A DNA stretch of 64,000 bases, taken from NCBI GenBank assembly GCA_002256025.1, contig NKIB01009402.1, forward strand, positions 1-64,000. Direction: 5' to 3'. The first letter of the stretch is position 1, and every line of letters starts with the position of its first letter. The notes beneath the pieces were generated by a model. That model ran no database searches. It was given only the letters and a program-made list of their open reading frames with translations, and was not told the origin of the DNA. Below are positions 1 to 64,000 of this stretch, piece after piece. Both the position numbers and the translations under genes were made by a program. Source of the stretch: Asterionella formosa (taxonomy: Eukaryota).

Positions 1-714
1 GGCACGGAATCCCCTAAACGTAATGCGTTTGCGTTGGGTTTTTCACTCCCGTTAGCATCGTTTTTTAGGGTTACCGAAACCTAAACACTGTTTGGTTTTG
101 GTTTTGGTCCACCGTTAGCAACGGCCTAACATATGAATATATACATTTTTCTGATCCGATATTTATACGGTGTTAACTACGGGTACATAGGATCCAAGAT
201 ACAGTACCTGGTACTGTGAAGTTGTACCACTTCCTGGTACCTGGTATCTGGTACCTGTGAACCTGGAGTACTGGTACTGGTACTATCATATTTGACACCA
301 CCATGCCATTTCCCAAAAAGGTAAGATAGACCTACAAGTAGTGCCTGGTACCAGGTACCATTATTTATAGAAATATGTACCGGTAGTACGCATCACGACC
401 TCGATCTCCCAGCACATTTTATCTTAAATCCGTATTTACCTTGTCAACTAATAATATCGCTCAGCATCAAGTTATTGAGTACTACCGGTATTCATGTAAC
501 AAAGCAAACGAAGCCGAGATTCTTTCATTCCATCGCTCTCCCCATTTCTTTGCTGATTTCTACACCATACTTCACTACAAATCACGCCTACGGTTCAGCT
601 TTAAAACCAACCTGATTGTTCCATAGATATCACACTCGTTTTGTTCCGTGTGTGCTACATATTGTTGCAGCCTATCGCACCCGATACCTGGTACCTGGTA
701 CCTGGTAGTCTGCA

Positions 715-1779
715 ATGTTCACTACGAGCATGATCATTACATCACCACCACTGCCATTTTCAGCAGTATGGAGGCGCTCCTTTCAACTAGGACTGGCTAT
801 TGCATTTTGTTCTCGTTCCACATTTGTTTCCTCCTCCACATCACCCACGAACTATCCTTTGCTCCGAAACGGAGGTGGGTTGGGACCATCGCGACGTTGG
901 TCCGCCACACCTGTTGGCATTCGAACCACTCCAACAACAACAACAACACCTAGTACCGCTAATACATATCCTACCGTTCAAGATCTCGATAACGATACAA
1001 CGGCAAATACAAAGGAAGACACTAAAGATATGATTGATGCCTTTTTAACTAGAGATTCGCGAAACAAATTTATTTCTCGTGTTTACACCATTCTAAGTGG
1101 TCAACTACTTGTAACGGCTTTCAGTATACTGCTCTTTGGTACCATTCCTAATCTTGGACTATGGATGAGAGTTACGACGATCGGAAGGATGGTACCTCTT
1201 CTTTCCTTACTACTTTCCACTGCGGCATGGATTTTTGCATGTACCTCGGTACGAGCTCGACGAGAGGCTCCCATCAAATGGCAGCTCTTGACACTTTTTA
1301 CTGTGGGTGAAGCTGTTGCAGTGGGATTCATAACAAGTATGTACACCTTGTCATCTGTACTAACGGCCATGTCGGCCACTGCCGTAGCTACATTGTCCAT
1401 ATCGGCATATACGCTCTGGAATAATAATCCCACATACGATTTATCTCAGTGGGGAGCCGGATTGTCCAGTTGTGGGATGATTTTCTTAGTCTATGGAGTG
1501 ATCCATCTATTGGAATTGACCGGAGTCCTACCTCAAGGATTTCTGCCGTTCCGAGAAGGGTTGTATTCGTTCCTGGGCGCATGCTTGTTTTCTGCCTATT
1601 TGGCATATCATACCAAACTCATTGTGGCAGGGAAGCATTCCAAGTATCAAATGAATGAAAAGGACTATATTTTTGGTGCCATGTCCTTATACAACGACAT
1701 TATCAATATGTTCATTTACATTTTGAGAGTGATTGGAGAAGATCGAGATCGAGGAACCTTTCATTCCCATTCCCAATAA
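715..1779 (+). CDS. Bax inhibitor-1 / lifeguard (TMBIM) family membrane protein with N-terminal extension
   Basis: 354-aa ORF. RNKFISRVYTILSGQLLVT is followed by about 7 hydrophobic helices and C-terminal DYIFGAMSLYNDIINMFIYILRVIG, typical of BI-1/LFG proteins. Confidence 0.9.
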   Translation: MFTTSMIITSPPLPFSAVWRRSFQLGLAIAFCSRSTFVSSSTSPTNYPLLRNGGGLGPSRRWSATPVGIRTTPTTTTTPSTANTYPTVQDLDNDTTANTKEDTKDMIDAFLTRDSRNKFISRVYTILSGQLLVTAFSILLFGTIPNLGLWMRVTTIGRMVPLLSLLLSTAAWIFACTSVRARREAPIKWQLLTLFTVGEAVAVGFITSMYTLSSVLTAMSATAVATLSISAYTLWNNNPTYDLSQWGAGLSSCGMIFLVYGVIHLLELTGVLPQGFLPFREGLYSFLGACLFSAYLAYHTKLIVAGKHSKYQMNEKDYIFGAMSLYNDIINMFIYILRVIGEDRDRGTFHSHSQ

Positions 1780-2530
1780 AGTCACGACAAAAACTGTAGT
1801 CTTTAAGGTCATCAAAGGGAATACTTGGTTCACCGGATCGCACTAACAGGCATGGTTGTCACAACATAGTCATACCCTTGTTCGTTGCAAGGGGTTAAGG
1901 TAGTAGTTCAATTATTCCTGACATCCGTACAAAAGCCCGAATAAACAGAAGAGCACGATACTGTAATACTCTTTAAAGTAAAGAATGAATGAATTAAGAA
2001 CCAGTGGCCGATCCATAATAAAGAGTTATAGTCTAGATATATAGGATGTCATTGTTGACCGCGACAGTCAGAGACAACGTCATCATGAATCAAAAACTCG
2101 ATGAGTACAATGCTTTATTCGATTTTCTTTTCCTCCGACTGATCAATCGGTTTTTCGCCTTGCTCATCTTCGAACATCTTAATACCAAGATAGTAGCATA
2201 GGTATACCATCAAAGAAACAACCAGAATGAAATTGATAAGCTCCCAATCCAGTTTCATCGTAGCTGCTGCGTGCAATTTTTGCCGCCAACAAAGGAATGC
2301 AACTCAACTCTATAATTCAGGTTTCGTTTGAGGATACGAAACAGCAAGCAATAACCGTAATATTAGAAAGAAAAAATTAGATAAGGATTGTTTTACAAGT
2401 ATATATGAATAATACTAAAATATGATATACCCCCCGGTATTTACCGCGGTATTTATGATAGCTACAGTACGGTCGTGGGTTTTCCATTTTGCTTATAATA
2501 AAGCATTTTTACATATATATGTACATATAG

Positions 2531-2693
2531 GAAAAAGATATTTTGTCCGGTAGGGATCATTTTAGGGTTAGGGAGACGAAATATCGGAATACCGATACAT
2601 AGGAGGACAAAATATCTTTTTCTCAAAAGACGACCGCAAAAGAAGGAGCGAAACCCGGTTATAGGACTTTTTTCATTGGTGCGGCCGTCTTTT
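2531..2693. repeat. Two adjacent inverted-repeat pairs with a TTAGGG-type core; probable transposon end or MITE
   Basis: Perfect 18-bp IR GAAAAAGATATTTTGTCC (2531-2548) / GGACAAAATATCTTTTTC (2605-2622) encloses TTTAGGGTTAGGG. A second IR is AAAAGACGACCGCA (2625-2638) / TGCGGCCGTCTTTT (2680-2693). Related sequence occurs at about 13474-13620. Confidence 0.6.
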
Positions 2694-5600
2694 GCGAACT
2701 TCGCGTTCTTTTGCGCTTTTTTCGGAAAACGTGATACGAGGTCGATTTTAGATGAAACACAGTTTTTGTACGTGACTTTTCGTACTTCAGAGTTTCGGTC
2801 AACAACAGCACAAATCAAGGCGAGCAAAGACAGAGAAAAAGCAAAAGCTCTGATAATTCTCCAATTCTCCAGCTTACTACAACCCCCCCCCCTGATTTAA
2901 AATCATTCTGAATCAAATGGTGCATGTAATGTAAATGTTTTTAAGTATTCTAGAAAGTGTCAAACTTTACCTCGTCTTCTTGGCAACTTTTTCATAGAAT
3001 TGTGCTTGCCCCCTCCAGAGCGTTTGCTCTGGGCCCCCCATTTTCCCTGACCTAGCTAGTTAATTGACAACCACCAATAGGCATATGTTGGTGGTTTTGC
3101 ACTGAATGCAAAATGAGCTATTGAATCATCGATTGAGAAGGAAGCAATCATATTGTCTTTGTGAATTCAACAATCGATCATCCTGGCATGTGCCCTTGAT
3201 GTACCATAGCTAGTTTCCATTCACTTTTCCATTTTAGCTCTTTTGATCTTACTGTTGGCATCAATACATCCTGATACTTAAAAATAATTTTTGATCATTT
3301 ATTTTCTCATATCAAAGATATGATTTATCATATGCTCAATATGCATTTATCGAACAAATAGGATGTACTAGGCATGATCAAACTTTACAGATAATACTTT
3401 CTGGTCCTCGTCCTCCATTGCCTATAGATACCAATGTTAGGCTGTTTGCACGAGACCTTGTTTTGGCGTACCCTCCATCACCTGTAGATACCACCAATTT
3501 TAGTTTGATTGTACGAGCAAGTCTTATTGCTTACCCTCCATCATCTATAGATACCAATGTTAGCTTGTTTAAACAAGACCGTGTTAACAGTGTTCCAGAG
3601 TTAGTTGTTTCCATGTCAATGTTGTCATCGCATCATTGGTAGTAGTCAGGCAATGGCTTCCATATGAATGTTATCGTCACATCATCTCTTTTTTTTTCGG
3701 TTTTCATTTGTATTCTTGAGTTCATGAATCATCATGAGAACCAGTTTTTTGAGCTTCAAAGCGACAAAGAGCGGATGGAAAGAAGAGAGGTTGTCCGGGC
3801 CCTGCACAACTTTTACTTTGTTGCTGAGACTGATTCGACGGCTCCTTTATTTCAAAAGAAAAGTATATGTCTTTTATTTCCTGTACAAGAACGACGTTTC
3901 AAAGCGATTTTTAGGGGGTGCAAGGAGGCGCTGACAATGAGCAGGCAATGATGTGCATTGTCATGAATGAAGTCTCAAAACGAATTTATTCCATTTGTTC
4001 ATGAGGAAAAGGATGATACAAGTTTTACATGACAACATTTTCTAGAATCTTGGTATAATTGAAGCATCCTCCACATTGACGACCCTTGGACGATGGAATT
4101 GAAGGCTTGCAAACATTACACAAGATGTTGTTTGCAAGTCAACAATCACAAAACATAAGCCCCCACAAGTCATTTTGGAGCCAATTCAGATGCCATGAAA
4201 GCTTTCAAGCAATTCGGAATTGATGAGTATGAGTATGATTATGTGCATGAACATCTGTTTCTTACATTAGTTTCAAATTTGGGTTTCGAAATTGAAGGAT
4301 CTGCTGAGTGACGAAAGAATGCCCTGTTCTTAGAAAATTAATTGACAATAACACACATTTACCACAGATCAATCAAAACTTATTGAGTTACAAGGTTGAT
4401 TGCTTTAGTGGTCAAGAAAATTGGATTTAATCATAGTAATAACAATGCAATCTCTATGGTAGAATGCATATCATGTTGAAATTTTCGAGAACTGGAACTG
4501 CAATCATATGATGCGTCAATTCAAAGAAAAAATTGATGTTCTGAATAATGCATACAACTTATAAGTTTGTTAACCTATTCGATAGGTCATCAGGGCATTC
4601 CAATCAGCAACACCTGATGGATTGAATTCGCTCACTATTAATGAATAGAAGCAAGCTGTGGTGACAAGAATTCCATTATGATCCTTGAACAAGCAAGGAC
4701 CTTGATTTCTCAGAATCTATGACCCAAAACCGGCTGGGACAAACACAAATTTTTATTTTCCAGCCTGTTTAAATTGTTCCATTCTGGATGATTCCTGGTG
4801 AGCGACATTCATGCCGACATGATATCCATAGAAGGAAGTGCAACAAAAACACACCTCGAACTCGGTCGAAATCGATTGCTGAACTTCCTTCAAGAGAAAC
4901 ACCAAAGGTAGAAAAAAATGCGAGCTTCAGAATATTTATTCTTAGTATGAAATTGAAACTAGCTACAAGACAAGGAATATAGTAGCTAGCTAAGTCAAGA
5001 AGGAAAGCTGGGAAGACAAGGCGAAGGGGTTAATGCAAGCAAATCTTGTGAGGGAGAGTGTTGATTGATGGCAAGACCTTAGCCAGTACCTTACTTTACC
5101 ACTTTAACTGAACGGCAAGATGCACATTCAATCGTTGTCCCTTTACATTCCTCTTCTTTCTTGTGGAAGGAGCGAATACAATCATGATATGAGGAATGGG
5201 TTGATTTGAATGATAAGTTGCACCTTGGAAGTCGAAATATCCTTCAAGAAAGTCAGACATTGGCAATTTGCGAAAGTTTCAAGCAACACAACAATCAACA
5301 GATCAGCAGGGACAAGGAAAGCAACAAACGCATCATTGTATCTACAGATGTAGCCATGATGGAGGAATGGGAAACGCAATTCTCAGATGGATTGATTGGA
5401 GATCTACTTTTTATTCGCCAATTGCCTGCAAATTATCTAGCAAATGGGCGTTTTATCCATCAGATCGTCTAAGTACTCGCGCGGCGCCGCGGGTGGAGGG
5501 GGNNNNNNNNNNCCCCCCCCCAAATAATAGTTGCTAATCATTAATTCCTATTGCTATCATTTACCCTGCTTAAGAGCTAGGTCACTCACACTACCAAAAG

Positions 5601-5980
5601 CACCACCCATTGTCAATCAATTGTTGATTTAGCATTGCTAGTGGTTTTGTCATGGTTGATTGTGCTCGAGGGGTAATATTTCCAAAAAAAGCAAGGAGTA
5701 TGATAAAGTACTATATGCATTTGTTGAGAGACTCCACTAAAAGTTCGGTGAAACTCGAAGAAGAAGTTTTATCTATACGAAAACGGACCAAAACAACCCG
5801 GAAAAAAAAACATTTGACTACGGCAAAGGTTGCATTTGAATATCGGTAAGCGATTCATCCAAAACGTGTTGAGATGATGTCGAATCCAAAAGATCAACAA
5901 CCAGCTGTGCAATAAGTACAGGGTGAGCCTACGAGGAATTAATTGCTTGAAACAAATACCATGGTTGGTGCTCGTTTTAA
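2694..5980. mobile_element. Decayed repeat/TE-like region with fragmented ORFs and an assembly gap
   Basis: No intact long ORF over 3.3 kb, many stop-interrupted protein-like fragments, an IR-rich left flank and an N gap at 5503-5512 flanked by G and C runs. The family could not be identified by eye. Confidence 0.4.
3412..3585 (+). repeat. Three degenerate 60-63 bp tandem repeats
   Basis: Units start with cctcca..ctatagatacca at 3412, 3472 and 3535. The spacings are multiples of 3 and translate as PPxPIDTNxxLFxR. Confidence 0.8.
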
Positions 5981-6372
5981 CCCCATTTTTTAAAAAACCT
6001 TGTGAACATCCTGGTTCAAAGTCGGCTCTATGGTGTCATTTCAAAGCACCTGCTGAAGAATAATTTACCGGTACCTGGTACCACATACTGCATATAATGA
6101 TGGAATATATTCAGTTACGACTACCAGTACCGGTAGAGGCTAAATGTAAGGTCATTCCCATCAAACAATATTTTACTGGGTGTCGTATCTTTGCACCTAA
6201 CCTGATTCTATGGCATGGCTGTACCGGTAGAACTCCTTGATTGAAATTCCTCGTAAAAATCGCACCTCACGGTGACACATGATATGACAACCAAAACGAA
6301 ACAGGATAAAATAATAAGCATAACATATAATCCCTCGTGCTTCACTTTTGCACACCTCCTGAATAATCCATC

Positions 6373-6756
6373 ATGTCTACTGTTCCGTACGAAGTCAGCA
6401 TTGCTGAGGAATCTACCTCCATCTCTTCTGAAAAGAAGAAGAAGTCCAAGAAAGAAAAGAAGGACAAGAAAGAAAAGAAAGAGAAAAAGGAAAAAAAATC
6501 AGGTGTCCGTACCAAGTTTCTCTTGGAGTCATTGCGCCAGGACTACTACTCCTTGCAAGACGAGAACAATACTCTTCGGGAGATTATTCGCACCAAGCTT
6601 CCCATCGTGGCGGACGTTATCCTTGCCGAGTGCTGTCCACCAAGGATGAAGGTTTCTTCGATTGATGAACTTGGCGCAATGATGCCTGCTATGACCATTG
6701 AGGAGGGCGAAGAAGAAGAGGACGAAGATGACGAGGACGACGAAGACGACGAGTAA
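6373..6756 (+). CDS. Small protein: Lys/Glu tract, aureochrome/bZIP-type leucine zipper, acidic tail
   Basis: 127-aa ORF. VRTKFLLESLRQDYYSLQDENNTLREIIRTKLP resembles the zipper of stramenopile aureochrome/bZIP factors. Confidence 0.75.
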   Translation: MSTVPYEVSIAEESTSISSEKKKKSKKEKKDKKEKKEKKEKKSGVRTKFLLESLRQDYYSLQDENNTLREIIRTKLPIVADVILAECCPPRMKVSSIDELGAMMPAMTIEEGEEEEDEDDEDDEDDE

Positions 6757-7382
6757 ATCCAGTAAAACCATATCAGTCATCCGAGCCAAGTTGGGTGAAA
6801 TGGATAATTGATCTATAGAACCTTTTATTTGAACTGCCACTGTAGGCGTGTAATATTTGAAGTAAGGATCTCTGAAATTGACTTCAAGGTCTTTTATTGT
6901 TACTACTCCTCTCCAAAGATTTTTCATAGATTCCCTTTCTTGTCATTTCTGGAATCAATATGGAAACATTTCTTTCCCACACATATCATCACTTTGAGGC
7001 GAACAAGGCATAGACATCACTGTCGTCCAAATGAGTCAAGTACATGCTGATTCGGTCATTTCAGTAGTTGTGTTAAGTATTGTACCACAACAAAGATTAC
7101 TGGCACTATCGTGTATACATAAGAATAACTTTCAATGCTCCAACGAAAAGTGCATTTACAAACCGAGATAGGAAATTGTCCATATATGACAGTTGGTTGT
7201 TACTGAACAAAATTGTGTATCAACACGTTAATGCAAACTCTAGAAGTCTACAAGTTGCACCGATTCCACATTTTCAAGATATTCTGCCAAAAAAGAAAAC
7301 TGTAGACAGCAAACGTCGAAACATGGCATGATTTGGATCAACTCTTTCCAGAGCTATCTTCCAAGTATAATATATTCTTTGA

Positions 7383-9191
7383 TTATTTCTTGGATGCAAT
7401 GTACATGACATAGATCAAGTCACCGTCTTCATGTGCCTTTCGTCGCTTTTCATTCTTCTTCTGAATCATTATCCCTTGCCGCCATAGTCTAATCAGACGT
7501 TTCGTGGCGGGATACTTATGTCCAACTCGAAACTCAAGCCATCGTAACCCGTTGGCAAACCACTTAGTACGATCGAATCTCCATTTGCTCCACCACGACG
7601 CGGGAATGAAAAAGTCATCCACCAATTGAGGCATACTGTATTCTAATCCAAGATCACGAGTCACTTGAACAGTTAATCCGTAGGTTGTCAAAATGCCAAC
7701 CAACTCTGAATGTGTCAAATGGTCCTTCGTGTACCACGAACGTCGTGGTGATTGCCGTTCATGTTCTACTTCAATTCCACCGGCAGTATCATTTACCTGC
7801 AGTCGCGGAGAATGGATCACATCAGTCACAATAATTACAATCCCATTCATGACCAAGTGTTCAGTCAATTTTTTGAATTTTTCATTTGGAACTTGCAAAA
7901 TGTGCTCGACACAAAGAATGACATCGAATTTTTGTTGTTCAGGTAATTCCAATTGCGCCAAATCACGTTGAAAGAATGCTCGTCCGTCCAATTGGACGTC
8001 GTGTCGTTCCAGCAAATCCAAGGCTGTCTTAGTTTCGACTGGTGAAAAGGTAATACCTTCATAATCCAACCCATAATTATCAAACTTTCCGGGTAACATG
8101 GCGTAAAAGAAGGATCCCACCCCACAACCAACATCAAGAATACGAAATACATTCCCACTCACTCTCGCTGATAGAATTACTTGTCGAATCATCTGCATAA
8201 GTATCGAGTCTCCCAACCATTGCAACTCATGTGGATGATTTTTGTTTGATTGTATCTTATTTCGTTTACTCTTTCTTCGTGAATTGGTAGTCAGGACAGT
8301 GTGTGCAGCATAAGGGGCATGGCCCCATGGATCCATCTCTTGATGGCGACTTTTAATCTTGGCCATGTGCGTCATGATTTGTTGTCGACTTTCACGAGGG
8401 CATCGATTTATAGTACAAGACATGGATGGTGGTGTTTTTGCAAGATAATCTTTTAATAAAAACCAAGTCATGGCTTCACTGGTTTCACAGATGCGTTTAG
8501 AATTCAATGACGGCATTTCGTTGCACGGTACGAAATTTTTTCCATACTCCTGTTGATTCTCAATTCCAACAAATCCCAACACTTGAATGGTATGAATGAT
8601 GGAACGCAGAGATTGTATGACTGTTCCAGTGGCTGTTGCTCCCACAGCAAGAAGCAAACAGCACATTTGAAATCGAAAGTTTGATGCTCGACTAGTGATT
8701 CTCTGAAGTGCTTGCTTTCTCATTGTCATGGTAAAGAGTAGCAATTCTGATGGAGATGGCAGTGGATGATTATTTTTCGTTTGGTCTTGTCGTTGTTGCG
8801 CCATAATCAAACCTGACAAAAGGAGTGGTGTAATGGCTCGCCTCAACCTTTTTTCCGATTTCTTGTGATTGTTGCTTTGGCAGTCCTTTAGATATTCCAT
8901 TGCTTTTTGGAAAAGAAAGCCACTTGTTTTTAATAGGGACGATGTTTCCAATGGTTCCAAAAGCAATTTCTTATTCCCTGTTGCTTCTTCTAATCTTACA
9001 GCAAGGGCGATGACATGGTATGGATCTGGATCATCCCAATCAATGTTGTTGATGGTGTTGATATTGGCTGAGAGTGGAGTAGCAGTGCGACGGTTCTTAG
9101 TAACAGTAGGTTCAGCTGTACGTCTACTACTCAATTTACTAGTTCTAGCACTACGGGAAGGATCAAGAGGAGGACTGGTGGTGGTGGACAT
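7383..9191 (-). CDS. Class I SAM-dependent methyltransferase with long N-terminal, partly hydrophobic extension
   Basis: 602-aa ORF with motif I RILDVGCGVGS, YEGITFSP and FDVILCVEH. Confidence 0.8.
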   Translation of the reverse strand: MSTTTSPPLDPSRSARTSKLSSRRTAEPTVTKNRRTATPLSANINTINNIDWDDPDPYHVIALAVRLEEATGNKKLLLEPLETSSLLKTSGFLFQKAMEYLKDCQSNNHKKSEKRLRRAITPLLLSGLIMAQQRQDQTKNNHPLPSPSELLLFTMTMRKQALQRITSRASNFRFQMCCLLLAVGATATGTVIQSLRSIIHTIQVLGFVGIENQQEYGKNFVPCNEMPSLNSKRICETSEAMTWFLLKDYLAKTPPSMSCTINRCPRESRQQIMTHMAKIKSRHQEMDPWGHAPYAAHTVLTTNSRRKSKRNKIQSNKNHPHELQWLGDSILMQMIRQVILSARVSGNVFRILDVGCGVGSFFYAMLPGKFDNYGLDYEGITFSPVETKTALDLLERHDVQLDGRAFFQRDLAQLELPEQQKFDVILCVEHILQVPNEKFKKLTEHLVMNGIVIIVTDVIHSPRLQVNDTAGGIEVEHERQSPRRSWYTKDHLTHSELVGILTTYGLTVQVTRDLGLEYSMPQLVDDFFIPASWWSKWRFDRTKWFANGLRWLEFRVGHKYPATKRLIRLWRQGIMIQKKNEKRRKAHEDGDLIYVMYIASKK

Positions 9192-9653
9192 TATATATCA
9201 TGGTGTGTATGGTTGTTGTGAATTCCTGAATGATGCTGGTGTGATGAGATAGCTATTTGGTTGTCTGCCTTGCTGATCTCAACAAAACAATCACACAATG
9301 AAGATGTACAGTATCTTAATAATAGGAATTGGCATTGATTTATACATACACATGCATAAACACAATCCAATATACCGGTATTGGTATGTACATACCGGTA
9401 TACCTGGTTCAAAATTACCGGTAGTATGATACCAGCAATAGACCATGATCATTCCAGCAACGGTACCAGGTACCGGTACAGAAATTGGAAAGCCAGCAGC
9501 ATACGATTTGTGTATCATCGTATAAAGAGAATGCCTCATTCTCGTCCAAAATCTTGACGCAGCACGCACCACACTGCATCGCTATAAATGACTCCACACC
9601 TTGTCATTGTCATTGATGAGAGTTGTTGTTGTTATTATTAGGAAGTATTACAT

Positions 9654-12576
9654 ATGATGTGGGGTGATCCAGAGGTGAGTGTATGTGTTTTGCAGGAGAA
9701 AGCAGTAAAGGTAAAACTAGTAGACTATAATCCATTATCACACAATGGAAGCCAACATGTCATGGAACATTCCTTTTCTCACGAATCGTCGGTTTGCTTA
9801 CTAATTCTAGACAGCCGCCAGCCTTACTCCTGCCAATGGTAACAGTGATTCCTTATCACTGCTTTTGCTCCAAGTGACAGGACCTGCTCATATACCATGG
9901 AACGATCCACGATGGCAAGAATTATTGCTTGCCTACGATGTTTGGGTCCATGTGGATCATAATCGATTGATGAACGATGATTTGATTACCATGGCTTGTA
10001 CGAGTATGGCCAAACATGCCATCATGTCATCCAACCTGGCATCGTTGGCATGGCATGTTGCTAGAATGACCAAGGAATGGGCCATGGCACTACTACCAGT
10101 GGTCGAAAATGATATTGATGATGAAACAGCCACTGCTGCAACAGCAATGACACGAGGTAATTATTATGCAAACAACAACAGCTACAACAACGACAACAAT
10201 TCAACAACAACTTCTTCATTATTTACGAATCAGATTGCTCTTGTAGGAAAAGCAAGAGCAACGGCAGGTGCCATGCATCTGTTAAGGATATTCATACACG
10301 ACATTGACCCTACAACATTGGGAGACGTCTTGGTATATACCAGTCGGGATGTGTCAGACAAGGACCATTTCAAGCAATCTGGACAGGAATTGATTGGAGC
10401 GCTACTGACGTTACTATCCATTATAGGCCCAATGACAGAGCCATTGGAACGAGTACCAGAGATTTATGATGCAACAGTTAATTGCTTGGAATTATTGATT
10501 GTCCTTTTGTCCACACAGCTCTATCAACCAATGCTGTCGAGTACACAAAAAAGGAAGCAAAAAAGGAAGAACGTTGATGATATTCAAAGGAATCAAAATT
10601 ATGTTTTAGATTACATTATGGAGCAAGCTCAACAAAAGCGACATCATAACCCAAACTCACATCATCATCACAATCATGTCCTTACATGGACACCACAATC
10701 CATTTTACAAACATGTTTGCTATGGATTAACCAACGACCCAAGGCTCCTGAAAGATCCATTTCCTTTCATATGGCATATTTGGCAGAATCAGTTGTCGAA
10801 GCCAAGGGAACCAAAAAAGGACCAGATGGTATGTACGAAACACACATGTTGGTACTTGCCGAAAAGCCATTCCATAAAAACAATAATGCTCCACACGAAC
10901 AATCCGCCATGCTCTCATCACCACGCCAACGGTCCTCATCCGTACTCCTTGATGCTACTCGAGGTGTCTTGGTATTGTCATCAAGTATATTATTATTACC
11001 ATTTAGATTGATGAACTTGGCATTGGGATTGTTGGGGAGAAGAAAAGGACCAAATTATGATACGACAAGGAAAGAACATTTTGCTGTTGCCAGACCATCT
11101 GGACGGACCAATGATGTGTTGTGGTTGACGAAATCACCCGTGGCGGATTTAACAAGCGCGCTTTTGTTGTTGCTGATTAACAATTATCGAGTTCACGCCG
11201 CAGTCGGGAAGAATGCTAATACTGGGGTGGTCAACCCATTTCGGGCAGAATTGGCCTCCTTAAATGACAATCGATGGGATGAACCAAGTGACCCATTGGC
11301 CACGGAGAATCATCAACATCACACTACCGAAGTCACCTCACTGAATAGCTGTAGAACCCCTACGTCCAAACAACTCTTGACGACGAACTTTGAAGACCTC
11401 TTTGTTTCGTTTGGGTCCATCGTCCATACTGAAGTTGGTGCTCTACTTCTCTACTCGTTGTTCCAATCTTCCCCAATTTTCGCCGCATCTGTGGCAGTTC
11501 GATCTGATTTGGACACGTTGGTATTGCCATTGTTAAGAACACTTTACTTTGCATCCTCTCCGAAGTACTATTCCGGCAGTATGCAGGCAGGGCGCATCAC
11601 CCAAGACGGATCTACTGTTTCGATTAGAAATTGTCCTTTTCGAAGTTCGTCTCAACTGTATGTTATAATGATTCTGCTACTGTTATTCTCTCAAGACGCA
11701 TCCTTTGGTCCCGACGCCTTTCGTCGCGTTACTGTTGCGACAGTACCTTGGCATAAGGAGAGGATGCTGAAAAACGTTTCCTTGGGGTCACTGATTTTGT
11801 TGACTCTCTTACGAGCAATCGTGTTTAATCTGAATCGATTGCAAGATGGGTTCCTATTGAGCAATTGTTGTGCGGTATTGATGAACCTTTCTCCTCATGT
11901 AGTGCAGCTGAATGACTATGCTGCCATGAGACTGGCTTCTGTTACTGCATCATTCGTGAAGAAGTATGCTGCCATGGTGACCAAGAATGGTGGTAAAAAG
12001 GAACCACAAGACGATCTTTCATCGCTCATGGGCATGTACGGTGAAGTTTCACGGACTTTGCTTCGTTTGATTCAACATTGCACGTCACCACGCAATATTG
12101 ACAAGAATTCAAATCTGGTATATGCACTAGTATATCATCAGACGGACTTCAAAGTTGCATTTTCAAAAAAGGACGTTACATTTGATAAAAAAGAAACCTT
12201 GCGGGTACAGATGGTAATCGAAATGGCTGACAAGTTAATTCAGGATAATGGAGAAGCTCGGACAGCACCTAAAGCTCTCAAGGTACTGCGTGAGTCCATG
12301 GAAGCTCTAAAAGAAGCCGCCAAGGGTAGCCTTGAAAAGGAAGAAAGTGACTTTACCTTTAGCTATGAAGAAGAAGCTGATCCAGAAATTTTCTTTGTGC
12401 CTTATATTTGGGAGGTAATCGTTTGTGTCCTTACTTCCAGCACTATCGATTGGGATTCCAGTCGGATTAAAGTGTTTCCGTTGTTAGAAGAGGAGATCAT
12501 CGCTGGGACTGTTGATGATGACGTGACAACTGCATCGGCATTGTTGTATTCAGGGGACGTTGACGACGTTGTGTAA
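9654..12576 (+). CDS. DYM: Dymeclin (Dyggve-Melchior-Clausen syndrome protein family)
   Basis: Exon 1 is 9654-9674 (MMWGDPE), followed by a GTGAGT...CTAG intron at 9675-9810. Exon 2 (9811-12576) is in frame with the 903-aa ORF. Dymeclin-like motifs: RSDLDTLVLPLL, LYVIMILLLLFSQD, NCCAVLMNLS, NLVYALVY, FSYEEEADPEIFFVPYIW. Confidence 0.9.
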
Positions 12577-12670
12577 CGCAAAAGTCTCCACACAAGGAGG
12601 TTGCCTCTCGCCGAAACGCTAGCGCAAACAATCTAACCACACGAGTCGATATAATATGGCTTATATAATT

Positions 12671-13213
12671 TCACCAATTATATTGCCATTTGGAGGAATC
12701 GCCCCCAAGTCGTTCTCGAATCGCACTCGCCGAGTCTCCGGCATCCACCTTTGTTAAACTATCCGAATGCATCTTCCCTTGATCCTTGATAGCTTGCAAA
12801 ATAGAATTAATGTTCGTCTCTAGTACCATGCCTCCCATAACAATCTCGTCTAGGACATAATGTACTCGGTCAGAATGAAAAATCAAGTCCAGCTCGCACA
12901 CATTTTCAAAGCATTTGTCCAATGCTTCCACAAAGACCTGAATCAAATCCAAAATACCCAAATCAGATTCTTGTTGATCTACGGCAAATACAAAATATAG
13001 CGTCGCATAGTGTCTGTAAATGAGCTTGATATTATCTCCCCATTCCGGAATGCTGCCCTCTAGATAATTGCAGAAGCTGTCTGGTCGTTGCGAGACTTGT
13101 TGGAAGATGCGACGAATGACGTGCTGCTGTTTTTCTTCGGATGTTACAGACTGATAAAACTTGACCAGTCGTGGCTTCCCGTGGTTGTTGACGATTATAA
13201 TTCCTTTGATCAT
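12671..13213 (-). CDS. AP3S: AP-3 adaptor complex sigma subunit
   Basis: MIKGIIIVNNHGKPRLVKFY, YRHYATLYF, ESDLGILDLIQVFVEALDKCFENVCELDLIFH. The start is placed at the conserved Met at 13213 rather than the longer ORF start. Confidence 0.93.
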   Translation of the reverse strand: MIKGIIIVNNHGKPRLVKFYQSVTSEEKQQHVIRRIFQQVSQRPDSFCNYLEGSIPEWGDNIKLIYRHYATLYFVFAVDQQESDLGILDLIQVFVEALDKCFENVCELDLIFHSDRVHYVLDEIVMGGMVLETNINSILQAIKDQGKMHSDSLTKVDAGDSASAIRERLGGDSSKWQYNW

Positions 13214-13473
13214 TTTTCGCTGTCGAAGAGGGTCTATTATAGTTGACGGGTCGACTGCGGTATGATGGAAGCAATGGCGATGATACGATTCAAACTTGCG
13301 GTATTCTGTAGATGTTGAATAATACGAGTACCGGCAGTAGCTAGTACTGGAGTTTGACGATTCAATGATTCGGTGTCGCCGAGGCTGAGGCCTGAGGACG
13401 ACGCTGGTGCTGCTGACGATGAATGGTGAAACTGGGAGCCTGGAGTACCTTACTGGTACCATGGGGGTCTATG

Positions 13474-13620
13474 GAAAATGACGATATTTCGCTCGTCCCC
13501 TACCGGTAATTAGATCGTCCCCCTATCCCTAACCCTAATCCCTAAGCCTGAACTTCAGATGCTACTGGTACCTTGGAAGAGTCTAGGATTAGGGTTAATA
13601 GGTGGACAAAATGTCGAAAT
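13474..13620. repeat. Dispersed repeat with CCCTAA/TTAGGG core, related to 2531-2622
   Basis: gatatttcg..gtcc, ccctatccctaaccctaatccctaa and gattagggtt...ggacaaaatgtcg share motifs with the 2.5 kb element. Confidence 0.45.
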
Positions 13621-14186
13621 ACATACAGGTAGGTAACAAAGCAAGGTGGGGATGATATACCGGAATTAACTTTTCGACTCATACGACGTCATCAGTTTGC
13701 AAATACACAACCACGAGAACTGAAGAAAGTGGTGCCAAATTTTTTCCAAGATGAAGTGGTATCTTTTTCTACCGGTTTGTGTACCGGAATTTTTATTTAT
13801 TTCGGGCTAACTGTACGTAGAAAGAAGTTCTGCGTATAGAAAATAAAGGAAACAAAAGAACACAGAACGTCATGATGGTAAGCTGATACTTACCATGTAC
13901 CGTTAAGAGTTCGTACAGTCAGGACACTCCCCCGCCCGATACATTAGCCGCACAATTTGTTGTGCCATTTTCCATGATTTTGCATCCGACGGTTGGGAAT
14001 CCTTCATCGTCGTAGAAATTAGTTGCCGGTAGCTATGCGGATGATGTGCCGTATGTACTCTATACGTGTTAATATTAATTACCGGTAAAAGCTAGTCTTG
14101 AGGGTCTGACCATCCGATAATATCCAACCTTTCTCATTACATATTTGCTGGTGATCGCCATTCTCAAAAAATAAGATTTCATCATC

Positions 14187-15773
14187 ATGAAGTACTCTGC
14201 TGCCGTTGTTTTTATTGCCGCAACATGCGCTTCTGCGTTTCAGTCTCCAGCTGCATTCACTCGCAGCAGCCAATCATCGGCGCTTCAGATGGCAGTGCTT
14301 TCGAGTCAGACTGGCAAGTCAAGTCTTGATCCAGCTGTCATTGATAAGTACAACGCCCTACCATTCCCTTCTGATCAGATTCTTGCAGAGTATGTCTGGG
14401 TTGATGCTGTCGGAAACACTCGTTCCAAGACACGCACACTCCTTGCTTCCAAGGTGAATCATAAATTGAAAAAATATCGCAAATACTGTCATTCACAAAT
14501 AAAAAAATATTCTCACATCTTTATTTCGCTTTCAATTAGATCAAGACGATTGCAGATCTACCAAAGTGGAACTTTGATGGATCTTCAACTGGCCAGGCAC
14601 CTGGCGATGATTCGGAAGTGATTATGAAGCCTTGCCGTATGTTCAAGGATCCGTTCCGCCCCCGTTCTGATGGAGTTGACAACCTCCTTGTCATGTGTGA
14701 TACCTACACCCCTGCAGGCGAGCCCCTTCCCACTAATTCACGTGCTTATGGTACGTTCCCTTTTCTTCTATATCACAGTCTTTCATTTGTTGTCATGGTT
14801 CACATTCAACATTCCGGAACTACCGGTATGCACACCATTAATGAGAACCCTCCCACCAATTTGCGAATTTATTAGCCATTTTGAATCAGGAAGTGCAGAT
14901 CTTCCGGCACTGAATCCCTCGTACAAACAGGTAATTTTAGCCAGCGAAAACCTTGGGTAAATACTCACCATATTCATTTTGCACATTTATTCAACAGCCC
15001 AGAAACAGTTTGAAGGTAGAGAAGGAGAAGAAGTTTGGTTCGGCCTCGAACAAGAATTTACTCTATTTAACATGGATCAGCGCACTCCTCTTGGTTGGCC
15101 AGAGGGTGGTATGCCCAGCCGTGCTCAGGGACCGTATTATTGCTCAGTAGGACCAGAAAACAACTTTGGACGTGCCATTACTGATGCCATGTACAAAGCA
15201 TGTTTGTATGCTGGAATTACCATCTCTGGTGTGAACGGAGAAGTTATGCCTGGGCAACAAGAATATCAAGTTGGCCCGTGTGTTGGAATTGACGCTGGAG
15301 ATCAACTAACTATGTCTCGATACATCCTTCAACGTGTCTGTGAAGACTTCCAAGTGTACTGCACATTGTTCCCTAAGCCTATTGTAGAGGGTGATTGGAA
15401 CGGAGCTGGTATGCATACCAACGTTTCTACCAAATCCATGCGTGAGGAGGGTGGTTTGGAAATTATCAAAAAGGCAATTTACAAGTTGGGTGCCAAGCAT
15501 GCCGAACATATTGCCATTTATGGAGAGGGCAATGAGTTGCGTTTGACAGGAAAGCATGAAACGGCATCTATTGAGAATTTTTCATTTGGAATTGCCAATC
15601 GTGGTGCTTCGGTCCGTATTGGACGCGATACTGAAGCCGAGGGGAAGGGATACTTCGAAGATCGCCGACCCTCGTCAAATGCCGATCCTTACCTTGTAAC
15701 TGGAAAGATTATGGAAACCATCATGGGAGAGGAAGCTCCTGAAATTGCTGCTCTCAACAAAGCACAGGCCTAA
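14187..15773 (+). CDS. GLN2: Plastid-targeted glutamine synthetase type II
   Basis: Exons 14187-14453, 14540-14750 and 14998-15773 splice in frame (GT-AG). Motifs: [54 protein letters not shown]. The N-terminal signal peptide ends in ASAF. Confidence 0.96.
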
Positions 15774-15884
15774 ACAGTGCAGCTATAGTTTGCTGGTTCT
15801 CTACATTGATTTCCATGTGCGTTGAAAAAGTTACCTCACAGTTTTAAGCTAAAGTTTTGTCCTTATATCATTTAAATAAATGTT

Positions 15885-16679
15885 TTAAGGGAAGTAGGGC
15901 CTCCATCGCACCAATTTTTTGACTCCTAATCCATGTGCTATTGCTTCAGTTTTGACTTTGTTGACATCCGGTCGATCGACGGCTGTCACTTCTACTTCTA
16001 GGTCATGATTCACCGCAGATTGAATAAAATCACAAACCGCGTCATACGGCTGGAACTTTGCTCCTGTTGTGTGTATTGGATCCATAAGCTGGTTGTATTG
16101 ATTTGAATTGTCCGTCATGAGAGCTACGCTGACGGCATGAACTCCATGTTGTTTCAATTCCAGTACAGCATCAGTCGACGTTGATGTTGGAATCATCAGT
16201 AACCCATTTGTAACAACCCGAATCTTGGTCATTGTCGAAAACTCGTTGGCTATTGATAACAAGGCATCCCATTGCAAGGTGGGTTCTCCTTCTCCAGCGA
16301 TGACAAGTGACTCGTAGTCGTTGATCGAGGACGCTTCTAATTCAGAACGAATAGAAGCTTTTAATTCAGAAATGGATTCCAAAGGATGGTTCGCTGGCAT
16401 TTCAGTGATTCGTTCAAAGAGATACTCTGGCAGTGCTTGTGGGTATTCAGTGGTATCTAAGTAATTGCACCAGTGATGCCATTGCCGAGTCTCGCTCTCC
16501 CAATCTCGGAATCGGCACAGGGTCGAAACGACATGAGCAGGCAATTGAAATTTAGGCCCTCTGGTTTGAGGCAATGTCTTTGTATTGCATCGACTTGTCA
16601 ACGGAACGTATAACGACCGGCCCAACGTATACGTCAAGGCTGATGACGAGGAGGAGAAGGATTGGATCGTTGCTTTCAT
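15885..16679 (-). CDS. Radical-SAM-fold protein similar to bacterial TatD-associated radical SAM proteins, degenerate cluster motif
   Basis: LTYTLGRSLYVPLTSRC, IAGEGEPTL, IRVVTNG, VSVALMTDNSNQYNQLMDP, YDAVCDFI, VEVTAV and C-terminal VRWRPYFP. Only one Cys is present at the CxxxCxxC position. Confidence 0.7.
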   Translation of the reverse strand: MKATIQSFSSSSSALTYTLGRSLYVPLTSRCNTKTLPQTRGPKFQLPAHVVSTLCRFRDWESETRQWHHWCNYLDTTEYPQALPEYLFERITEMPANHPLESISELKASIRSELEASSINDYESLVIAGEGEPTLQWDALLSIANEFSTMTKIRVVTNGLLMIPTSTSTDAVLELKQHGVHAVSVALMTDNSNQYNQLMDPIHTTGAKFQPYDAVCDFIQSAVNHDLEVEVTAVDRPDVNKVKTEAIAHGLGVKKLVRWRPYFP

Positions 16680-17308
16680 TATTTGTACAATGTCCTTGTT
16701 TCTGCTTGTGTGATGGCACCGAGAGGAGTGAAGGATTCACTTGCTGCTGGCCACCACAAAATTCTTTGGCAGCTGCCCTAAAAAATGGTGATGGAACAAT
16801 GAACAAAATCAATAGTTAGCTAGTCTACCGGTTGGTATAAATCGTATGTATGATTGCAGAAAATTCAAGGAACAAGGAGAAAGAAGCCAATAAAAATGCA
16901 CTAGGCCATCAGCCATCAATGAGCGATTGTTCCTTCTTGGCGACGAATCCGAATGCATGATGATGAATCAATCGTGATAGCATCACTCCTTAGCGTGTGA
17001 AATTACTTAGTAGGAGAACCATCGGTAACCGAGCTACCGGTTGTGAACAACGACCTATCTACCGGTACAAAATGCGTGTAGAATACCGGTAACCGGTAAG
17101 TAAATAATTTTTAGAGCCATCATAAAAGCAACGCATGATGTACGGCTGTAAGTGTGACATAGCTATTAGGAAATGGGGATTGGTTCTTGGTAGGAGTACT
17201 CATTACAACAATATGAGAAAGCTATACTCAGCAATGAATCGGAGAGTTGCATGTGAAGGATAGTATGTTGTTTGTTTGGCAAGATAGGCAGGGAGGGGAC
17301 CACAAACT

Positions 17309-18092
17309 TTATCGTCCAAACTGCATATTTTCACCACGCTTCTTCTTCTTCTTCACATCTTGTTTGGCCTTTAATTCCTTGGCAGCAGTCACAGCTGCTT
17401 CCGACGATCCAGATGCAGTCTTTTTCTTGGTCTTAGATTTCACAATAGCAGAAACATCCACCACAGGAGTTGTAGTATCGGTTTCTTCTGGAGCGTCGTC
17501 TGTTGTACTGTTACCAACAGTAGACTTCTTTTTCTTCTTTCGTCGTTTCTTGTTTGTCCCGACAGCATTCCCTTCCTCGTTGGCTTCTTCCTCGTCTTCC
17601 TCGTCTTCCTCCTCATCGACCACTTCTATTCCGAGCTCATTGAGAATATCATCCAGATTTTCTAGTTGATCTTGGACAGTTTGTTTTTTCAATTCCGCCT
17701 TGGCTTTGGCTCTTTCTTTGGCAGCTTCCAAGCGTTTCTGTCTAGCATCTGGATCATCCTCATGAAGATCCTCACGTTCCTTGTCGTCCTCGTCTTCATC
17801 ATCGCCAATATGAAATCTACCAGTAGGGACTGACACCACCTCGGAAGGTTTGATGGGCTCCATCATCTGTAAATATCAACAGAACCAAAGAATCACCAAG
17901 CGATGGGTCAGACGTGATTCATGTAAAAAGAAACGATTTGGCGCTCACAGACAAAGCAGGTAAGCAAGCCATGAAAATATAGATAAACAAACGTACCTGG
18001 ACTGGAGTGATAATGACTTGTGGTGCTGGCATTTCCACATCGTCTTTATGATCTTCTTCATCACTCGTATCGGCCCATCTAACGCCACTCAT
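17309..18092 (-). CDS. Hypothetical highly charged low-complexity protein
   Basis: Exon 1 runs 18092-17997 (MSGVRWADTSDEED...), followed by a GTACGT...ACAG intron at 17996-17867. Exon 2 (17866-17309) is in frame and carries acidic and poly-Lys tracts and LDDILNELGI. Confidence 0.75.
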
Positions 18093-18719
18093 GGTTATTC
18101 TACTAGAATATGTAGTTATATATCACGAGATATATTAATAGATTGATTTATCAAATGGTAAATCGTTCGAGAGGATCCTTTAGAATGCTACAAATATGCC
18201 TTTCCGTTTTGGTTGAGTTTTGACACTAAGATTTGTGATTGCTGTTGTCGACTTTTGTGCTGCCGTTGTTGTTGTTGTTCTTGTCAGCTAAACAAAAAGG
18301 GTAATACTAATTCTTCACTTGTGATTGTTTGTGTCGTTCTCCTTGGCCTGACGATGGCTAATGTTGCGTAGGTATACTCTCACTCTCACTCTCTGTCTCA
18401 CACACACTCACTCACTCGTCACGGTGGTCCAATACATACATTTACTTGTTGTGAATAATACAGGACAAAGTAAATATGTTGTATACCGGTATATATTGTA
18501 AGACTGTCATCAGGTACCATCCAATATTATTTTTACCAGTATCACTAAAATACACGACCAACGACGCGTCGAGAAAAGAGGAGAGGAGGAGTCCAATCGA
18601 AGAAATCTTGTGGATTGTAGCGATGCAAGGAGGAAACGTCATAAAATGCGTCAACGGAACAGGCACAGACGGGTTCACCATGTCATGCTGGGAGTGAAAC
18701 CATACTGTAGCACATGCCA

Positions 18720-18754
18720 GGCAGTCGGCAGTCGGCAGTCGGCAGTCGGCAGTC
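18720..18754. repeat. Heptamer tandem repeat (GGCAGTC)x5
   Basis: Five perfect copies read directly. Confidence 0.95.
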
Positions 18755-18879
18755 GTAAATGATATACCGGTATGCATTTGCGCACACTCATGATACAGGT
18801 AGACTACCGGTAGTATCATTCATCATAGGTAAGCAGAATACACTAGTCTACTGGTATCCTCCCTAGATAGACGAGTATG

Positions 18880-20322
18880 CAGTGGAACCTCCCTACCATA
18901 CACCATACATACCCCCTATACAAGTTAAACCTTTATCAAATGAATTACCGTACTATATGTGACCCTCTCTATAAGATAAACCCTCTATTAGATATACTTG
19001 GATACACTTTTGCTGAAAAATCGCTATTCTGACCTCTGTACAAGATATAGGAGAGACCATGTCTGGATAAGAGTGCCACGCAGTCTGCACTCAGTTTGAA
19101 CAAGAAGTTTTTCCTCATTTTTCTTGTCTTAATCTCAAATCACTGCGGACTGACAATCTTCAGTACCAGTTGGTGCTTGCTGACAATCTTCAGTACTACT
19201 ACTACCAGTTGCTTACACATGCAATAGAAGCATTGTCAGTATATGTATGACGTCATCTTAGCAATGATTTGGTGATAGCTATTACTTGTGACATTATGTG
19301 TCAACAACAGTTCATATTATGATTTTTAGTTTCATACATTAATGAAAGGAAACTTAATTGTTTCTTGTCCATTTGCTTCCATTCTTGGACTCATATCAAT
19401 CTCAAAGATTCAGACATTATCACCATTCTAATATTGGCTGGGAAGTGTTCTTGTAAACAAGAGCATGTTGGAAATTAAGTGAAAATGTAAAAGTGTTTCC
19501 ATTGATACAAAATTATCAGCAAGAAAGCTTTTTTGTAACGGGAATAGTGTTAGAGGAGAAGTTGCTTCTACTAAACTTGCCATAAGCATTGGAGCGGTTC
19601 AAAAATAAGAAAGAAGGAGGGCTTACTGAGGATGGAACAAGGAGAATCGACAATGTGATCAATGAAAATGAATCATCTTAATAGTTATACAGAAATAAAC
19701 AAAGTATTGTGGAGATGGTTTTGTACTGCTCACGCAAATGTTTGTTATCTATTTAGTGGACTCATTCTAATAAACAATAAAACGTTGTCGATTGCCACCG
19801 AAGCATTCGAACCAGATCATAATTTTAAGGCACCTAATGGCGGCCTTGAAAAATGGAAGAAAAGACACAATCATGTCAAATAATTCGCTATTTGTGGAGA
19901 GTCTGGTAATTTAATAGACATTGGTTAGCCTGAAAAATGGAAAGCTTATTTTGTGTGATAGATATCTTCCAGATGAAATTTTGCGTTCTATACCCTCACG
20001 AGAGACATCACTTGGATCTTAACAGCACTGACAGATGTAAACGAAAGAATTTATATGAGCAGGTGCTCCCATTGCTGGAAATATCTGACTCAGTTCAGAA
20101 AAGGTCCCATCCTAGACTTATTCAGCTTTCAATCAAATCTTTTTTCTTCCAAATGAATATCAAAATTTAGGCTTACGTATTATGTACTTTGGTACTGTAA
20201 GTACAAAACAGGGCAAAATTGTTGAACCTCCGTATTAAATACACATCGCTCTCTGTAAAATACAACTAGGTCATTCCTACAGGAGCAAATAGGGTGTATG
20301 ATCTTATAGGTAGGTTATACTG
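18880..20322 (+). mobile_element. Decayed pogo/Tigger-like (Tc1/mariner superfamily) DNA transposon
   Basis: Imperfect TIRs CAGTGGAACCTCCCTA (18880) / TAGGTAGGTTATACTG (ending 20322) and subterminal ctct.taagata repeats. The internal remnant at about 19690-19910, INKVLWRWF...FKAPNGGLEKWKKRHN..*FAICGESG, matches a CENP-B-type HTH. No intact DDE domain was seen. Confidence 0.8.
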
Positions 20323-22440
20323 CTGTAGTTGCAACAGAATCAGCAACCATTCCGGGAACCTCCTCTCACTTTTGCGAATCCCGAAAAGTGAAGCAATATG
20401 CACCTTTTCACAAGACAAAACTGTAAATGGGTGAAATGGTTAGATCGGTATATTTAGGTAATTATTTCACTAAATAGCAAGAATTTTTTGGACCGTTGAG
20501 GGCTTTTGATTTCTCATTGGCAAGCACATGCACTGAACCTCATCGGCGTATGTTATATCAGCTGTGCTGATAGACTAGCCCGAAAGAGATATAGTTAGAA
20601 TGTAAAAAGTATGCAGTTTTGGACAATTCAAAAATTGTTCTATACTAGACGTCATATAATTAGGCTAGATTTTTGACATCCATGTTGGCAGTCTCATCAG
20701 CCTCCTCTTGTGGTTGCGAAACGAGCAATCAACGATGTATTGCACCTGCTCTGGTTTCATATTACTACTGCCAATAGTTTGTTATCAAATGGTTAAGGAA
20801 AGCAGGGTTCTGGAGAAGCAAACAATATTCCAGAGGGGACATGATTCTACGATAAAAGAGCCCAAAAACGAGGCAAGTTCAAAGACATATTAGGTACACC
20901 ATTCGATTTGGAATAATTTTCAAACTGGTAAGACTGATAGCTGTAGAATTATCAGAGCTTTCGCTTCATGAAAGAACACACCAGAAAGTTTGGTTGCAAC
21001 TATATATGGTGAACAGAGGGAGTAAAACCAGGTACCTGGTGGAAGTACCATGATGTTACCAGTAGTCTAGGACTACTCATCAACAGGATTGGTGGGTACC
21101 AGATACTACTAATTGCTGGACCCAATAGGAATCACAAAGTCACAAAGTGCACACATTTTTAACAATCCTCCTTGGGGGACACAAAATCAGCAAATCGTTT
21201 TGACTTGCTGGAATCCATGTTTAGGCAGGAGTGGCTAGACTGGTTTTGTAGCCTTGTCCTGTTTGCTTTTTTTACAGCACAAAGTAATGTGATTTCTATC
21301 CTCGTCAGTCCCCCATATTTGTGGCTACACTATTCTATTTTAAACAAGTACCAATTGGGTGCTCATAAAATAATCTGTGAATGCAATATCAAAAGGTGAA
21401 ATGCAAAATTTTGAGTAGGTACATTTGTGATACATTATTTTACCAGGTACCTGGTACCTGGTACTGTAGGTATGTTGGACAGAAGGTTCAGCTGTATCGC
21501 AGTGACACCAAGTGTTTGTTAAAGTCATTCGATTCAATGGAAACCATGAAATTAAAGTGTGGGAGATGAGGGCAAAACAAGATTTACCTGGTACCGGTGG
21601 ATTGTTGACTCCCTTGGCGATGTATTTTTCACATTCTATTAATGCATACTACAAGACCTTCCTTGCTTGACTGTCGTGCACCAGCAAATAGACCGGTATG
21701 CAACCCGGTTATATTTGAGTCATAGGTCAACAAATTCAAGCGGGCTTTTACAGGTACTAGGTACCTGGTACTGTACACTATGTACCTGTACGTACTGGTA
21801 CTTTACCGTACTCCAACAGAATACCGGTACTATTATGCGTGGGTATACCGGTATTGTACACTATGAGGACACCTTGCTCGATGGTCTGGTAAAACACGTG
21901 TTTTACTTAAAAAAGGGTTAAGCTAAATATCTCGAATACCGCCCGTACCTTGCTTCATTTGATTGAATGTCGTATCCTAGATACTGGTACCGGTACCAGG
22001 TACCTGTAACTACCTGGTACCAGTGCCGGAAGGAGTGGGATGAATTTGAGGAGGAGGTGGAGTCATTTCGGGACATCTTCGTAGATATATACTATGAAGT
22101 GTATTCATGTATGAATACAGATCAAACATGTCGTGCGACGAATTACTTTTTATTAATTTATTAAATTTTATTAGCTACTTAACACAAAAAAACTCCTCGT
22201 CGATGACCTTAGTTGCATCTCATGTACAGAAATTTAAGTTTTTTTCATTTTAAATGAAGCAACAATATTAAAGAAATAAACCCGCACTCATGTTCTGGCA
22301 CCAGTAAACCGGTAATTAACATACAAGTGCTTCATTACTATACACTGATACAAGTGATTCATCGGTCCTATCTGACAACTTTAGATAGAGCAAGTCTATT
22401 TGCCGATAGCGGGAGAATCTCATTGAGTGTAACCCTAGGG

Positions 22441-24336
22441 ATGATGGCGCCGAAGGAACGAACCATTGCTCCTAGGCAGATCTCAACCACCTCGAGGAGA
22501 GGCACCTTGCGACCCTTTCTACCATTAGTTCTTATGCTCTTGCTTGGCATTCTGGAACGATCGTTAGCGGTTGACAGTGAATGCTCATCGTATCTTGCAC
22601 AATCCGACGTAAACCAGGACGGCAACTTGGACAAGGACGAATACATTTCGTTTGTGGATGAATTGTCCAACGGAGCCTACTTGGATGTGTTTTTGTTGTC
22701 ATTCGATGAGCTTCCGACAGAAGTACAACTAAACTATTTCAATTACTCATGTACCCGATGCACAAATGACCCCTCGTGCGCTTGCCACGATGCTTCGGAA
22801 GGAATTGACATTTTCGGTTTCACAAAAGGTCAAAGTGCCGACCAATGGAGTCTCCTAGAAAATTTTTGTTTTCAAACTCGACTCGCTATTGGAAATTCAC
22901 AAGCGAAAGCGAGGGATGCTACAGTTCCAGTATCGAGTCCAATGATTGATACGAAATCCTACTACTTGGGAGTTCCTTCTGTCGAAAGTACGTTGCAGCT
23001 TCGGCAAGCATCAACACCAGCCCCAACTCCAAGTTATCTGCAATGCTCCATTGCCATGACTATTGCGGATTTGGATCATGATTCTCTCCTGAATCAAGAC
23101 GAGTATGTTGGATTAATTAATCGATTGTCTGGAAATCAATTCTCGAATGCTTTCTTTTTTCTTCCAGTAATTATGCAATCGACCTACAGCGAACTACAGT
23201 ACAATGGAGCCTTTGCTGGGATTAATGTCAACGGGTCCAAACCGGGGGACATTCCAACCGATGCACAGTTGGCTGATTTGGAAAATATTTGCAACGCGAT
23301 TGTTGGCGCTATTAATTTTGTACTTTATGGAGAGACAACTCCTGTGTCAACACCAACCCCCACGGCAGTGCCGATACCGTCGGCCACCACTGCAGCTCCA
23401 GCAATAAACAGTACACCCAATCCGACTATGGCAGCGACGCCTGATCCAACAACAACAGCACCAGTAACGCCAGCTCCAATAGTAGCCACGACGCCTATAC
23501 CAACACTACCCAAGACACTTGCTCCAACAGCAGCACCAACGCCTATTCCAACAGTAGTAGCAGCAACACCAATTCCAACAGTGGCGATAACGCCAACTCC
23601 AACAATGGCAGCAACAACTATCCCGATAGTGGCGATAACGCCAACTCCAACAGTAGCCGCCACTAAAACCCCGATACCGGCCCCAACGCCAACGCCAAAA
23701 AGTGTCAAGCCAACAACTCCGATTTCCGAAAGTCTGACAGACCCGCCGTCATCATTGCTGTCGCTCGCTCCGGCATCGTTTATTGGAAACGTGACTTTTA
23801 AGATATCCAACGCAAACGGCTTTACTGCTGACGTATTGCGATTTGGTGGTATTCGAAATTCGCTGCAACGGTCGATGAACGTTATGCTAATTGAAATCAT
23901 CAACAATGCATCCAAATCCAGTCGTCAATTGCGAGGTAGACGAAGGTTGCGTGGGACTTATTTGGAGGACTCTGCTAGTATTGATGCCTTGCGTGATATT
24001 AACTGCACCCAAGGGATACCACAGGGCAGAAACTGCCAATCAGCGAGTGCGTCCTTCAAGTGGTTAGTATCCAATGAAGCAGCTGCTCAGTTCTACTCGA
24101 AGAAGGTACAATCAGCGATTGAGGGCAAGAAGCTACAAGCTTCCTTAGATATGGATTCTCCTGACTCACTTATTACGATCGAAGAAGGTAGTGGCATTGT
24201 TCGTGAATCAACGTTTTTCGGTCCATTCTCAACGACCGACAAAAGTTTCTGGACGCCACCGAAGATTGCGGCTATCTCCTGTTGTTGTATTTTTATGATG
24301 TTAATACTTGTACTATGGTGCTGTTCCAAGAGGTAG
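22441..24336 (+). CDS. Type I membrane/cell-surface protein: signal peptide, two Cys-containing EF-hand-like modules, Pro/Thr mucin-like stalk, C-terminal TM
   Basis: Hydrophobic N-terminal segment PFLPLVLMLLLGILERSLA, loops DVNQDGNLDKDEY and DLDHDSLLNQDEY, PTPT/ATP repeats, RQLRGRRRL and TM IAAISCCCIFMMLILVLWCC. The start is placed at ATG 22441. Confidence 0.85.
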   Translation: MMAPKERTIAPRQISTTSRRGTLRPFLPLVLMLLLGILERSLAVDSECSSYLAQSDVNQDGNLDKDEYISFVDELSNGAYLDVFLLSFDELPTEVQLNYFNYSCTRCTNDPSCACHDASEGIDIFGFTKGQSADQWSLLENFCFQTRLAIGNSQAKARDATVPVSSPMIDTKSYYLGVPSVESTLQLRQASTPAPTPSYLQCSIAMTIADLDHDSLLNQDEYVGLINRLSGNQFSNAFFFLPVIMQSTYSELQYNGAFAGINVNGSKPGDIPTDAQLADLENICNAIVGAINFVLYGETTPVSTPTPTAVPIPSATTAAPAINSTPNPTMAATPDPTTTAPVTPAPIVATTPIPTLPKTLAPTAAPTPIPTVVAATPIPTVAITPTPTMAATTIPIVAITPTPTVAATKTPIPAPTPTPKSVKPTTPISESLTDPPSSLLSLAPASFIGNVTFKISNANGFTADVLRFGGIRNSLQRSMNVMLIEIINNASKSSRQLRGRRRLRGTYLEDSASIDALRDINCTQGIPQGRNCQSASASFKWLVSNEAAAQFYSKKVQSAIEGKKLQASLDMDSPDSLITIEEGSGIVRESTFFGPFSTTDKSFWTPPKIAAISCCCIFMMLILVLWCCSKR

Positions 24337-24947
24337 TGAAGGAGGACGTACCCTCATCAGAGCGAGCCTTACCAAGAAAGAACGACAAAAAGGCACTCGC
24401 TGAAGAGGAAAAACAAAAGGAAGCAAAGAAAGGCCGAGAGGGAAAATGAGCAAGGTGGAGTCGATATTGTACAGTCCAGGGAGAACAGGATTACATTTTG
24501 TTTGTGCTTTGGCGAGTGTGCCGCCAATTTCTGGCCAAAAATATTTCCTTAAATTGAAGAAGCTAAAAATCGGTGGTGGCATACAATACAAACTGGATAT
24601 CGTGATAAAAATGTTCATTTCAGGTGGTATCCTCGACTTTGAAGATTTGCCAGTGAGCAACTAGGGAAAAACCATGGTTTGTTGAACAATCTAGGCTTGT
24701 CAAAATTCTCTAAAATGTAAAATATTCAATAAAAAAACTGGTAGAATGTAAAGTTCAGACCATGAGCTGATAGATAATTCTGAATCGTAATATTTTTATA
24801 CAGACGTTTTCAATCGTTTATTTTCGGTTCAACACACATAAATGATCAGGAGACCATTTCCTGTGTGACAATACAGATTTCCTATTTAAACAGCTCTTTC
24901 AATCAACGCAAACATTTTAAAAATATGCAAGGATCGTGCGTCTGTTT

Positions 24948-26405
24948 TCAAGTTAGCGTACCTTTGGACCGAACAAGGTCCAATGGTTTTTGCTTGAATA
25001 ATGGCATTTTTCTCATGGGTGACGCCATGACACCCAAAAAATGTTTCAGTTCCTCCTTGACGATACTTCGTTTTCGGGTGAAGTCTTCTACACCAGCGTG
25101 TTCGTGCATCAACGCTTCGGCTTGGTGCGACGTTTGAAAATTCTTCTTTACGGCAGAGGCTTCAGATGAAATTTCCGATGTAATGGTTGGGGCCGTTTTG
25201 AGGGAAGATTGGCCAACCAAAGTGCCGACAGTAATAATGCTACCACCACAAGATGGAGACCGTAACAAGCGTTTGCGGTTACCCAAAAGGTGATCTTCAT
25301 CATGGTGGGAGGTCCAAGAGGCGTGGTCCTCGTAATTACGAGTATTGACTTGACCATCAATGACTAAGTTTTCGATTGGCAAGGGCGGTAACGACGGTAA
25401 GGATGGAAAGGAGGTGTGGCGTACATGTCTACTCATTGTCGGTCTCGGAACAACTGGGGATTCTCCGGTGGTTGATAGTGGAGGGGGAGCATTACGAAAT
25501 TTTAATGGAACAAAGTGTTCTTCAAAGTTGTCGATAGCGTCACAAGCATAATCATTCACCAGGATAGGACTATTCGAGATCATAACTTCCGAGGGAGGCA
25601 TTTTGGTACATAGCGTAGACACCGCGAAAGCATCGCGGCGTGCCATAATCACGGAATCTTCATCTTTCGAAAGCCCCGAGACAATTGATAATTCATCCCC
25701 TTTCTGGCATTCTCGATCGTAGGAGTGACCCACATTGCGATTGCCTCCATTACGGATGACAGCCGTCTCTTCCGTGTCTAATCGTTGTCTAATTCCTTGA
25801 GAGGGCAATGGCGATGCAAACCGATTACGGATGACGGCCGTCTCGTCCGTGTCTAATCGTTGTCTAATTCCCTGAGAAGGTAACGGCGATGTAAACCCAT
25901 TGCGGATGACGGCCGTCTCTTCCGTATCGAATCGTTGTCTAATTCCCTGAGAAGGTAATGGCGATGTAAAACCATTGCGGATGACGGCCGTATTGTCCGT
26001 ATCGAATCGTTGTCTATTTCCCTGGGAAGGTAATGGCGATGTAAACCCATTGCGGATGACGGCCGTCTCTTCCAAATCGAATCGGTGCCTATTTCCATGA
26101 AAGGGCACTGGCGACGGAAACCCTCTGACATAAAAAGGCGAATGATTCATTCTATTATCAGAATTGGTTGATGGCAATTCTTGATGTGAACATTTTTTTG
26201 TCTTCTTATGTTCATCATAAAATGATTCTCGTTGCTGTTGCTGTTGATGTGGACTTTCCACTGAAATGCGATCGTTACTCCTTTCGCTCATGGCGACGGC
26301 AGTGTATTTGGTCAATGATGAATCGTATTTGTTGTGTTTGGTAAAGATGGATCTCGTCTTGTTTCGTCTTGACGATGACTTCAATGAATCTTGATATGCT
26401 GGCAT
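24948..26405 (-). CDS. Hypothetical disordered protein with five 25-aa tandem repeats
   Basis: 485-aa ORF with an internal repeat GFTSPLPSQGxRQRFDTEETAVIRN. Confidence 0.75.
   Translation of the reverse strand: MPAYQDSLKSSSRRNKTRSIFTKHNKYDSSLTKYTAVAMSERSNDRISVESPHQQQQQRESFYDEHKKTKKCSHQELPSTNSDNRMNHSPFYVRGFPSPVPFHGNRHRFDLEETAVIRNGFTSPLPSQGNRQRFDTDNTAVIRNGFTSPLPSQGIRQRFDTEETAVIRNGFTSPLPSQGIRQRLDTDETAVIRNRFASPLPSQGIRQRLDTEETAVIRNGGNRNVGHSYDRECQKGDELSIVSGLSKDEDSVIMARRDAFAVSTLCTKMPPSEVMISNSPILVNDYACDAIDNFEEHFVPLKFRNAPPPLSTTGESPVVPRPTMSRHVRHTSFPSLPSLPPLPIENLVIDGQVNTRNYEDHASWTSHHDEDHLLGNRKRLLRSPSCGGSIITVGTLVGQSSLKTAPTITSEISSEASAVKKNFQTSHQAEALMHEHAGVEDFTRKRSIVKEELKHFLGVMASPMRKMPLFKQKPLDLVRSKGTLT
25749..26123 (-). 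repeat. Coding tandem repeat, 5 x 75 bp
   Basis: Five in-frame copies with high nucleotide identity read directly. Confidence 0.95.
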
Positions 26406-27108
26406 AAAGGGAAATAGTCAGTCGTCTTATTGCTGGATTAATTTTAACGGAGTTCAGTCGTTCGTTATTGGACAGGTGAATCCTATACTCGCTATTTTGT
26501 TAGGAGTTGGACAAATATTTGATCCACGTGAAAATATGGTACTTAAATTTAATATAACCAAATCAGGAAAAAGTGAGGTCTTCCTTTCCGTTTCGTCTGT
26601 CTCATTTTGCACGATTGTGACACACATAAACACGACCACGATATCGTCGCTAACTGAGACATGGAATAGCGCGCCACGACATCACCCCCCTGAAAAATTC
26701 GAATTTGTTGTCGTGGATGGGTGGTTTATGCCGAAGATGGTGTTCGCATAAAATAACGTCCAACATGTAATGCTGAATTTGGGCAAATTGACAGACATCG
26801 TATGTTATGGCCAACCAAAAATATAAGTGTGGATCCAAAATATTAAGCCGACATGACCAACCTTTACGCACGTATGTAGATCGCCTCTTTTTGATATTCA
26901 CATGTAGGTACCAGGGCACTCCTATTTAAAACCTCCTGGCACAGATGGTGATGCTGTGATAAAAACAGAAAAAATATTAAAACAGGGCATCCAACGAGAA
27001 GCAAAGGAGCAAATCATCAATAAACTCACACTGTAACATCAATTCGCATCACAAGCGAAGGAACGAAAAAGGATAACAAAGCCACGAGAATAGTCATCAC
27101 AGAGCATC

Positions 27109-27921
27109 ATGTCGAACGAAACACCAGCTGACCTACCACTCGTCCCTGAAACTGTTTTGAAGAAGCGCCATGATTTGGATGATTTGAACCGACGCAAGGC
27201 GGCACAAGTTCGTATCAACAATAAAGTTTTTTCCAAAACTCTCAAGGGCATTTACGTCAAAAAGCCAGAGACTATTTTGGCGCAAGCCAAGTCTCGAAGA
27301 AATCATGATATTCGATATAAACGTGTGAGTAAAAAAGGAATGCAAACACGAGCTAGCAAAACTGCTGTTAACAAGACAATGGAAGTGGAGGATGACCTTG
27401 CAGTCAAGTTTCAGTCCAACAGCGTGGGTGCCAAAGTAGTCTTTTGTATTCGTATTCGAGACAATGTCAGCATGTCGGGACGAGTCCGTACGGCGTTGCA
27501 TTCCTTGCGACTCAAGAATTTACACGACGGCGTCTTTGTGGAATACAATGCCGAAAATAGAAAACTCTTGCAATTGGTTGAACCGTGGGTCCTGTATGGC
27601 ATTCCTAGTACTGGCATGATTTCCGATTTGATTACTAGACGTGGTCATGGAAAGGTGGGAAAACAACGTATTCCCTTGTCAGACAACACCATTATTGAAT
27701 CGGCGCTGGGAGAAGCGACTGGCATCATTTGCGTGGAAGATTTGGTCCATGAAGTGGGAAATGTGGGTGACAACTTTTCAGTGGCATCTAGCTTTTTGTG
27801 GCCGTTCAGACTGTCAGCCCCCAAGACCCGATTCGAACAGCAGAAGCTCAATGACAAGAATGGAAAAATCTACGGAGATAGAGGAGAAGAGATTGACTTT
27901 TTTGTGAAGCAAATGTTGTAA
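27109..27921 (+). CDS. uL30 family protein (60S ribosomal protein L7 or its biogenesis paralog RLP7/RPL7L1)
   Basis: VPETVLKKR, VVFCIRIR, LQLVEPWVLYGIP, RIPLSDNTIIE, GIICVEDLVHE, FLWPFRLSAP, GDRGEEI. Its divergence suggests the RLP7-like paralog. Confidence 0.9.
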   Translation: MSNETPADLPLVPETVLKKRHDLDDLNRRKAAQVRINNKVFSKTLKGIYVKKPETILAQAKSRRNHDIRYKRVSKKGMQTRASKTAVNKTMEVEDDLAVKFQSNSVGAKVVFCIRIRDNVSMSGRVRTALHSLRLKNLHDGVFVEYNAENRKLLQLVEPWVLYGIPSTGMISDLITRRGHGKVGKQRIPLSDNTIIESALGEATGIICVEDLVHEVGNVGDNFSVASSFLWPFRLSAPKTRFEQQKLNDKNGKIYGDRGEEIDFFVKQML

Positions 27922-28992
27922 AACGAATACTTATTGTCACTTTGCACGTTTCAATGATAGGAAGGATCATTGTATTGGGTAGGAATAAAAACAGGTTGTT
28001 TCCAACATTGTATTTAAGTTGATGTAAAAATGCCATTATTGTATAATAATGTTGTTGTTCAATGGGAAGAGGAGGTGTAGAAATGCCACATCGTTTTGTA
28101 ATGTTGTTGTTCAATGAGAAGAGGAGGGGGCTAACAAGTGCCAATTTGTGCCCGAGATACTTGCGAACGTAGGTCAGATCCTCGGTTTTAATCGCTGATT
28201 CGAACGGAGAAACGCTTGGCCATGAAGGACCTGTCAATTGGCTGTTCACTTCAATGCAGCTCAAATACGCAACTGTCGTTCCTCTGGCATTGAACTGTCA
28301 CCATCTTGGTGCAGGGTCACGATTCATTTTGTCAACAGTAACTACAAATGGATTGTAAACCCATTGCTTCAGAATTATAGTACTATTCCATTTAATAATG
28401 CTATTTTTAGTACAGTGATGAAATCGGGATGCATCACGCACATGATTTGAAACGACAACAATTTATTTAGTCAACACAAAGAGACCACCGCGTTATACAG
28501 GATACATTATACTATGCTTAGTACCGGTATTCCAAAACTTTGATTCGTACATGATTTGAAAAAGAATTGATTTCCTCAGGAATGAATACACTTCATTTAT
28601 CAAATGGACTTCTTAAGACCATCCATGCACGTATACATCCAGACGTTCACACAATGCACACAGTGGACTACAGTCTAATGCACGGAATATAATATTAATA
28701 ATACTGCCAGGTACTACTACATACCGTAGCAATGATACACGATCCTGGATGAATGAGGCTGTGGTGTGAAATTATTTTATCAATTCTATTTCATTCTTGG
28801 GCTCGCTCGTTGTCCTTTCCATTATGGGTGTATGATTATAATACAGGTATGTAGGAGTACATACCGGTAGCAAATATTGATCCTCAACACATTCACTTTA
28901 CTTGTATCATTAAAATCTTGACTCTGAGCTGTTGGTTTCTGTGTTCGTTTCTCCAGTCAGTCCCTATTCTTGTTGTGCACGCTCTCTCCCGA

Positions 28993-30234
28993 ATGATTAA
29001 ATTCAACGTATTAAGGCGGTGTCGGCATCGTCATTGGATAAACCGCCGCAACAGTGGGCCTCAACGACGAGAACAAAATATTAGCAGTATGCTCGTATTG
29101 TTCTTTCTTGTCCTGACGTTTATTTTCTTTGCGAAACCTCGTACCACGTTATTCGAAGAAGAATTGAACTTTCCTATTACTGCCGGGATACACAATGGTA
29201 TACGCACCAAATACTCAAAGTCACTGAGAGAGGCACTGGTCAGTTCACACGTTTCGTTGTTTGCTTGCTATAAGGATGTACGGTAGATTCGGATCCAAGT
29301 ATTCTCGAAAGGTCCATGAACTCACGTCCTCGTTCGCTTCATTTCCCAGAATCTCCCTGCATTGTCGAAGTTTCCCATCCAAAGGCCAATGATTATTGGT
29401 CACCGTGGTGCCATCTATGAGGAACTGGAAAATACAATGGCAGGCTTTCAAAAGTGCCTGGACATGGGGTGTGATGCCATTGAGTTGGACGTGTTCAAGT
29501 TGCACGATGGGACCTTGGTTGTCTTTCATGGAGGAGGAACAGATGACCATCCCGGAGACTTGAGTCACTATTGTATTGGAAGGAATGGAACGTCGATACT
29601 TGACTTGGAATATCATGAAACGCAAGAACTACAATTCAATCCAAACTATCCTGACTTTGGCTGTGACGCTAATGCCATTCGCCGTGGTCGCATCCCAACA
29701 TTAGAAGAAGTCTTGGTAGCTGTCAAGGAATCGTTTCCATCTGCGACTGTCAAAATGGAACTCAAGGGAGAAGGAACCGTACAACCCACTTTGGAACTAG
29801 TGGAAGAATTGGGTATGGTGGACCAATGTCAGTTTAGTAGCTTTGTTTTCTCCCGACTGGACGAACTTCGCATGTCTAGGCCAGAGACAATGGAAGATGG
29901 CACGTATAGATACAAGACGGGGGCCTTGTTCAATCATGTTCCAGACAATTTTTTAGAATTGGCACAAGATGTGGGGGCCTCGGAAATTCACCTTCGATAT
30001 GACACCTGTACAGTGGACAGAATACAATCAATACATTCTCGCAATATGAAGAGTATGGCATGGTTCCGAGGTCCCATGAAGATGAAATATGATGTTTTAA
30101 ATAAATGGCATGATGTGGGAAATGAAGACGAAAGCATGTATCTCATGGTTGCCGAAACGGGAGTACAACAACTATGTTTGAATCGACCCAATGTAGCACT
30201 CAAAATGTGGAATAATTGGCCCAATCACAACTAA
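28993..30234 (+). CDS. Glycerophosphodiester phosphodiesterase (GDPD) with probable N-terminal membrane anchor
   Basis: IIGHRGA, ENTMAGF, IELDV, VVFHG, IPTLEEVL, KMELKG. The upstream same-frame ORF with TM MLVLFFLVLTFIFF can be joined by a phase-0 GTACGG...CCAG intron at 29278-29349. The 5' structure is uncertain. Confidence 0.85.
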
Positions 30235-30869
30235 TTCAACTGTAAATAGCTATGATGTAGTGACAGTGTTAGACTATATCTCGGCATTGAAGTGAATTTT
30301 GAATGCTTGCTTCTTCTTCATATCATGTCTAGCTTACACTCGGTAAACTAAACTTTGTTATATTTCTTTCAAGACTCCTTTTAATGGAAATATGGCTTTT
30401 CCTGTGCATGAGCCATTCCAGACGAATTGTGTGAGGGCAAACATGAGCCCTACATCATTAAAGAGAAATGAAAAAGACCAATGTTCCAGCACTACACAAC
30501 TTGGTAGCTGGTACCAGGTACCAGGTTCGCAGTATAGGAAATTTTTGTCGGTTCACAAAGACATAATTAATACTTCACCTAGTACCTGGTGCCAGATACT
30601 CTACACCTCTACATATGTATACCGGTAAAAAGGCAGTAGCTATTATGCATGGGAGTACGAGGTATTACTGGTACCTGGTACATACTGGTACTGGTCCCGT
30701 CCCAGCACTATCAGCCAGCGACCACCTAGATTTGATACCGGTATGCATCATCATGTTGACAAGTGTTGTTGGTTGCTTGGTTTAGTCACCCCACATACAT
30801 GGTATGATAGATGATAGCAATAGTTCCTGTTTGCTGCTTGTTGTTAGCCGCAATTTATCATAATGGACA

Positions 30870-31502
30870 ATGAATGATCCACCTCCTCACCCATGCCATC
30901 ACTTGGCGCCCTTCCGAATGCACAAATGGCGACCCGATCCAAACCTATCAAGCGACGAAAACTACATGGACATGGTCCTATTGCTTACCAGGAACAGCAC
31001 GTGCAAACAAGGTCACATGGCATGTGCCATTGTCAAAAAGGCAGCAGAGACAGGGGCGGCTTCGGAAGCGGATATTTACAATGCCATTCAAGCCGTTGGC
31101 GTCAATGGGTCTGTTTTCAAGCCCATGGATAGTGACAATCACGCTGAAATAGCAACCATTGGGGTTGCTGCCAAACATGGACGAGCCCTCCAGTTTGGGA
31201 CTGCCTACATTACCATGCCTCCTTGTAAGACCTGCTTTGGAGCCCTAGTGGCATGTGGCATTTCTCGCATCGTTACACTGAGACCGACAGTCGACGCACC
31301 GATACTAAAGGCAGCGAACGAACTTAATATTGCCATGGATACGGTCAATGCGGAACAGTGTCAGGAACGAGTCATGAGACATGTGTTGGAGGACCCGGTG
31401 GCTATTCAAGCGAAGCGGCAAGCGAGGAAAGAGCGGAAGCGGAAAGACAAGCAGCAAAAAGCAGAAGCGACGAGCTGCAAGGTGGGCAAGTTTGATACAT
31501 AG
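30870..31502 (+). CDS. Cytidine/dCMP deaminase-like zinc-binding protein
   Basis: NHAEIA and YITMPPCKTC (HxE...PCxxC), GISRIV, and a basic C-terminal tail. Confidence 0.88.
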   Translation: MNDPPPHPCHHLAPFRMHKWRPDPNLSSDENYMDMVLLLTRNSTCKQGHMACAIVKKAAETGAASEADIYNAIQAVGVNGSVFKPMDSDNHAEIATIGVAAKHGRALQFGTAYITMPPCKTCFGALVACGISRIVTLRPTVDAPILKAANELNIAMDTVNAEQCQERVMRHVLEDPVAIQAKRQARKERKRKDKQQKAEATSCKVGKFDT

Positions 31503-32029
31503 GCATGAGCAATTCTTATCCACATGAATTCGAGGACCATTTTGATTTCTCGTCGTGTAATGTCACACGACTTAAAACTGTTGTTCGATATTCTTCGCGA
31601 TACACATGCAATTACTACACATGCATGAAAGTGAAATTCCAATCAATATACCGGTATACAACACATATGTATGTACCATCTGCTGTGCGAGGTTTCAAAC
31701 CATGGAAGCAATCACTCGGAGTAGGAACAGCGAAGACTTTTCAGTTTATTTATGTATTAGCGAATCTTCGCAGGGTTGAAGCGATGTCATCAGTTCGTCA
31801 AGCCTTCGCCTTCCATGTATAAGAAGCAAGCGATATCGGCTACATACTTTACTCCTGCTGAATGTATTATTGAACGAATGCAACAATTTCAAAGCAGCTT
31901 TCGCCAAGCTAACGGTCATTTTCGGTCACGACTGTGTGCTGTAGTCATAGCACTTGTGGTTGTTGGATGAATGTGTTTCACATTTTTTTCAAATACGTAT
32001 TTCGTCCTTCCATTTCAGTTCAATCAACA

Positions 32030-32788
32030 ATGACGTTGTGTTCCACGGATTCCCATCACCCTAACGACGATGCTGTTGAGGATCTTAGTAGAAGTGCCAT
32101 TGCCATTTCAATGTGTGCCACTGATTGCTATCACACTAAAGACTTCGATGCTGAGGAACATGGTAGCAATACGGACGAGAATGCTGTTAAGGAAAGTAAC
32201 CCTGGAATCTTCCATATCCTTATTTCGACCGTTTATGCCAAGGATGATGTTGTGAATGGAGGCATGCTGGAATGCAATGCCATGTCTACAGTTCTTGGAG
32301 TCTATCCAACCCAGGCACTTGCGACAGAAGCCTGTAATGGCAAGCAAGATGAGTTCAGCATGATGCAAATCAGTAACGGGAATGGAAAGCAAATCTTTCA
32401 TTGTTTTGGTGGCGAATGCACCACATTTCAAATTGCGAGTCATCCTATTATTCGTGGCAAAGGTCCCCTGGGTTCTGCCGCACCTCTCCAACAGGTTGAC
32501 CATTCCGAGAACAACGATGCATGTACTGGTGCTCATCCAAAGGTCTTTGTCGTTATCTCGACCTGTCACGCCAAGGATGATGTTGCAGAATGGGGTGGTC
32601 TAGAATGCAATGCGACTTCGACTGTCATTGGAGTCTATGAGACAGAAGCCCTTGCTACCAATGCATGTGACGAAAAGAAGCAATGCTTCCCCATGAGTAC
32701 TGCAGATGGATTATATTTCCATGATGGCAACACTGATTGCACTACCTTCCAGATTGTGGAACAAGCAATCACCACCAAAAACAAATGA
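32030..32788 (+). CDS. Hypothetical protein with two copies of an ~75-aa domain
   Basis: ISTVYAKDDV...LECNAMSTVLGVY...CTTFQI is repeated as ISTCHAKDDV...LECNATSTVIGVY...CTTFQI. The start is placed at ATG 32030. Confidence 0.75.
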   Translation: MTLCSTDSHHPNDDAVEDLSRSAIAISMCATDCYHTKDFDAEEHGSNTDENAVKESNPGIFHILISTVYAKDDVVNGGMLECNAMSTVLGVYPTQALATEACNGKQDEFSMMQISNGNGKQIFHCFGGECTTFQIASHPIIRGKGPLGSAAPLQQVDHSENNDACTGAHPKVFVVISTCHAKDDVAEWGGLECNATSTVIGVYETEALATNACDEKKQCFPMSTADGLYFHDGNTDCTTFQIVEQAITTKNK

Positions 32789-33149
32789 TGGAAGGAGCAG
32801 TACAGACTGACCACCACATGACAGTGATACTTCGCGTATCTATAATTGAATTGATGTTTAGCATCCTCCCAGAGGTCATGTAGAAGAGGAAATATGTATG
32901 GATCCAAAATAACTAGACGTTTGTTTTGATATTACATCATTGCACTGTGGATCTCAGTCTGTATTACATATTATTCTATTTGGGGCGGTAATTAATTGCC
33001 ATTATTTTTAATGTCTGTTTCCTAGAACACTCTTGGCATGGTGTTTTATCAAACAAGAAGACCCTTCGCACGGTGCTGTGTGAGGGGACGAAATAAAATG
33101 AAACCAATAAAAAAACAATTATATACAGAAGGTGTGAGGCATACGATTT

Positions 33150-36100
33150 TTACTCTACAATGTCTGCATCTACAGAAAAGGGTGTGGGAAGTCGTTTGCT
33201 TTTGTCAGTCGGATGCCAATGGGCACCTGCTTGACTCAACAAAAAATCAACGTCGCCCCTAGGTGGATATGCCTGAGTAAAGTCATCCACGATTGATTGA
33301 GCATTGGCATCATTGAGGTCAGCTATATACACAGTTGCAGCCATTCTCATTTCCTTGTTTTCCAAATAATTCACAGCAGCCGTTGCATGATATGCAAGGT
33401 CACCCACCATCGAAGCAACGTTTGGTTGATACTTGTATTGTCCAATCAAATTTCTATCATCGTCAGATCTGTCAGGCAGAATGTCGAGCTCTGGACCAGT
33501 TTCATTAGCAAGAATCAACGGAATAATAACATTGAAAGCTTTGCCTTGAGTTTCTTTAAAGTCGTAATGCATATACCCAGTTTCACAATGAGACACACCA
33601 ATGAATGTTACGTGATAAACAGAAAGTCCATCAAGATCAAAGTAGGTACCAATGCTATTCAAAATTTCGTCAAACCCACCAGCACTCAAGATACGGAGGT
33701 ATTCTTTATGTGTCTCCTCATCGGCTGGAGATATCCAGTGCATGTTAGAATGCCAGAAGCTATGTGGCCGTTGAACATACCACTCATAACCCCCAAATTG
33801 ATCATAGCGGTGGCTGCCAGGTTCCAATGGTTCCCCATCAATCTGTAATTTTCGAAATGCCTCCGTGATTCCAGTCCTGTCGCAATAGTCCAAGAGTGTC
33901 TTGGGAAGGATTTCTGGCAAGCCCACACGAAACGCAAACTCACTTGGTGCTTCCCCATTTCCAAGCCATCGCAATTGTGAAATCTCATTTGGCTGAAGGG
34001 AGTTGGCAATAAAATCACCAGTGGTGACTGGAATCGGCAATTTCTTCAAAGAATCTGCTTTCTTCCAATGCAGGCCTGCCTTTTCCAGGAGATTTTGTGC
34101 ATCGGCGTTACGCAGGTAGGATAATTCAAGAGTGTCTAAAACAGCATTGACGTTATCTTTGCTAATGTCAGCAAGAAGAATCTCCACCACCATTTGCATT
34201 TCCTCATCCACTCGGTAGTCGCATTTAGCAACTGAATGAATTGCTCCATCTCCTATGATGATACCAACATCATCCTCAAAGTGATATGGCCCCATTGTCT
34301 GCCTGTCATTTGACCAAATTTCGAGTTCTGGACCAACATTTTCTCCAAGAGAGATTGGTATGAGGATCTTGAAAATTTTCCCTCCAGAATCAGGTAACAA
34401 GCGATCGAAGCTTCGAGCATTGCGACTCACACCCATGATAGCTACTGAGTACACAGTCAGTGAATCCAATTCATAGTGAACACCTATGCGATCAATTACT
34501 TGATCGAAACCACCGGCACTTAGAACAGTCAAGAAATTGTCGTGTGCAGCCTCATCACCTGGTATAAGCCAGTGAAGATTCAGAGAATTGTCGGCAGGTC
34601 GTTGGATAAACCAATTGAATCCTCGAAAGACTTCGGGTTCTCGGCCGCCAGGTTTCAAGTAATCTTGGAATATTAGCGTGCCATGAAAGTAGTCTACCAT
34701 TGTCATTCGAGTAATGAATGATCGCAACTTGTCAATTAAGGACAGAGGCAGGCCAATTCGGTCTGCATACTTTGTCAGAGTGCCAACTGCCCACTTCATT
34801 GGAGCGATCTCGCCTACAGCAACAGGTGCCATGTCGCTGGCGATGAATGGTTTTGGAAGTTTCACGCTGCCATCTGGCTTCCAGTTAGTTGCAGCTCGAC
34901 GCAGCAAATGCTCAGGATCGTCTGCCGGAGGGAATGCTTGAGTAAAATCTATCATCAATCGTTTAAGATTCTTGGGGTTGACATCTGCAATATATACAGT
35001 CGCTGCCATTCTCATTTCCTTGTTGTCACGATAGTCACACGCAGCCGTAGCATGCTTGGCCATGTCGCCAACGATATTTGCAACATTGTGTTCATACTTG
35101 TAGCTACCAACTGGAAGATCATCTTTCCATTCATCACCATCTTGCCTCAAATCTAACTCCGGACCTGTTTTATTCGCTAGAATAAGGGGAATAATGATAT
35201 TGAAAGCTTTGCCGTCAATGTCCTTGAAATCATGGTGCATGAAACCCTTGGAACAATGACTCACTCCAATAAATGTTACATGGTAAGCCACCAAACCGTC
35301 CAATCCAAAATGCTTTCCAATTTCATCCAGGATACTGTCAAAGCCACCTTCGCTAAGTATTCTTAAGTAGTCATCATGTGCATCTTCGTCCGCTGGAGAA
35401 ATCCAATGCATATTTGACTTCCAGTGACTTTCCGGTCGCTGGACGTACCAATTGTAGCCACCAAATGGAGTGAAAAGATCAGTTCCTGGCGTCAAGGGAT
35501 TGCCGTCAATGAGAAGCTGTTTGAAGGCATCAGTGATTCCAACACGGTTGCAATAGTTCAAGAGTGTTTCAGATATCTTTTTATCCAATCCAATGCGGAA
35601 TGCATACTTGGACACAGTCTCGTTCGTTTTGGCCCATCTAACTTGAGATATTTCGTTTGCTTTCAAGGGAACATTGGCAAAAGCATCCGCTTCACGGATT
35701 GGTGTATCCATCCAAATTTGGGGATAGAGCAAAGGAGGCACACCAATCATATGACGAAAGGCACCAGGCAAATATTGATCTGTCGAATACGAGCGGTCTA
35801 CAAGTTTAATTTGATTTGCTGGGACGTTCGTTACTACATGGGTCTGAGTGGGACTCAAGAAGCAAGCATATGTTCCCACTAGATTTCCCACTGTATGCAT
35901 CATTGCTGTGTAATGGATTGATCCATCATTAGAGACTCTTTCCACAATATCACACGGTCGTAAACATCCTATATGGTGAACTTCCCATTCAATCTCGAAT
36001 TCTTCCTCCTCTGCTTCATCGCCTTCCACGTTATGAACCTTGTAAACACAAGCCGTCCGTATATTATCAGGATAAGGCTTTGTCTTCTGCTCAGTTGTTG

Positions 36101-37553
36101 TTCGGAACACTTCACCTTGGTGAAGCTTGGTGTAATCAGATGCCGAGAGATAAGATGGATCCGATGCTTCCCAACGTCCAACATGATCCTCCCATGCGCT
36201 TGTCCAATCCAAGCCGTAGTCCAAGAAGAGCTCTTCGTCTGGCCCAATGTCTCTCAACGCCACGTAGTCAATCGCCAATCCGCGTCCTTCACTCAAAAGC
36301 TGAGCAGGCACCTTGTCAAGATAGGATTTGTCAAAGAATATCGATCCCCACTGGATCGCTACATTTGGTTCTGGTGAGTGATTGATAAAATTCACAACAG
36401 GTGAGGTGGGAAGTAGGGCGACGGGAGAGTTGGGATGACCAAAAAGATAGTTGGTTAGGAGTTGCTGCCCAATTATCTTTGTAGCGTTGTACACGAATCC
36501 GGTGGCGCCTCCTAATTTGGTTGACAAGTCCTGTTCCATCATGTCCATTTCCCTTTTATCAAAGTGGATAACAGGTGAGCTTGCCACGATGGCGCCTTTG
36601 CCTGTGAATCTCGAGGTGAAGGCACCTCTCCCTGCGCCAGGGATGGTAGACACCCCAGGTTTAAGAGTGTCGATACAAATGGCATGCCTCTTCAACCAAT
36701 CGCTTGACTTCGGAGCTGGAGGGGTTGGAAATTTCTTCTGGTCTCCGTTGCAGTTAACGAACAACTCTTGCCCCTTCTTGATTTTCCGAATAGAATGTGT
36801 TGTGTAGTTTTGTCGATAGGAGAAACTTCCAGCGGAGGGATGTGTAGATCGATGAACTCCAGCAGAGTCTTGTGAGTCTTGCTCGTGTTTTACATTGGCC
36901 CAAGTCTGTTAAAGAAGTAGAATGCAGATATAAGCGGTTAGGTATATTGTAAAAAAAGAAAGGTTAACAGTAATGAAGATTGTGAAAATACAAATGCGAA
37001 CCACCCCTATGTGGAGGTTTGGGAGGGTGCAAAAAGCGAACACTAAAAGAATGGTTTGCGCGCTTGCGACAGGATCCGACGCAGCCGGCATGTCTCGATC
37101 CGTGCGCGGCTCAGCTCGAAAAAATCCAACGCAGCGCCATGGTCGGAACCGGAATGATTGGTGACTCACCTCGTGACACTGAATATGCGTTCCAAGTCCA
37201 GGAACAAAGGCATCAATAATAAATTTGTTTTCGAAGACCAACGTCTCGCTCATGTCGGCAGCCCAGACGAAATCATGCCACAGCGACTTTTCGCGCTTGT
37301 TGGGATCGATAATGGAAACGACCATTTCTGGCCTGCCAATTTGCGTTGGCTTGTTAATATTGACACCCGAAAAGACTCCCAGACCTCCTGAATTTGATGT
37401 CCCCATGTACAGTTGACAATCAGGTGAGGACAGTGTTCGTCGCTTGAGATCGGAAGCGCATGTCTCTGGGGAGGTGCAAGACTCTGAATGCAAGTCGTTC
37501 TGCGCCAAAGCAAGCACTGGAACGAGGACCCAGGAGCGAAAGAGGAGGTTCAT
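33150..37553 (-). CDS. Secretory-pathway protein with two SET domains and three Fe(II)/2OG-dioxygenase-like repeats
   Basis: Exon 1 runs 37553-37170 (signal peptide MNLLFRSWVLVPVLALA), followed by a GTGAGT...ACAG intron at 37169-36906. Exon 2 (36905-33150) is in frame. SET motifs: GAGRGAF, NFINHSPEPNV, ALRDIGPDEELFLDYG. The C-terminal repeats carry HHD/HYD...HAT...RMA. Confidence 0.85.
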
Positions 37554-37839
37554 TATCGTTTGACCGAACTTTAGGGTGAGCAAGTTATATTTATGATACA
37601 ATGCCAGAAAGGGACGACCGCAAAGGTGCTCAATCGATGCGACGAATGCGAAGCAGTGAAAATTTTGAAAATTTCGGCAAGGATCATGTACAGCGACTTG
37701 TCATGATTGCCACCATTTACTGCTGGCCTCCATGTCGTATACCGTTACCTGGTACGGTCTATGAACTTGCTGTCATTTATTATTTGATATACACGTATGT
37801 AGCATATACATACTACTTGGCTCACCGGTATGTTCAATT

Positions 37840-38200
37840 CCGGTACCAGGTACCGGTAGTCAGACTAGTAGTACCTGGTACTAGTACCTGGTAGCATCAA
37901 ATGGAACATAAATGATCACTAAACAGGGCAAACAGGGTACATACTGACATGCATAAATTATTTACCAGCTAAACGAGTACCAGATGTGTACATACCGGTA
38001 GTTACCTAGTCTACCAAGTACCACATCCTCAGCATGGTGGCTGATGACAATGGGCCTACAGTACCGGTACGTGGGCTGATACGGGGTACCGGTACCTGGT
38101 ACCTCGAGTGCCTGGCACATACCTGGCACAGTACTACAGTACAAATGCAACTACCGGTACTGTTAGGATGAAGGCATCGTTCATACCGGTACTTGTCCAT
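37840..38200. repeat. Cluster of palindromic GGTACC/ACCWGGT/ACCGGT low-complexity motifs (representative; recurs in most intergenic regions)
   Basis: Examples are cggtaccaggtaccggtag, gtacctggtactagtacctggtag and ggtaccggtacctggtacc. Similar clusters occur at about 205-390, 686-706, 9375-9480, 21440-22025, 30510-30745, 38555-38645, 44185-44295 and 55865-56110. Confidence 0.85.
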
Positions 38201-38860
38201 ATTTGATACACATTAAATTCACAGGTATGCTTTTGATCACTCAACAGTCGTATCCGTTATCTATAAACTGTAAGCGCATGCTCACCATCGTACAATGAAG
38301 GGCCTGGCTATGATACATATGCCCGGCTATGAATATTTTGGTTCATAATTGAGAACTACGAACAACTACCATTCCGTACCAGAGATTTAAAATAGACCCA
38401 AATATGAATGAATTTATTGTAGAACGATCTACCACTAGACTAGTGGTACTTTATTCATTGATTCTGCATTCGACACATTGCGGTCAGGTATTTATGCTGT
38501 CGTCCTGTACAAATATTGATTTCGATGCACAACTTGTTTCGATCACGCCACGCTACCAGGTACCAGGTATGATGGTACTGGTACCTGGTACCTGGTACCA
38601 GGTACCAGTACGGCAATCTTGGATCCACGGACGGTACTTGGTATCTTCTACATAACTACAGTATGGTTAACAAATATACTGGCAACTGCGTACATAGCCT
38701 TGATTTCATGATGTATCGGTACATAAAAATCCTACACCATCGCTCAGGAGGGGGGCGTCAACTATTTATGGAACAAGAGGGAGGGAGGGAGCGAGCTGTT
38801 TTCAATCAATCATCAACGGTTCATCACATAAATCTATATTGTGTATTCTTCGTCAGGAAA

Positions 38861-41617
38861 ATGGCATCCACTCAAGTCAAAGCTTCGCAATCATCAGAGA
38901 CAAACGACAAGAAGCCGTCTCTCTTGACGAGCGCCCTCGCTCCCTTGACAGATACAGTCCGAATGATTCCCCAGTTTGGCCAGACATGCTTTGCGAGATT
39001 TACCCTGTCAAATGCGGAATCACATACCATTGGCCCAGTCATGCAAGACTTTAGAAACACCAATACCCCTGCTACCTACGTCAAGGATGTCATGGCATCC
39101 ATTCCAGTCCATTCCGACTTGATCTCGGGGATTCGGTGTCAGAAAGTTACGAATGGGGGAAAGTTTATGAATCGTATTTTGACCATTTCAAATGATCGAT
39201 TTGCACTCTTTGTCACTCACAACAAGGTGAAAGGCAGTCGTATAGGAAATGGGGTCTTGTCCTCCATGGCATCCAAGTTGCCTCTGCCGTTCGTGTCCCG
39301 GAAAGGCATTCGTGGATTCAATAGCGGGGATTTGAGAGAGCGCTATGTTCGTTACGTGGACGTCTCGGATATTTCCTTTATTCATGAGGGGTTTCCATGT
39401 ACTAGAAAGATGGAGTATTCTAGGTCATCGAATCGCTTGAAGGGAAAGAAATCTCATGTGGACAGGAACAAGGAGCAAATTGTATCAATTGTGTTTCGTG
39501 GGAACGATAGTTTGGATGTCTTGATTGAAGATGTTGCGCAGCGACAAGCTCTAGTTCAAACCCTCAAAGCCATGATTCAAAAGTATCATGAATCGAAGTT
39601 CTATGTTGTCGACGAAGCGAGACTTCTTCGTTATATTTGGTACGACATTGATATCAACCAAGATGGACTGGTTTCTGAAAGCGAATTTGTCAGTATTGTG
39701 AACCGCATCAACATGTATGTCAAGAATACTAGGCAACTGTATCAAGATTACAAGAAAGAAGGAAATGTCAAGGGCCATCTAACCTACCGTCAATGCATGT
39801 CGCTTCTTCAAGGAATCGAAGAAGGCAAGTATGACAGTCGGTACAGTATGCAATCGCTCAAGCTTTGGGATCAAATCTTTGGAGAAGTGGATTATGTCTC
39901 TGCCGAAGACTTTCTCGTCAAGTTTTTGCATGCCCAACAAAAGGAAATGGACGCGACCCTGTTTGATGTTCGTCGTCTGTTGCATGCCGTCAATAAAATG
40001 GAAGTTAATCGCGACGAGTCGACTTTGCCCGTCAGGGAAGAGTTTATTTCAAAGACGAGATTCAAGAATTATTTGCATCATTCCTTTAATGCTGCATTTG
40101 GTCCAGACCATCAAGAGTTACATCGTGAAACCATGCATCGGCCTTTGACGGAATATTGGATCAATACTTCTCACAATACCTACTTGACGGGGGATCAGCT
40201 TCAGTCCCTTTCGTCAGTCGAATGCTACGCTGCTGCTTTACGACGGGGTTGCAAGTGCTTGGAATTAGATTGCTATAATGGTGAAAAGGACAGTCTGACA
40301 AGTGATCCAATCCCAGTTGTTTATCATGGTGGTACTTTCACCTCCAAGCTTTTGTTTGAAGACATTGTGGAGGTTGTCAAATCTTACGTTGAGTCCAATC
40401 CAGATACCTATCCCATTATCCTCTCTCTTGAAAACCACTGCTCCAAGCCTTATCAACGAGTCATGGCAGATATTTTGCGCGAAAATCTTGGAACTCTGCT
40501 TTATGCACCGTTCGAAGGCACTAAACCGGCAAGAACGAGTAATGAAAAGGCAATTATGCATGTCGTCCCATCACCCGAAGCTTTGCGAGGTAAGGTTATC
40601 ATCAAGGGCAAGCGACCACCAGAGGCTGACGATGGTCCGGACGAAGCAGACGATGTAACAATCGACAACGAAATTGACCCTTATGAAGGGGAAGTATTGA
40701 GTGCGGCAACTCGTCAAGATGCCAAACAGACACCGACTGAGGTCAAAAAGCAAGAAGCCACAACTGGCACGATTCCCACGAAATCTCTGCCGGAACATGA
40801 GATTGTCAAGGAGCTTGCAACTCTGACCCTTTTCCATGGAATTCAATTTAAAGACTTTAAGAAGTCAATGGACGAGCCCACCTCGCACATGCACTCCATT
40901 GGTGAAACTAAAATTGGCAAGATTCTCGGCAAGTCTGCCAATAATTCTGCCCTTTGGCGGGAATACAATGCAACTCACATGACACGAACCTATCCCTCTG
41001 GCGCCCGAGTTGATTCCTCGAATTATAATCCAGTTCTAGCCTGGAGCTTGGGGTGCCAATTGGTGGCTTTGAACTTTCAGACGAGCGATACTCCTCTCAT
41101 TCTCAATGATGGCCGATTCAGGCAGAATGGTCATTGTGGCTATGTGTTGAAGCCTCCTTCGGTGCTGGGTCATGGTTCTGTCCAACGGTCTGAGCCAGTG
41201 ACTGTCAATATTAGGGTGCTATCCGGTTGCTGTCTCCCCAAGCCTGGGGGTTCGAAGACCGGTGAGACCATTGATCCCTACGTCAAGATCAGTATGCACG
41301 ACGTGCAACGGAAGGGAGGCAAGGACAGCTCGACGGTTGAATCGGAGGTCACCGAAACGATTAACGACAATGGGTTCTCTCCGAATTGGGACGAGAGCAA
41401 GTTTCATAAGTTTCAGGTGCACAGTCCAGATGTTGCCATGGTCCATTTCAGTTTGATGGAATCTGATCTCGGGTTGGATGAAAGGATTAGTCATTCTGTG
41501 GTCCCCCTGACATGTATGAGGCAGGGCTATCGTTCGATTTTAATGCACGACAAGTACGGAACGAGAACAGGTGCGTTTGGGTTTGCGACACTGGTGGTGC
41601 AGATTCAAATTGAATAG
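38861..41617 (+). CDS. Phosphoinositide-specific phospholipase C (PH-like, EF-hand, X, Y, C2)
   Basis: YWINTSHNTYLTGDQL, GCKCLELDC, VVYHG, PIILSLENHC, RTYPSGARVDSSNYNP, QLVALNFQT, DPYVKI, GYRSI. The start is placed at ATG 38861. Confidence 0.95.
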   Translation: MASTQVKASQSSETNDKKPSLLTSALAPLTDTVRMIPQFGQTCFARFTLSNAESHTIGPVMQDFRNTNTPATYVKDVMASIPVHSDLISGIRCQKVTNGGKFMNRILTISNDRFALFVTHNKVKGSRIGNGVLSSMASKLPLPFVSRKGIRGFNSGDLRERYVRYVDVSDISFIHEGFPCTRKMEYSRSSNRLKGKKSHVDRNKEQIVSIVFRGNDSLDVLIEDVAQRQALVQTLKAMIQKYHESKFYVVDEARLLRYIWYDIDINQDGLVSESEFVSIVNRINMYVKNTRQLYQDYKKEGNVKGHLTYRQCMSLLQGIEEGKYDSRYSMQSLKLWDQIFGEVDYVSAEDFLVKFLHAQQKEMDATLFDVRRLLHAVNKMEVNRDESTLPVREEFISKTRFKNYLHHSFNAAFGPDHQELHRETMHRPLTEYWINTSHNTYLTGDQLQSLSSVECYAAALRRGCKCLELDCYNGEKDSLTSDPIPVVYHGGTFTSKLLFEDIVEVVKSYVESNPDTYPIILSLENHCSKPYQRVMADILRENLGTLLYAPFEGTKPARTSNEKAIMHVVPSPEALRGKVIIKGKRPPEADDGPDEADDVTIDNEIDPYEGEVLSAATRQDAKQTPTEVKKQEATTGTIPTKSLPEHEIVKELATLTLFHGIQFKDFKKSMDEPTSHMHSIGETKIGKILGKSANNSALWREYNATHMTRTYPSGARVDSSNYNPVLAWSLGCQLVALNFQTSDTPLILNDGRFRQNGHCGYVLKPPSVLGHGSVQRSEPVTVNIRVLSGCCLPKPGGSKTGETIDPYVKISMHDVQRKGGKDSSTVESEVTETINDNGFSPNWDESKFHKFQVHSPDVAMVHFSLMESDLGLDERISHSVVPLTCMRQGYRSILMHDKYGTRTGAFGFATLVVQIQIE

Positions 41618-41914
41618 CGGTAATGCGAGAGCAAATCACGGTTTCAGATTGCGGTTGTTCGGGATTCTTGCAATTATACTACGGAGTATAGATGAGAGGA
41701 CCTACCGGTACCGGTATTTACGGGTCACGGGTATACCGGAAGCCTTGAATACCCGTAAATAAAAATATTCTTGCCTACTGTGTATTAAATCCCTCGCGGT
41801 AGTATGATACTGTCATGATACCACATGATAATGCTTAAAGAATTTCAATTATTTTTATTTTCTGATTGAATCACATGTAGGATCCTTACCATCATTCCTG
41901 AGTTTGTTGTCAAC

Positions 41915-43936
41915 ATGATGGCCTCAACACCCGTCGAGTCGACCGCCGCCCGCATCGAAGGCCGATGTGATGTCTGCACCATGCGTGATGGGAAGCAAGG
42001 TCTGAATCTGCAAAGGTGCACTAAATGCGGTCTCTGCGTCCACGAAACATGCTACGGACTTGAAACGACTGTAACGAAGAATTTCAACTTTGTCTGTGCC
42101 CCGTGTGCGAGCATCGGCAAAGCCGTCATCGGGGCTCGCTTGAAGTCGAACGAGCCACATCAGATCAAGCAAATAAAGAGGCCTGCAGAATGCGCTTTGT
42201 GCAGCGTCGACGATGGAATACATGCCATGCAACCACTCTTTCGGGAAAACGGACCAAAGGGCAGACAACTGATACTTCCAGCAGCGGAGGGCAAGGAGGA
42301 AAGATTAGCTTGGGTGCACTCCCTGTGTGCGCAAGGTCTGTGCTCATCGAGAAGCGCACTTGGATCTGTGTACGCTTGTGACAAGTGGGGGAGATATCAA
42401 GGGGAGGATGGCCAAATGCAGGGCAACGACAATGCACCGGACGATGACGATGCTGCGCTTGCCACTCATCACTACGTCGTGTGCGGAACTGACGGTAAGA
42501 CTGATGCGTGGACTAAGGCTATCAGCCAGCTCAGAAGTCAACTCAAATGCATAATTTGCGGTTGCAACGACAAGGCAAGTATTCGCATACCAATCCAATG
42601 CTCGGCGGGAGATGATGACGAGTTTGAAGAAAATAGAAGGAAGCACAAGGACCAGGTCGAGCCATGCAGTCAGAGCCTACATGTCGGATGTGCTGCATGG
42701 AGACCTAGCGGGAAATTTAGACAAATGTGCTTCTATCCTGGGACGAGTCATGGAAGAGTAGGTGATCAATATCAAGATCCAGTATCTGAGATTTATTGTC
42801 CATTGCATGCCAAGGACATTGGAGTCAAAGCAATCATAGGAATCAGCACCAAACTTCCTAATGCTTTAATCCCGCCAGTGAAACCGTTGAAGCGAAAGAT
42901 GGAAGAAGCATGTGATATATCATACTCACCTAATAGGAAGTCGCATCCTCGGGTCCCAACACTGGGAAGCTTACCCTCACATTCCTTGACCATGCCTTTG
43001 AGCCGGAATGCCATTTCAAAGTCAGCACTAGCTCGCAGAGCAAGTGATTCCGAAATATCAAAAAAGTCGGCGCCTCTCGATAATTTTCGTCGTGTCAGTT
43101 ATACCAGTGCTATTGGAAAATCACAAAACATGCAAATGCTGACGCCACCATTGAAAAAGAAGTCACCGTCAGCTGCGAAATCGATACTTAATGTTGGATC
43201 TTTTAGATCCAAGGCAATGCCCCCACCTCCACCTAATCTGGAACCTATTGAACGACACAGTGGAGGTCGCGTGGCCCATAGGTCCAGCCTTCAACGTCTA
43301 TCTAGCATGTCTCACATGAAAGAAATGCCAACTGCAGAACGCAATGCACCATCGTCCATTCCAATACTACAAATGGGGCAGAAGGCATCGAGTGCTCCCG
43401 ATTCAGTTATGCCAATGGATATGGACCCAACTATGCCAAACAATATGTCAAGTATTAGTTCAACTTTTGAGGTTCCACCCATCCGTAGGCGCAGGCTCAG
43501 CGAGTCCAAAACTGGTGAAAACGAAGATAGTAGCCAAGACTGGTACTCAACGATGGTCAGTGATATCGGTGAGATTATAGAGTTTAGCAAGCTAAACGGC
43601 TATGATGTCGCCTTTATGGTTTCAGAACGTCGTTATTATTGGAAGAAGAAGAGCGGAATTCTCTCGTCATCATTTACAGAGATTTGGAAACAAATCTGCA
43701 ATCACTTTGAAAATGACCTTGGAGAAAATGGCTATAGAGAGGAAACCGCATTGCGTGGTTCTGCTGTTGATGATGAAGCGAGTAATCCCACAAGCCATCT
43801 TGTTTCTGTGGAAGTTAATGGCGCGGGCAACACCAACGATAAGAACAAATGGTCCTACTTATGGGAACCTGATGCTGCCCTTTTTGACATTGGGACATGG
43901 GATTCTAGCGGGACCTTTCTCAAGGAGAAAAACTAG
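41915..43936 (+). CDS. PHD finger / extended PHD (PZP-like) chromatin protein
   Basis: CDVC...CTKCGLCVHETCYG...CAPC, CALC, WVHSLCA, CIIC, IQC...HVGCA...YCPLH, then a long low-complexity C-terminus. Confidence 0.85.
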   Translation: MMASTPVESTAARIEGRCDVCTMRDGKQGLNLQRCTKCGLCVHETCYGLETTVTKNFNFVCAPCASIGKAVIGARLKSNEPHQIKQIKRPAECALCSVDDGIHAMQPLFRENGPKGRQLILPAAEGKEERLAWVHSLCAQGLCSSRSALGSVYACDKWGRYQGEDGQMQGNDNAPDDDDAALATHHYVVCGTDGKTDAWTKAISQLRSQLKCIICGCNDKASIRIPIQCSAGDDDEFEENRRKHKDQVEPCSQSLHVGCAAWRPSGKFRQMCFYPGTSHGRVGDQYQDPVSEIYCPLHAKDIGVKAIIGISTKLPNALIPPVKPLKRKMEEACDISYSPNRKSHPRVPTLGSLPSHSLTMPLSRNAISKSALARRASDSEISKKSAPLDNFRRVSYTSAIGKSQNMQMLTPPLKKKSPSAAKSILNVGSFRSKAMPPPPPNLEPIERHSGGRVAHRSSLQRLSSMSHMKEMPTAERNAPSSIPILQMGQKASSAPDSVMPMDMDPTMPNNMSSISSTFEVPPIRRRRLSESKTGENEDSSQDWYSTMVSDIGEIIEFSKLNGYDVAFMVSERRYYWKKKSGILSSSFTEIWKQICNHFENDLGENGYREETALRGSAVDDEASNPTSHLVSVEVNGAGNTNDKNKWSYLWEPDAALFDIGTWDSSGTFLKEKN

Positions 43937-44479
43937 TTCAATCAGCCCACCATGCCACAATGTTTGACTGGCTGGTACTACCGGTATATGGCCCCAGTCA
44001 AAAGTGTCCTTTCTGTAAATGTAACATGATGCAAAAATGAACCTCCCCATCTATTAAATGTTCCTTTGCTAAAAAGCATAGCCAAAAAAGTTTTCTGTAT
44101 TCCTAAAATAATATATGCTGTCACCATCAAAAATTGAAATATTGTTGCTTCCCAGTATTTCCTTGCTAGTACGCGGAGATGTATATACCAGGTACCAGTA
44201 TGCCGGTAGCATTGCTGATCGCGACGACATGTAACATTCATACCGGTATATCCTTGATTGAACAAGTTATAGGGTATATGTACATACCGGTACTTATTAC
44301 TACCTGTAAACCTCGCGGTGAGCTTTTTTTAAAAATCTCATCAGGTTTCTGATCATTTATTTCTTCTTGTTGTCGCCGTCAAACAGATCATCATTCGTGC
44401 TCATCAATCTACATTCTATTGGTATCACACGACGACACACACATCCTACTATCATAGATTGTTAAAAAGCACAAACGAC

Positions 44480-45418
44480 ATGTCTTCTAAGGGACACAGT
44501 AGCACCACGATCATGGCCAACGTAGTTGGGTCCGTTGTCGCTGTTGGCCTCGTGTCATTGTTGGTGTCGTGGTATCAGAGATCGAACCATCACAGAATGC
44601 CCAAACGACGTCCATCTGCGTCTCAATATCGATCTACATCATTAATCAACAATTCAGATGGCATTGTACTAGATCTCTTTCGAGAATCGTGCCACACAGT
44701 GAAATCATTGCAGGATTCACTTTCCAACGGAGACCAGCTCATGCTGTATGGATTGTACAAGCAAGCTACTGAGGGAGATGCTGATGTTACCAAGAAACCA
44801 TCGGCTCTCAACATGGTGGGCACTCTAAAATTCCAAGCATGGATGCAGTTTCAATCCATGCCTCGAACGGCTGCCATGATGCATTATATCCAAGCGGTGG
44901 GAGAATTGGGAAATACGGACAATAGCAGCGAGGAAGGCGACGCGGAACCTTCAAGTGCCATGGGACTGAAGCCTTCCATCATGCTACATGAACAAGTTCA
45001 CGCCTTGGATGATTCGGCTACTTGGGAAGAAAAATTGAGACGGGCAGCCTCGCAAGGGTCGTATGAAACCATGATGCACTTGTTGAATAATAACAATAAT
45101 AATAGTGAGATTGATATCAACGCACCAGATGACAGTGGCCAAACTGCACTGCATTTTTGTGCAGATCGAGGACATTTGTCTGGAGTCGAATTACTACTGG
45201 AGAATGGAGCTGTGGTGGATTCCATAGACCATGATGGAATCTCTGTCCTGCAAGCGGCAGTCATTGCTGGTCATGTTGATATTTGTTCGGTGTTATTGCA
45301 AAATGGAGCGGACCCTGATCATTTGGATTCAGATGGAGACTCACCTAAATCGTGTGCAGAAGGAGATGATGACATTATGGAATTATTTCGAAGATTAAAC
45401 CCTAGTATGGAGGAATGA
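44480..45418 (+). CDS. Acyl-CoA-binding protein with N-terminal TM and C-terminal ankyrin repeats
   Basis: LMLYGLYKQATEGD...KFQAW...AMMHYI, ankyrin repeats GQTALHFCADRGH and GISVLQAAVIAGH, and TM VVGSVVAVGLVSLLVSW. Confidence 0.92.
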   Translation: MSSKGHSSTTIMANVVGSVVAVGLVSLLVSWYQRSNHHRMPKRRPSASQYRSTSLINNSDGIVLDLFRESCHTVKSLQDSLSNGDQLMLYGLYKQATEGDADVTKKPSALNMVGTLKFQAWMQFQSMPRTAAMMHYIQAVGELGNTDNSSEEGDAEPSSAMGLKPSIMLHEQVHALDDSATWEEKLRRAASQGSYETMMHLLNNNNNNSEIDINAPDDSGQTALHFCADRGHLSGVELLLENGAVVDSIDHDGISVLQAAVIAGHVDICSVLLQNGADPDHLDSDGDSPKSCAEGDDDIMELFRRLNPSMEE

Positions 45419-46041
45419 CCACAGATTGTTGGATTGAAGTGACAGGTTTCAAGATACCTCACTGACGAATAGGAGCAACGATTTGGAAGTTGTCATTAAA
45501 AAAGGTCAATATGAAATAATGGACAACGAAATCAGAGCTGATGGTGTTTTCTGGATGAAAGAAGTGACACTACGTTTGTCACAAATTCTGAAGGAATAAT
45601 CACTCCTGCTATTTTGCCGGCACGGTAGTGAATAAACCAAGGGAAAACTGTTGATGCAAAATAATGAAATTAGAATGCCTCCCAAAATTGAGATGAGTTC
45701 CATGAGACTTTGCATTTTACGTATTGAGCGTGATGCCTGCATGAAATGACTCTATATACAATGGTCTTTTAAATTGTTTCAAAATCCTAGCTTGTAGGCA
45801 CTTGTGAGTTGCTTCTTTTCGAGAAAACTATAGAGTACAAAAGTGACTACAAGTTCGATCATAGAAAAAAATATCTTTTCAAATGGTTATCACACCAACC
45901 AGACTGATACAAGGATTTCCATCTCTGTACAAGCAACATTTAAACTGAGATTTGTATGTTTTCAAGCAAACAACACCGCCACATAATGTCATGTGTGGTT
46001 TTGAGAAAATTCAGACCTGAAAACGAAACTATCTCAATTGA

Positions 46042-48079
46042 TTAATAAAATGTTCTGGCCCTCCTAGTTAGCAAGAACAAACCTGTGCAACGAAAGAAAA
46101 GAAACGATGCAAGTAAAACCAACCAATACCACCAAACATCATCCGAAACAACATTTAGAGTCATCATAAGGTAGTGACAACTCAAGTTCCCGAATGGCGA
46201 TCCACAGTCTCTATTGAAATTTTGTTCCACATGAAGCTTGACTCCATAGGTAAGCGGCATGACATATTGCAGCCATCTCAGCCATGCTGGGATATTTGAT
46301 GGTTGAATGCAGAAGCCAGCAAAAAGAATTTGAGGAACAAAGACCACTGGAAGAAATTCAATTCCCGATCCGGCATCATGTACGCCGGATCCAATCATCA
46401 CGGCAATCGCTGTAGAGGTCATGGCAAGGGAGTAGATAATGAGATAGTGCCAGCCAAAGCCAAGTTGAAACTGCATCATGAAGTATGACACGAGAGCCAA
46501 GAGAAACATCTGAATCGCCGTCAACGATCCTTCCACTACAAGTCGGGACATAAAATAGGCGACGGTTGTGTAGTGGTTAGTGGAATACTCTCGTATGAAT
46601 ACCGGCCGCTCTTGGGGAAAGACAATAAGTGAGGGTAACGCAGTACCGAACATGGACACCATCAACACAATAATTTCCGCTCCAAACTGAGACTGGATAT
46701 TTTCATTGACTGCAGGATCTGTATTTCCCACTTTAAAAAATATACATCCAGTTAAAAAAGACATAGTTGTTGTGAGACAAAGGCGATATCCGATAATATG
46801 TGGATCTCGACTTATGGCTACAAAATCTCTTTTAAGCAACAGTCTGATTTGAACGCCGACACTGACGTGATTGGCGGATTGAGATGGCTTCCCCAACACA
46901 ATCTTTTCCAATACAGTAGATGGCTCAATCTGGTCGGTTATATCATTCTCATAGAAGCCCAACTTCTCCAAGTCTTTGTCAGGAACAGATTGCGCTACGA
47001 TCATTATCCAATCAGCGGGATTATATTTTGGAGGTAACGGTTGTTGCCGAGTTCCGAAGTAGTCTGGTACATCTTGGACACTGCCGTTGTACATAACTCG
47101 CCCTTTGTTGAGTAGAATTAAATGATCAAAGGATTCGAAAATGTCGGATGCTGGCTGGTGAATAGTGAACATAACAGAAGCTCCAGCGTTGGACATCTTC
47201 TTCAATACCTGGCACAATTGGAGAGCACTGAACGAATCGAGACCTAATAGCCACGCACAGTGCAATTAGGTCGATTGTTGCAGTGGTAGTCTACAGGTGA
47301 GTCGATTTTTTTTAACATACCGAGTAATGTTTAGCATAGCCAAAGAATAGTGTACGCACCGCTTGTCGGCTCGTCGAGGAACACCATGGATGGTTTCGTA
47401 ACAAGCTCAACACCAACACTGGTTCTCTTGCGCTCGCCTCCAGAAATACCCTTCAGTAAGGCCCCACCAACAATTGTATCCGCACAATCACAGAATCCCA
47501 ATTCTTCCAACATTTGTGTAGTCAAACGATCCAATTCATCATCTGTAGTTTCCTTGGACAATCTTAGTTTGGCGCTGAATCGAAGACTTTCTCGAGGCGT
47601 ACTAGCAATATGAAGACTGTCGTCTTGAGAAACAAAAGCAATCTGCTGCCTGATCTCCAACGAAGCTGGGTTGACGGCACAATTGTTGAGGCGCACATCA
47701 CAACGGACAGTCAATGTACCCCGTGTGACACTCCGACCCGACAAAACATTCAGCAAGCTTGTCTTTCCCGATCCACTGGGTCCCATAATGGCTGTGGTCT
47801 GTTGGGCAGGAACTTGACCAAAAACATCATTTAAGATTACTTTGTCAGTTTTCCCAGCTTTCTTGGAAGCACTGAAAGGCATTTGAGGCATTGAATTAGT
47901 AAAGTGACGAGGAATCATCAATCTCCTAATAGGTCAATTAGCACGGCAAATTCTCACACTTTCATTTGAACTTTGCTCCAAGTTAAACATTTCCCTTCTC
48001 GAGCCGCAAAAGGATTATCACGTCTTCCAGATTCGATATCTGCTGATTTAATGGGTTGACACTGTATGTTACGGAACAT
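46042..48079 (-). CDS. ABCG (White family) half-transporter, copy 1
   Basis: Exons 48079-47958, 47871-47360 and 47243-46042. Walker A GPSGSGKT, ISGGERKR, FLDEPTSGLDS (joined across intron 2), TIHQP, and a C-terminal ABC2 membrane domain. Confidence 0.93.
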
Positions 48080-49394
48080 TTTATTAATGATATGGAAACG
48101 ACTGTTTTCAAAGAACCAACTGATGTGCAATGCAGCTGACTAATTTTCGGAAATTATGGGCCTTCACATCATTTTGACATCAATTGTCAGTGGTCACCTC
48201 CAATTAGCGACTTTTCCTCAGGTTCCCATTGTAATTTGCATTGGCTTCTTAAAATGGCTTCTCATGATTTTATGGTCAAGAAAATTGTTTACTATACTAT
48301 CATACGAAAAATCTGCCCTACGGTTGTCACGATAAAAGTAGGTTCTTATTAGTCTTGTGTCTGTCTACCGGGTACATCTACCAACTCAAGTGCCGCACTC
48401 CTATTGATAAGAAGGATTCACAAGGCCCTTAATGCGAAGGTCATGTGGTGTCTAACATTGATATGGCTAATAGATCTTAGAGGTACCCGGTGCATATACA
48501 TATACCGGTATACCAATAGGCTACTTGCCCTTGGACGTTTTAATGCCTAATCAGAGCTCAAACTTCTTGCTTTGACAATATATAAAGCACTTTGGTTACC
48601 AATTTGGTGAAAAGGATTTGACAATAGCGATTTGGCACTACCAATTTGGAGATACCAATCACGAGTATTATAGGTGACATCACTGAATACACCATCATAA
48701 CCTTTTGTAGCAATCTAGGCCCCAGATGTTTGAGAGCTCAATGAGGGTGATCCTGAAGTTCTGCTGCACCATCAAAAGTGGAATATTTCTGGGAGGTATT
48801 CTGATAGAAGAAAAAAAGATTTATCAATTTTTTTATTATGTAGAATACAGAATTCTGGGAGTACAAATGGTGAAGCAAATGTAGTATTTCCCTCGTCACT
48901 CCCTCCTGCCTCTATGTTGAGAGTTACCATGTTGATGAACAACACTAATATTTTGCCAGCATGGTAGTAAAAATTACAAATAGTAGTAGAATGCCTCCTA
49001 AAAGTCAAAGAGTGTTCCATTGGATTTTGCATTTCACTTATTAAGGGTAATACTTGCATGAAATGACTCTATCTACAATGGTCTTTTAATTATTTCAAAA
49101 TCCTAGATAAAAAGCACTATATGGTCAATTGTTTATTTTTGATAAAACGATTAAGTACAAAAGTCACTACATAGTAAATTATAGGTAGTAAAATATGACT
49201 TACTAAAAGGTTAAAATGTCTAGTAGTAGACTGAAACATAAAGGATTTGCATCTCTAAACAAGCAATAAATAGACTGAGAAATGCCTGGTGCCAAGCAAG
49301 CGACGCTGCCACAGAGTGGAATGTGCGGATTTGAGAAAATACCAGAGCTGGCAACAAAATTATCTCGATGAACAAATCATGTGCATTCAATTGA

Positions 49395-51461
49395 TTAAAA
49401 GAATGTATTGGCCTTTCTTCTGAGCAAGAACAAACCTGTACAACGAAAAACAACAAATAATGACAGCATGACCACCCAATACCACCACACATCAGATGCA
49501 ACCACATTTAAGTTACTCAAGAGTTTTTGACAATTCACATCTCCAAGTGGTGATCCACAGTTTCTATTGAAATTTCGTTCCACATGCAGCTTGACTCCAT
49601 AGGTAAGCGGCATGACATATTGCAGCCATCTCAGCCATACTGGGATGATTGAAGGCTTTATGAAGAAACCAGCAAAGAGAATTTGTGGAACAAAGACCAT
49701 TGGGAGAAATTCAATCGCCGATCCTGCATCGTGCACACCAGATCCGATCATCACGGCAATTGCTGTAGAGGTCATGGCAAGGGAGTAGATAATGAGATAG
49801 TGCCAGCCAAAGCCAAGCTGAAACTGCATCATGAAGTATGACACGAGAGCCAAGAGAAACATCTGGATCGCCGTCAACAAACCTTCAACTACAAGTCGGG
49901 ACATAAAATAGGCAACGGTTGTGTAGTGGTTGGTAGAAAACTCTCTCAGGAAAACTGGTCGCTCTTGGGGAAAGACAATAAGTGAGGGTAACGCAGTACC
50001 GAACATGGACACCATCAACACAATAATTTCCGCTCCAAACTGAGACTGGATATTTTCATAGACTGCAGGATCTGTATTTCCCACTTTAAAAAATATACAT
50101 CCAGTCAAAAGAGACATGAAGGACGTGAGGAAAAGGCGAAATCCGAGAACACGTGGATCTCGTCTCATAGCTGCAAAATCTCTTTTAAGCAACAATCTGA
50201 TTTGAACGCCAACACCGACGTGATTGGCGGATTGAGATGGCTTCCCCAACACAATCTTTTCCAATACAGTAGATGGCTCAATCTGGTCGGTTGTATCATT
50301 CTCATAGAAGCCCAACTTCTCCAAGTCTTTGTCAGGAACAGATTGCGCTACGATCATTATCCAATCAGCGGGATTATATTTTGGAGGTAACGGTTGTTGC
50401 CGAGTTCCGAAGTAGTCTGGTACATCTTGGACACTGCCATTATACATAACTCGCCCTTTGTTGAGTAGAATTAAATGATCAAAGGATTCGAAAATGTCGG
50501 ATGCTGGCTGGTGAATAGTGAACATAACAGAAGCTCCAGCGTTGGACATCTTCTTCAATACCTGGCACAATTGGAGAGCACTGAACGAATCGAGACCTAA
50601 TAGCCACGCACAGTGAAATTAGGTCGATTGTTGCAGTGGTAGTCTACAGGTGAGTGGATTTTTTTTCAAACATACCGAGTAATGTTTAGCATAGCCAAAG
50701 AATAGTGTACGCACCGCTTGTCGGCTCGTCGAGGAACACCATGGATGGTTTCGTAACAAGCTCAACACCAACACTGGTTCTCTTGCGCTCGCCTCCAGAA
50801 ATACCCTTCAGTAAGGCCCCACCAACAATTGTATCCGCGCAATCACACAATCCCAATTCTTCCAACATTTGTGTAGTCAAACGATCCAATTCATCATCTG
50901 TAGTTTCCTTGGACAATCTTAGTTTGGCGCTGAATCGAAGACTTTCTCGAGGCGTACTAGCAATATGAAGACTGTCGTCTTGAGAAACAAAAGCAATCTG
51001 CTGCCTGATCTCCAACGAAGCTGGGTTGACGGCACAATTGTTGAGGCGCACATCACAACTGACAGTCAATTTACTCCGTGTGACACTCCGACCCGACAAA
51101 ACATTCAGCAAGCTTGTCTTTCCCGATCCACTGGGTCCCATGATGGCTGTGGTCTGTTGGGCAGGAACTTGACCAAAAACATCTTTTAAGATGACTTTGT
51201 CAGATTTCCCCTTTTCCTTTGAGGTACTGAATTGTTTATAGAAGGAAAAAATTTCTAATGAGTACAGTGTGACTAAAGTAATCTACGGCAAACAGGCGAA
51301 AGCCAATCATTACGGCAACGTTATACTCACACTTTCATTTGAACGTTGCGCCATGTTAAGTACTTGCCCTCGCGTTGAGCAAAAGGGTCGTCACGTGCGC
51401 CAAACTCGACATCGACTCCTTCCAGCGGTTGAGATGTTTGGCTATGAAAGATTTCTGTCAT
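49395..51461 (-). CDS. ABCG (White family) half-transporter, copy 2 (tandem paralog)
   Basis: Exons 51461-51331, 51226-50715 and 50596-49395, with the same motifs and intron positions as copy 1. Confidence 0.93.
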
Positions 51462-52180
51462 AGTTAAACGCCCTTTTTAAACTGAATAGGTCAAGCAAGG
51501 TTTGGAAAGGCGATGCGAAGAAACAGGCCGACACAAGCACTGACTTTTGGTGGAGAAGAAGATAATGAAGGCAAAAGTAGATTCACTTGTTGATAATCGC
51601 TTTACTTTTCTTGTGGTGGTGTCATAGAAATTGTACCAAAAGGGAGTATACAAACCAGCATCGTTCTGCTACTCCATCGAACATATGACTCTCTATCATA
51701 CATAGGTATTATACCAGTACCGGCACTTTCTCCGAAATAGGTTGAAACAGAGAAAGAACTACCGGCATCCATTCGTAAATTCAACTGCCCATCGGAATTT
51801 GCACCAACACAATTGCACTACAATTTGCACCACTTTTCTTAGGGTCGTTCCTATCATTCCGAGAAACCAGAATTGCACCATCTTAAATTAAATCCGTGCT
51901 ACCGTTCTGCCTGCATGATATGTGCTGTATCATGCCGCGCTGCTCAGATATTATATGGATTCAAGGTTCCTGCATTTGATCACCTAGCTCGAGGTAGGGT
52001 TAAAAACAAATAATGAGTCAGACTACTCAAACACGTACTTTTCATTTATAACTTAAAAATGTATAACGCTCTTCGGAGCTTTTCACCATTAGACACCCTT
52101 TCCATAGTATGCTTACGACATGTACAGTCTTCGGACAAAGTAGGGTGTAGGTCCACTCTGTATATCGTAAGGATATAGGA

Positions 52181-52306
52181 TCTGGCGAGAAAGTGCAGAA
52201 AGGAACTTGGGTTTTTTAGTTTGCTAAAAAGGCTTGAAAACTCGGGGAAAACTTTTTATTTGGTATAGTAAAAAACTGAGTTTCTTTTCTGCACTTTCTC
52301 ACCAGA
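52181..52306. repeat. Long imperfect inverted repeat (MITE/foldback-like)
   Basis: TCTGGCGAGAAAGTGCAGAAAGGAACTTGGGTTTTTTA ... TAAAAAACTGAGTTTCTTTTCTGCACTTTCTCACCAGA, with arms of about 38 bp and few mismatches. Confidence 0.85.
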
Positions 52307-52359
52307 ACAAGGTATATTATACTGATGCTATTTGAGGTTACCTATGTTTTGAAATTGCC

Positions 52360-53370
52360 CTCCAATTGGCCTTTTCTACAGTCTCCAAAATATTGGAATC
52401 AGAATGACTATGAGCTGACAACATCATCATCAGAATTGTATTTATGTGCCAGAATATTTAGTCCTAAAATCTCCTGTTCAACGAATTCCATTGTAAGTGG
52501 TGCCAACTTCCAGATCATATATAACATGATTGTTGGTCAATGTGAATAACTTACCTCCATGTTATTATCCTGATCTGCAGGGCATTTCAAACCTATTCTG
52601 GCCACACTTGATGCACGTGTATCTTCTTTGGGTGTGTTTGCCAGTGCTGTCATATCCACTACCATATCCATACGATTAATAATATAATACTTTTTGCCTT
52701 GATGATATAATGGACATAGTGCGTTTCTATTTCACTCATGATTATTCTGGCTGCAATAAATTTTTAGCCGGAGACAATCTTTTTTTGATGGAAGCTCGAG
52801 GGAGACCAGGCCATTGGATTTCAAAAAGGCAGGGCGGAGAAGTATAAGGACCCTGTGCAATGGATCGGGACGAAACAGCGGTTCTGGAACATGTAGTGGA
52901 AAGCAGCCTTTGTTGGGTTTATTTTTTCCTTTTGGTGTCCTTGGCGATTCAAATGCAGGCTGTAGAATTAATAAATCCTTATATGATCATTTGGAGACAG
53001 CTCGAATTGTAGAATCATCATCACAGAAGATTGTAGAGTGGATAAGATTGTAGTAACAATATTATTGCCAGCATAAATAATACTGTTTAAACAACAGCAA
53101 TCAAGCAATCGATCAATTCACCAATTCACGTTCATGACGACCTTAAAATCGAAGTCCATGGCACACCAGTATGCCTCCAACTTCTCAATCAGAGCCTCCA
53201 CAACATCAGGTCTATGCATGGTGAGCTGGAGTTCAAGTTCAGATCTTGAATCCAAGGCATGGTAGGTATGCTTTTGTTGTCCTGCTCACCATGAAAATTT
53301 CTGAATTCTTTCCTCAGTAATTCCCTCATTTCACAAACACTTTCTAACACTCGTTAAATGGTCCATTACC
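52360..53370 (-). mobile_element. Probable decayed Mutator-like transposase remnant
   Basis: Minus-strand translation of about 53045-52830 gives STIFCDDDSTIRAVSK*...PRTPKG...FPLHVPEPLFRPDPLHRV, resembling the D-D-D-S...D-P-x-H-R catalytic segment of Mutator-like transposases. It is interrupted by stops. Confidence 0.5.
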
Positions 53371-54886
53371 ATCCTTGCACAAAAGTGTTTCTAAATGCAA
53401 AATGGTTGGGGTAATTAGACTGGTACACATTTGCAGTGATGGGCATGGCTGTATTGTACTGTACATCCTGGGATTTCACTCAGTTATGATTGTCATTATC
53501 AGTACTCCTTACCAGAGTACCCTGGTACCAGCACCACGTAACTGTATATGCATGCGTCAAGAAGCAGCTGGTAAACTATGTTGGATATTTAATTATTGGT
53601 ACTGGTACACGGAAACATACTGGTATGTACAGGGCATATGTACATAAAGAATAGCGGTAATAGAAAAACCGATATGCAGGTTGTCCCAATTGTTCTAGTC
53701 GTGTAAAGGACAAGCCGCAGTGTAAACAAATATGTCTGTATTTGTGTCTATATTTTCCTTCAAAATGACCTGCTCAAGATTCCATTGAAAAATTAACAAC
53801 ATCAATCAGTACGTACATGATAGTAAGTACAAAATTATTCCTTAAGGTATTTTCTTGCATTTTGAGATGTTGCGCCCTCTCCAAGATTTCTATTGCTCAA
53901 GTTTTCTCATCTATTTCAACCATTGATAGAAATAATTATCTAGGAAAAGTTATTAAGCTAGTAATTTGCGGACTCAGCGATGTCTCTACTTTGTTCATAT
54001 CTTAAAAACTGAGCAAATGACGACGAAATCAAATTCTAGCAGCAATTTCAAATTTTTGTTGTCAATATGCGTTAGTCCGGAATTTTATTATTATTGAACA
54101 AATTACCTCGTCTATGTTAGAATAGATCATGTACGAAATAGCAATAACTCATTGTCAATTTTTTGTGGAGAGAATCAGTCCAATAATTTCGTCATGGTCA
54201 AGCAGACAGAGCTTCAACCATGTAATTTGGTTTGCATTTGTTAATCTTGATTTGAGTTTGTTAATGTTTATGATTCAATGTTGTAGGAGACTATACTGGT
54301 GCACATGGCTGATAATGCCGATGGCTGATGAACGAGAATTTTTCAAAATGATTCCTTGCTGACGTCATGTCATTGCTGCACCACATTGCACCACCATAGA
54401 CCTACTGTGACTCCTTATAAGAATGCCAGGTCAGGTAGTACTCTGGGTAACTGGTACCGTATATCTACAATATATAAATAAGAATTTGTGATTTTGTAAG
54501 AAACTCTTGTTCTTTAAGGTAAATATAGTTACTCCGAGTAATACCTATGGGCAAACTATATTTTTGTCGCATAATATACTATTGAATAAAATATAAAGAC
54601 ATGGCTCAAAAAGATCACTACAGAGAAACCATCAATCCAGCCAATGATATGGAATTGGAACATAGAGAAAACATCTGGTGGCAGCAGATACTGTCTTTGT
54701 ATCCTTGAAGTGCAGGGCAGAATTTGAATGTGCAGCAAGGCTGCAACACAACTGAAAATATTGCTGGAATGCTGCAGGATTTGTATAGTTGAGCATTTCA
54801 CATCAACCTCAAACTAATATGGTTTAACTTCTTAGGTTTTAAGGGCTGGAGAAAAAGTGGAGGGTCTACCGAACCCAAAAGCTGAC

Positions 54887-55792
54887 CTAATGCTTTGTTG
54901 CCACAACCTTCTGATACACTCCGTCGCATAAGAGTTCTTTATGGGCGCTCATGTTTTCGGGAAGCCAATCCACAATCTCGTGATACCAAAGATCCTTTGC
55001 GTAAGGTTCATAGGCTATAAAGTTTGCTGTCATCCAAATTTTATGCCACATGCTTTTTGGACGGTGAAAGTCCACCAAGACCAACTTTCCTCCCGGTTTC
55101 AGCACACGGGCCGCTTCTTTCAATGCTTGGATTCTTGCACTGTTGGGAATTTCGTGTAGTAGGAAGAAAATGACAGCTTGATCGAAGGAATCGTCCTCAA
55201 ATTCAAGATCTTCGGCGGCGGCACACGACAAAGAAACATTTTCCAGTTTGCTGTCCACCTTTCTCTTTAGGTTTTCCACCTGACCAGGGACAGCATCAAT
55301 GACATTCAAGGATGCGTCTGGTGTCATGCGCCGCATCAGTTTTTCCGTGAAATTCCCATACACACAGGCGATCTGTAGGGTACGACCATGAATCGATCCA
55401 TTCGCGTCTCCGATTCCATCAAAGACGGTATCTTGGAGCAGTGTGGCATGTCCCCACAAGACCATGTTGACAAGATATTGCCTATCCAGCGCTCGAATGG
55501 CCATGGGGTTCACGTAGGCCCACCAGTACCCATCGTTAAGGTACTTTGGGACGACGTAAGCAGTCGCAGCTGCTTCGTTGTTGGGAAATACGCTGACATG
55601 CTGTGGCTCAGCAGCGGCAGGGCTTGACTGCCACCGGCAGGTCGCGTTCCAATGGGAATTCTGTGGTCGTTGCCACGGCGCAGTGGTTGCGGATGCCATC
55701 ATATTTCTTGGGGAAAAGCTTGGGCGATACAGTGCTGCCATACTGACACGATGCGGCTGACGTGCTATGACATGGGAACACTTGGACATCAT
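54887..55792 (-). CDS. rquA: Rhodoquinone biosynthesis protein RquA (methyltransferase-like) with mitochondrial presequence
   Basis: VPKYLNDGYWWAYVNP..R.LDRQYLVNMVLWG, the atypical SAM motif TLQIACVYGNFT, FFLLHEIP, YEPYAKDLW and GVYQKVVA. The Arg/Ser-rich, acid-free N-terminus ends in RWQSS. Confidence 0.9.
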   Translation of the reverse strand: MMSKCSHVIARQPHRVSMAALYRPSFSPRNMMASATTAPWQRPQNSHWNATCRWQSSPAAAEPQHVSVFPNNEAAATAYVVPKYLNDGYWWAYVNPMAIRALDRQYLVNMVLWGHATLLQDTVFDGIGDANGSIHGRTLQIACVYGNFTEKLMRRMTPDASLNVIDAVPGQVENLKRKVDSKLENVSLSCAAAEDLEFEDDSFDQAVIFFLLHEIPNSARIQALKEAARVLKPGGKLVLVDFHRPKSMWHKIWMTANFIAYEPYAKDLWYHEIVDWLPENMSAHKELLCDGVYQKVVATKH

Positions 55793-56279
55793 CTTGCACG
55801 ACGAAGAAAGGATGAGATATTTTTTTGGAGTTCGTGAATTTTGTGATTTCGTTCATAATGTATGTATACCGGTATTTTATAGTATTGCTCTTAGTCGGAA
55901 CAAATATCGGTACCAGGTACAGTAATATATAGATGAAGACCACTGTATGTGGTACTGGTAGTAGCTGTAAATCGATGATGAGAACCGTGAGACCTGAAGT
56001 ATTTATTACCTGGGGGGTATACACAATACTGTCGCACCATCAAATCGTACAGTCAGTTGAATGTTGAATGTATACCAGTTGCAGGCTACCTGCTGGTACT
56101 GCTATACCAGTTTTTTATATTTTACAACTTTTAAACTTCAATTAGAGTCCACAGGTAGGCGGCAAAGTAGAAATGATACTGTGCGTTCTAACTTTTGGAT
56201 AGAGATTCGGCACTGTACTTTTTGAGCCGGTAGAGAACATCTGCATACGTCACGTTTTGTTCGTTGAACCAAGTTTGTT

Positions 56280-56345
56280 GTGATGCAGAATCTGATTATT
56301 GTTAGCAAACAGGTGATGCAGAATCTGATTGTTGTTAGCAAACAA
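56280..56345. repeat. 33-bp tandem duplication
   Basis: GTGATGCAGAATCTGATT(A/G)TTGTTAGCAAACA(G/A) occurs twice. Confidence 0.9.
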
Positions 56346-56993
56346 GCAAAGTGCGATGTTCTGTTTACATATGCACAACGTACGGCCATTCAGTACATGG
56401 TACACCAATTAAATGAAGCTCCTGGTATGTTTGTACGTTTTCTTTAGCTACAGTGCAAAATAGATGTGAGATTTGCTTGTGTAGTGTTCCGCTCATCATG
56501 CACCAGAATCTACCGTGAGATTCAAGGGCAGGTGCGCAGTATGATTGATATCATACCTGTGTAATCAGTCTTACATTTATTGAGGTATTCCAGTTCACAT
56601 GATAATGAAAAGACTAATAACCTTCCAGAAAACATTGATACCGTGGATTCATTGACAAATCAACACATCTAGGTCTCCTCTCCCTCCACCTCCAGGGAAG
56701 ATGGATGAATACGAAAACGACCATCGATCGTTGCAATGTAAATGGTTCCTTCAGTCTACCAGCAATGTGCGCTAATCATGCCTGTATTAACATTGAAAGC
56801 ATCTATGAAGTTGTCAAAACTCCGCGTGTATACTCAAGTGAGGATATGCTGAAAGTCTTTTCAAAGGCCTTGGAATCTGAAACTCTACTTAATGGTGAAG
56901 ATATCGTATGCAAGACAGAATCTTAAAGTCCCTCTATATCCGAAATGGTCTTCAGGAGGCGCATGGTGGTATTGGCCCAGCACACCACATCTT

Positions 56994-57428
56994 TCAATCC
57001 CAATGATTGTTTGCACTGGAGGGAATTGTAAGGATAATCTCATCCAACTCCATCAGCGCCTCATTCAACTTGACTTGACAGCCAAGTCTGGACGTTTTAT
57101 GTGGTTCAAAGGCAATGTCTAGCATATCTTGCTCTGTCCCTTCCGGTTCACCCCCAAGCGCTTCAAACGTCTTGTCATCCAGGTAAACATGGCAAGTACA
57201 ACATGCCATTGTCCCCGAACAGGCTCCTTCAATATGGTGTGATAGTAATTCATTTTCCAGTGCCAGATCGAGAATCGACTGACGTGCTCTCCATTTAATA
57301 TCAACGGAAGTATGCTGGTGAGGAATATGAACTTTAACTATCTTGTGGCTGACATTTCGCAACGTGGTAGTAGATGCGGAGCTGGATGCCATTGTCATCA
57401 TTCTCACGATTGTCCTACAGAGCGGCAT
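56994..57428 (-). CDS. Adrenodoxin-type [2Fe-2S] ferredoxin, probably mitochondrial
   Basis: IEGACSGTMACCTCHV, EQDMLDIAF, SRLGCQV and an acid-free N-terminal extension. The start is placed at ATG 57428, since an (ATGAA)n microsatellite lies just upstream. Confidence 0.9.
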   Translation of the reverse strand: MPLCRTIVRMMTMASSSASTTTLRNVSHKIVKVHIPHQHTSVDIKWRARQSILDLALENELLSHHIEGACSGTMACCTCHVYLDDKTFEALGGEPEGTEQDMLDIAFEPHKTSRLGCQVKLNEALMELDEIILTIPSSANNHWD

Positions 57429-57790
57429 GAAATGAAATGAAATGAAATGCAACGCTCAGTAGATGTTGTTGAACGAATGAAGCACCAATCCGCCGTTTAT
57501 CACGATACTTATTATTCTTTCAACTTGTCAACCAAGGAAGAAACCCAGGTCGTCGTCCCACTTTCTGGTTGCTAAATCACATCCAATGTGAAGTCGACAA
57601 AATGTACCGAGATGTTACACGCTATTTTATTTTTGTGGGTGTTAGTGTAAAAATAGAGAACATCATGTACCGGTATATTAATTATATATATATAATATAT
57701 ACCGGTAGCTATGCTCTTTCTTCTTATGTACCGGTAGGACACATTGTTATATTACTCATTCCTCTGCTTTTCTCAAACTGATGAGCCACC

Positions 57791-58600
57791 ATGGAGACTT
57801 TGCAAAACCTACCAATCTGGATCCTTTGGGGCCTCGGCTGCCTACTCCTTCATACTCTGTCGTACCTCCTTTCTGTGTATGTGCTCCCGAACGGCCCATG
57901 GACCAAGCTACCTTCATTCACGGCGCATCAAGTGGTAGCCATGCCGTTCATGGTGTACCTCACGGTGTTGGGCTTCCAAGAATGGTTCGGAGGTACCACG
58001 TGCGCTGATCCGGTGCTGCATATCAATGAGAATGGGCTCTACCTGTCTCGAATCGTCATTGGAAGCATGCTGCTCTGGGATATTCCCACTGGATTCGTTA
58101 CTGACGGTATGGGCGATCCCATAATGCACTTTCACCATTTGGGCATGCTACTGGTATCTGGCATCACCGCCGGCGTCTTTTCGTCACAACCGATCGGTTC
58201 GTGCTATGCCCCATTCTTCTTTGGTGTTGTTGAACTATCCTCCATCCCGCTGGCCATTGTCGATATCTTTCATCCAAAGCAGAAGGCATGGCATGACTAC
58301 CATCTCACGTCCTCACCACTCAAGGCATTGAATGAAATATCTCGAATTATGTTTGCTCTATTGTACATTCTTGTGCGGGCTATTTATTTCCCCTATGTCG
58401 TTGTAACTCAAGTACTTCCAGAATTTTATCGAGCCACTACTGACATGGATACTCCTGATACAGATGCACCTGCCCTGTGGGCGATTATGATGTTTTCCTT
58501 GTTGTTTACAGGATTGCAAATGTACTGGGGATCCTTGGTCATTAAACAGATTATCAAGGCATTGGGAGGGGATGGGTCTGACAAGACAAAGAAAGAATAA
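57791..58600 (+). CDS. TLC (TRAM/LAG1/CLN8) domain membrane protein
   Basis: Multi-TM protein with LWD, MHFHH, GVVELSSIPL, FALLYILVRAIYFP and LQMYWGSLV. Confidence 0.85.
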   Translation: METLQNLPIWILWGLGCLLLHTLSYLLSVYVLPNGPWTKLPSFTAHQVVAMPFMVYLTVLGFQEWFGGTTCADPVLHINENGLYLSRIVIGSMLLWDIPTGFVTDGMGDPIMHFHHLGMLLVSGITAGVFSSQPIGSCYAPFFFGVVELSSIPLAIVDIFHPKQKAWHDYHLTSSPLKALNEISRIMFALLYILVRAIYFPYVVVTQVLPEFYRATTDMDTPDTDAPALWAIMMFSLLFTGLQMYWGSLVIKQIIKALGGDGSDKTKKE

Positions 58601-59524
58601 TTTGGTCAATTATGGTTGCATACTTGCTTACTATTGGGTGATGGGGAAACACCTAGACTTTAGAATTGAAGTGTCAGCAAGGTTAGACACAATGATTGAG
58701 CTCCAAGACTATTTTATGAAATTTTTCGGAGTGTCCTCACCAATGATAGGAGAATGGAAGTTTTTTCAAAGAATGTGTGGATTTAGAACATGTAATTGTA
58801 ATAAGGGTAATATCCACTACAAATATAGTACATTTTCAGTATATAACTACATTTTTAATTCCTCAAATTACGCTACTGGGATAATAGGTTGACTGGCACC
58901 CTTTGGCTACATTGGCAGCAGAGATCAGCCCAGCAAACATGGTGATGCCTGCATTTCTGTAGTGGAGGAAAATGGAGGTTTTGGCTTCCCAGCCTTGTAT
59001 GAAAGGTTGATGACAAATTCTTGAGAAAGAGTCATTTATGTTTGCTGATTGGCATTAGAATTGAATGATGTTTTGTCAGCCAGCAATATGTTCAGGTATA
59101 TTGTAGCTATAATACATATGCCCGGTAGGGTGATGTGTTTCGCTCCATATTCCTTGATGTATATACCGGTCCTGAAGTATTTGTTTAAAAACAATGATGC
59201 CCTGGACATAATTCATGATAGTCGTATCTGACTACCGGTACCGTTGAGAATATAATAGTCTACTCTACATACAGCTTTTATACATACGTAGCGGATTTTG
59301 ATGATGTGAAAGTGAAGGAAGGGGAACGAAGAAAATATTATGATGCCACAATACTATGTAGTGTACAGTGTCTATCTTGTACCTGGTACACTAAAATGTT
59401 GCACGATCGACTGGGGGTGCTGTTGATACGTGATGTTTCCTTGTATGTATTTATTGATGTCTAAATATAACTTTTAATGTTCATCCCCGCCAAAGCATCA
59501 ACTATAAAGTAACAACAACACACC

Positions 59525-62071
59525 ATGTCCTGGATGAGAGCGAGCAGCAGCAGCAACACGAATGCAGTGGTTGTTCCACTGCCGTCTGACATTAGGCTGG
59601 GCTTGACGGAGATGAGCGAAAATGACATTGGAAACCAGTACTTCAACTACTTGATCAACGCCAAGGTCAAAGAATTCATTGAATCAGAAGGCGGGGACTT
59701 TCAGTCACTCGTGAACGAGCTCGTTTCGGAATTAAGAAGCATGGGCGTTCGCTTCCTGCAACAGGAAGAGATCGGCTGGGAACTAGCAGGTGACGATGTG
59801 GTTTATACCATAGTGCGCCAGTCCATTAGTGATGCTGCCGTCGTCTACGATCCAGGGGCTGCAGCGAACCTCCCTGTCTCTGGCAACAAGGTAGTAGCTC
59901 CACTGCCAGCGGATGTGGTGTTCTCAAAGGCTTCCACGGATCATGTCGGAAACATAGCGTTTCAGAATTTAGTGAGGCTCCATTCGCAATGGCCGGCGCA
60001 TTCTTCGAAAGAGGAAGCATTGGTGGTGAACTTTCTCATGGCGAGGACCCGCGCTGTTGGTGGACGGTTCCTTGTGGACGACGACGACGCGGATCGACCT
60101 GGGCTGGTCCAAGTGGCGACTAGGGAGCAAGCGTATGCCAATGTCACGAGATTGCTTCGCTATTACCGAGTAATCGCATTGCATTCGAACGAAAGGCAGA
60201 TAGCACCACCACCATTGATGGAGATCCCTTGGGGCCCAGTGGAGGAAGTTGACCGGAATTATATTGCCAAGGCGAAAATTGATTCTCTTTGTCATGGAAG
60301 CGACAAAAGCAAACGCACAGCAATGCACTCCAAACTCATGCAACAGAAATCGGTGGAGATGCCAATGCTGGCAGGATACTCTCGAAATGTTGAAGCTGTT
60401 GATGTGCAGAGGACAAAGAACGTTGCCTCATCAGTGGGGGGCGTTTCTCTTCAAGGAACTTTGGCTTCGAGTGCTGACTCACCTGGCACGGGAATGAATA
60501 GCATGCATTCGCCTCCTGGAAACGATGAAGGCGACAAGTCTAACGTGCCTCGACGTGGCAAACGTACTCTCACTCCATACTCTCGCGTGTCTCTCAGAAC
60601 TGCCGTTGGCCAAGACTCTGCCGAACATGAAGATCATTCGACTCACCAGCATGCACCACATCAAGGCCTAGCAACTCGCGTTCCTTCTGCATCACTTGAG
60701 ACTAACCCTCTCCCTAAAAGAACTTTGTTTGCAAGAAGGGTTGTCTTTGGTGATAATGTGCCTACCGAAATTTTTAATTTTGACGTACACACTAGCTTCG
60801 TTGAGTCGATTGAACAAAAAATCAAATATTTCGAAGGACACAATATTAGCTTGACTGATAAAATCATTGAAGATCTTGCTACGAGTGTCGTGGAGCAGCA
60901 TATTTCCGGTGGAGGTACATTCGCCATGTTTTATGAAAATCATTTATTTGACAAAGTCACAAAGCCGAACGCTGTGACTCTTGTCAAGGCCATATTAATT
61001 GATGCCATAGTTGAAACAGAGACTTCTGGAAACAGTACAAAAGTAAGTTTCCAACTAAAAAGAATCCTATCCGTGGGACAAGAGAATTGGAGTGCCCCAC
61101 CCATGTCTGCCTTGAAGCGGCAAAAGCAAGAATCAAACGTCAAGGAGACATTGCCGCCTTCTTTTCAACCTTCGCGGGGGCCAACGACCGCACAGCGTCA
61201 TCAACTACAGTCTGGTCCAGAAGCGTGTCTCACAGGACCAAATAGGACTCCTTTCCCTAATCCCGCAACGAACACTAACAACGTGACGAATACAGTTCGT
61301 CCAGTCGAAACGATGACTGCATCGTCCAAGGTGGTGGCACCTGTTGTGCATCAAACACCATTGGAGGTCCAACAATTTGCTCGAGATTCTGTGAAGCTGA
61401 GAAACATGCCTGTGTATCAAGACAATGAAAACGTCATGAGGAAGGCTAATGGACAAGAACATCAAAACAACCAACAAGAGGGGGATTACAGTCTGCTGAA
61501 AAAGCAGCAGCATCAAGATGTCATGAAACACCACAAAATGCTTGATCAAGTTAGCCATGGAAAAAATTCAGAAAGCCATAGTCCATCAGAGCAAATGGGC
61601 AATACATTAGCAATGCCACAACGAGTTCAACTAGGATATGAGCATCAAGATATTGGTATGCATACCCCCGTGTCGGAATTATCAACAATTGTTTTGCAAA
61701 TGTCTTCCATTTTGCAGAAACTCGCATCGGCCAGTGCAGGTCAGTCAAGACTTGAGATGCAGAAAATGAAACAAGAATTACTCACTCTCCTGAAGGTTTG
61801 TAAATCAAAAATCAACCCCGTCATTGTCCCTGATCTGGAGAAGGAACAGATTGAGAATATATCGCCCTTATCGGACGATGATAATGGAAGTGGCGTTGTA
61901 TCATCCGTGAATGGTAGAGGCAAATGGCAGTTTTTCCCCTTGACACGTCCGATCAATGTTGCACATTATTGTGTCAAAAGTGATTGGAGACTCGTACTGA
62001 TTCCATTAGACGGCCAGGCAGAGGATCCTATCCAATTGCTTCCCGGACAATTTGAATATTTGATTCATTAG
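59525..62071 (+). CDS. Hypothetical protein with repeated DUF6824-like domains
   Basis: 848-aa ORF. Repeats PLPSDI...IGNQYF...GVRFL and PLPADV...HVGNIAF...GGRFL, with a third degenerate copy (GGTFA). Confidence 0.7.
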   Translation: MSWMRASSSSNTNAVVVPLPSDIRLGLTEMSENDIGNQYFNYLINAKVKEFIESEGGDFQSLVNELVSELRSMGVRFLQQEEIGWELAGDDVVYTIVRQSISDAAVVYDPGAAANLPVSGNKVVAPLPADVVFSKASTDHVGNIAFQNLVRLHSQWPAHSSKEEALVVNFLMARTRAVGGRFLVDDDDADRPGLVQVATREQAYANVTRLLRYYRVIALHSNERQIAPPPLMEIPWGPVEEVDRNYIAKAKIDSLCHGSDKSKRTAMHSKLMQQKSVEMPMLAGYSRNVEAVDVQRTKNVASSVGGVSLQGTLASSADSPGTGMNSMHSPPGNDEGDKSNVPRRGKRTLTPYSRVSLRTAVGQDSAEHEDHSTHQHAPHQGLATRVPSASLETNPLPKRTLFARRVVFGDNVPTEIFNFDVHTSFVESIEQKIKYFEGHNISLTDKIIEDLATSVVEQHISGGGTFAMFYENHLFDKVTKPNAVTLVKAILIDAIVETETSGNSTKVSFQLKRILSVGQENWSAPPMSALKRQKQESNVKETLPPSFQPSRGPTTAQRHQLQSGPEACLTGPNRTPFPNPATNTNNVTNTVRPVETMTASSKVVAPVVHQTPLEVQQFARDSVKLRNMPVYQDNENVMRKANGQEHQNNQQEGDYSLLKKQQHQDVMKHHKMLDQVSHGKNSESHSPSEQMGNTLAMPQRVQLGYEHQDIGMHTPVSELSTIVLQMSSILQKLASASAGQSRLEMQKMKQELLTLLKVCKSKINPVIVPDLEKEQIENISPLSDDDNGSGVVSSVNGRGKWQFFPLTRPINVAHYCVKSDWRLVLIPLDGQAEDPIQLLPGQFEYLIH

Positions 62072-62211
62072 TAAATGTACATTCCCCAACATGACAGTGA
62101 ATTCCTAGTCATCAACATATAATTCTCCCTATCCTAAATAGAAATCATCAATTGCTTATTACAGTCCTATATATCGAGTCATGTTAGAAATATACTCCAC
62201 GCCTAGAAATC

Positions 62212-64000
62212 TCAATCGTCACCACCTTGCTTGTCCTCATCCTCCTTGTCATTGTCCTTGGGTTCTCCTTGTTGCGCATCTTCATCTGGCGACCTTTCCT
62301 CGCCGCCCTTCTCCTTCTTGTCCTTGGCATTCTCTACTTCCTTCACTTCTTCAGCCAACGCCACATCGTCCTTTTCCAACATTTTCTTCAATTTGTCCCC
62401 CATGGCAGCATGCCAAAGAGAAAACCCAAGCTGGGTAGGGTGTCCACGAATGCTAATACGATCCGTCAAAAGGACATATTTGCTCCCCTCGACACGTTCG
62501 GCAAAGATGGCCGTGGCATCAAAAAAGGTAACCTTATCATGCTTGTCGGCAAATTTGCGTAGCTCGTCATTAATGGCATGAATCGATGTCCACAATGGGA
62601 GCTTGGTGGGTTTAACAAATATCTTGGTAGGATCACGTGCCTTGATCTTTTTCTTGGCAAAGTCAATTCTTGGATTGACCGGATCATGGGCAATTGTCTT
62701 GAGGTATTTCTTTTCCTTCTTTCGTTCGCCCTTTGTTTTGGGCTGCTGTTTTTTGGAAATGTCGCCTTCCTCTGCCTCTTCTTCCTTCTCCTTCTTTCTC
62801 TGTGCTCTCTTTTCTTCCTTGGAGAGTAAGTGACGTCTATCACCAGGAGGTCCCTTTTTGGGCATTTTTTCCTTTCCAGGAAATCCCGCACCTCCCTTTT
62901 TCTTTGCACGGTACTCCATGGCAATCGTGGTGGATTCTGGGCGCTGATACCGCAATTCTGGTGGTACGCCCTTGAGTGCCGGGTCTTGAGCAATCGCACC
63001 AGGATTGACCACCATGGGCCGTCCCTTGACAGGTCGAAAGGCATCCCGAAAGTCCATCATTTCCGGGAAAATCCCTCCACGCAAGTCGGCCATTGGCAAC
63101 ATTGAATTAATGACAATGTGTGCATCTGGCTTCCGGGACATGATTTCTTCAACGACTCGAAGTGTTCCAAGAACGACCACTTCTTCTGAGCATTGCATCC
63201 GTCCAAGATCATTCATCCCAAGGGACAGCCACCAAACGCGTGGATTCAATTCTGGAGGCATTTCGCCATGAAGGATTCTCCAAAGGACATTTGGCGACTA
63301 TTGTATTTTGCAGTCGTAGCATTAGTGATAGTAGCAGTGAGGGTTTGGTGAGTTTGACAACAGGAATCAAAGAGAGAGTCACTACTGTTGAACATCCGAA
63401 CTTACCGTGTCTCCAGCAATACCAAGTGCCACCCCTTCAATTCCCGAATTCTGCGTCTTAAAATGTTGATTGAACGACTTGGCCACTGGCTTGAGGTCTT
63501 CTGTTTGTGGACGTCCCAACCATCGTCCGTCCATTTCTTCAATGAGCGATTCTCCCAAAAAGGCCACATCCAAATGGTCCGAATCGAGGTAGGGCTCGAC
63601 ACATTTCTTGTTCTCATGGTGTGCTGCGACCCACCCCTTGAACTCTCCTCTCGAGGTGGGTTCCAATGGGTCTTCACATCGACATGAGTTGTTGTCTCCC
63701 TTGAGGCACCAATGATCTATTTTGCCAGTCGTGAGGTCGTATTCGCTTTGAATGTTGGAGTAGTCCGTCCCAATGACTCCAAAGGTTTCCGTTGGATTCA
63801 CAATGACATTGGCCAACACGATCATGGTCAGAGCCACTGCGGCCAATGAAAGGCAGGTGCAGCACCTGGGGTGAGCGTAGCACATGTATGACAGCCATGC
63901 AGATGCGTAGGATGTCAGGAGAGTATGAGGTGCTCGTGACGACGACGAAGGAACATCGAGTTGCCCCTTGGTCAAGTGATCCAAATTCAGCGGGGTTTGT
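62212..64000 (-). CDS. SGNH/GDSL hydrolase (PAF-acetylhydrolase Ib-like) with N-terminal TM; 5' end outside the window
   Basis: An upstream exon open to the window edge contains VAFLGESL and LGIAGDT. A GTAAGT...TAG intron at 63405-63298 joins it to SPNVLWRI...LGMNDL...RGHPT. Confidence 0.82.

Follow-up and report, generated by a model that had tools for sequence, protein, structure and literature searches.

MicroProteins are small proteins of a single domain that are related to a multi-domain factor and act by forming heterodimers with it. The LITTLE ZIPPER (ZPR) proteins of plants are microProteins that come from HD-ZIPIII zippers and act by heterodimerising. The mammalian bZIP protein CHOP (DDIT3, GADD153) carries helix-breaking substitutions in its basic region and heterodimerises with intact family members, and Id proteins are HLH proteins without a basic region. 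In designed A-ZIP dominant negatives, an N-terminal acidic extension replaces the basic region and grips the basic region of the partner.

Aureochromes are the main blue-light transcription factors of diatoms, and bZIP together with PAS_9 makes up their domain architecture. According to the cited part of an article on the PtAUREO proteins, the LOV module dimerises under blue light and the affinity for DNA goes up, all ten homo- and heterodimeric PtAUREO combinations are formed in vitro, and the list of other known partners is short (PMC10967249). The motif N-x2-H-x4-R is given, in the cited part of another study, as the aureochrome-specific basic signature, with H268 as the aureochrome-specific His (10.1101/2022.05.19.492614).

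Here we report on a short gene in a 64,000-nucleotide stretch of DNA from Asterionella formosa (contig NKIB01009402.1; this whole stretch is called the window), for which an original prediction, made from the letters of the DNA, had proposed an aureochrome-type leucine zipper without basic region or LOV that could act as a dominant-negative microProtein. With a probability of about 0.95, the gene encodes a small, putatively nuclear protein that descends from an aureochrome-type bZIP, has kept the zipper and linker helix 1 and has lost the base-reading residues and the LOV domain.

Results

An intact ORF of 127 codons plus a stop codon was found in the ORF listing and its translation at 6373..6756 on the + strand of the window, just as had been predicted, together with the (EKK)n tract at residues 21–42 and the Asp/Glu tail at residues 109–127. 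The coding sequence apparently consists of a single exon. An in-frame TAA (6364..6366, +) lies two codons 5' of the ATG and closes the frame upstream, and as no AG acceptor was seen when the interval between this TAA and the ATG was read, any upstream exon would have to join within the ORF. By tblastn, the ORF is present in a single copy within the 64-kb window. Two overlapping ORFs (6284..6649, +, and 6529..6927, −) were judged to be non-coding and had no backing from relatives. The genes adjoining the zipper-only ORF are ordinary housekeeping genes.

The N-terminal segment of the protein (residues 1–20; 6373..6432, +) is variable in alignment A1 and predicted to be disordered (AF2 pLDDT 44–45). 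It is followed by the Lys-rich low-complexity (EKK)n tract (residues 21–42; 6433..6498, +), which has a net charge of +11 and whose DNA is an imperfect AAG-rich tandem repeat at 6432–6498. Among the 80 family members described below, the 20 residues preceding S-G have a median K+R content of 55%, and in A1 the tract varies in length and sequence from member to member. Its role may be that of a nuclear-localisation signal or of an unspecific contact to nucleic acid. The pair Ser43-Gly44 (6499..6504, +), invariant in the alignment of the 80 members and with Gly44 marking the start of the helix, precedes the leucine-zipper helix (residues 45–76; 6505..6600, +), which was delimited by BLASTP, hhalign and AF2 and contains three Leu heptads. 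In this helix, L54, L61 and L68 occupy the d positions, L51, Y58, N65 and I72 the a positions, and E64-R69 is the g-e' pair. Pro77 and then a short second helix, reaching to Cys87-Cys88 (6601..6636, +), are homologous to linker helix 1 between the bZIP and LOV domains of aureochromes. The next block (residues 89–108; 6637..6696, +) is conserved and family-specific, carries the motifs KVSSIDEL and MMP and contains a third short helix; no aureochrome counterpart of it was found in alignments A1 and A2. The protein ends with an acidic tail (residues 109–127; 6697..6753, +) that is predicted to be disordered, has Asp or Glu at 17 of 19 positions and is encoded by an imperfect tandem repeat at 6703–6752. 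Low-complexity repeats make up about one third of the ORF. In a Pfam scan of the protein, neither a bZIP nor a PAS model appeared even at E≤10, and only sub-threshold low-complexity matches were obtained, in agreement with the prediction that the protein is without a LOV/PAS domain.

A search among proteins of similar length recovered, besides the query, 80 relatives with E≤7e-11, all of 91–164 aa and with a median length of 105 aa, and thereby the conserved short orthologues that had been named as a check in the original prediction. Two further rows, P0082 and P0083, were marginal. Alignment A2 comprises 80 sequences, P0082, P0083 and P0075 (which has an odd insertion) being left out, and in it 15 columns are invariant (S43, G44, R46, T47, K48, F49, E52, S53, R55, Y59, L61, E64, N65, L68 and C87). 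Precomputed Pfam domains are absent from all 80 short relatives. Diatoms represented by name are Grammatophora, Asterionellopsis, Stauroneis and Entomoneis; further members are from the dinoflagellate Kryptoperidinium, which harbours a diatom endosymbiont, and from one foraminifer record. Six rows from a marine transcriptome collection, all of them short, carry a complete-ORF label (cut off in print for one row), indicating that in these relatives the short ORF is the whole message, with no basic region or LOV domain spliced in; MMETSP is a poly-A transcriptome project. The 225-aa database translation P0239 reads through the 5' leader and contains no basic motif. When 51 candidates for longer, fused forms were searched with residues 41–110, none matched at E≤10, which is weak evidence.

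It was considered that the ORF might be non-functional, that is a chance ORF, a decaying aureochrome fragment or one exon of a larger gene. Although its content of low-complexity repeats would suit such an origin, the 80 relatives of similar length with their 15 invariant columns, the complete short ORFs in transcriptome assemblies of several diatoms and the in-frame stop just 5' of the ATG all argue against it. The failure to find a fused form among longer proteins points, weakly, in the same direction, as do 11 RNA runs from 8 studies that contain 20–39% of the words sampled from a 1681-base stretch (a hint only, the runs being unaligned to the locus). A non-functional ORF is therefore extremely improbable.

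Comparison of the window protein by BLASTP with P0121, a 487-aa bZIP+LOV protein, gave 26 identities in 64 positions (41%) without gaps and an E of 2e-14 for that single comparison, residues 25–88 being aligned with residues 254–317 of P0121 through the sequence ECC. When A2 was compared by hhalign with A3, an alignment of 30 aureochromes, a probability of 98.7% and an E of 3.4e-16 were obtained, with 49% identity over 51 columns. In class-I-type diatom aureochromes such as P0121, zipper and linker helix 1 align with the small protein ungapped, at 41–52% identity and in the same heptad register. The assignment of the zipper to the aureochrome type, as originally predicted, thus holds, and the aureochrome consensus given at that time agrees with the real bZIP+LOV proteins retrieved here. 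A search with the A2 profile among 1.84 billion representative proteins returned 252 matches at E≤1e-3, of which 40 had E≤1e-10 and 8 had E≤1e-30; matches to bZIP+PAS_9 proteins in this search had E values from 1e-13 to 1e-8. Of the best 150 matches, 56 were scanned with Pfam, and bZIP_1 or bZIP_2 was detected in 37 of these, with PAS_9 in addition in 25 of the 37, whereas the remaining 19, basic-less relatives, showed no bZIP model and in no case PAS_9. As judged from these sequence comparisons, the likeness of the window-protein zipper to aureochromes is far above chance and is homology. Because the homology extends past the zipper into linker helix 1, the nearest relatives are aureochrome-type bZIPs and not bZIPs generally.

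Between S272 and C316, 13 residues are invariant in the 30 aureochromes, including the Pro and the Cys of the linker helix, and 11 of them are retained in the window protein (S43, R46, F49, E52, L54, L61, N65, L68, R69, P77 and C87). The two that are changed are R273, replaced by G44, and Q284, replaced by R55. Upstream of this segment, none of the six aureochrome invariants R262, R264, N265, R266, H268 and A269 is retained. The N-x7-R signature is absent, as K36 stands at the position of N265 and G44 at that of its invariant Arg, R273, and so is the aureochrome signature N-x2-H-x4-R, with K36, K39 and G44 at its three positions. The basic segment had been predicted to be missing, and this is correct for its base-reading residues; the segment is, however, not deleted, since the BLASTP alignment places the Lys-rich tract in the same register, and S43, which corresponds to a conserved Ser of the aureochrome basic region, R46 and K48 are kept. 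The Leu heptad is in place, L54, L61 and L68 lying at +10, +17 and +24 from position 44, and in canonical segments these three columns hold Leu in 83/83, 82/83 and 83/83 cases. The protein as found contains no LOV domain: no PAS match was obtained and the ORF stops at residue 127 with the acidic tail. The protein is not an aureochrome, because it has neither a LOV domain nor N-x2-H-x4-R. It stays below the Pfam gathering thresholds for bZIP (PF00170 and PF07716), as do the 19 scanned basic-less relatives, and by Pfam definition is outside the bZIP domain family. These comparisons identify the small protein, at the level of sequence, as a conserved zipper of aureochrome descent that has neither DNA-reading residues nor a sensor.

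The zipper interfaces of the 80 family members and of 83 canonical segments were compared position by position. The three d positions are Leu in both groups alike and the central a position is Asn in 80/80 family members and 82/83 canonical segments. Glu occupies the g position in 80/80 against 73/83 and Arg the following e position in 79/80 against 68/83, and common to both groups are a polar fourth d position, Leu or Ile next to it and then Pro. This shared pattern is compatible with aureochrome pairing. At other positions the groups differ: position 44 is Gly throughout the family (80/80) and Arg in every canonical segment (83/83), position 47 Thr (80/80) and Lys (82/83), position 55 Arg (80/80) and Gln (80/83), and the core a position 58 Tyr (77/80) and Val (69/83), whereas at position 59 the family has Tyr (80/80) and canonical segments vary. 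At the junction of basic region and zipper, R46 and K48 are each present in 80/80 family members. By the pattern of these private residues the family is under a constraint of its own, and they may have altered its choice of partner.

The residues Y58, Y59, R55 and T47 could equally indicate a private homodimer. In this explanation, the zipper would have been retuned through Y58, Y59 and R55 for self-pairing, and the self-contained homodimer would have, by way of its Lys tract and tail, a role unrelated to aureochromes, for instance as a histone-chaperone-like protein or as a factor that associates unspecifically with chromatin, the nucleolus or RNA. That G44, T47, R55, Y58 and Y59 are invariant or nearly so in the family, unlike in aureochromes, speaks for it, and so do the conserved C-terminal block and the acidic tail, neither of which aureochromes possess. 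However, the Asn at a, the Leu residues at d and the E-R g-e' pair are as in aureochromes, and aureochrome zippers are, according to the cited part of PMC10967249, promiscuous in pairing. We regard such a homodimer as unlikely, although it is a serious minority candidate.

Structure prediction with AF2 and A2 yielded helices at residues 45–75, 80–87 and 97–103, with pLDDT values of 84–94 across residues 41–90 and down to 73 across residues 101–110, and the Lys tract and the acidic tail were non-helical and of low confidence. For an aureochrome used as control and modelled in the same way, AF2 predicted one helix at 255–304, which comprises basic region and zipper, and a second helix at 309–317. 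With an offset of +229 both models coincide save for the basic-region helix 255–273, which is missing in the small protein. A Foldseek search of the AF2 model against the PDB gave no match at E≤10. The family profile gave no significant match to solved structures; its top rows were a pleckstrin-homology-like protein (E 0.095) and Atg3 (E 0.3), with GCN4 (E 0.68) also below significance. CHOP was without a sequence match in this search. The bZIP of Zta (BZLF1) from Epstein-Barr virus appeared in rows 3, 4 and 6 of 8, with an E of 0.56 that is not significant; in this alignment G44 falls on the invariant Arg of Zta and the match continues beyond the short zipper into the next segment. It is Zta, and not the small protein, that has a working basic region, and the C-terminal tail of Zta folds back on its zipper. 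In the ESM Atlas, the own cluster of the protein comes first (0.92), and the neighbours after it are bZIP clusters at 0.83–0.87, below the 0.9 level and thus a lead only. Against the homodimer explanation, no family or fold match to any other function emerged, Pfam having returned sub-threshold low-complexity matches only and Foldseek none.

A complex of the window protein (residues 30–108) with P0121 (residues 252–325), the latter from another organism and standing in for the aureochrome, was predicted in three runs that scored 0.38, 0.41 and 0.38, whereas three controls, which were unrelated proteins and not zippers, scored 0.00. Contact agreement in the complex runs was at least 75% and partner pLDDT at least 65. 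The mark set for such predictions is reached by 51 of 78 solved complexes and by 2 of 108 mismatches, but among scores of up to 0.60 there are only 5 of the 78 solved complexes and all 4 passing mismatches (of 180), so that 0.38, obtained with alignments unused and rated as weak support, lies in a range in which a pass is more likely to be false than true. The score may also reflect memory of solved bZIP dimers.

Small proteins of this kind belong to a wider set of zippers without a basic region. A register script sorted the best 150 of the 252 profile matches into 44 basic-less, 82 canonical, 23 unanchored and 1 cut, and basic-less proteins account for 36 of the first 40 profile rows. Basic-less forms of 200–300 aa exist, one of them from the centric diatom Minutocellus, and some basic-less paralog classes bear C-terminal motifs of their own. 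One basic-less protein of 499 aa has a weak SnoaL-like match and another, of 1245 aa, contains 9 anchored modules (11 HMM stretches) and has cluster mates of 943 and 1728 aa. The diversification of the lineage into paralog classes and a protein with 9–11 modules suggests functions of its own and in this respect favours the homodimer explanation. Trees were calculated leaving out the truncated-looking P0097, P0099, P0100, P0102 and P0116 as well as rows sharing more than 80% identity with a retained row. In the tree on 46 columns, a branch with support of 97/85 separates 41 basic-less from 66 canonical rows. Without the Gly/Arg column, two changes are needed in the best tree, and a tree with a single basic-less clade is not rejected (p-AU 0.405). 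A single origin of the basic-less lineage appears possible from these trees.

Discussion

With a length of 127 aa and a homology to larger proteins that does not go beyond their zipper and linker helix, the small protein has the structural features of a microProtein, its binding to a partner being putative. Canonical matches have a median length of 383 aa, and compared with aureochromes the small protein is without the basic signature, the LOV domain and the long N-terminal region. Both have in common Asn at the central a position, Glu and Arg as g-e' pair, a Pro closing the zipper and the conserved Cys, whereas the invariant or near-invariant T47, R55, Y58 and Y59, the C-terminal block and the acidic tail are the small protein's own.

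By analogy, its mode of action may be likened to that of relatives that consist of a zipper only or have a disabled basic region, such as CHOP, Id, ZPR, mini-TGA and the designed A-ZIPs. CHOP resembles it in its disabled basic region but is of another bZIP lineage and has a recognisable basic region and a transactivation domain. ZPR proteins are likewise small and consist of a dimerisation part without DNA binding; they differ in being of independent origin and from another family. Id proteins follow the same logic, a dimerisation helix without a working basic arm, but with a different fold, HLH. The designed A-ZIPs share with the small protein an acidic stretch, which in the latter lies about 30 residues C-terminal of the zipper, the N-terminal side being basic. 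The potato mini-TGA StTGA2.1, which is without a full bZIP, binds full-length relatives and shows no detectable DNA interaction according to the cited part of PMC10022624; compared with the small protein it is of independent origin and keeps a large C-terminal domain.

As mechanism we tentatively propose, at somewhat less than even odds, that the small protein pairs with aureochrome-type bZIPs into dimers with a single reading arm, in which binding to the aureo box is weaker or changed. Its zipper would find closely matching zippers in aureochromes or in other aureochrome-type bZIPs, the mixed dimer would have one DNA-reading arm and not two, and it is at the palindromic TGACGT aureo box that binding would be weakened or changed. 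The level of the small protein would then set the amount of aureochrome that is free for productive dimers. Both zippers are short, with three Leu heptads, so that dimerisation of the LOV domains in light would shift the balance towards aureochrome homodimers, and the small protein would, we infer, restrain aureochromes mainly in the dark. The term modulator is safer than the dominant-negative of the original prediction, because the family strictly conserves private features that would be superfluous in a passive decoy, namely G44, T47, R55, Y58, Y59, the C-terminal block and the acidic tail; simple titration does not explain the conservation of the block and the tail.

A feedback through aureo boxes at the gene itself was considered and rejected. 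TGACGT occurs 29 times in the window, with 27.8 expected, and is not found from 2083 to 10405, the promoter included, the nearest sites being at 2077 and 10406. With no TGACGT in the promoter, nothing in cis links the gene to aureochrome control.

The C-terminal features also bear on whether the small protein might be a positive cofactor or a modifier of specificity. A dimer with an aureochrome-type bZIP would in that case be held on DNA by one reading arm together with the Lys tract. The acidic tail, whose last residue is often aromatic, would be an activation surface or alter the choice of sites. CHOP-C/EBP dimers bind alternative sites. The acidic tail is conserved in the family, with a median D+E content of 50% in the last 20 residues and Tyr or Phe as last residue in 38/80 members, and the strict retention of the junction residues R46 and K48 would also fit. 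A precedent is the potato mini-TGA, which activates a target gene together with a full-length relative according to the cited part of PMC10022624. Against it stand the window protein itself, which ends in Glu and not in an aromatic residue, and the Lys tract, which is variable in length and sequence and predicted to be disordered. We consider a positive role distinctly unlikely.

The pairing mechanism preferred here can be extended to a whole layer of basic-less aureochrome-like zippers that would buffer blue-light signalling, and this extension we hold to be improbable, a long shot. Such a layer would span the family of about 105 aa, the longer paralog classes and the protein with 9–11 tandem zipper modules. 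Aureochrome monomers would be trapped by the short zippers in darkness, and a folding back of the C-terminal part would lay the acidic tail over the basic arm of the partner as a DNA mimic, in the manner of a natural A-ZIP. Under blue light, LOV-LOV dimerisation would out-compete the small protein and free productive aureochrome dimers. If true, a sharper light switch would result.

In the full texts searched, no zipper-only or basic-region-less relative of aureochromes is described; lists of blue-light-responsive genes in supplements may include orthologues. A 2026 survey, in its cited part, recognises aureochromes first with a LOV-domain model and next with the bZIP models of Pfam (PMC13737086), and surveys made in this way would miss the family because it matches neither.

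The conserved and abundant family of small proteins provides a concrete candidate partner of aureochromes that is directly testable. If binding should fail, it would still be a diatom protein family that descends from bZIPs, is strongly conserved and has so far gone undescribed. If binding holds true, the small protein would act on a photoreceptor as a natural, zipper-only regulator and provide a ready tool to damp aureochrome-based optogenetic switches, and blue-light gene control may be tuned by its pairing with aureochrome.

Genomic surroundings of the zipper gene

The gene for the zipper protein (127 aa, 6373-6756, + strand) lies among ORFs for a Bax-inhibitor-1 family protein (715-1779, +), a protein with a SAM-dependent methyltransferase domain (7383-9191, -), a dymeclin homologue (9970-12576, +) and a clathrin-adaptor small chain (12671-13462, -), all four of them commonplace in eukaryotes and without an apparent connection to the zipper protein. 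An assembly gap of ten N is located at 5503-5512, about 860 bases upstream of the zipper gene. Most of the RNA runs sharing parts of the region 5700-7380 are metatranscriptomes from freshwater, lakes and estuaries, which is no evidence of habitat. Two further ORFs overlap the gene, one of 121 aa in another frame of the same strand (6284-6649, +), in which the AAG repeat is read as an Arg/Lys-rich sequence, and one of 132 aa in antisense orientation (6529-6927, -); support from relatives was absent for both.

Conserved cysteine and longer basic-less proteins

A cysteine shortly after the zipper is invariant in the short family of conserved relatives and in 30 aligned aureochromes. In the zipper protein this position corresponds to Cys87-Cys88 (6631-6636), the counterpart being C316 in the aureochrome P0121. 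Dimerisation of the bZIP of a Vaucheria aureochrome is mentioned as redox-dependent and mediated by cysteines (PMC4937327). The conserved cysteine is a hypothetical candidate for a disulfide between two chains.

Several classes of paralogs longer than the short family (136-499 aa) possess the same Ser-Gly/zipper core, also without the N-x7-R signature, and each displays its own conserved C-terminal motif. Database proteins of this type form the groups P0110/P0113/P0117/P0128/P0129, P0111/P0114/P0115 and P0101/P0103/P0106/P0109, and P0108, which has a weak SnoaL_2 match, P0137 and P0184 are listed singly; one class originates from the centric diatom Minutocellus. In P0084 (1245 aa; cluster mates P0244, 943 aa, and P0245, 1728 aa) the basic-less zipper module is repeated in tandem, with 9 anchored copies (11 HMM-matched), each followed by its own Pro and second helix. 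This large protein may be a scaffold with many zippers, or else the product of tandem gene copies that became fused.

Follow-up and report, generated by a model that had tools for sequence, protein, structure and literature searches.

Diatom silica is templated by proteins that bear di- or trimethyl-lysine, trimethyl-delta-hydroxylysine and dihydroxyproline. SET domains are protein-lysine methyltransferases, and the BacSETs of Nemoto 2020 are said to be diatom-restricted SET proteins with an ER signal peptide. Collagen lysyl hydroxylase is a secretory-pathway enzyme whose target, C5 of lysine, is also the position that carries the hydroxyl in diatom trimethyl-hydroxylysine, and trimethyllysine hydroxylase (TMLH) of carnitine biosynthesis, a mitochondrial enzyme of the TauD/BBOX class, acts at C3 of free trimethyl-lysine. 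According to passages of one review source, diatom walls contain epsilon-N,N,N-trimethyl-delta-hydroxylysine as well as 3,4-dihydroxyproline, and the hydroxylated lysines of silaffin-1A are the trimethylated ones (PMC4557024). Passages of a preprint report 24 BacSETs of Seminavis robusta whose expression peaks at cytokinesis, together with that of cell-wall genes (bioRxiv 10.1101/2020.11.23.393678). The literature searched, review passages included, names no enzyme for the hydroxylations of diatom silica proteins.

We analysed a window of 64,000 nt of Asterionella formosa DNA, the whole stretch to which all coordinates below refer. The locus at 37553-33150 on the minus strand reads as a two-exon gene encoding 1379 amino acids, with its ATG start codon at 37553-37551. 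An earlier note on this DNA had proposed one gene with a signal peptide, two SET domains and three oxygenase-like repeats; both the gene and its domains were confirmed, and all coordinates given there were reproduced. Contigs from four of four RNA runs splice 36905 to 37170, skipping 264 nt (CT..AC on the plus strand), and the entire ORF is spanned by one 6680-nt contig (run X1) and by one 6642-nt contig (run X5). The locus is a single spliced transcript and is not divided into separate genes. The RNA came from lake or freshwater metatranscriptomes and one polyA library, in which contig depth is unsuited to ranking expression. The gene is laid out as follows.

33150..37553, minus strand: whole gene, ATG to stop, two exons, 1379 amino acids (sequence; RNA contigs across it; spliced product identical to the public protein P0121)
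37170..37553, minus strand: exon 1, 128 codons, signal-like N-terminus and front half of the degenerate SET1 (sequence, RNA)
36906..37169, minus strand: intron of 264 nt, phase 0, inside SET1 (...QCHE / TWANV...), with the GT donor at 37169 and the AG acceptor finishing at 36906 (sequence; the RNA joint 36905/37170 in all four runs)
33150..36905, minus strand: exon 2, 1251 codons plus the stop at 33150-33152 (sequence)
37500..37553, minus strand: putative signal peptide (MNLLFRSWVLVPVLALAQ...) (hydropathy heuristic)

The protein runs from this signal-like segment through a degenerate SET1, an intact SET2 and a Cys-rich linker to three repeats of about 280 amino acids. The hydrophobic N-terminal stretch has a mean Kyte-Doolittle value of 2.89 over nine residues from about residue 9, and residues 1-25 have an AF2 pLDDT below 50. 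By the same hydropathy heuristic, on which the claim of a signal peptide was judged throughout, the N-terminus is signal-like here and in the majority of relatives, namely in 102 of the 121 that begin with SET and in 81 of the 117 that begin with DSBH. No retention signal was found in the protein, for which a luminal or secretory-pathway location is presumed; the invariant cysteines of the linker and the ShK and P4H-type partners of related proteins would also suit a secretory setting.

The N-terminal module comprises three domains.

36690..37421, minus strand: SET1, degenerate SET-like duplicate, residues 45-200, intron included (hhalign, custom HMM, second Pfam stretch)
36168..36683, minus strand: SET2, intact SET domain, residues 203-374, with GAGRGAF, NHSPEPN (36383-36363) and ELFLDYG (36233-36213) (Pfam PF00856, conservation, fold match)
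35688..36161, minus strand: linker domain, residues 377-534, Cys-rich and mostly beta (conservation, AF2 model, cluster search)

SET1 aligned with SET2 in hhalign with 95.2% probability (E 2.6e-8, 135 columns) and was matched by a custom HMM at E 6e-61. In SET1, CH/CS replaces the NH motif and Cys the catalytic Tyr, so that the description of a degenerate SET domain split by the intron holds. The second, intact SET domain was likewise recovered: with a cut-off of 22.4 bits, PF00856 scored 54.0 over two stretches of the spliced protein and 43.6 when exon 2 was scanned by itself, and the GxG, NH(S/C)xxPN and ELxxDY catalytic and SAM-binding motifs, with the Tyr, are all present. Residues N303, H304, E353, Y358 and G359 are invariant in an alignment of 61 sequences. 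The SET fold was modelled by AF2 with a pLDDT of 88.1 and resembles SET7/9 (Z 11.9), EZH2 (Z 11.4), MLL1 (Z 10.3) and SET8 (Z 10.1). SET2 is a candidate SAM-dependent lysine methyltransferase and is presumably catalytic.

In the linker, C414, C446, R512 and W526 are invariant, and a cluster search returned relatives in diatom clusters only. The Tudor chains SGF29, ERCC6-L2, LBR and TDRD3 matched it weakly (Z 5.5-5.8, 56-75 residues aligned in model residues 377-499), too low a level to tell relatives from a shared common arrangement, and the likeness of the model to a Tudor/SH3-like barrel is faint. SET1, SET2 and the linker also occur as a module in SET-only diatom proteins, for example P0199 of Cylindrotheca closterium and P0206 of Phaeodactylum. 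The latter carries two SET modules but lacks the oxygenase domain, and hence the fusion is not universal.

The C-terminal part consists of the repeats, which start at 35678, 34832 and 34010, compared with 35690, 34850 and 34020 in the earlier note.

34833..35678, minus strand: repeat 1, PhyH-like Fe/2OG oxygenase domain with intact motif residues (H-H-D 35237-35229, distal His 35054-35052, Arg 35012-35010)
34011..34832, minus strand: repeat 2, degenerate copy (HxD changed to D-R-L, Arg to Gln, distal His retained)
33153..34010, minus strand: repeat 3, intact, the modelled repeat (H-Y-D 33569-33561, distal His 33389-33387, Arg 33347-33345)

Repeats 1 and 3 are 60% identical and repeats 1 and 2 are 38% identical. 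A tblastn search of the window with repeat 3 found repeat 1 at E 3.7e-113 and repeat 2 at E 1.3e-52, a likeness far above chance. The HxD, distal His and downstream Arg previously assigned to repeats 1 and 3 were all located, the Arg within RMAATVY at 35012 and 33347. Across 54 family sequences H208 is invariant, and H148, D150 and R222 are nearly so. Of 469 domain instances in total, 367 have all four columns; the HxD..H..R pattern is complete in 338 of these 367, and 351 of them have Arg at the R222 column. In the model of repeat 3, strand 129-139 precedes the HxD, strand 207-210 contains the distal His and strand 222-230 opens with the Arg, 14 residues past H208, which is the usual DSBH arrangement. 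R222 is a putative ligand of the C5 carboxylate of 2OG. A halogenase reading of the repeats was rejected: the HxD is retained, and the domain is therefore not a halogenase.

With the HxD...H iron triad and the Arg both preserved in repeats 1 and 3, the sequences suggest that these two should be active hydroxylases. The three-repeat layout is shared with the orthologue P0122 (positional identities of 75%, 56% and 70% for repeats 1, 2 and 3), whose repeat 2 is degenerate likewise. As repeat 2 lacks the motif residues yet is conserved in the orthologue, it would most likely be a scaffold or substrate-binding pseudo-enzyme. Two active-type copies and one dead copy make a neat example of a pseudo-enzyme retained in a multi-enzyme chain.

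AF2 modelled repeat 3 as a double-stranded beta-helix (pLDDT 93.9, pTM 0.92). The best Foldseek matches were Fe/2OG oxygenases without exception (E 1.5e-7 or weaker), and in an unfiltered structural search (VIA; 48,161 representative chains) the best 50 listed all had the 2OG-oxygenase fold (Z 12.3-9.7). After re-ranking, CurA Hal (Z 12.9), SnoN (12.5), and OkaE and AsqJ (both 12.3) led, each aligning 204-213 of the 286 residues over the span 1-281 of the model. The predicted DSBH fold of the repeats is thus borne out by AF2, Foldseek and VIA in agreement (Z 12.9-9.7), together with family-wide conservation of HxD..H..R, and membership of the Fe(II)/2-oxoglutarate oxygenase superfamily is well supported. 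Sequence profiles barely register the domain: Pfam gave no match on the repeats of the window at E up to 1 (PF13640, PF03171, PF05721, PF02668 and similar), a single one of 54 family members reached PF13640 (E 0.039), and a profile search of PDB sequences with the oxygenase family returned no significant match. In a protein-language-model search the nearest clusters were bacterial '2OG-Fe(II) oxygenase' (0.96) and HalD PF23169 (0.94), and one member, a standalone protein of Skeletonema marinoi, is labelled 'Fe2OG dioxygenase domain-containing protein' in UniRef.

The fold is less telling about the substrate. Among the structural matches listed, PhyH-like enzymes (CurA Hal, SnoN, AsqJ, OkaE, PrhA, PHYHD1) rank top at Z 12.9-11.5; P4H, OGFOD1 and AlkB-type chains lie merely 1-3 Z units under them, and there is no sequence match to the PhyH-like subfamily (PF05721 clan). 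Protein hydroxylases rank lower, with mimivirus lysyl hydroxylase at Z 9.8 and P4H and PHD2 at Z 10.5-11, and the modelled fold does not point to lysine as the target. The repeats might instead share with SET a non-protein substrate, a small molecule or polyamine chain such as a free amino acid or the long-chain polyamines, which SET would methylate; passages of one paper suggest an influence of SET proteins on the methylation of polyamines (PMC11554505). The best structural matches (CurA Hal, SnoN/SnoK, AsqJ, OkaE, PrhA, PhyH) are indeed enzymes of small-molecule or carrier-bound substrates. The HalD clusters among the language-model neighbours belong to a family (PF23169) that we take to include free-lysine and free-ornithine halogenases and hydroxylases. 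We nevertheless judge this possibility improbable, given the general knowledge that SET domains modify protein lysines and that the recurrent partners of the oxygenase domain, SET and P4H-type, are both protein-modifying.

2OG oxygenases such as JmjC and AlkB/FTO demethylate through hydroxylation of N-methyl groups, and a covalent link to SET would suit control of the methylation state by writer and eraser on one protein. That the repeats are N-methyl-lysine demethylases appears very improbable to us, however: a writer and an eraser on the same chain would be futile unless regulated, neither VIA search lists a JmjC chain among its best 50 (weak evidence), and stable methylated lysines accumulate in silaffins, according to passages of PMC4557024.

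The oxygenase domain occurs standalone, behind SET modules or, in Thalassiosirales, fused to a prolyl-4-hydroxylase-type domain, and every relative bearing an organism name is from a diatom. SET2 and the oxygenase domain occur together in 174 of the 480 collected proteins, including P0167 of Cylindrotheca fusiformis and P0182 of Attheya. Because the SET-oxygenase fusion recurs in many relatives, it is not an accident of assembly. The Thalassiosirales architecture consists of a signal-like N-terminus, two DSBH domains, ShK and a P4H-type PF13640 domain, and was found on 17 of the 120 longer relatives listed; this domain architecture was verified. The second fusion also permits a reading directed at proline, in which the repeats would hydroxylate proline, for instance by 3-hydroxylation that together with P4H gives 3,4-dihydroxyproline, and the SET fusion would reflect shared substrate proteins only. 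The product is a known residue of diatom walls (passages of PMC4557024), and the structural neighbours include the proline hydroxylase H11 (Z 11.1-11.3), the P. putida P4H (10.7) and Chlorella-virus and Chlamydomonas P4Hs (10.5-11.0). The P4H fusions would suit a proline-directed or a merely co-substrate role just as well as the lysine reading. The Z values of the proline hydroxylases are, however, no higher than those of other subfamilies. Moreover, SET fusions are far commoner (PF00856 on 75 of the same 120 relatives), and SET enzymes act on lysine. We therefore regard proline as an unlikely target, if the least so of the alternative targets.

The earlier note had interpreted the fusion as coupling lysine methylation and hydroxylation for biosilica proteins, an interpretation that is, overall, partly supported: of the four refuting conditions named there, those on fold, targeting and a single gene were checked, targeting by the hydropathy heuristic, and it withstood all three. 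We give about even chances to the fusion being a secretory multi-enzyme protein that methylates and hydroxylates lysines of secreted cell-wall or silica proteins. The soluble, signal-bearing product of this diatom nuclear gene would enter the secretory pathway, where SET2, accompanied by SET1 and the Cys-rich linker as one conserved module, would use SAM to methylate the epsilon-amines of lysine. Repeats 1 and 3 would hydroxylate by means of Fe(II)/2-oxoglutarate, with repeat 2 most likely serving as the scaffold or substrate-binding pseudo-enzyme. Both lysine modifications could then be made in one pass, yielding, e.g., epsilon-N,N,N-trimethyl-delta-hydroxylysine. In this scheme catalysis, a hydroxylation aimed at lysine and not at proline or a small molecule, and the tie to silica are all presumed, as are silaffin-type lysines as the substrate.

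The presumed biosilica link draws on context: the SET fusion, its presence in Cylindrotheca fusiformis, the co-expression of BacSETs in Seminavis and the second fusion to a P4H-type domain.

A catalytically real fusion could also be unrelated to silica, with other secreted products as its substrates, for instance proteins of adhesives, mucilage or the extracellular matrix, or ShK-type peptides. The silica link of the gene is a presumed one, the genes adjoining it in the 64,000-nt window are ordinary housekeeping genes, and the ShK domains on relatives are general extracellular modules. Against this stand the diatom origin of every organism-named relative, BacSETs that peak together with wall genes (passages of bioRxiv 10.1101/2020.11.23.393678), and predicted modifications that match exactly those reported from diatom walls (passages of PMC4557024), and we hold a role apart from silica to be rather improbable.

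The lysine-directed secretory reading can be extended tentatively, to a proposal that we think possible but doubtful. The oxygenase family would be the long-missing diatom protein-lysine delta-hydroxylase, working in cis with a SET trimethylase. The Tudor-like linker would read methyl-lysine, taking the side chain over from SET2 and presenting it to the oxygenase, with the lysine-rich substrate held in place by repeat 2, and the Thalassiosirales P4H fusions would be a sister machine making hydroxyproline and hydroxylysine on the same wall proteins. If true, the fusion in cis would explain why the trimethylated lysines of silaffin-1A are the hydroxylated ones.

The old question of how silica proteins are modified is made experimentally accessible by these clonable candidates: a Pfam-invisible Fe/2OG domain, whose named bearers have so far all been diatoms and which is joined to a lysine methyltransferase or a P4H-type domain, with signal-like N-termini on most members. 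They are also possible parts for producing recombinant silaffin-like modified peptides.

Compared with known systems, the protein resembles the BacSETs, known here from citing papers, in being a diatom SET protein with a signal-like N-terminus. Its own named relatives are all from diatoms. It differs in the three oxygenase domains that follow the SET module; the citing passages mention no oxygenase domain on BacSETs. The repeat superposes over its full length on PhyH-like oxygenases (CurA halogenase domain, SnoN/SnoK, AsqJ, OkaE, PrhA/AndA, PHYHD1, PhyH; Z 12.9-11.5, 200-219 of 286 residues) with the same HxD...H...R arrangement, whereas identity is 9-14% and neither Pfam nor PDB sequences give a match. 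Unlike those enzymes, the domain here is in tandem, fused to SET or P4H-type partners behind a signal-like N-terminus, and confined to organisms named as diatoms. With collagen lysyl hydroxylases (PLOD/LH3; mimivirus L230, PDB 6ax6) it shares a DSBH on a multifunctional polypeptide (Z 9.8, 154 residues), but there is no sequence relation, they rank under the PhyH-like enzymes, and their partners are glycosyltransferase domains rather than SET. TMLH is comparable as an Fe/2OG hydroxylase of trimethyl-lysine, but is absent among the structural matches listed for repeat 3. The Thalassiosirales P4H fusions (e.g., P0427 of Cyclotella cryptica, annotated as procollagen-proline 4-dioxygenase) carry the same oxygenase family in tandem, at 43-50% identity to repeat 3 and with signal-like N-termini, and differ in that their partner is a PF13640 P4H-type domain with ShK instead of a SET module.

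The locus is a single spliced gene rather than several, laid out on the minus strand as follows.

37553 (ATG) to 37170, minus strand: exon 1, 128 codons, ending ...QCHE
37169 (GT) to 36906 (AG end), minus strand: intron, 264 nt
36905 to the stop at 33150-33152, minus strand: exon 2, 1251 codons

Translation of the two exons predicts a protein of 1379 aa with the same sequence as the stored public protein P0121, whose 90% cluster contains two further members, each of 1379 aa. The locus was present, whole or in part, in 12 of the 14 public runs listed, 11 of the 12 being RNA, from nine studies. All four RNA runs examined (three studies) carried the joint 36905|37170 with 264 nt skipped, and the entire ORF was covered by one 6680-nt contig (run X1, a polyA library) as well as one 6642-nt contig (run X5); the splice joint and the whole-ORF contigs therefore confirm the one-gene reading of the earlier note. 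The X1 contig extends about 2 kb beyond the stop, across opposite-strand ORFs, which we interpret as convergent transcripts merged in the unstranded data. A 291-aa ORF at 31913-32788 (+) converges on the 3' end of the gene, and RNA contigs cross both, probably because their 3' ends overlap and were merged without regard to strand. This ORF has no Pfam match and carries an internal duplication, with two ...VISTxxAKDDVxxxGxLECNAxSTVxGVY... halves.

The neighbouring genes in the window (PI-PLC, ABC-2 transporters, methyltransferases, dymeclin and others) gave no functional hint for the SET-oxygenase gene. The divergent PI-PLC gene at 38573-41617 (+), with X and Y catalytic domains and a C2 domain, shares with it a motif-rich upstream region of about 1 kb. 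A palindromic motif, GGTACCWGGTACC, occurs 23 times in the window (up to 1 mismatch) versus 0.01 expected, at 236-702, 6070, 9462, 21446-22004, 30503-30682, 37842-38606, 54446 and 55909, often in heptamer arrays. Its clusters are intergenic and sit a short way upstream of ORFs; one such stretch is the divergent region between the SET-oxygenase and PI-PLC genes. The motif looks like a promoter-proximal element of the Asterionella formosa genome. Two neighbouring ABC-2-type transporter membrane ORFs at 46045-47933 (-) and 49398-50618 (-), both of 407 aa and with near-identical Pfam profiles, look like a tandem gene duplication; one of them adjoins an ABC ATPase ORF.

Residues 1-25 of the product are hydrophobic by a hydropathy heuristic, are of low confidence in the AF2 model and resemble a signal peptide, so that the signal peptide claimed earlier stands as a signal-like N-terminus rather than as a firm assignment. 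Hydrophobic N-termini were also found in 102 of 121 and 81 of 117 relatives. Pfam SET (PF00856) matched the spliced protein twice (54 bits, cut-off 22.4), the stronger stretch being aa 220-359. Within this domain, SET2, residues N303 and H304 (NHS) and E353, Y358 and G359 (ELFLDYG) are invariant across an alignment of 61 relatives, which bears out the proposal of an intact SET domain. The degenerate, intron-split SET domain that had been proposed in front of it was likewise recovered: SET1 (aa 44-200) is interrupted by the intron and aligned with SET2 in a profile-profile comparison (95.2% probability, E 2.6e-8, 135 columns), with CH/CS at the NH position of SET2 and Cys at that of the catalytic Tyr. 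By its sequence, SET1 is a degenerate yet conserved SET duplicate. At P0121 aa 150-170 (window about 36840-36780, minus strand) SET1 carries a motif, GVHRSxDPxAGSFSY, which the 61-sequence alignment retains at the 50% majority level. Only G154 is nearly invariant inside it; the motif hints at a conserved non-catalytic role for this pseudo-SET. An AF2 model of aa 1-537 (pLDDT 88.1, pTM 0.86) matched several SET enzymes, among them SET7/9 (Z 11.9, rmsd 5.0, 145 aligned) and EZH2 (Z 11.4). The Cys-rich linker that follows (aa 377-534, about 160 residues) is mostly beta, with C414 and C446 invariant; no named relatives were found for it, and its nearest clusters are diatom-only. Tudor domains aligned to this part of the model at Z 5.5-5.8 over 56-75 residues, too weak for a domain call, and we take this likeness as a lead.

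The remainder of the protein consists of three repeats.

35678-34833, minus strand: R1, with HxD, distal His and Arg all kept
34832-34011, minus strand: R2, with D-R-L in place of HxD and Gln in place of Arg
34010-33153, minus strand: R3, with all four residues kept

R1 is 60% identical to R3 and 38% identical to R2, and tblastn of R3 against the window found R1 at E 3.7e-113, R2 at E 1.3e-52 and no further copies of the domain. No Pfam model detected the repeats, and searching the PDB sequences with a profile gave nothing significant. Weak SUMO/eS25 matches to the first ~60 repeat residues (E 0.33-1.3) were non-significant, and a SUMO-like N-terminus was also rejected because the structural matches, spanning model residues 1-281, place these residues within the N-terminal region of the oxygenase. 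The AF2 model of R3, built from a 54-sequence alignment, had pLDDT 93.9 and pTM 0.92, and its top Foldseek matches were all Fe(II)/2OG oxygenases (E about 1e-7, TM about 0.45), including TlxIJ, AsqJ, OkaE, CurA halogenase, P4H and PHD2. In an independent search of 48,161 chains, the best 50 listed all had the 2OG-oxygenase fold (Z 12.3-9.7). After re-ranking, CurA Hal came top (Z 12.9, rmsd 3.6, 204 aligned), followed by SnoN (12.5) and OkaE and AsqJ (12.3); these matches span model residues 1-281, so that each repeat is predicted to be one complete PhyH-like oxygenase domain. In the family alignment H208 is invariant and H148-x-D150 and R222 are nearly so (R3 numbering); judged from the model strands, these residues lie where the fold carries its three iron ligands and the basic residue that binds 2OG. 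Stored relatives supplied 469 domain instances; all four columns are present in 367 of these, and HxD..H..R is found in 338 of the 367. The neighbours CurA Hal, HalB and HalD raised a halogenase reading, which is ruled out by the Asp carboxylate ligand kept in 352 of the 367. The Fe/2OG oxygenase class is thus secure, and the three repeats, their dioxygenase fold and the HxD, distal His and Arg of repeats 1 and 3 all hold as described in the earlier note. An orthologue, P0122, is 62% identical overall with the same three repeats and an equally dead R2. The repeats of P0121 and P0122 are 75, 56 and 70% identical by position (R1, R2, R3) and pair by position in the tree (support 100/98, 100/100 and 97/94), and the dead R2 is an old copy that is still conserved.

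Searching with a profile of the three repeats, we obtained 582 cluster representatives at an E cut-off of 1e-3, of which 253 passed a cut-off of 1e-30. We classified 480 stored proteins, a sample biased by the queries, with one custom HMM each for SET1, SET2, the linker and the oxygenase: 258 had the oxygenase without SET2, 174 both and 43 SET2 only. Among the 174, near-complete oxygenase domains numbered one in 142, two in 15, three in 15 and none in 2, and the three-copy form, as in the window, is therefore the rarer variant. Standalone homologues such as P0010 and P0397 are about 340 aa long. All relatives with an organism name are diatoms, the oxygenase family occurring in Seminavis, Fragilaria, Skeletonema, Cylindrotheca, Attheya, Mayamaea, Cyclotella, Thalassiosira, Stephanodiscus and Stephanocyclus; the Phaeodactylum relative is a SET-only form. 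Cylindrotheca fusiformis, the source of silaffin-1A, encodes P0167 (807 aa), with SET1, SET2, linker and oxygenase. For prokaryotic relatives, genome contigs were searched with two peptide patterns only; 11 pattern stretches matched and none was confirmed, a weak negative. A second fusion, in Thalassiosirales, joins a signal-like N-terminus, two oxygenase domains, ShK and a C-terminal P4H-type domain (PF13640), as in P0425, P0427, P0435, P0444, P0468 and P0293 (1100-1330 aa). Among 120 longer relatives listed, 17 have this ShK/P4H-type fusion and 75 have SET.

Following a signal-like N-terminus, one polypeptide thus joins a SET domain with complete catalytic motifs to three Fe/2OG oxygenase domains, two of them with all catalytic residues in place and one dead. 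SET domains carry out SAM-dependent methylation of protein lysines, and HxD...H DSBH enzymes hydroxylate C-H bonds with O2 and 2OG. As the likeliest mode of action we propose that the protein methylates and hydroxylates, in a single pass, lysines of proteins secreted to the wall or silica, with R2 probably acting as a non-catalytic scaffold or binding domain. Most structural neighbours of R3 act on small molecules, as would suit the rival reading of a small-molecule or polyamine substrate, but neighbours do not decide substrate, and the recurrent partners, SET and P4H-type domains, both modify protein side chains, which argues for a protein substrate. Fusion to a P4H-type domain also argues that the oxygenase is not itself a 4-prolyl hydroxylase; proline 3-hydroxylation and a part in demethylation are rivals to lysine hydroxylation, as is a role of the whole fusion outside silica.

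In the searchable literature we found no description of a diatom SET domain joined to a 2OG oxygenase, the original paper on BacSET, the ER-targeted SET methyltransferases of diatoms, and preprint supplements being outside reach, nor of the oxygenase-ShK-P4H-type fusion; no silaffin lysine hydroxylase is named there, most subscription journals lying outside coverage. The original BacSET paper or preprint supplements may contain prior notice of the fusions, and the supplementary gene lists of the Seminavis preprint may include relatives of this gene. Pfam has no entry for the oxygenase family, and at least one standalone member carries only a generic UniRef label. For diatom biomineralisation the finding is of high practical interest. 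Taken singly, the SET domain and the PhyH-like 2OG oxygenase that make up the fusion each belong to a known kind. As one article reports, epsilon-N,N,N-trimethyl-delta-hydroxylysine and 3,4-dihydroxyproline occur in diatom walls, and the hydroxylated lysines of silaffin-1A are the trimethylated ones (PMC4557024). In Seminavis, section 3.8 of a preprint describes an expression peak of BacSET genes that coincides with that of cell-wall genes at cytokinesis (bioRxiv 10.1101/2020.11.23.393678).

What the first reader, a model, noticed from the sequence alone, without database searches (positions are those of the whole stretch)
54887..55792. Mitochondrion-targeted RquA: rhodoquinone-based anaerobic respiration potential in a photosynthetic eukaryote
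Seen: an intronless ORF with the RquA-type N-terminal YWWAY...LVNxxLWG block, the non-canonical SAM motif LQIACVYG, and a presequence of about 55 aa that is Arg/Ser/Ala-rich, lacks acidic residues and ends in RWQS. Established: RquA converts ubiquinone to rhodoquinone, which supports fumarate reduction under low oxygen. It is patchily distributed in eukaryotes through lateral transfer from bacteria. Inference: this alga can run RQ-dependent fumarate respiration, for example in dark or anoxic sediment or in resting stages. The gene lies beside a TE-remnant region (52-54.5 kb), which would fit an insertion site. As far as I recall, rquA transcripts have been reported from a few diatoms, so the novelty is the genomic locus and physiology more than the family.
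Basis: partly seen in the sequence, partly recalled or inferred. Interest (0 to 1): 0.85.

Follow-up and report, generated by a model that had tools for sequence, protein, structure and literature searches.

The report
Diatom nuclear gene for rhodoquinone synthase
A freshwater diatom carries an intact, intron-free nuclear gene for RquA, the enzyme that makes the low-oxygen electron carrier rhodoquinone, with a mitochondrial-looking leader; this gene family was already reported in diatom transcriptomes, so it is a solid but largely expected find.

Summary
A 301-codon ORF lies at 54887-55792 on the minus strand. It matches NCBIfam's RquA equivalog model end to end at 230 bits against a cutoff of 175; UbiE models score 57-60, far below their cutoffs. 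In a rooted tree it sits in the RquA clade (100/100 against UbiE), inside a clade of 11 sequences that mostly carry long N-terminal extensions. The host is a diatom: every named dymeclin hit is a diatom, and the neighbouring genes are eukaryotic. RNA-library contigs are collinear with the gene and show no splice joints. The 80-residue extension is basic, has no acidic residue before position 62, has no signal-peptide core and is predicted disordered.

Stairs et al. 2018 already reported a diatom RquA group with a predicted mitochondrial signal, so this is a new member of a known kind.

Two caveats apply:
- The "TE remnant" next door found no support.
- The protein is the only one of 216 with Ala at a conserved Asp/Asn, inferred to contact SAM, so activity needs testing.

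Earlier scan notes on rquA concern bacteria only.

The parts
54887..55792 (-). rquA coding sequence, 301 codons plus stop, single exon
   Evidence: ORF list and translation. NCBIfam NF038261 RquA equivalog at 230.4 bits against a cutoff of 175, E 2e-68. RNA-library contigs are collinear with no joints.
55553..55792 (-). N-terminal extension, residues 1-80, absent from bacterial RquA: putative mitochondrial presequence plus linker
   Evidence: The HMM match starts at residue 81. First Asp/Glu at residue 62, net charge +5 over residues 1-40, highest 12-residue hydropathy 0.54, so no signal-peptide core. AlphaFold block pLDDT is 44-60 with no secondary structure. MMSK aligns with MVSK at the start of the closest relative P0003.
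54890..55552 (-). RquA catalytic domain, residues 81-301, class I SAM-dependent fold
   Evidence: Covers HMM positions 1-218 of 218. Block pLDDT 86-98. Foldseek top hits are class I methyltransferases, including SAM-bound yeast Coq5 4obw.
55514..55528 (-). YWWAY motif, residues 89-93
   Evidence: Invariant in the 21-, 9- and 66-sequence alignments.
55451..55474 (-). LVNMVLWG block, residues 107-114, followed by His115 where 213 of 216 sequences have Asn
55355..55381 (-). Non-canonical motif I, TLQIACVYG, residues 138-146
   Evidence: T138 L139 Q140 C143 V144 Y145 are invariant. The wording matches the Group B type printed in the supplement of Stairs et al. 2018 (compared by eye).
55295..55297 (-). 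Asp166, the post-motif-I Asp, inferred equivalent of R. rubrum RquA D118
   Evidence: Asp in 216 of 216 RquA sequences. The role of D118 is from Neupane et al. 2022. The equivalence is inferred from motif position.
55217..55219 (-). Ala192, at the column inferred to equal R. rubrum D143 (adenine N6 contact in Coq5)
   Evidence: The column holds Asp in 197, Asn in 18 and Ala in 1 (this protein) of 216 sequences. No RNA-contig variant is listed at this codon in the 4 runs laid.
54549..54886 (-). 3' untranslated region as covered by RNA-library contigs
   Evidence: Contigs of X7 (54549-55754) and X6 (54564-55754) run on past the stop codon. Contigs cannot fix the true end.
55793..55829 (-). 5' untranslated stretch covered by RNA-library contigs; contains no ATG
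   Evidence: One X11 contig reaches 55829, 37 nt beyond the ATG. X6 and X7 contigs reach 55804. Sequence read; the nearest upstream ATG, at 55854-55856, is out of frame and beyond the covered stretch.

Best explanation
This is a nuclear, single-exon gene of a freshwater diatom, found in RNA libraries, that encodes a Group-B-type RquA.

Proposed mechanism (inferred from the family):
- The protein is made in the cytosol with an N-terminal extension of about 80 residues whose first part acts as a mitochondrial presequence.
- In the mitochondrion the methyltransferase-fold domain binds S-adenosylmethionine. Instead of transferring a methyl group, it uses SAM's alpha-amino group, with Mn2+, to replace a methoxy group of ubiquinone, giving rhodoquinone.
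- Rhodoquinol has a low enough potential for complex II to run backwards as a fumarate reductase. Complex I can then keep pumping protons when oxygen is missing, for instance in dark, oxygen-poor water or sediment.

Shown here: family membership, the eukaryotic nuclear locus, presence in RNA libraries and the leader's composition. Inferred: mitochondrial import, catalytic activity and physiological use.
For: Family:
- The NCBIfam RquA equivalog NF038261 scores 230.4 bits against a cutoff of 175 and covers the model at 1-218 of 218. The best UbiE-type models score 57-60 bits against cutoffs of 158-216.
- In the careful tree of 52 rows, 48 RquA rows separate from 4 UbiE rows at 100/100. The protein is sister to P0003 at 100/99. 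The quick tree of 69 rows agrees.
- The YWWAY, LVN..LWG and TLQ..CVY motifs are invariant or nearly so. Asp166 is Asp in 216 of 216 sequences.
- The model is a class I methyltransferase fold with SAM-bound Coq5 among the top hits.

Eukaryotic nuclear locus:
- Neighbours include PI-PLC with C2, ACBP-ankyrin, ABCG half-transporters split by short gaps, SET, PHD, TLC, dymeclin, AP sigma and L7/L30.
- All named dymeclin hits are diatoms. The best named one is Fragilaria crotonensis at 59%.
- GC3 is 0.528 against a host range of 0.38-0.55. The codon-usage distance is 0.110 against 0.059-0.139 for 14 host ORFs.

RNA: contigs of 4 of 4 RNA runs laid, from two studies and three of them poly(A)-selected, cover the CDS collinearly with no joints.

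Leader:
- No acidic residue before position 62, net charge +5, no hydrophobic core, predicted disordered.
- The 8 closest full-length relatives also carry extensions of 56-124 residues before the motif.
- Stairs et al. 2018 report predicted mitochondrial signals for every full-length eukaryotic RquA, including the Attheya sequence (scores 0.9969, 0.94 and 0.986).

Chemistry: Neupane et al. 2022, abstract and passages.
Against: - Ala192 stands where 215 of 216 RquA sequences have Asp or Asn. This column is inferred to equal D143 of R. rubrum RquA. A D118A/D143A double mutant made no rhodoquinone; the single mutant was not reported in the passages I read.
- The protein deviates at 15 of 76 columns that are at least 90% conserved. 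This is the most in the set, though its whole clade deviates at 9-14 (P0014 at 3). The deviations include N115H and R120Q.
- Its end branch is longer than its sister's, 0.39 against 0.22.
- No targeting predictor could be run. The Arg of the proposed RWQS cleavage site is not conserved in P0003.
- Only 1 of the 4 runs has a contig bridging the first ATG by 31 nt or more, and a database gene model starts at Met32 (P0002).
- No genome is held, so ubiquinone synthesis genes and complex II could not be examined.
- No rhodoquinone measurement in any diatom turned up in my searches.
Confidence: 0.65

Rival explanations
1. The gene is a true RquA homologue that is transcribed but catalytically weakened or changed. 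Loss of the conserved Asp/Asn at position 192, together with other lineage-specific changes (N115H, R120Q, G290D), lowers SAM binding or alters the reaction. Little or no rhodoquinone would then be made, or another product would be formed.
For: Ala192 is unique among 216 sequences. The protein has 15 of 76 conserved-column deviations, the highest count in the set. Its end branch is longer than its sister's. The double mutant that includes the equivalent Asp is inactive.
Against: The reading frame is intact. The invariant Asp166 and all signature motifs are kept. 18 of 216 sequences already tolerate Asn at this column. RNA contigs of three lake metatranscriptome runs list no change in codons 14-301. 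The gene is present in poly(A) libraries. Only a double mutant was tested in the paper.
Confidence: 0.2
2. The protein is an active RquA, but translation starts at Met31/32 or the extension is not an import signal. It would then act outside the mitochondrion.
For: A database gene model begins at Met32 (P0002). From Met31 the leader has a net charge of only +1. No predictor was run.
Against: The first ATG lies within the stretch covered by RNA contigs, and no ATG precedes it there. The N-terminus MMSK aligns with MVSK of the nearest relative. There is no signal-peptide-like hydrophobic stretch, which diatom plastid import would need (the plastid rule is recalled knowledge). Ubiquinone, the substrate, is mitochondrial, and Pygsuia RquA was localised to the organelle.
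Confidence: 0.1
3. The ORF is bacterial contamination or a chimeric assembly joined to diatom DNA.
For: The nearest non-eukaryote-type relatives are gamma- and betaproteobacterial, at 41-48% identity. The gene has no intron.
Against: It has eukaryotic genes on both sides in one window and host-like codon usage. Its 80-residue extension is absent from bacterial RquAs. It sits in a clade of 11 eukaryote-type sequences (100/95). Poly(A) RNA-library contigs from a second study run from the CDS into both non-coding flanks.
Confidence: 0.01
4. It is an ordinary UbiE/Coq5-type C-methyltransferase of ubiquinone synthesis.
For: Pfam finds only generic methyltransferase domains and Ubie_methyltran. Coq5 is among the best structural matches.
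Against: UbiE-type NCBIfam models score 57-60 bits against cutoffs of 158-216, while RquA passes its own cutoff. A branch of length 5 with 100/100 support separates it from UbiE. Motif I is the RquA type.
Confidence: 0.01

Closest known systems
Diatom group of Group B RquA: Attheya septentrionalis, Staurosira complex and Synedropsis recta, from MMETSP transcriptomes (Stairs et al. 2018, eLife, PMC5953543)
   Same: Same enzyme family and same host lineage (diatoms). Same LQ(V/I)ACVYG motif I and YWWAY block. Long N-terminal extensions; the Attheya sequence has a predicted mitochondrial signal. By eye, the clade-mates P0013 and P0028 closely resemble the Synedropsis fragment, and P0005 resembles the Attheya sequence.
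   Different: The published ones are transcript fragments without genomic context. Here the gene is seen in its nuclear locus, without introns, in a freshwater diatom. This protein is about 56-58% identical to its nearest relative found here and has Ala192, His115 and Gln120 at otherwise conserved sites. I did not align the published sequences with a tool.
RquA of Rhodospirillum rubrum (Neupane et al. 2022, Commun Chem, PMC9814641)
   Same: Methyltransferase fold, non-canonical motif I and the conserved post-motif-I Asp. This is the biochemically defined reaction: ubiquinone plus SAM, as amino donor, plus Mn2+ gives rhodoquinone.
   Different: It is a bacterial Group A protein with no targeting extension, and it has Asp at position 143, where this protein is inferred to have Ala.
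RquA of Pygsuia biforma, and rhodoquinone use in Euglena gracilis
   Same: Eukaryotic RquA acquired from bacteria. It works in mitochondria or related organelles, and rhodoquinone was detected there. Euglena shows that a photosynthetic eukaryote can use rhodoquinone and fumarate reductase.
   Different: Those are Group A genes of unrelated lineages. For diatoms I found no localisation or quinone data.
UbiE / Coq5 / MenG C-methyltransferases (TIGR01934, PF01209)
   Same: Same fold and a quinone substrate. Coq5 is a top structural match.
   Different: They have the canonical glycine-rich motif I and transfer a methyl group. This protein fails their HMM cutoffs and is separated from them in the tree.

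Membership tests
RquA (NCBIfam NF038261), evolutionary family | Full-length match to the curated equivalog model above its cutoff | tested here: met
   230.4 bits against 175, residues 81-300 on model positions 1-218 of 218, E 2e-68.
RquA (NCBIfam NF038261), evolutionary family | Placement inside the RquA clade to the exclusion of UbiE | tested here: met
   48 RquA rows against 4 UbiE rows at 100/100. The same split has SH-aLRT 99 with 9 outgroup rows.
RquA (NCBIfam NF038261), evolutionary family | N-terminal YWWAY and LVNxxLWG block | tested here: met
   Residues 89-93 and 107-114. YWWAY is invariant and LVN..LWG is at least 90% conserved. The next residue is His where 213 of 216 sequences have Asn.
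RquA (NCBIfam NF038261), evolutionary family | Non-canonical SAM motif I (TLQxxCVY in place of the glycine-rich motif) | tested here: met
   TLQIACVYG at residues 138-146, with T, L, Q, C, V and Y invariant. Stairs et al. 2018 state that motif I differs in RquA.
Catalytically competent RquA | Asp equivalent to R. rubrum D118 (ribose contact) | tested here: met
   Asp166 is Asp in 216 of 216 sequences. The equivalence is inferred.
Catalytically competent RquA | Asp or Asn equivalent to R. rubrum D143 (adenine contact). This is a conserved residue, not a defining one: 18 of 216 sequences have Asn. | tested here: not met
   Ala192, with the column holding Asp 197, Asn 18 and Ala 1. Only the D118A/D143A double mutant is reported inactive. 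This lowers confidence in activity, not in homology.
Catalytically competent RquA | Converts ubiquinone to rhodoquinone with SAM and Mn2+ | not testable with these tools
   Needs heterologous expression or LC-MS of quinones.
Mitochondrial presequence-bearing proteins | N-terminal extension over bacterial homologues that is basic, poor in acidic residues and lacks a hydrophobic signal core | tested here: met
   80-residue extension. First Asp/Glu at residue 62, net charge +5, highest hydropathy 0.54. Predicted disordered.
Mitochondrial presequence-bearing proteins | Amphipathic helix and a recognisable processing site | tested here: inconclusive
   The highest 11-residue helical moment is 0.60, at residue 7, within the range of its relatives (0.41-0.71). 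RWQS is present, but its Arg is not conserved in P0003.
Mitochondrial presequence-bearing proteins | Positive score from trained predictors, or experimental import | not testable with these tools
   TargetP, MitoFates and HECTAR are not available here.
UbiE / Coq5 / MenG methyltransferases | Match above the curated cutoff of the family models | tested here: not met
   TIGR01934 scores 59.8 against 158.35 and NF001244 scores 57.4 against 216.

The most novel reading that the evidence does not exclude
Rhodoquinone-dependent fumarate respiration is a working, so far unmeasured, survival route for dark and oxygen-poor periods in freshwater diatoms that are common enough to appear in lake metatranscriptomes. 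This lineage's enzyme works without the otherwise universal Asp/Asn adenine contact, so the RquA SAM pocket is more plastic than the single characterised enzyme suggests. A bolder add-on is that the divergent adrenodoxin-type ferredoxin 1.2 kb upstream on the same strand serves the redox step that the in vitro RquA reaction needs.
Probability: 0.4. Interest if true: 0.55.

Novelty: new member of a known kind. Interest (0 to 1): 0.3.

Why it matters
How diatoms survive dark, anoxic periods is still described as poorly understood (abstract of a 2026 preprint on Thalassiosira, seen in the listing). A diatom rquA gene fixed in the nuclear genome, and present in RNA libraries from lake water, gives a concrete and testable candidate: a rhodoquinone and fumarate-reductase branch of the mitochondrial chain.

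The locus also supplies something the 2018 survey lacked for diatoms, namely genomic context showing that the gene is not contamination. The unique Ala192 is a natural variant for testing which SAM contacts the unusual amino-transfer reaction needs.

The family, its lateral origin, its presence in diatoms and its predicted mitochondrial targeting are all already in print. The gain is therefore incremental.

Tried and rejected
- **TE remnant at 51.3-54.9 kb.** Of the 28 ORFs of 50 aa or more listed there besides rquA, I scanned 26. I left out two that overlap the 54556-54813 ORF in the rquA 3' region. None of the 26 reached E < 0.01 in Pfam, and none hit a transposase, reverse transcriptase or integrase. 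There was no Rfam match in 51000-58000. The only repeats were a 48-nt, 79% inverted repeat at 52181-52306 and a 32-nt tandem pair at 56280-56344. No window-wide repeat touches the region. The region stays unexplained; whether it is multi-copy could not be tested without a genome.
- **Whole genome.** None is held, so there was no search for paralogues, complex II or ubiquinone genes.
- **Synteny in other diatoms.** The metagenome scan returned 17 loci, all at 50% identity or less and without a long extension. No diatom-type locus was found.
- **Names of relatives.** The cluster look-up of the 10 eukaryote-type relatives gave no organism names and no NCBI or UniRef source. The protein atlas on the AP sigma neighbour gave no lineage information.
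- **Bacterial-type promoter and terminator scan.** It found 4 promoter-like sites against 6.2 expected, and the scan is not meaningful for a eukaryote.
- **RNA cover.** Bins 54000-54535 and 55876-56545 had no cover in any of the 4 runs. Contig ends were not used as transcript ends.
- **Run listing.** 16 of 24 rows hold half or more of the sampled words.
- **Earlier scan notes.** There are none for this genome or sequence. The 8 notes shown of 14 on rquA all concern bacteria.
- **Complex prediction.** None was run for RquA with the neighbouring ferredoxin, because adjacency alone does not justify it.

Full report
**Observation.** The window has a 301-codon ORF at exactly 54887..55792, on the minus strand. 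It starts at the first ATG after an in-frame stop.
- YWWAY at residues 89-93.
- LVNMVLWG at residues 107-114.
- LQIACVYG at residues 139-146.
- RWQS at residues 53-56.
- No acidic residue before Glu62.

**Family.** Pfam sees only generic class I methyltransferase domains and Ubie_methyltran. NCBIfam's curated RquA equivalog NF038261 matches residues 81-300 over the whole model (1-218 of 218) at 230.4 bits against a cutoff of 175, E 2e-68. The best UbiE/MenG models reach 57-60 bits against cutoffs of 158-216.

A database search gave 409 proteins at E <= 1e-10 among 1448 candidates, of which the best 120 were listed. Those that a source labels with a function are called RquA, UbiE-type methylase or SAM-dependent methyltransferase.

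For a rooted tree I took 80 named bacterial rquA loci and the UbiE genes of five of those genomes. The quick tree had 69 rows, including 5 UbiE and 4 other methyltransferases. The careful tree had 52 rows and 249 columns; for it I dropped the long-branched L081 and the 4 generic methyltransferases, and thinned the bacterial rows to save time. Both trees split RquA from the outgroup, at SH-aLRT 99 in the quick tree and 100/100 in the careful one. The protein is sister to P0003 (100/99). It lies in a clade of 11 eukaryote-type sequences (100/95), nested among gamma- and betaproteobacterial RquAs. P0010 and P0014 are short and probably partial.

**Structure.** AlphaFold2 with a 66-sequence alignment gives block pLDDT 86-98 for residues 81-301 and 44-60 with no secondary structure for residues 1-80. 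Foldseek's best matches are class I methyltransferases, with SAM-bound yeast Coq5 (4obw) second. No RquA structure is among the sequence matches in the PDB.

**Host and locus.** No genome is held for the window. The surrounding ORFs are plainly eukaryotic:
- PI-PLC X/Y with C2, ACBP with ankyrin repeats, and two tandem ABCG half-transporters.
- SET, PHD, TLC and DUF6824 proteins.
- Dymeclin, clathrin adaptor sigma, ribosomal L7/L30, Bax inhibitor, glutamine synthetase, GDPD and a deaminase.

Every named hit of the dymeclin search is a diatom: Fragilaria crotonensis at 59%, then Fistulifera, Amphora, Seminavis, Cylindrotheca, Mayamaea, Cyclotella, Nitzschia, Thalassiosira and a Chaetoceros-labelled entry. 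The host is therefore a diatom, and its nearest named relative in that search is an araphid pennate. I did not try to go further.

The rquA ORF has GC3 of 0.528 against 0.38-0.55 for 14 neighbouring ORFs. Its codon-usage distance to their pool is 0.110 against 0.059-0.139. Nothing marks it as recently arrived or foreign.

**RNA.** The stretch occurs in runs labelled freshwater, lake water or algae metagenome, including poly(A)-selected RNA libraries. I laid four RNA runs from two studies. All four gave contigs collinear with the gene:
- X6: 54564-55754.
- X7: 54549-55754.
- X11: 54678-55652 and 55623-55829.
- X15: 54973-55785.

There were no joints and no gaps. The covered stretch therefore has no intron, and the contigs run from the CDS into both non-coding flanks. 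The tool warns that contigs in an RNA library do not prove transcription and cannot fix ends. Only the X11 contig bridges the first ATG by 31 nt or more. No ATG lies between 55793 and 55829, and the next upstream ATG (55854-55856) is out of frame. Two variants in lake populations fall in codons 5 and 13 of the leader. None is listed in codons 14-301.

**Targeting.** The protein extends 80 residues beyond the start of the bacterial model. Residues 1-40 carry a net charge of +5, and the highest 12-residue hydropathy is 0.54, so there is no signal-peptide-like core. The eight closest full-length relatives have 56-124 residues before the YWWAY motif. The start MMSK aligns with MVSK of P0003, which favours Met1 over the Met32 start of a database model (P0002).

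This fits a mitochondrial presequence. It also fits Stairs et al. 2018, who predicted such signals for all full-length eukaryotic RquAs and localised the Pygsuia enzyme to the organelle. No predictor could be run here, and the proposed cleavage site is not conserved in P0003, so import remains an inference.

**Points against activity.** I aligned 216 RquA sequences: 120 database proteins and 96 locus ORFs, with some near-duplicates among them. There are 76 columns at least 90% conserved. This protein deviates at 15 of them, the most in the set (the median is 1). Most of its clade deviates at 9-14, with P0014 at 3. Much of this is clade-level divergence measured against a consensus dominated by bacterial sequences.

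Lineage-specific changes include N115H (Asn in 213 of 216), R120Q (Arg in 212 of 216) and G290D. Ala192 is unique, where 197 sequences have Asp and 18 have Asn. Asp166 is invariant. By motif position and the 25-26 residue spacing, I infer that Asp166 and Ala192 correspond to D118 and D143 of R. rubrum RquA. Neupane et al. 2022 place these in the SAM pocket, and their D118A/D143A double mutant made no rhodoquinone (abstract and passages read).

[quoted passage not shown] Rhodoquinol lets complex II reduce fumarate while complex I keeps pumping protons under hypoxia.

**Prior knowledge.** Stairs et al. 2018 place 'a diatom group' in Group B RquA. Their supplement lists Attheya septentrionalis, Staurosira complex and Synedropsis recta from MMETSP transcriptomes. 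The Attheya sequence scores 0.9969, 0.94 and 0.986 for mitochondrial targeting. They list genomic records with introns for other eukaryotes but none for diatoms. By eye, P0013 and P0028 closely resemble the Synedropsis fragment and P0005 resembles the Attheya sequence; I did not align them with a tool. Euglenids, which include photosynthetic species, are in their Group A, and Euglena's use of rhodoquinone is cited.

Four full-text searches gave no paper whose title or listed abstract reports rhodoquinone measured in a diatom, or a diatom rquA genomic locus. Of the returned papers I opened only those cited here. Three PDF supplements of Stairs et al. could not be read.

**The 'TE remnant'.** The 3.6 kb between the ABCG gene and rquA has no ORF above 99 aa. 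It has no meaningful Pfam hit (0 of 26 ORFs scanned at E < 0.01), no Rfam match and no repeats beyond one imperfect inverted repeat. The label is unsupported, and the region is simply unexplained.

**Verdict.** This is a genuine member of the already published diatom RquA group, now seen as an intron-free nuclear gene in a freshwater diatom. Mitochondrial import is likely. Catalytic activity is plausible but unproven, because of Ala192.

Noticed in passing
window 56994-57401 (-), ORF frame open to 57452: An adrenodoxin/Yah1/Etp1-type [2Fe-2S] ferredoxin gene lies 1.2 kb upstream of rquA on the same strand. Its best PDB matches are S. pombe Etp1 and yeast Yah1 (E 7e-18 and 1e-16). It has a basic N-terminus free of acidic residues, and only 35 database relatives at E <= 1e-5, the best non-self one at 62%. 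From recalled knowledge, Yah1 supports a ubiquinone hydroxylation step in yeast, so the adjacency may or may not be meaningful.
   Followed up: partly
window 57102-57188 and 57427: RNA contigs of three runs match the ferredoxin gene up to 57188 and then continue into unrelated sequence for 255 nt or more; one contig is 2747 nt long. This suggests a second transcript or paralogue sharing the cluster-binding stretch. Lake populations also carry a 10-nt deletion at 57427, upstream of the likely start codon.
   Followed up: no
window 46034-47933 and 49387-51282 (-): This is a tandem duplication of an ABCG-type half-transporter gene, with a period of about 3354 nt. Each copy is split into an ABC_tran ORF and an ABC2_membrane ORF by a gap of about 65 nt, probably an intron. 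One 300-nt stretch is 99% identical between the copies and another is 80%.
   Followed up: no
window 51300-54886: A 3.6-kb stretch of low GC (0.379 over 52-54 kb) has no ORF above 99 aa, no family match and no RNA family. It holds a 48-nt, 79% inverted repeat at 52181-52306.
   Followed up: partly
window 56280-56344: Two tandem copies of a 32-nt unit, 97% identical, lie in the intergenic region between the ferredoxin gene and rquA.
   Followed up: no
window 25747-26121: Four overlapping copies of a 150-nt unit at 75-nt spacing, meaning a 75-nt tandem array at 79-90% identity, lie inside a 489-aa ORF (24948-26417, minus strand) that has no Pfam family.
   Followed up: no
window 7383-9197 (-): A second, unrelated class I methyltransferase-domain ORF of 604 aa gives only weak generic Pfam matches, at E about 3e-6.
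   Followed up: no
window 55755 and 55780: Two variants in lake metatranscriptome contigs change codon 13 (Pro to Leu) and codon 5 (Cys to Ser) of the rquA leader. None is listed in codons 14-301, whereas the neighbouring ferredoxin region shows 16 listed variants (56863-57607).
   Followed up: partly
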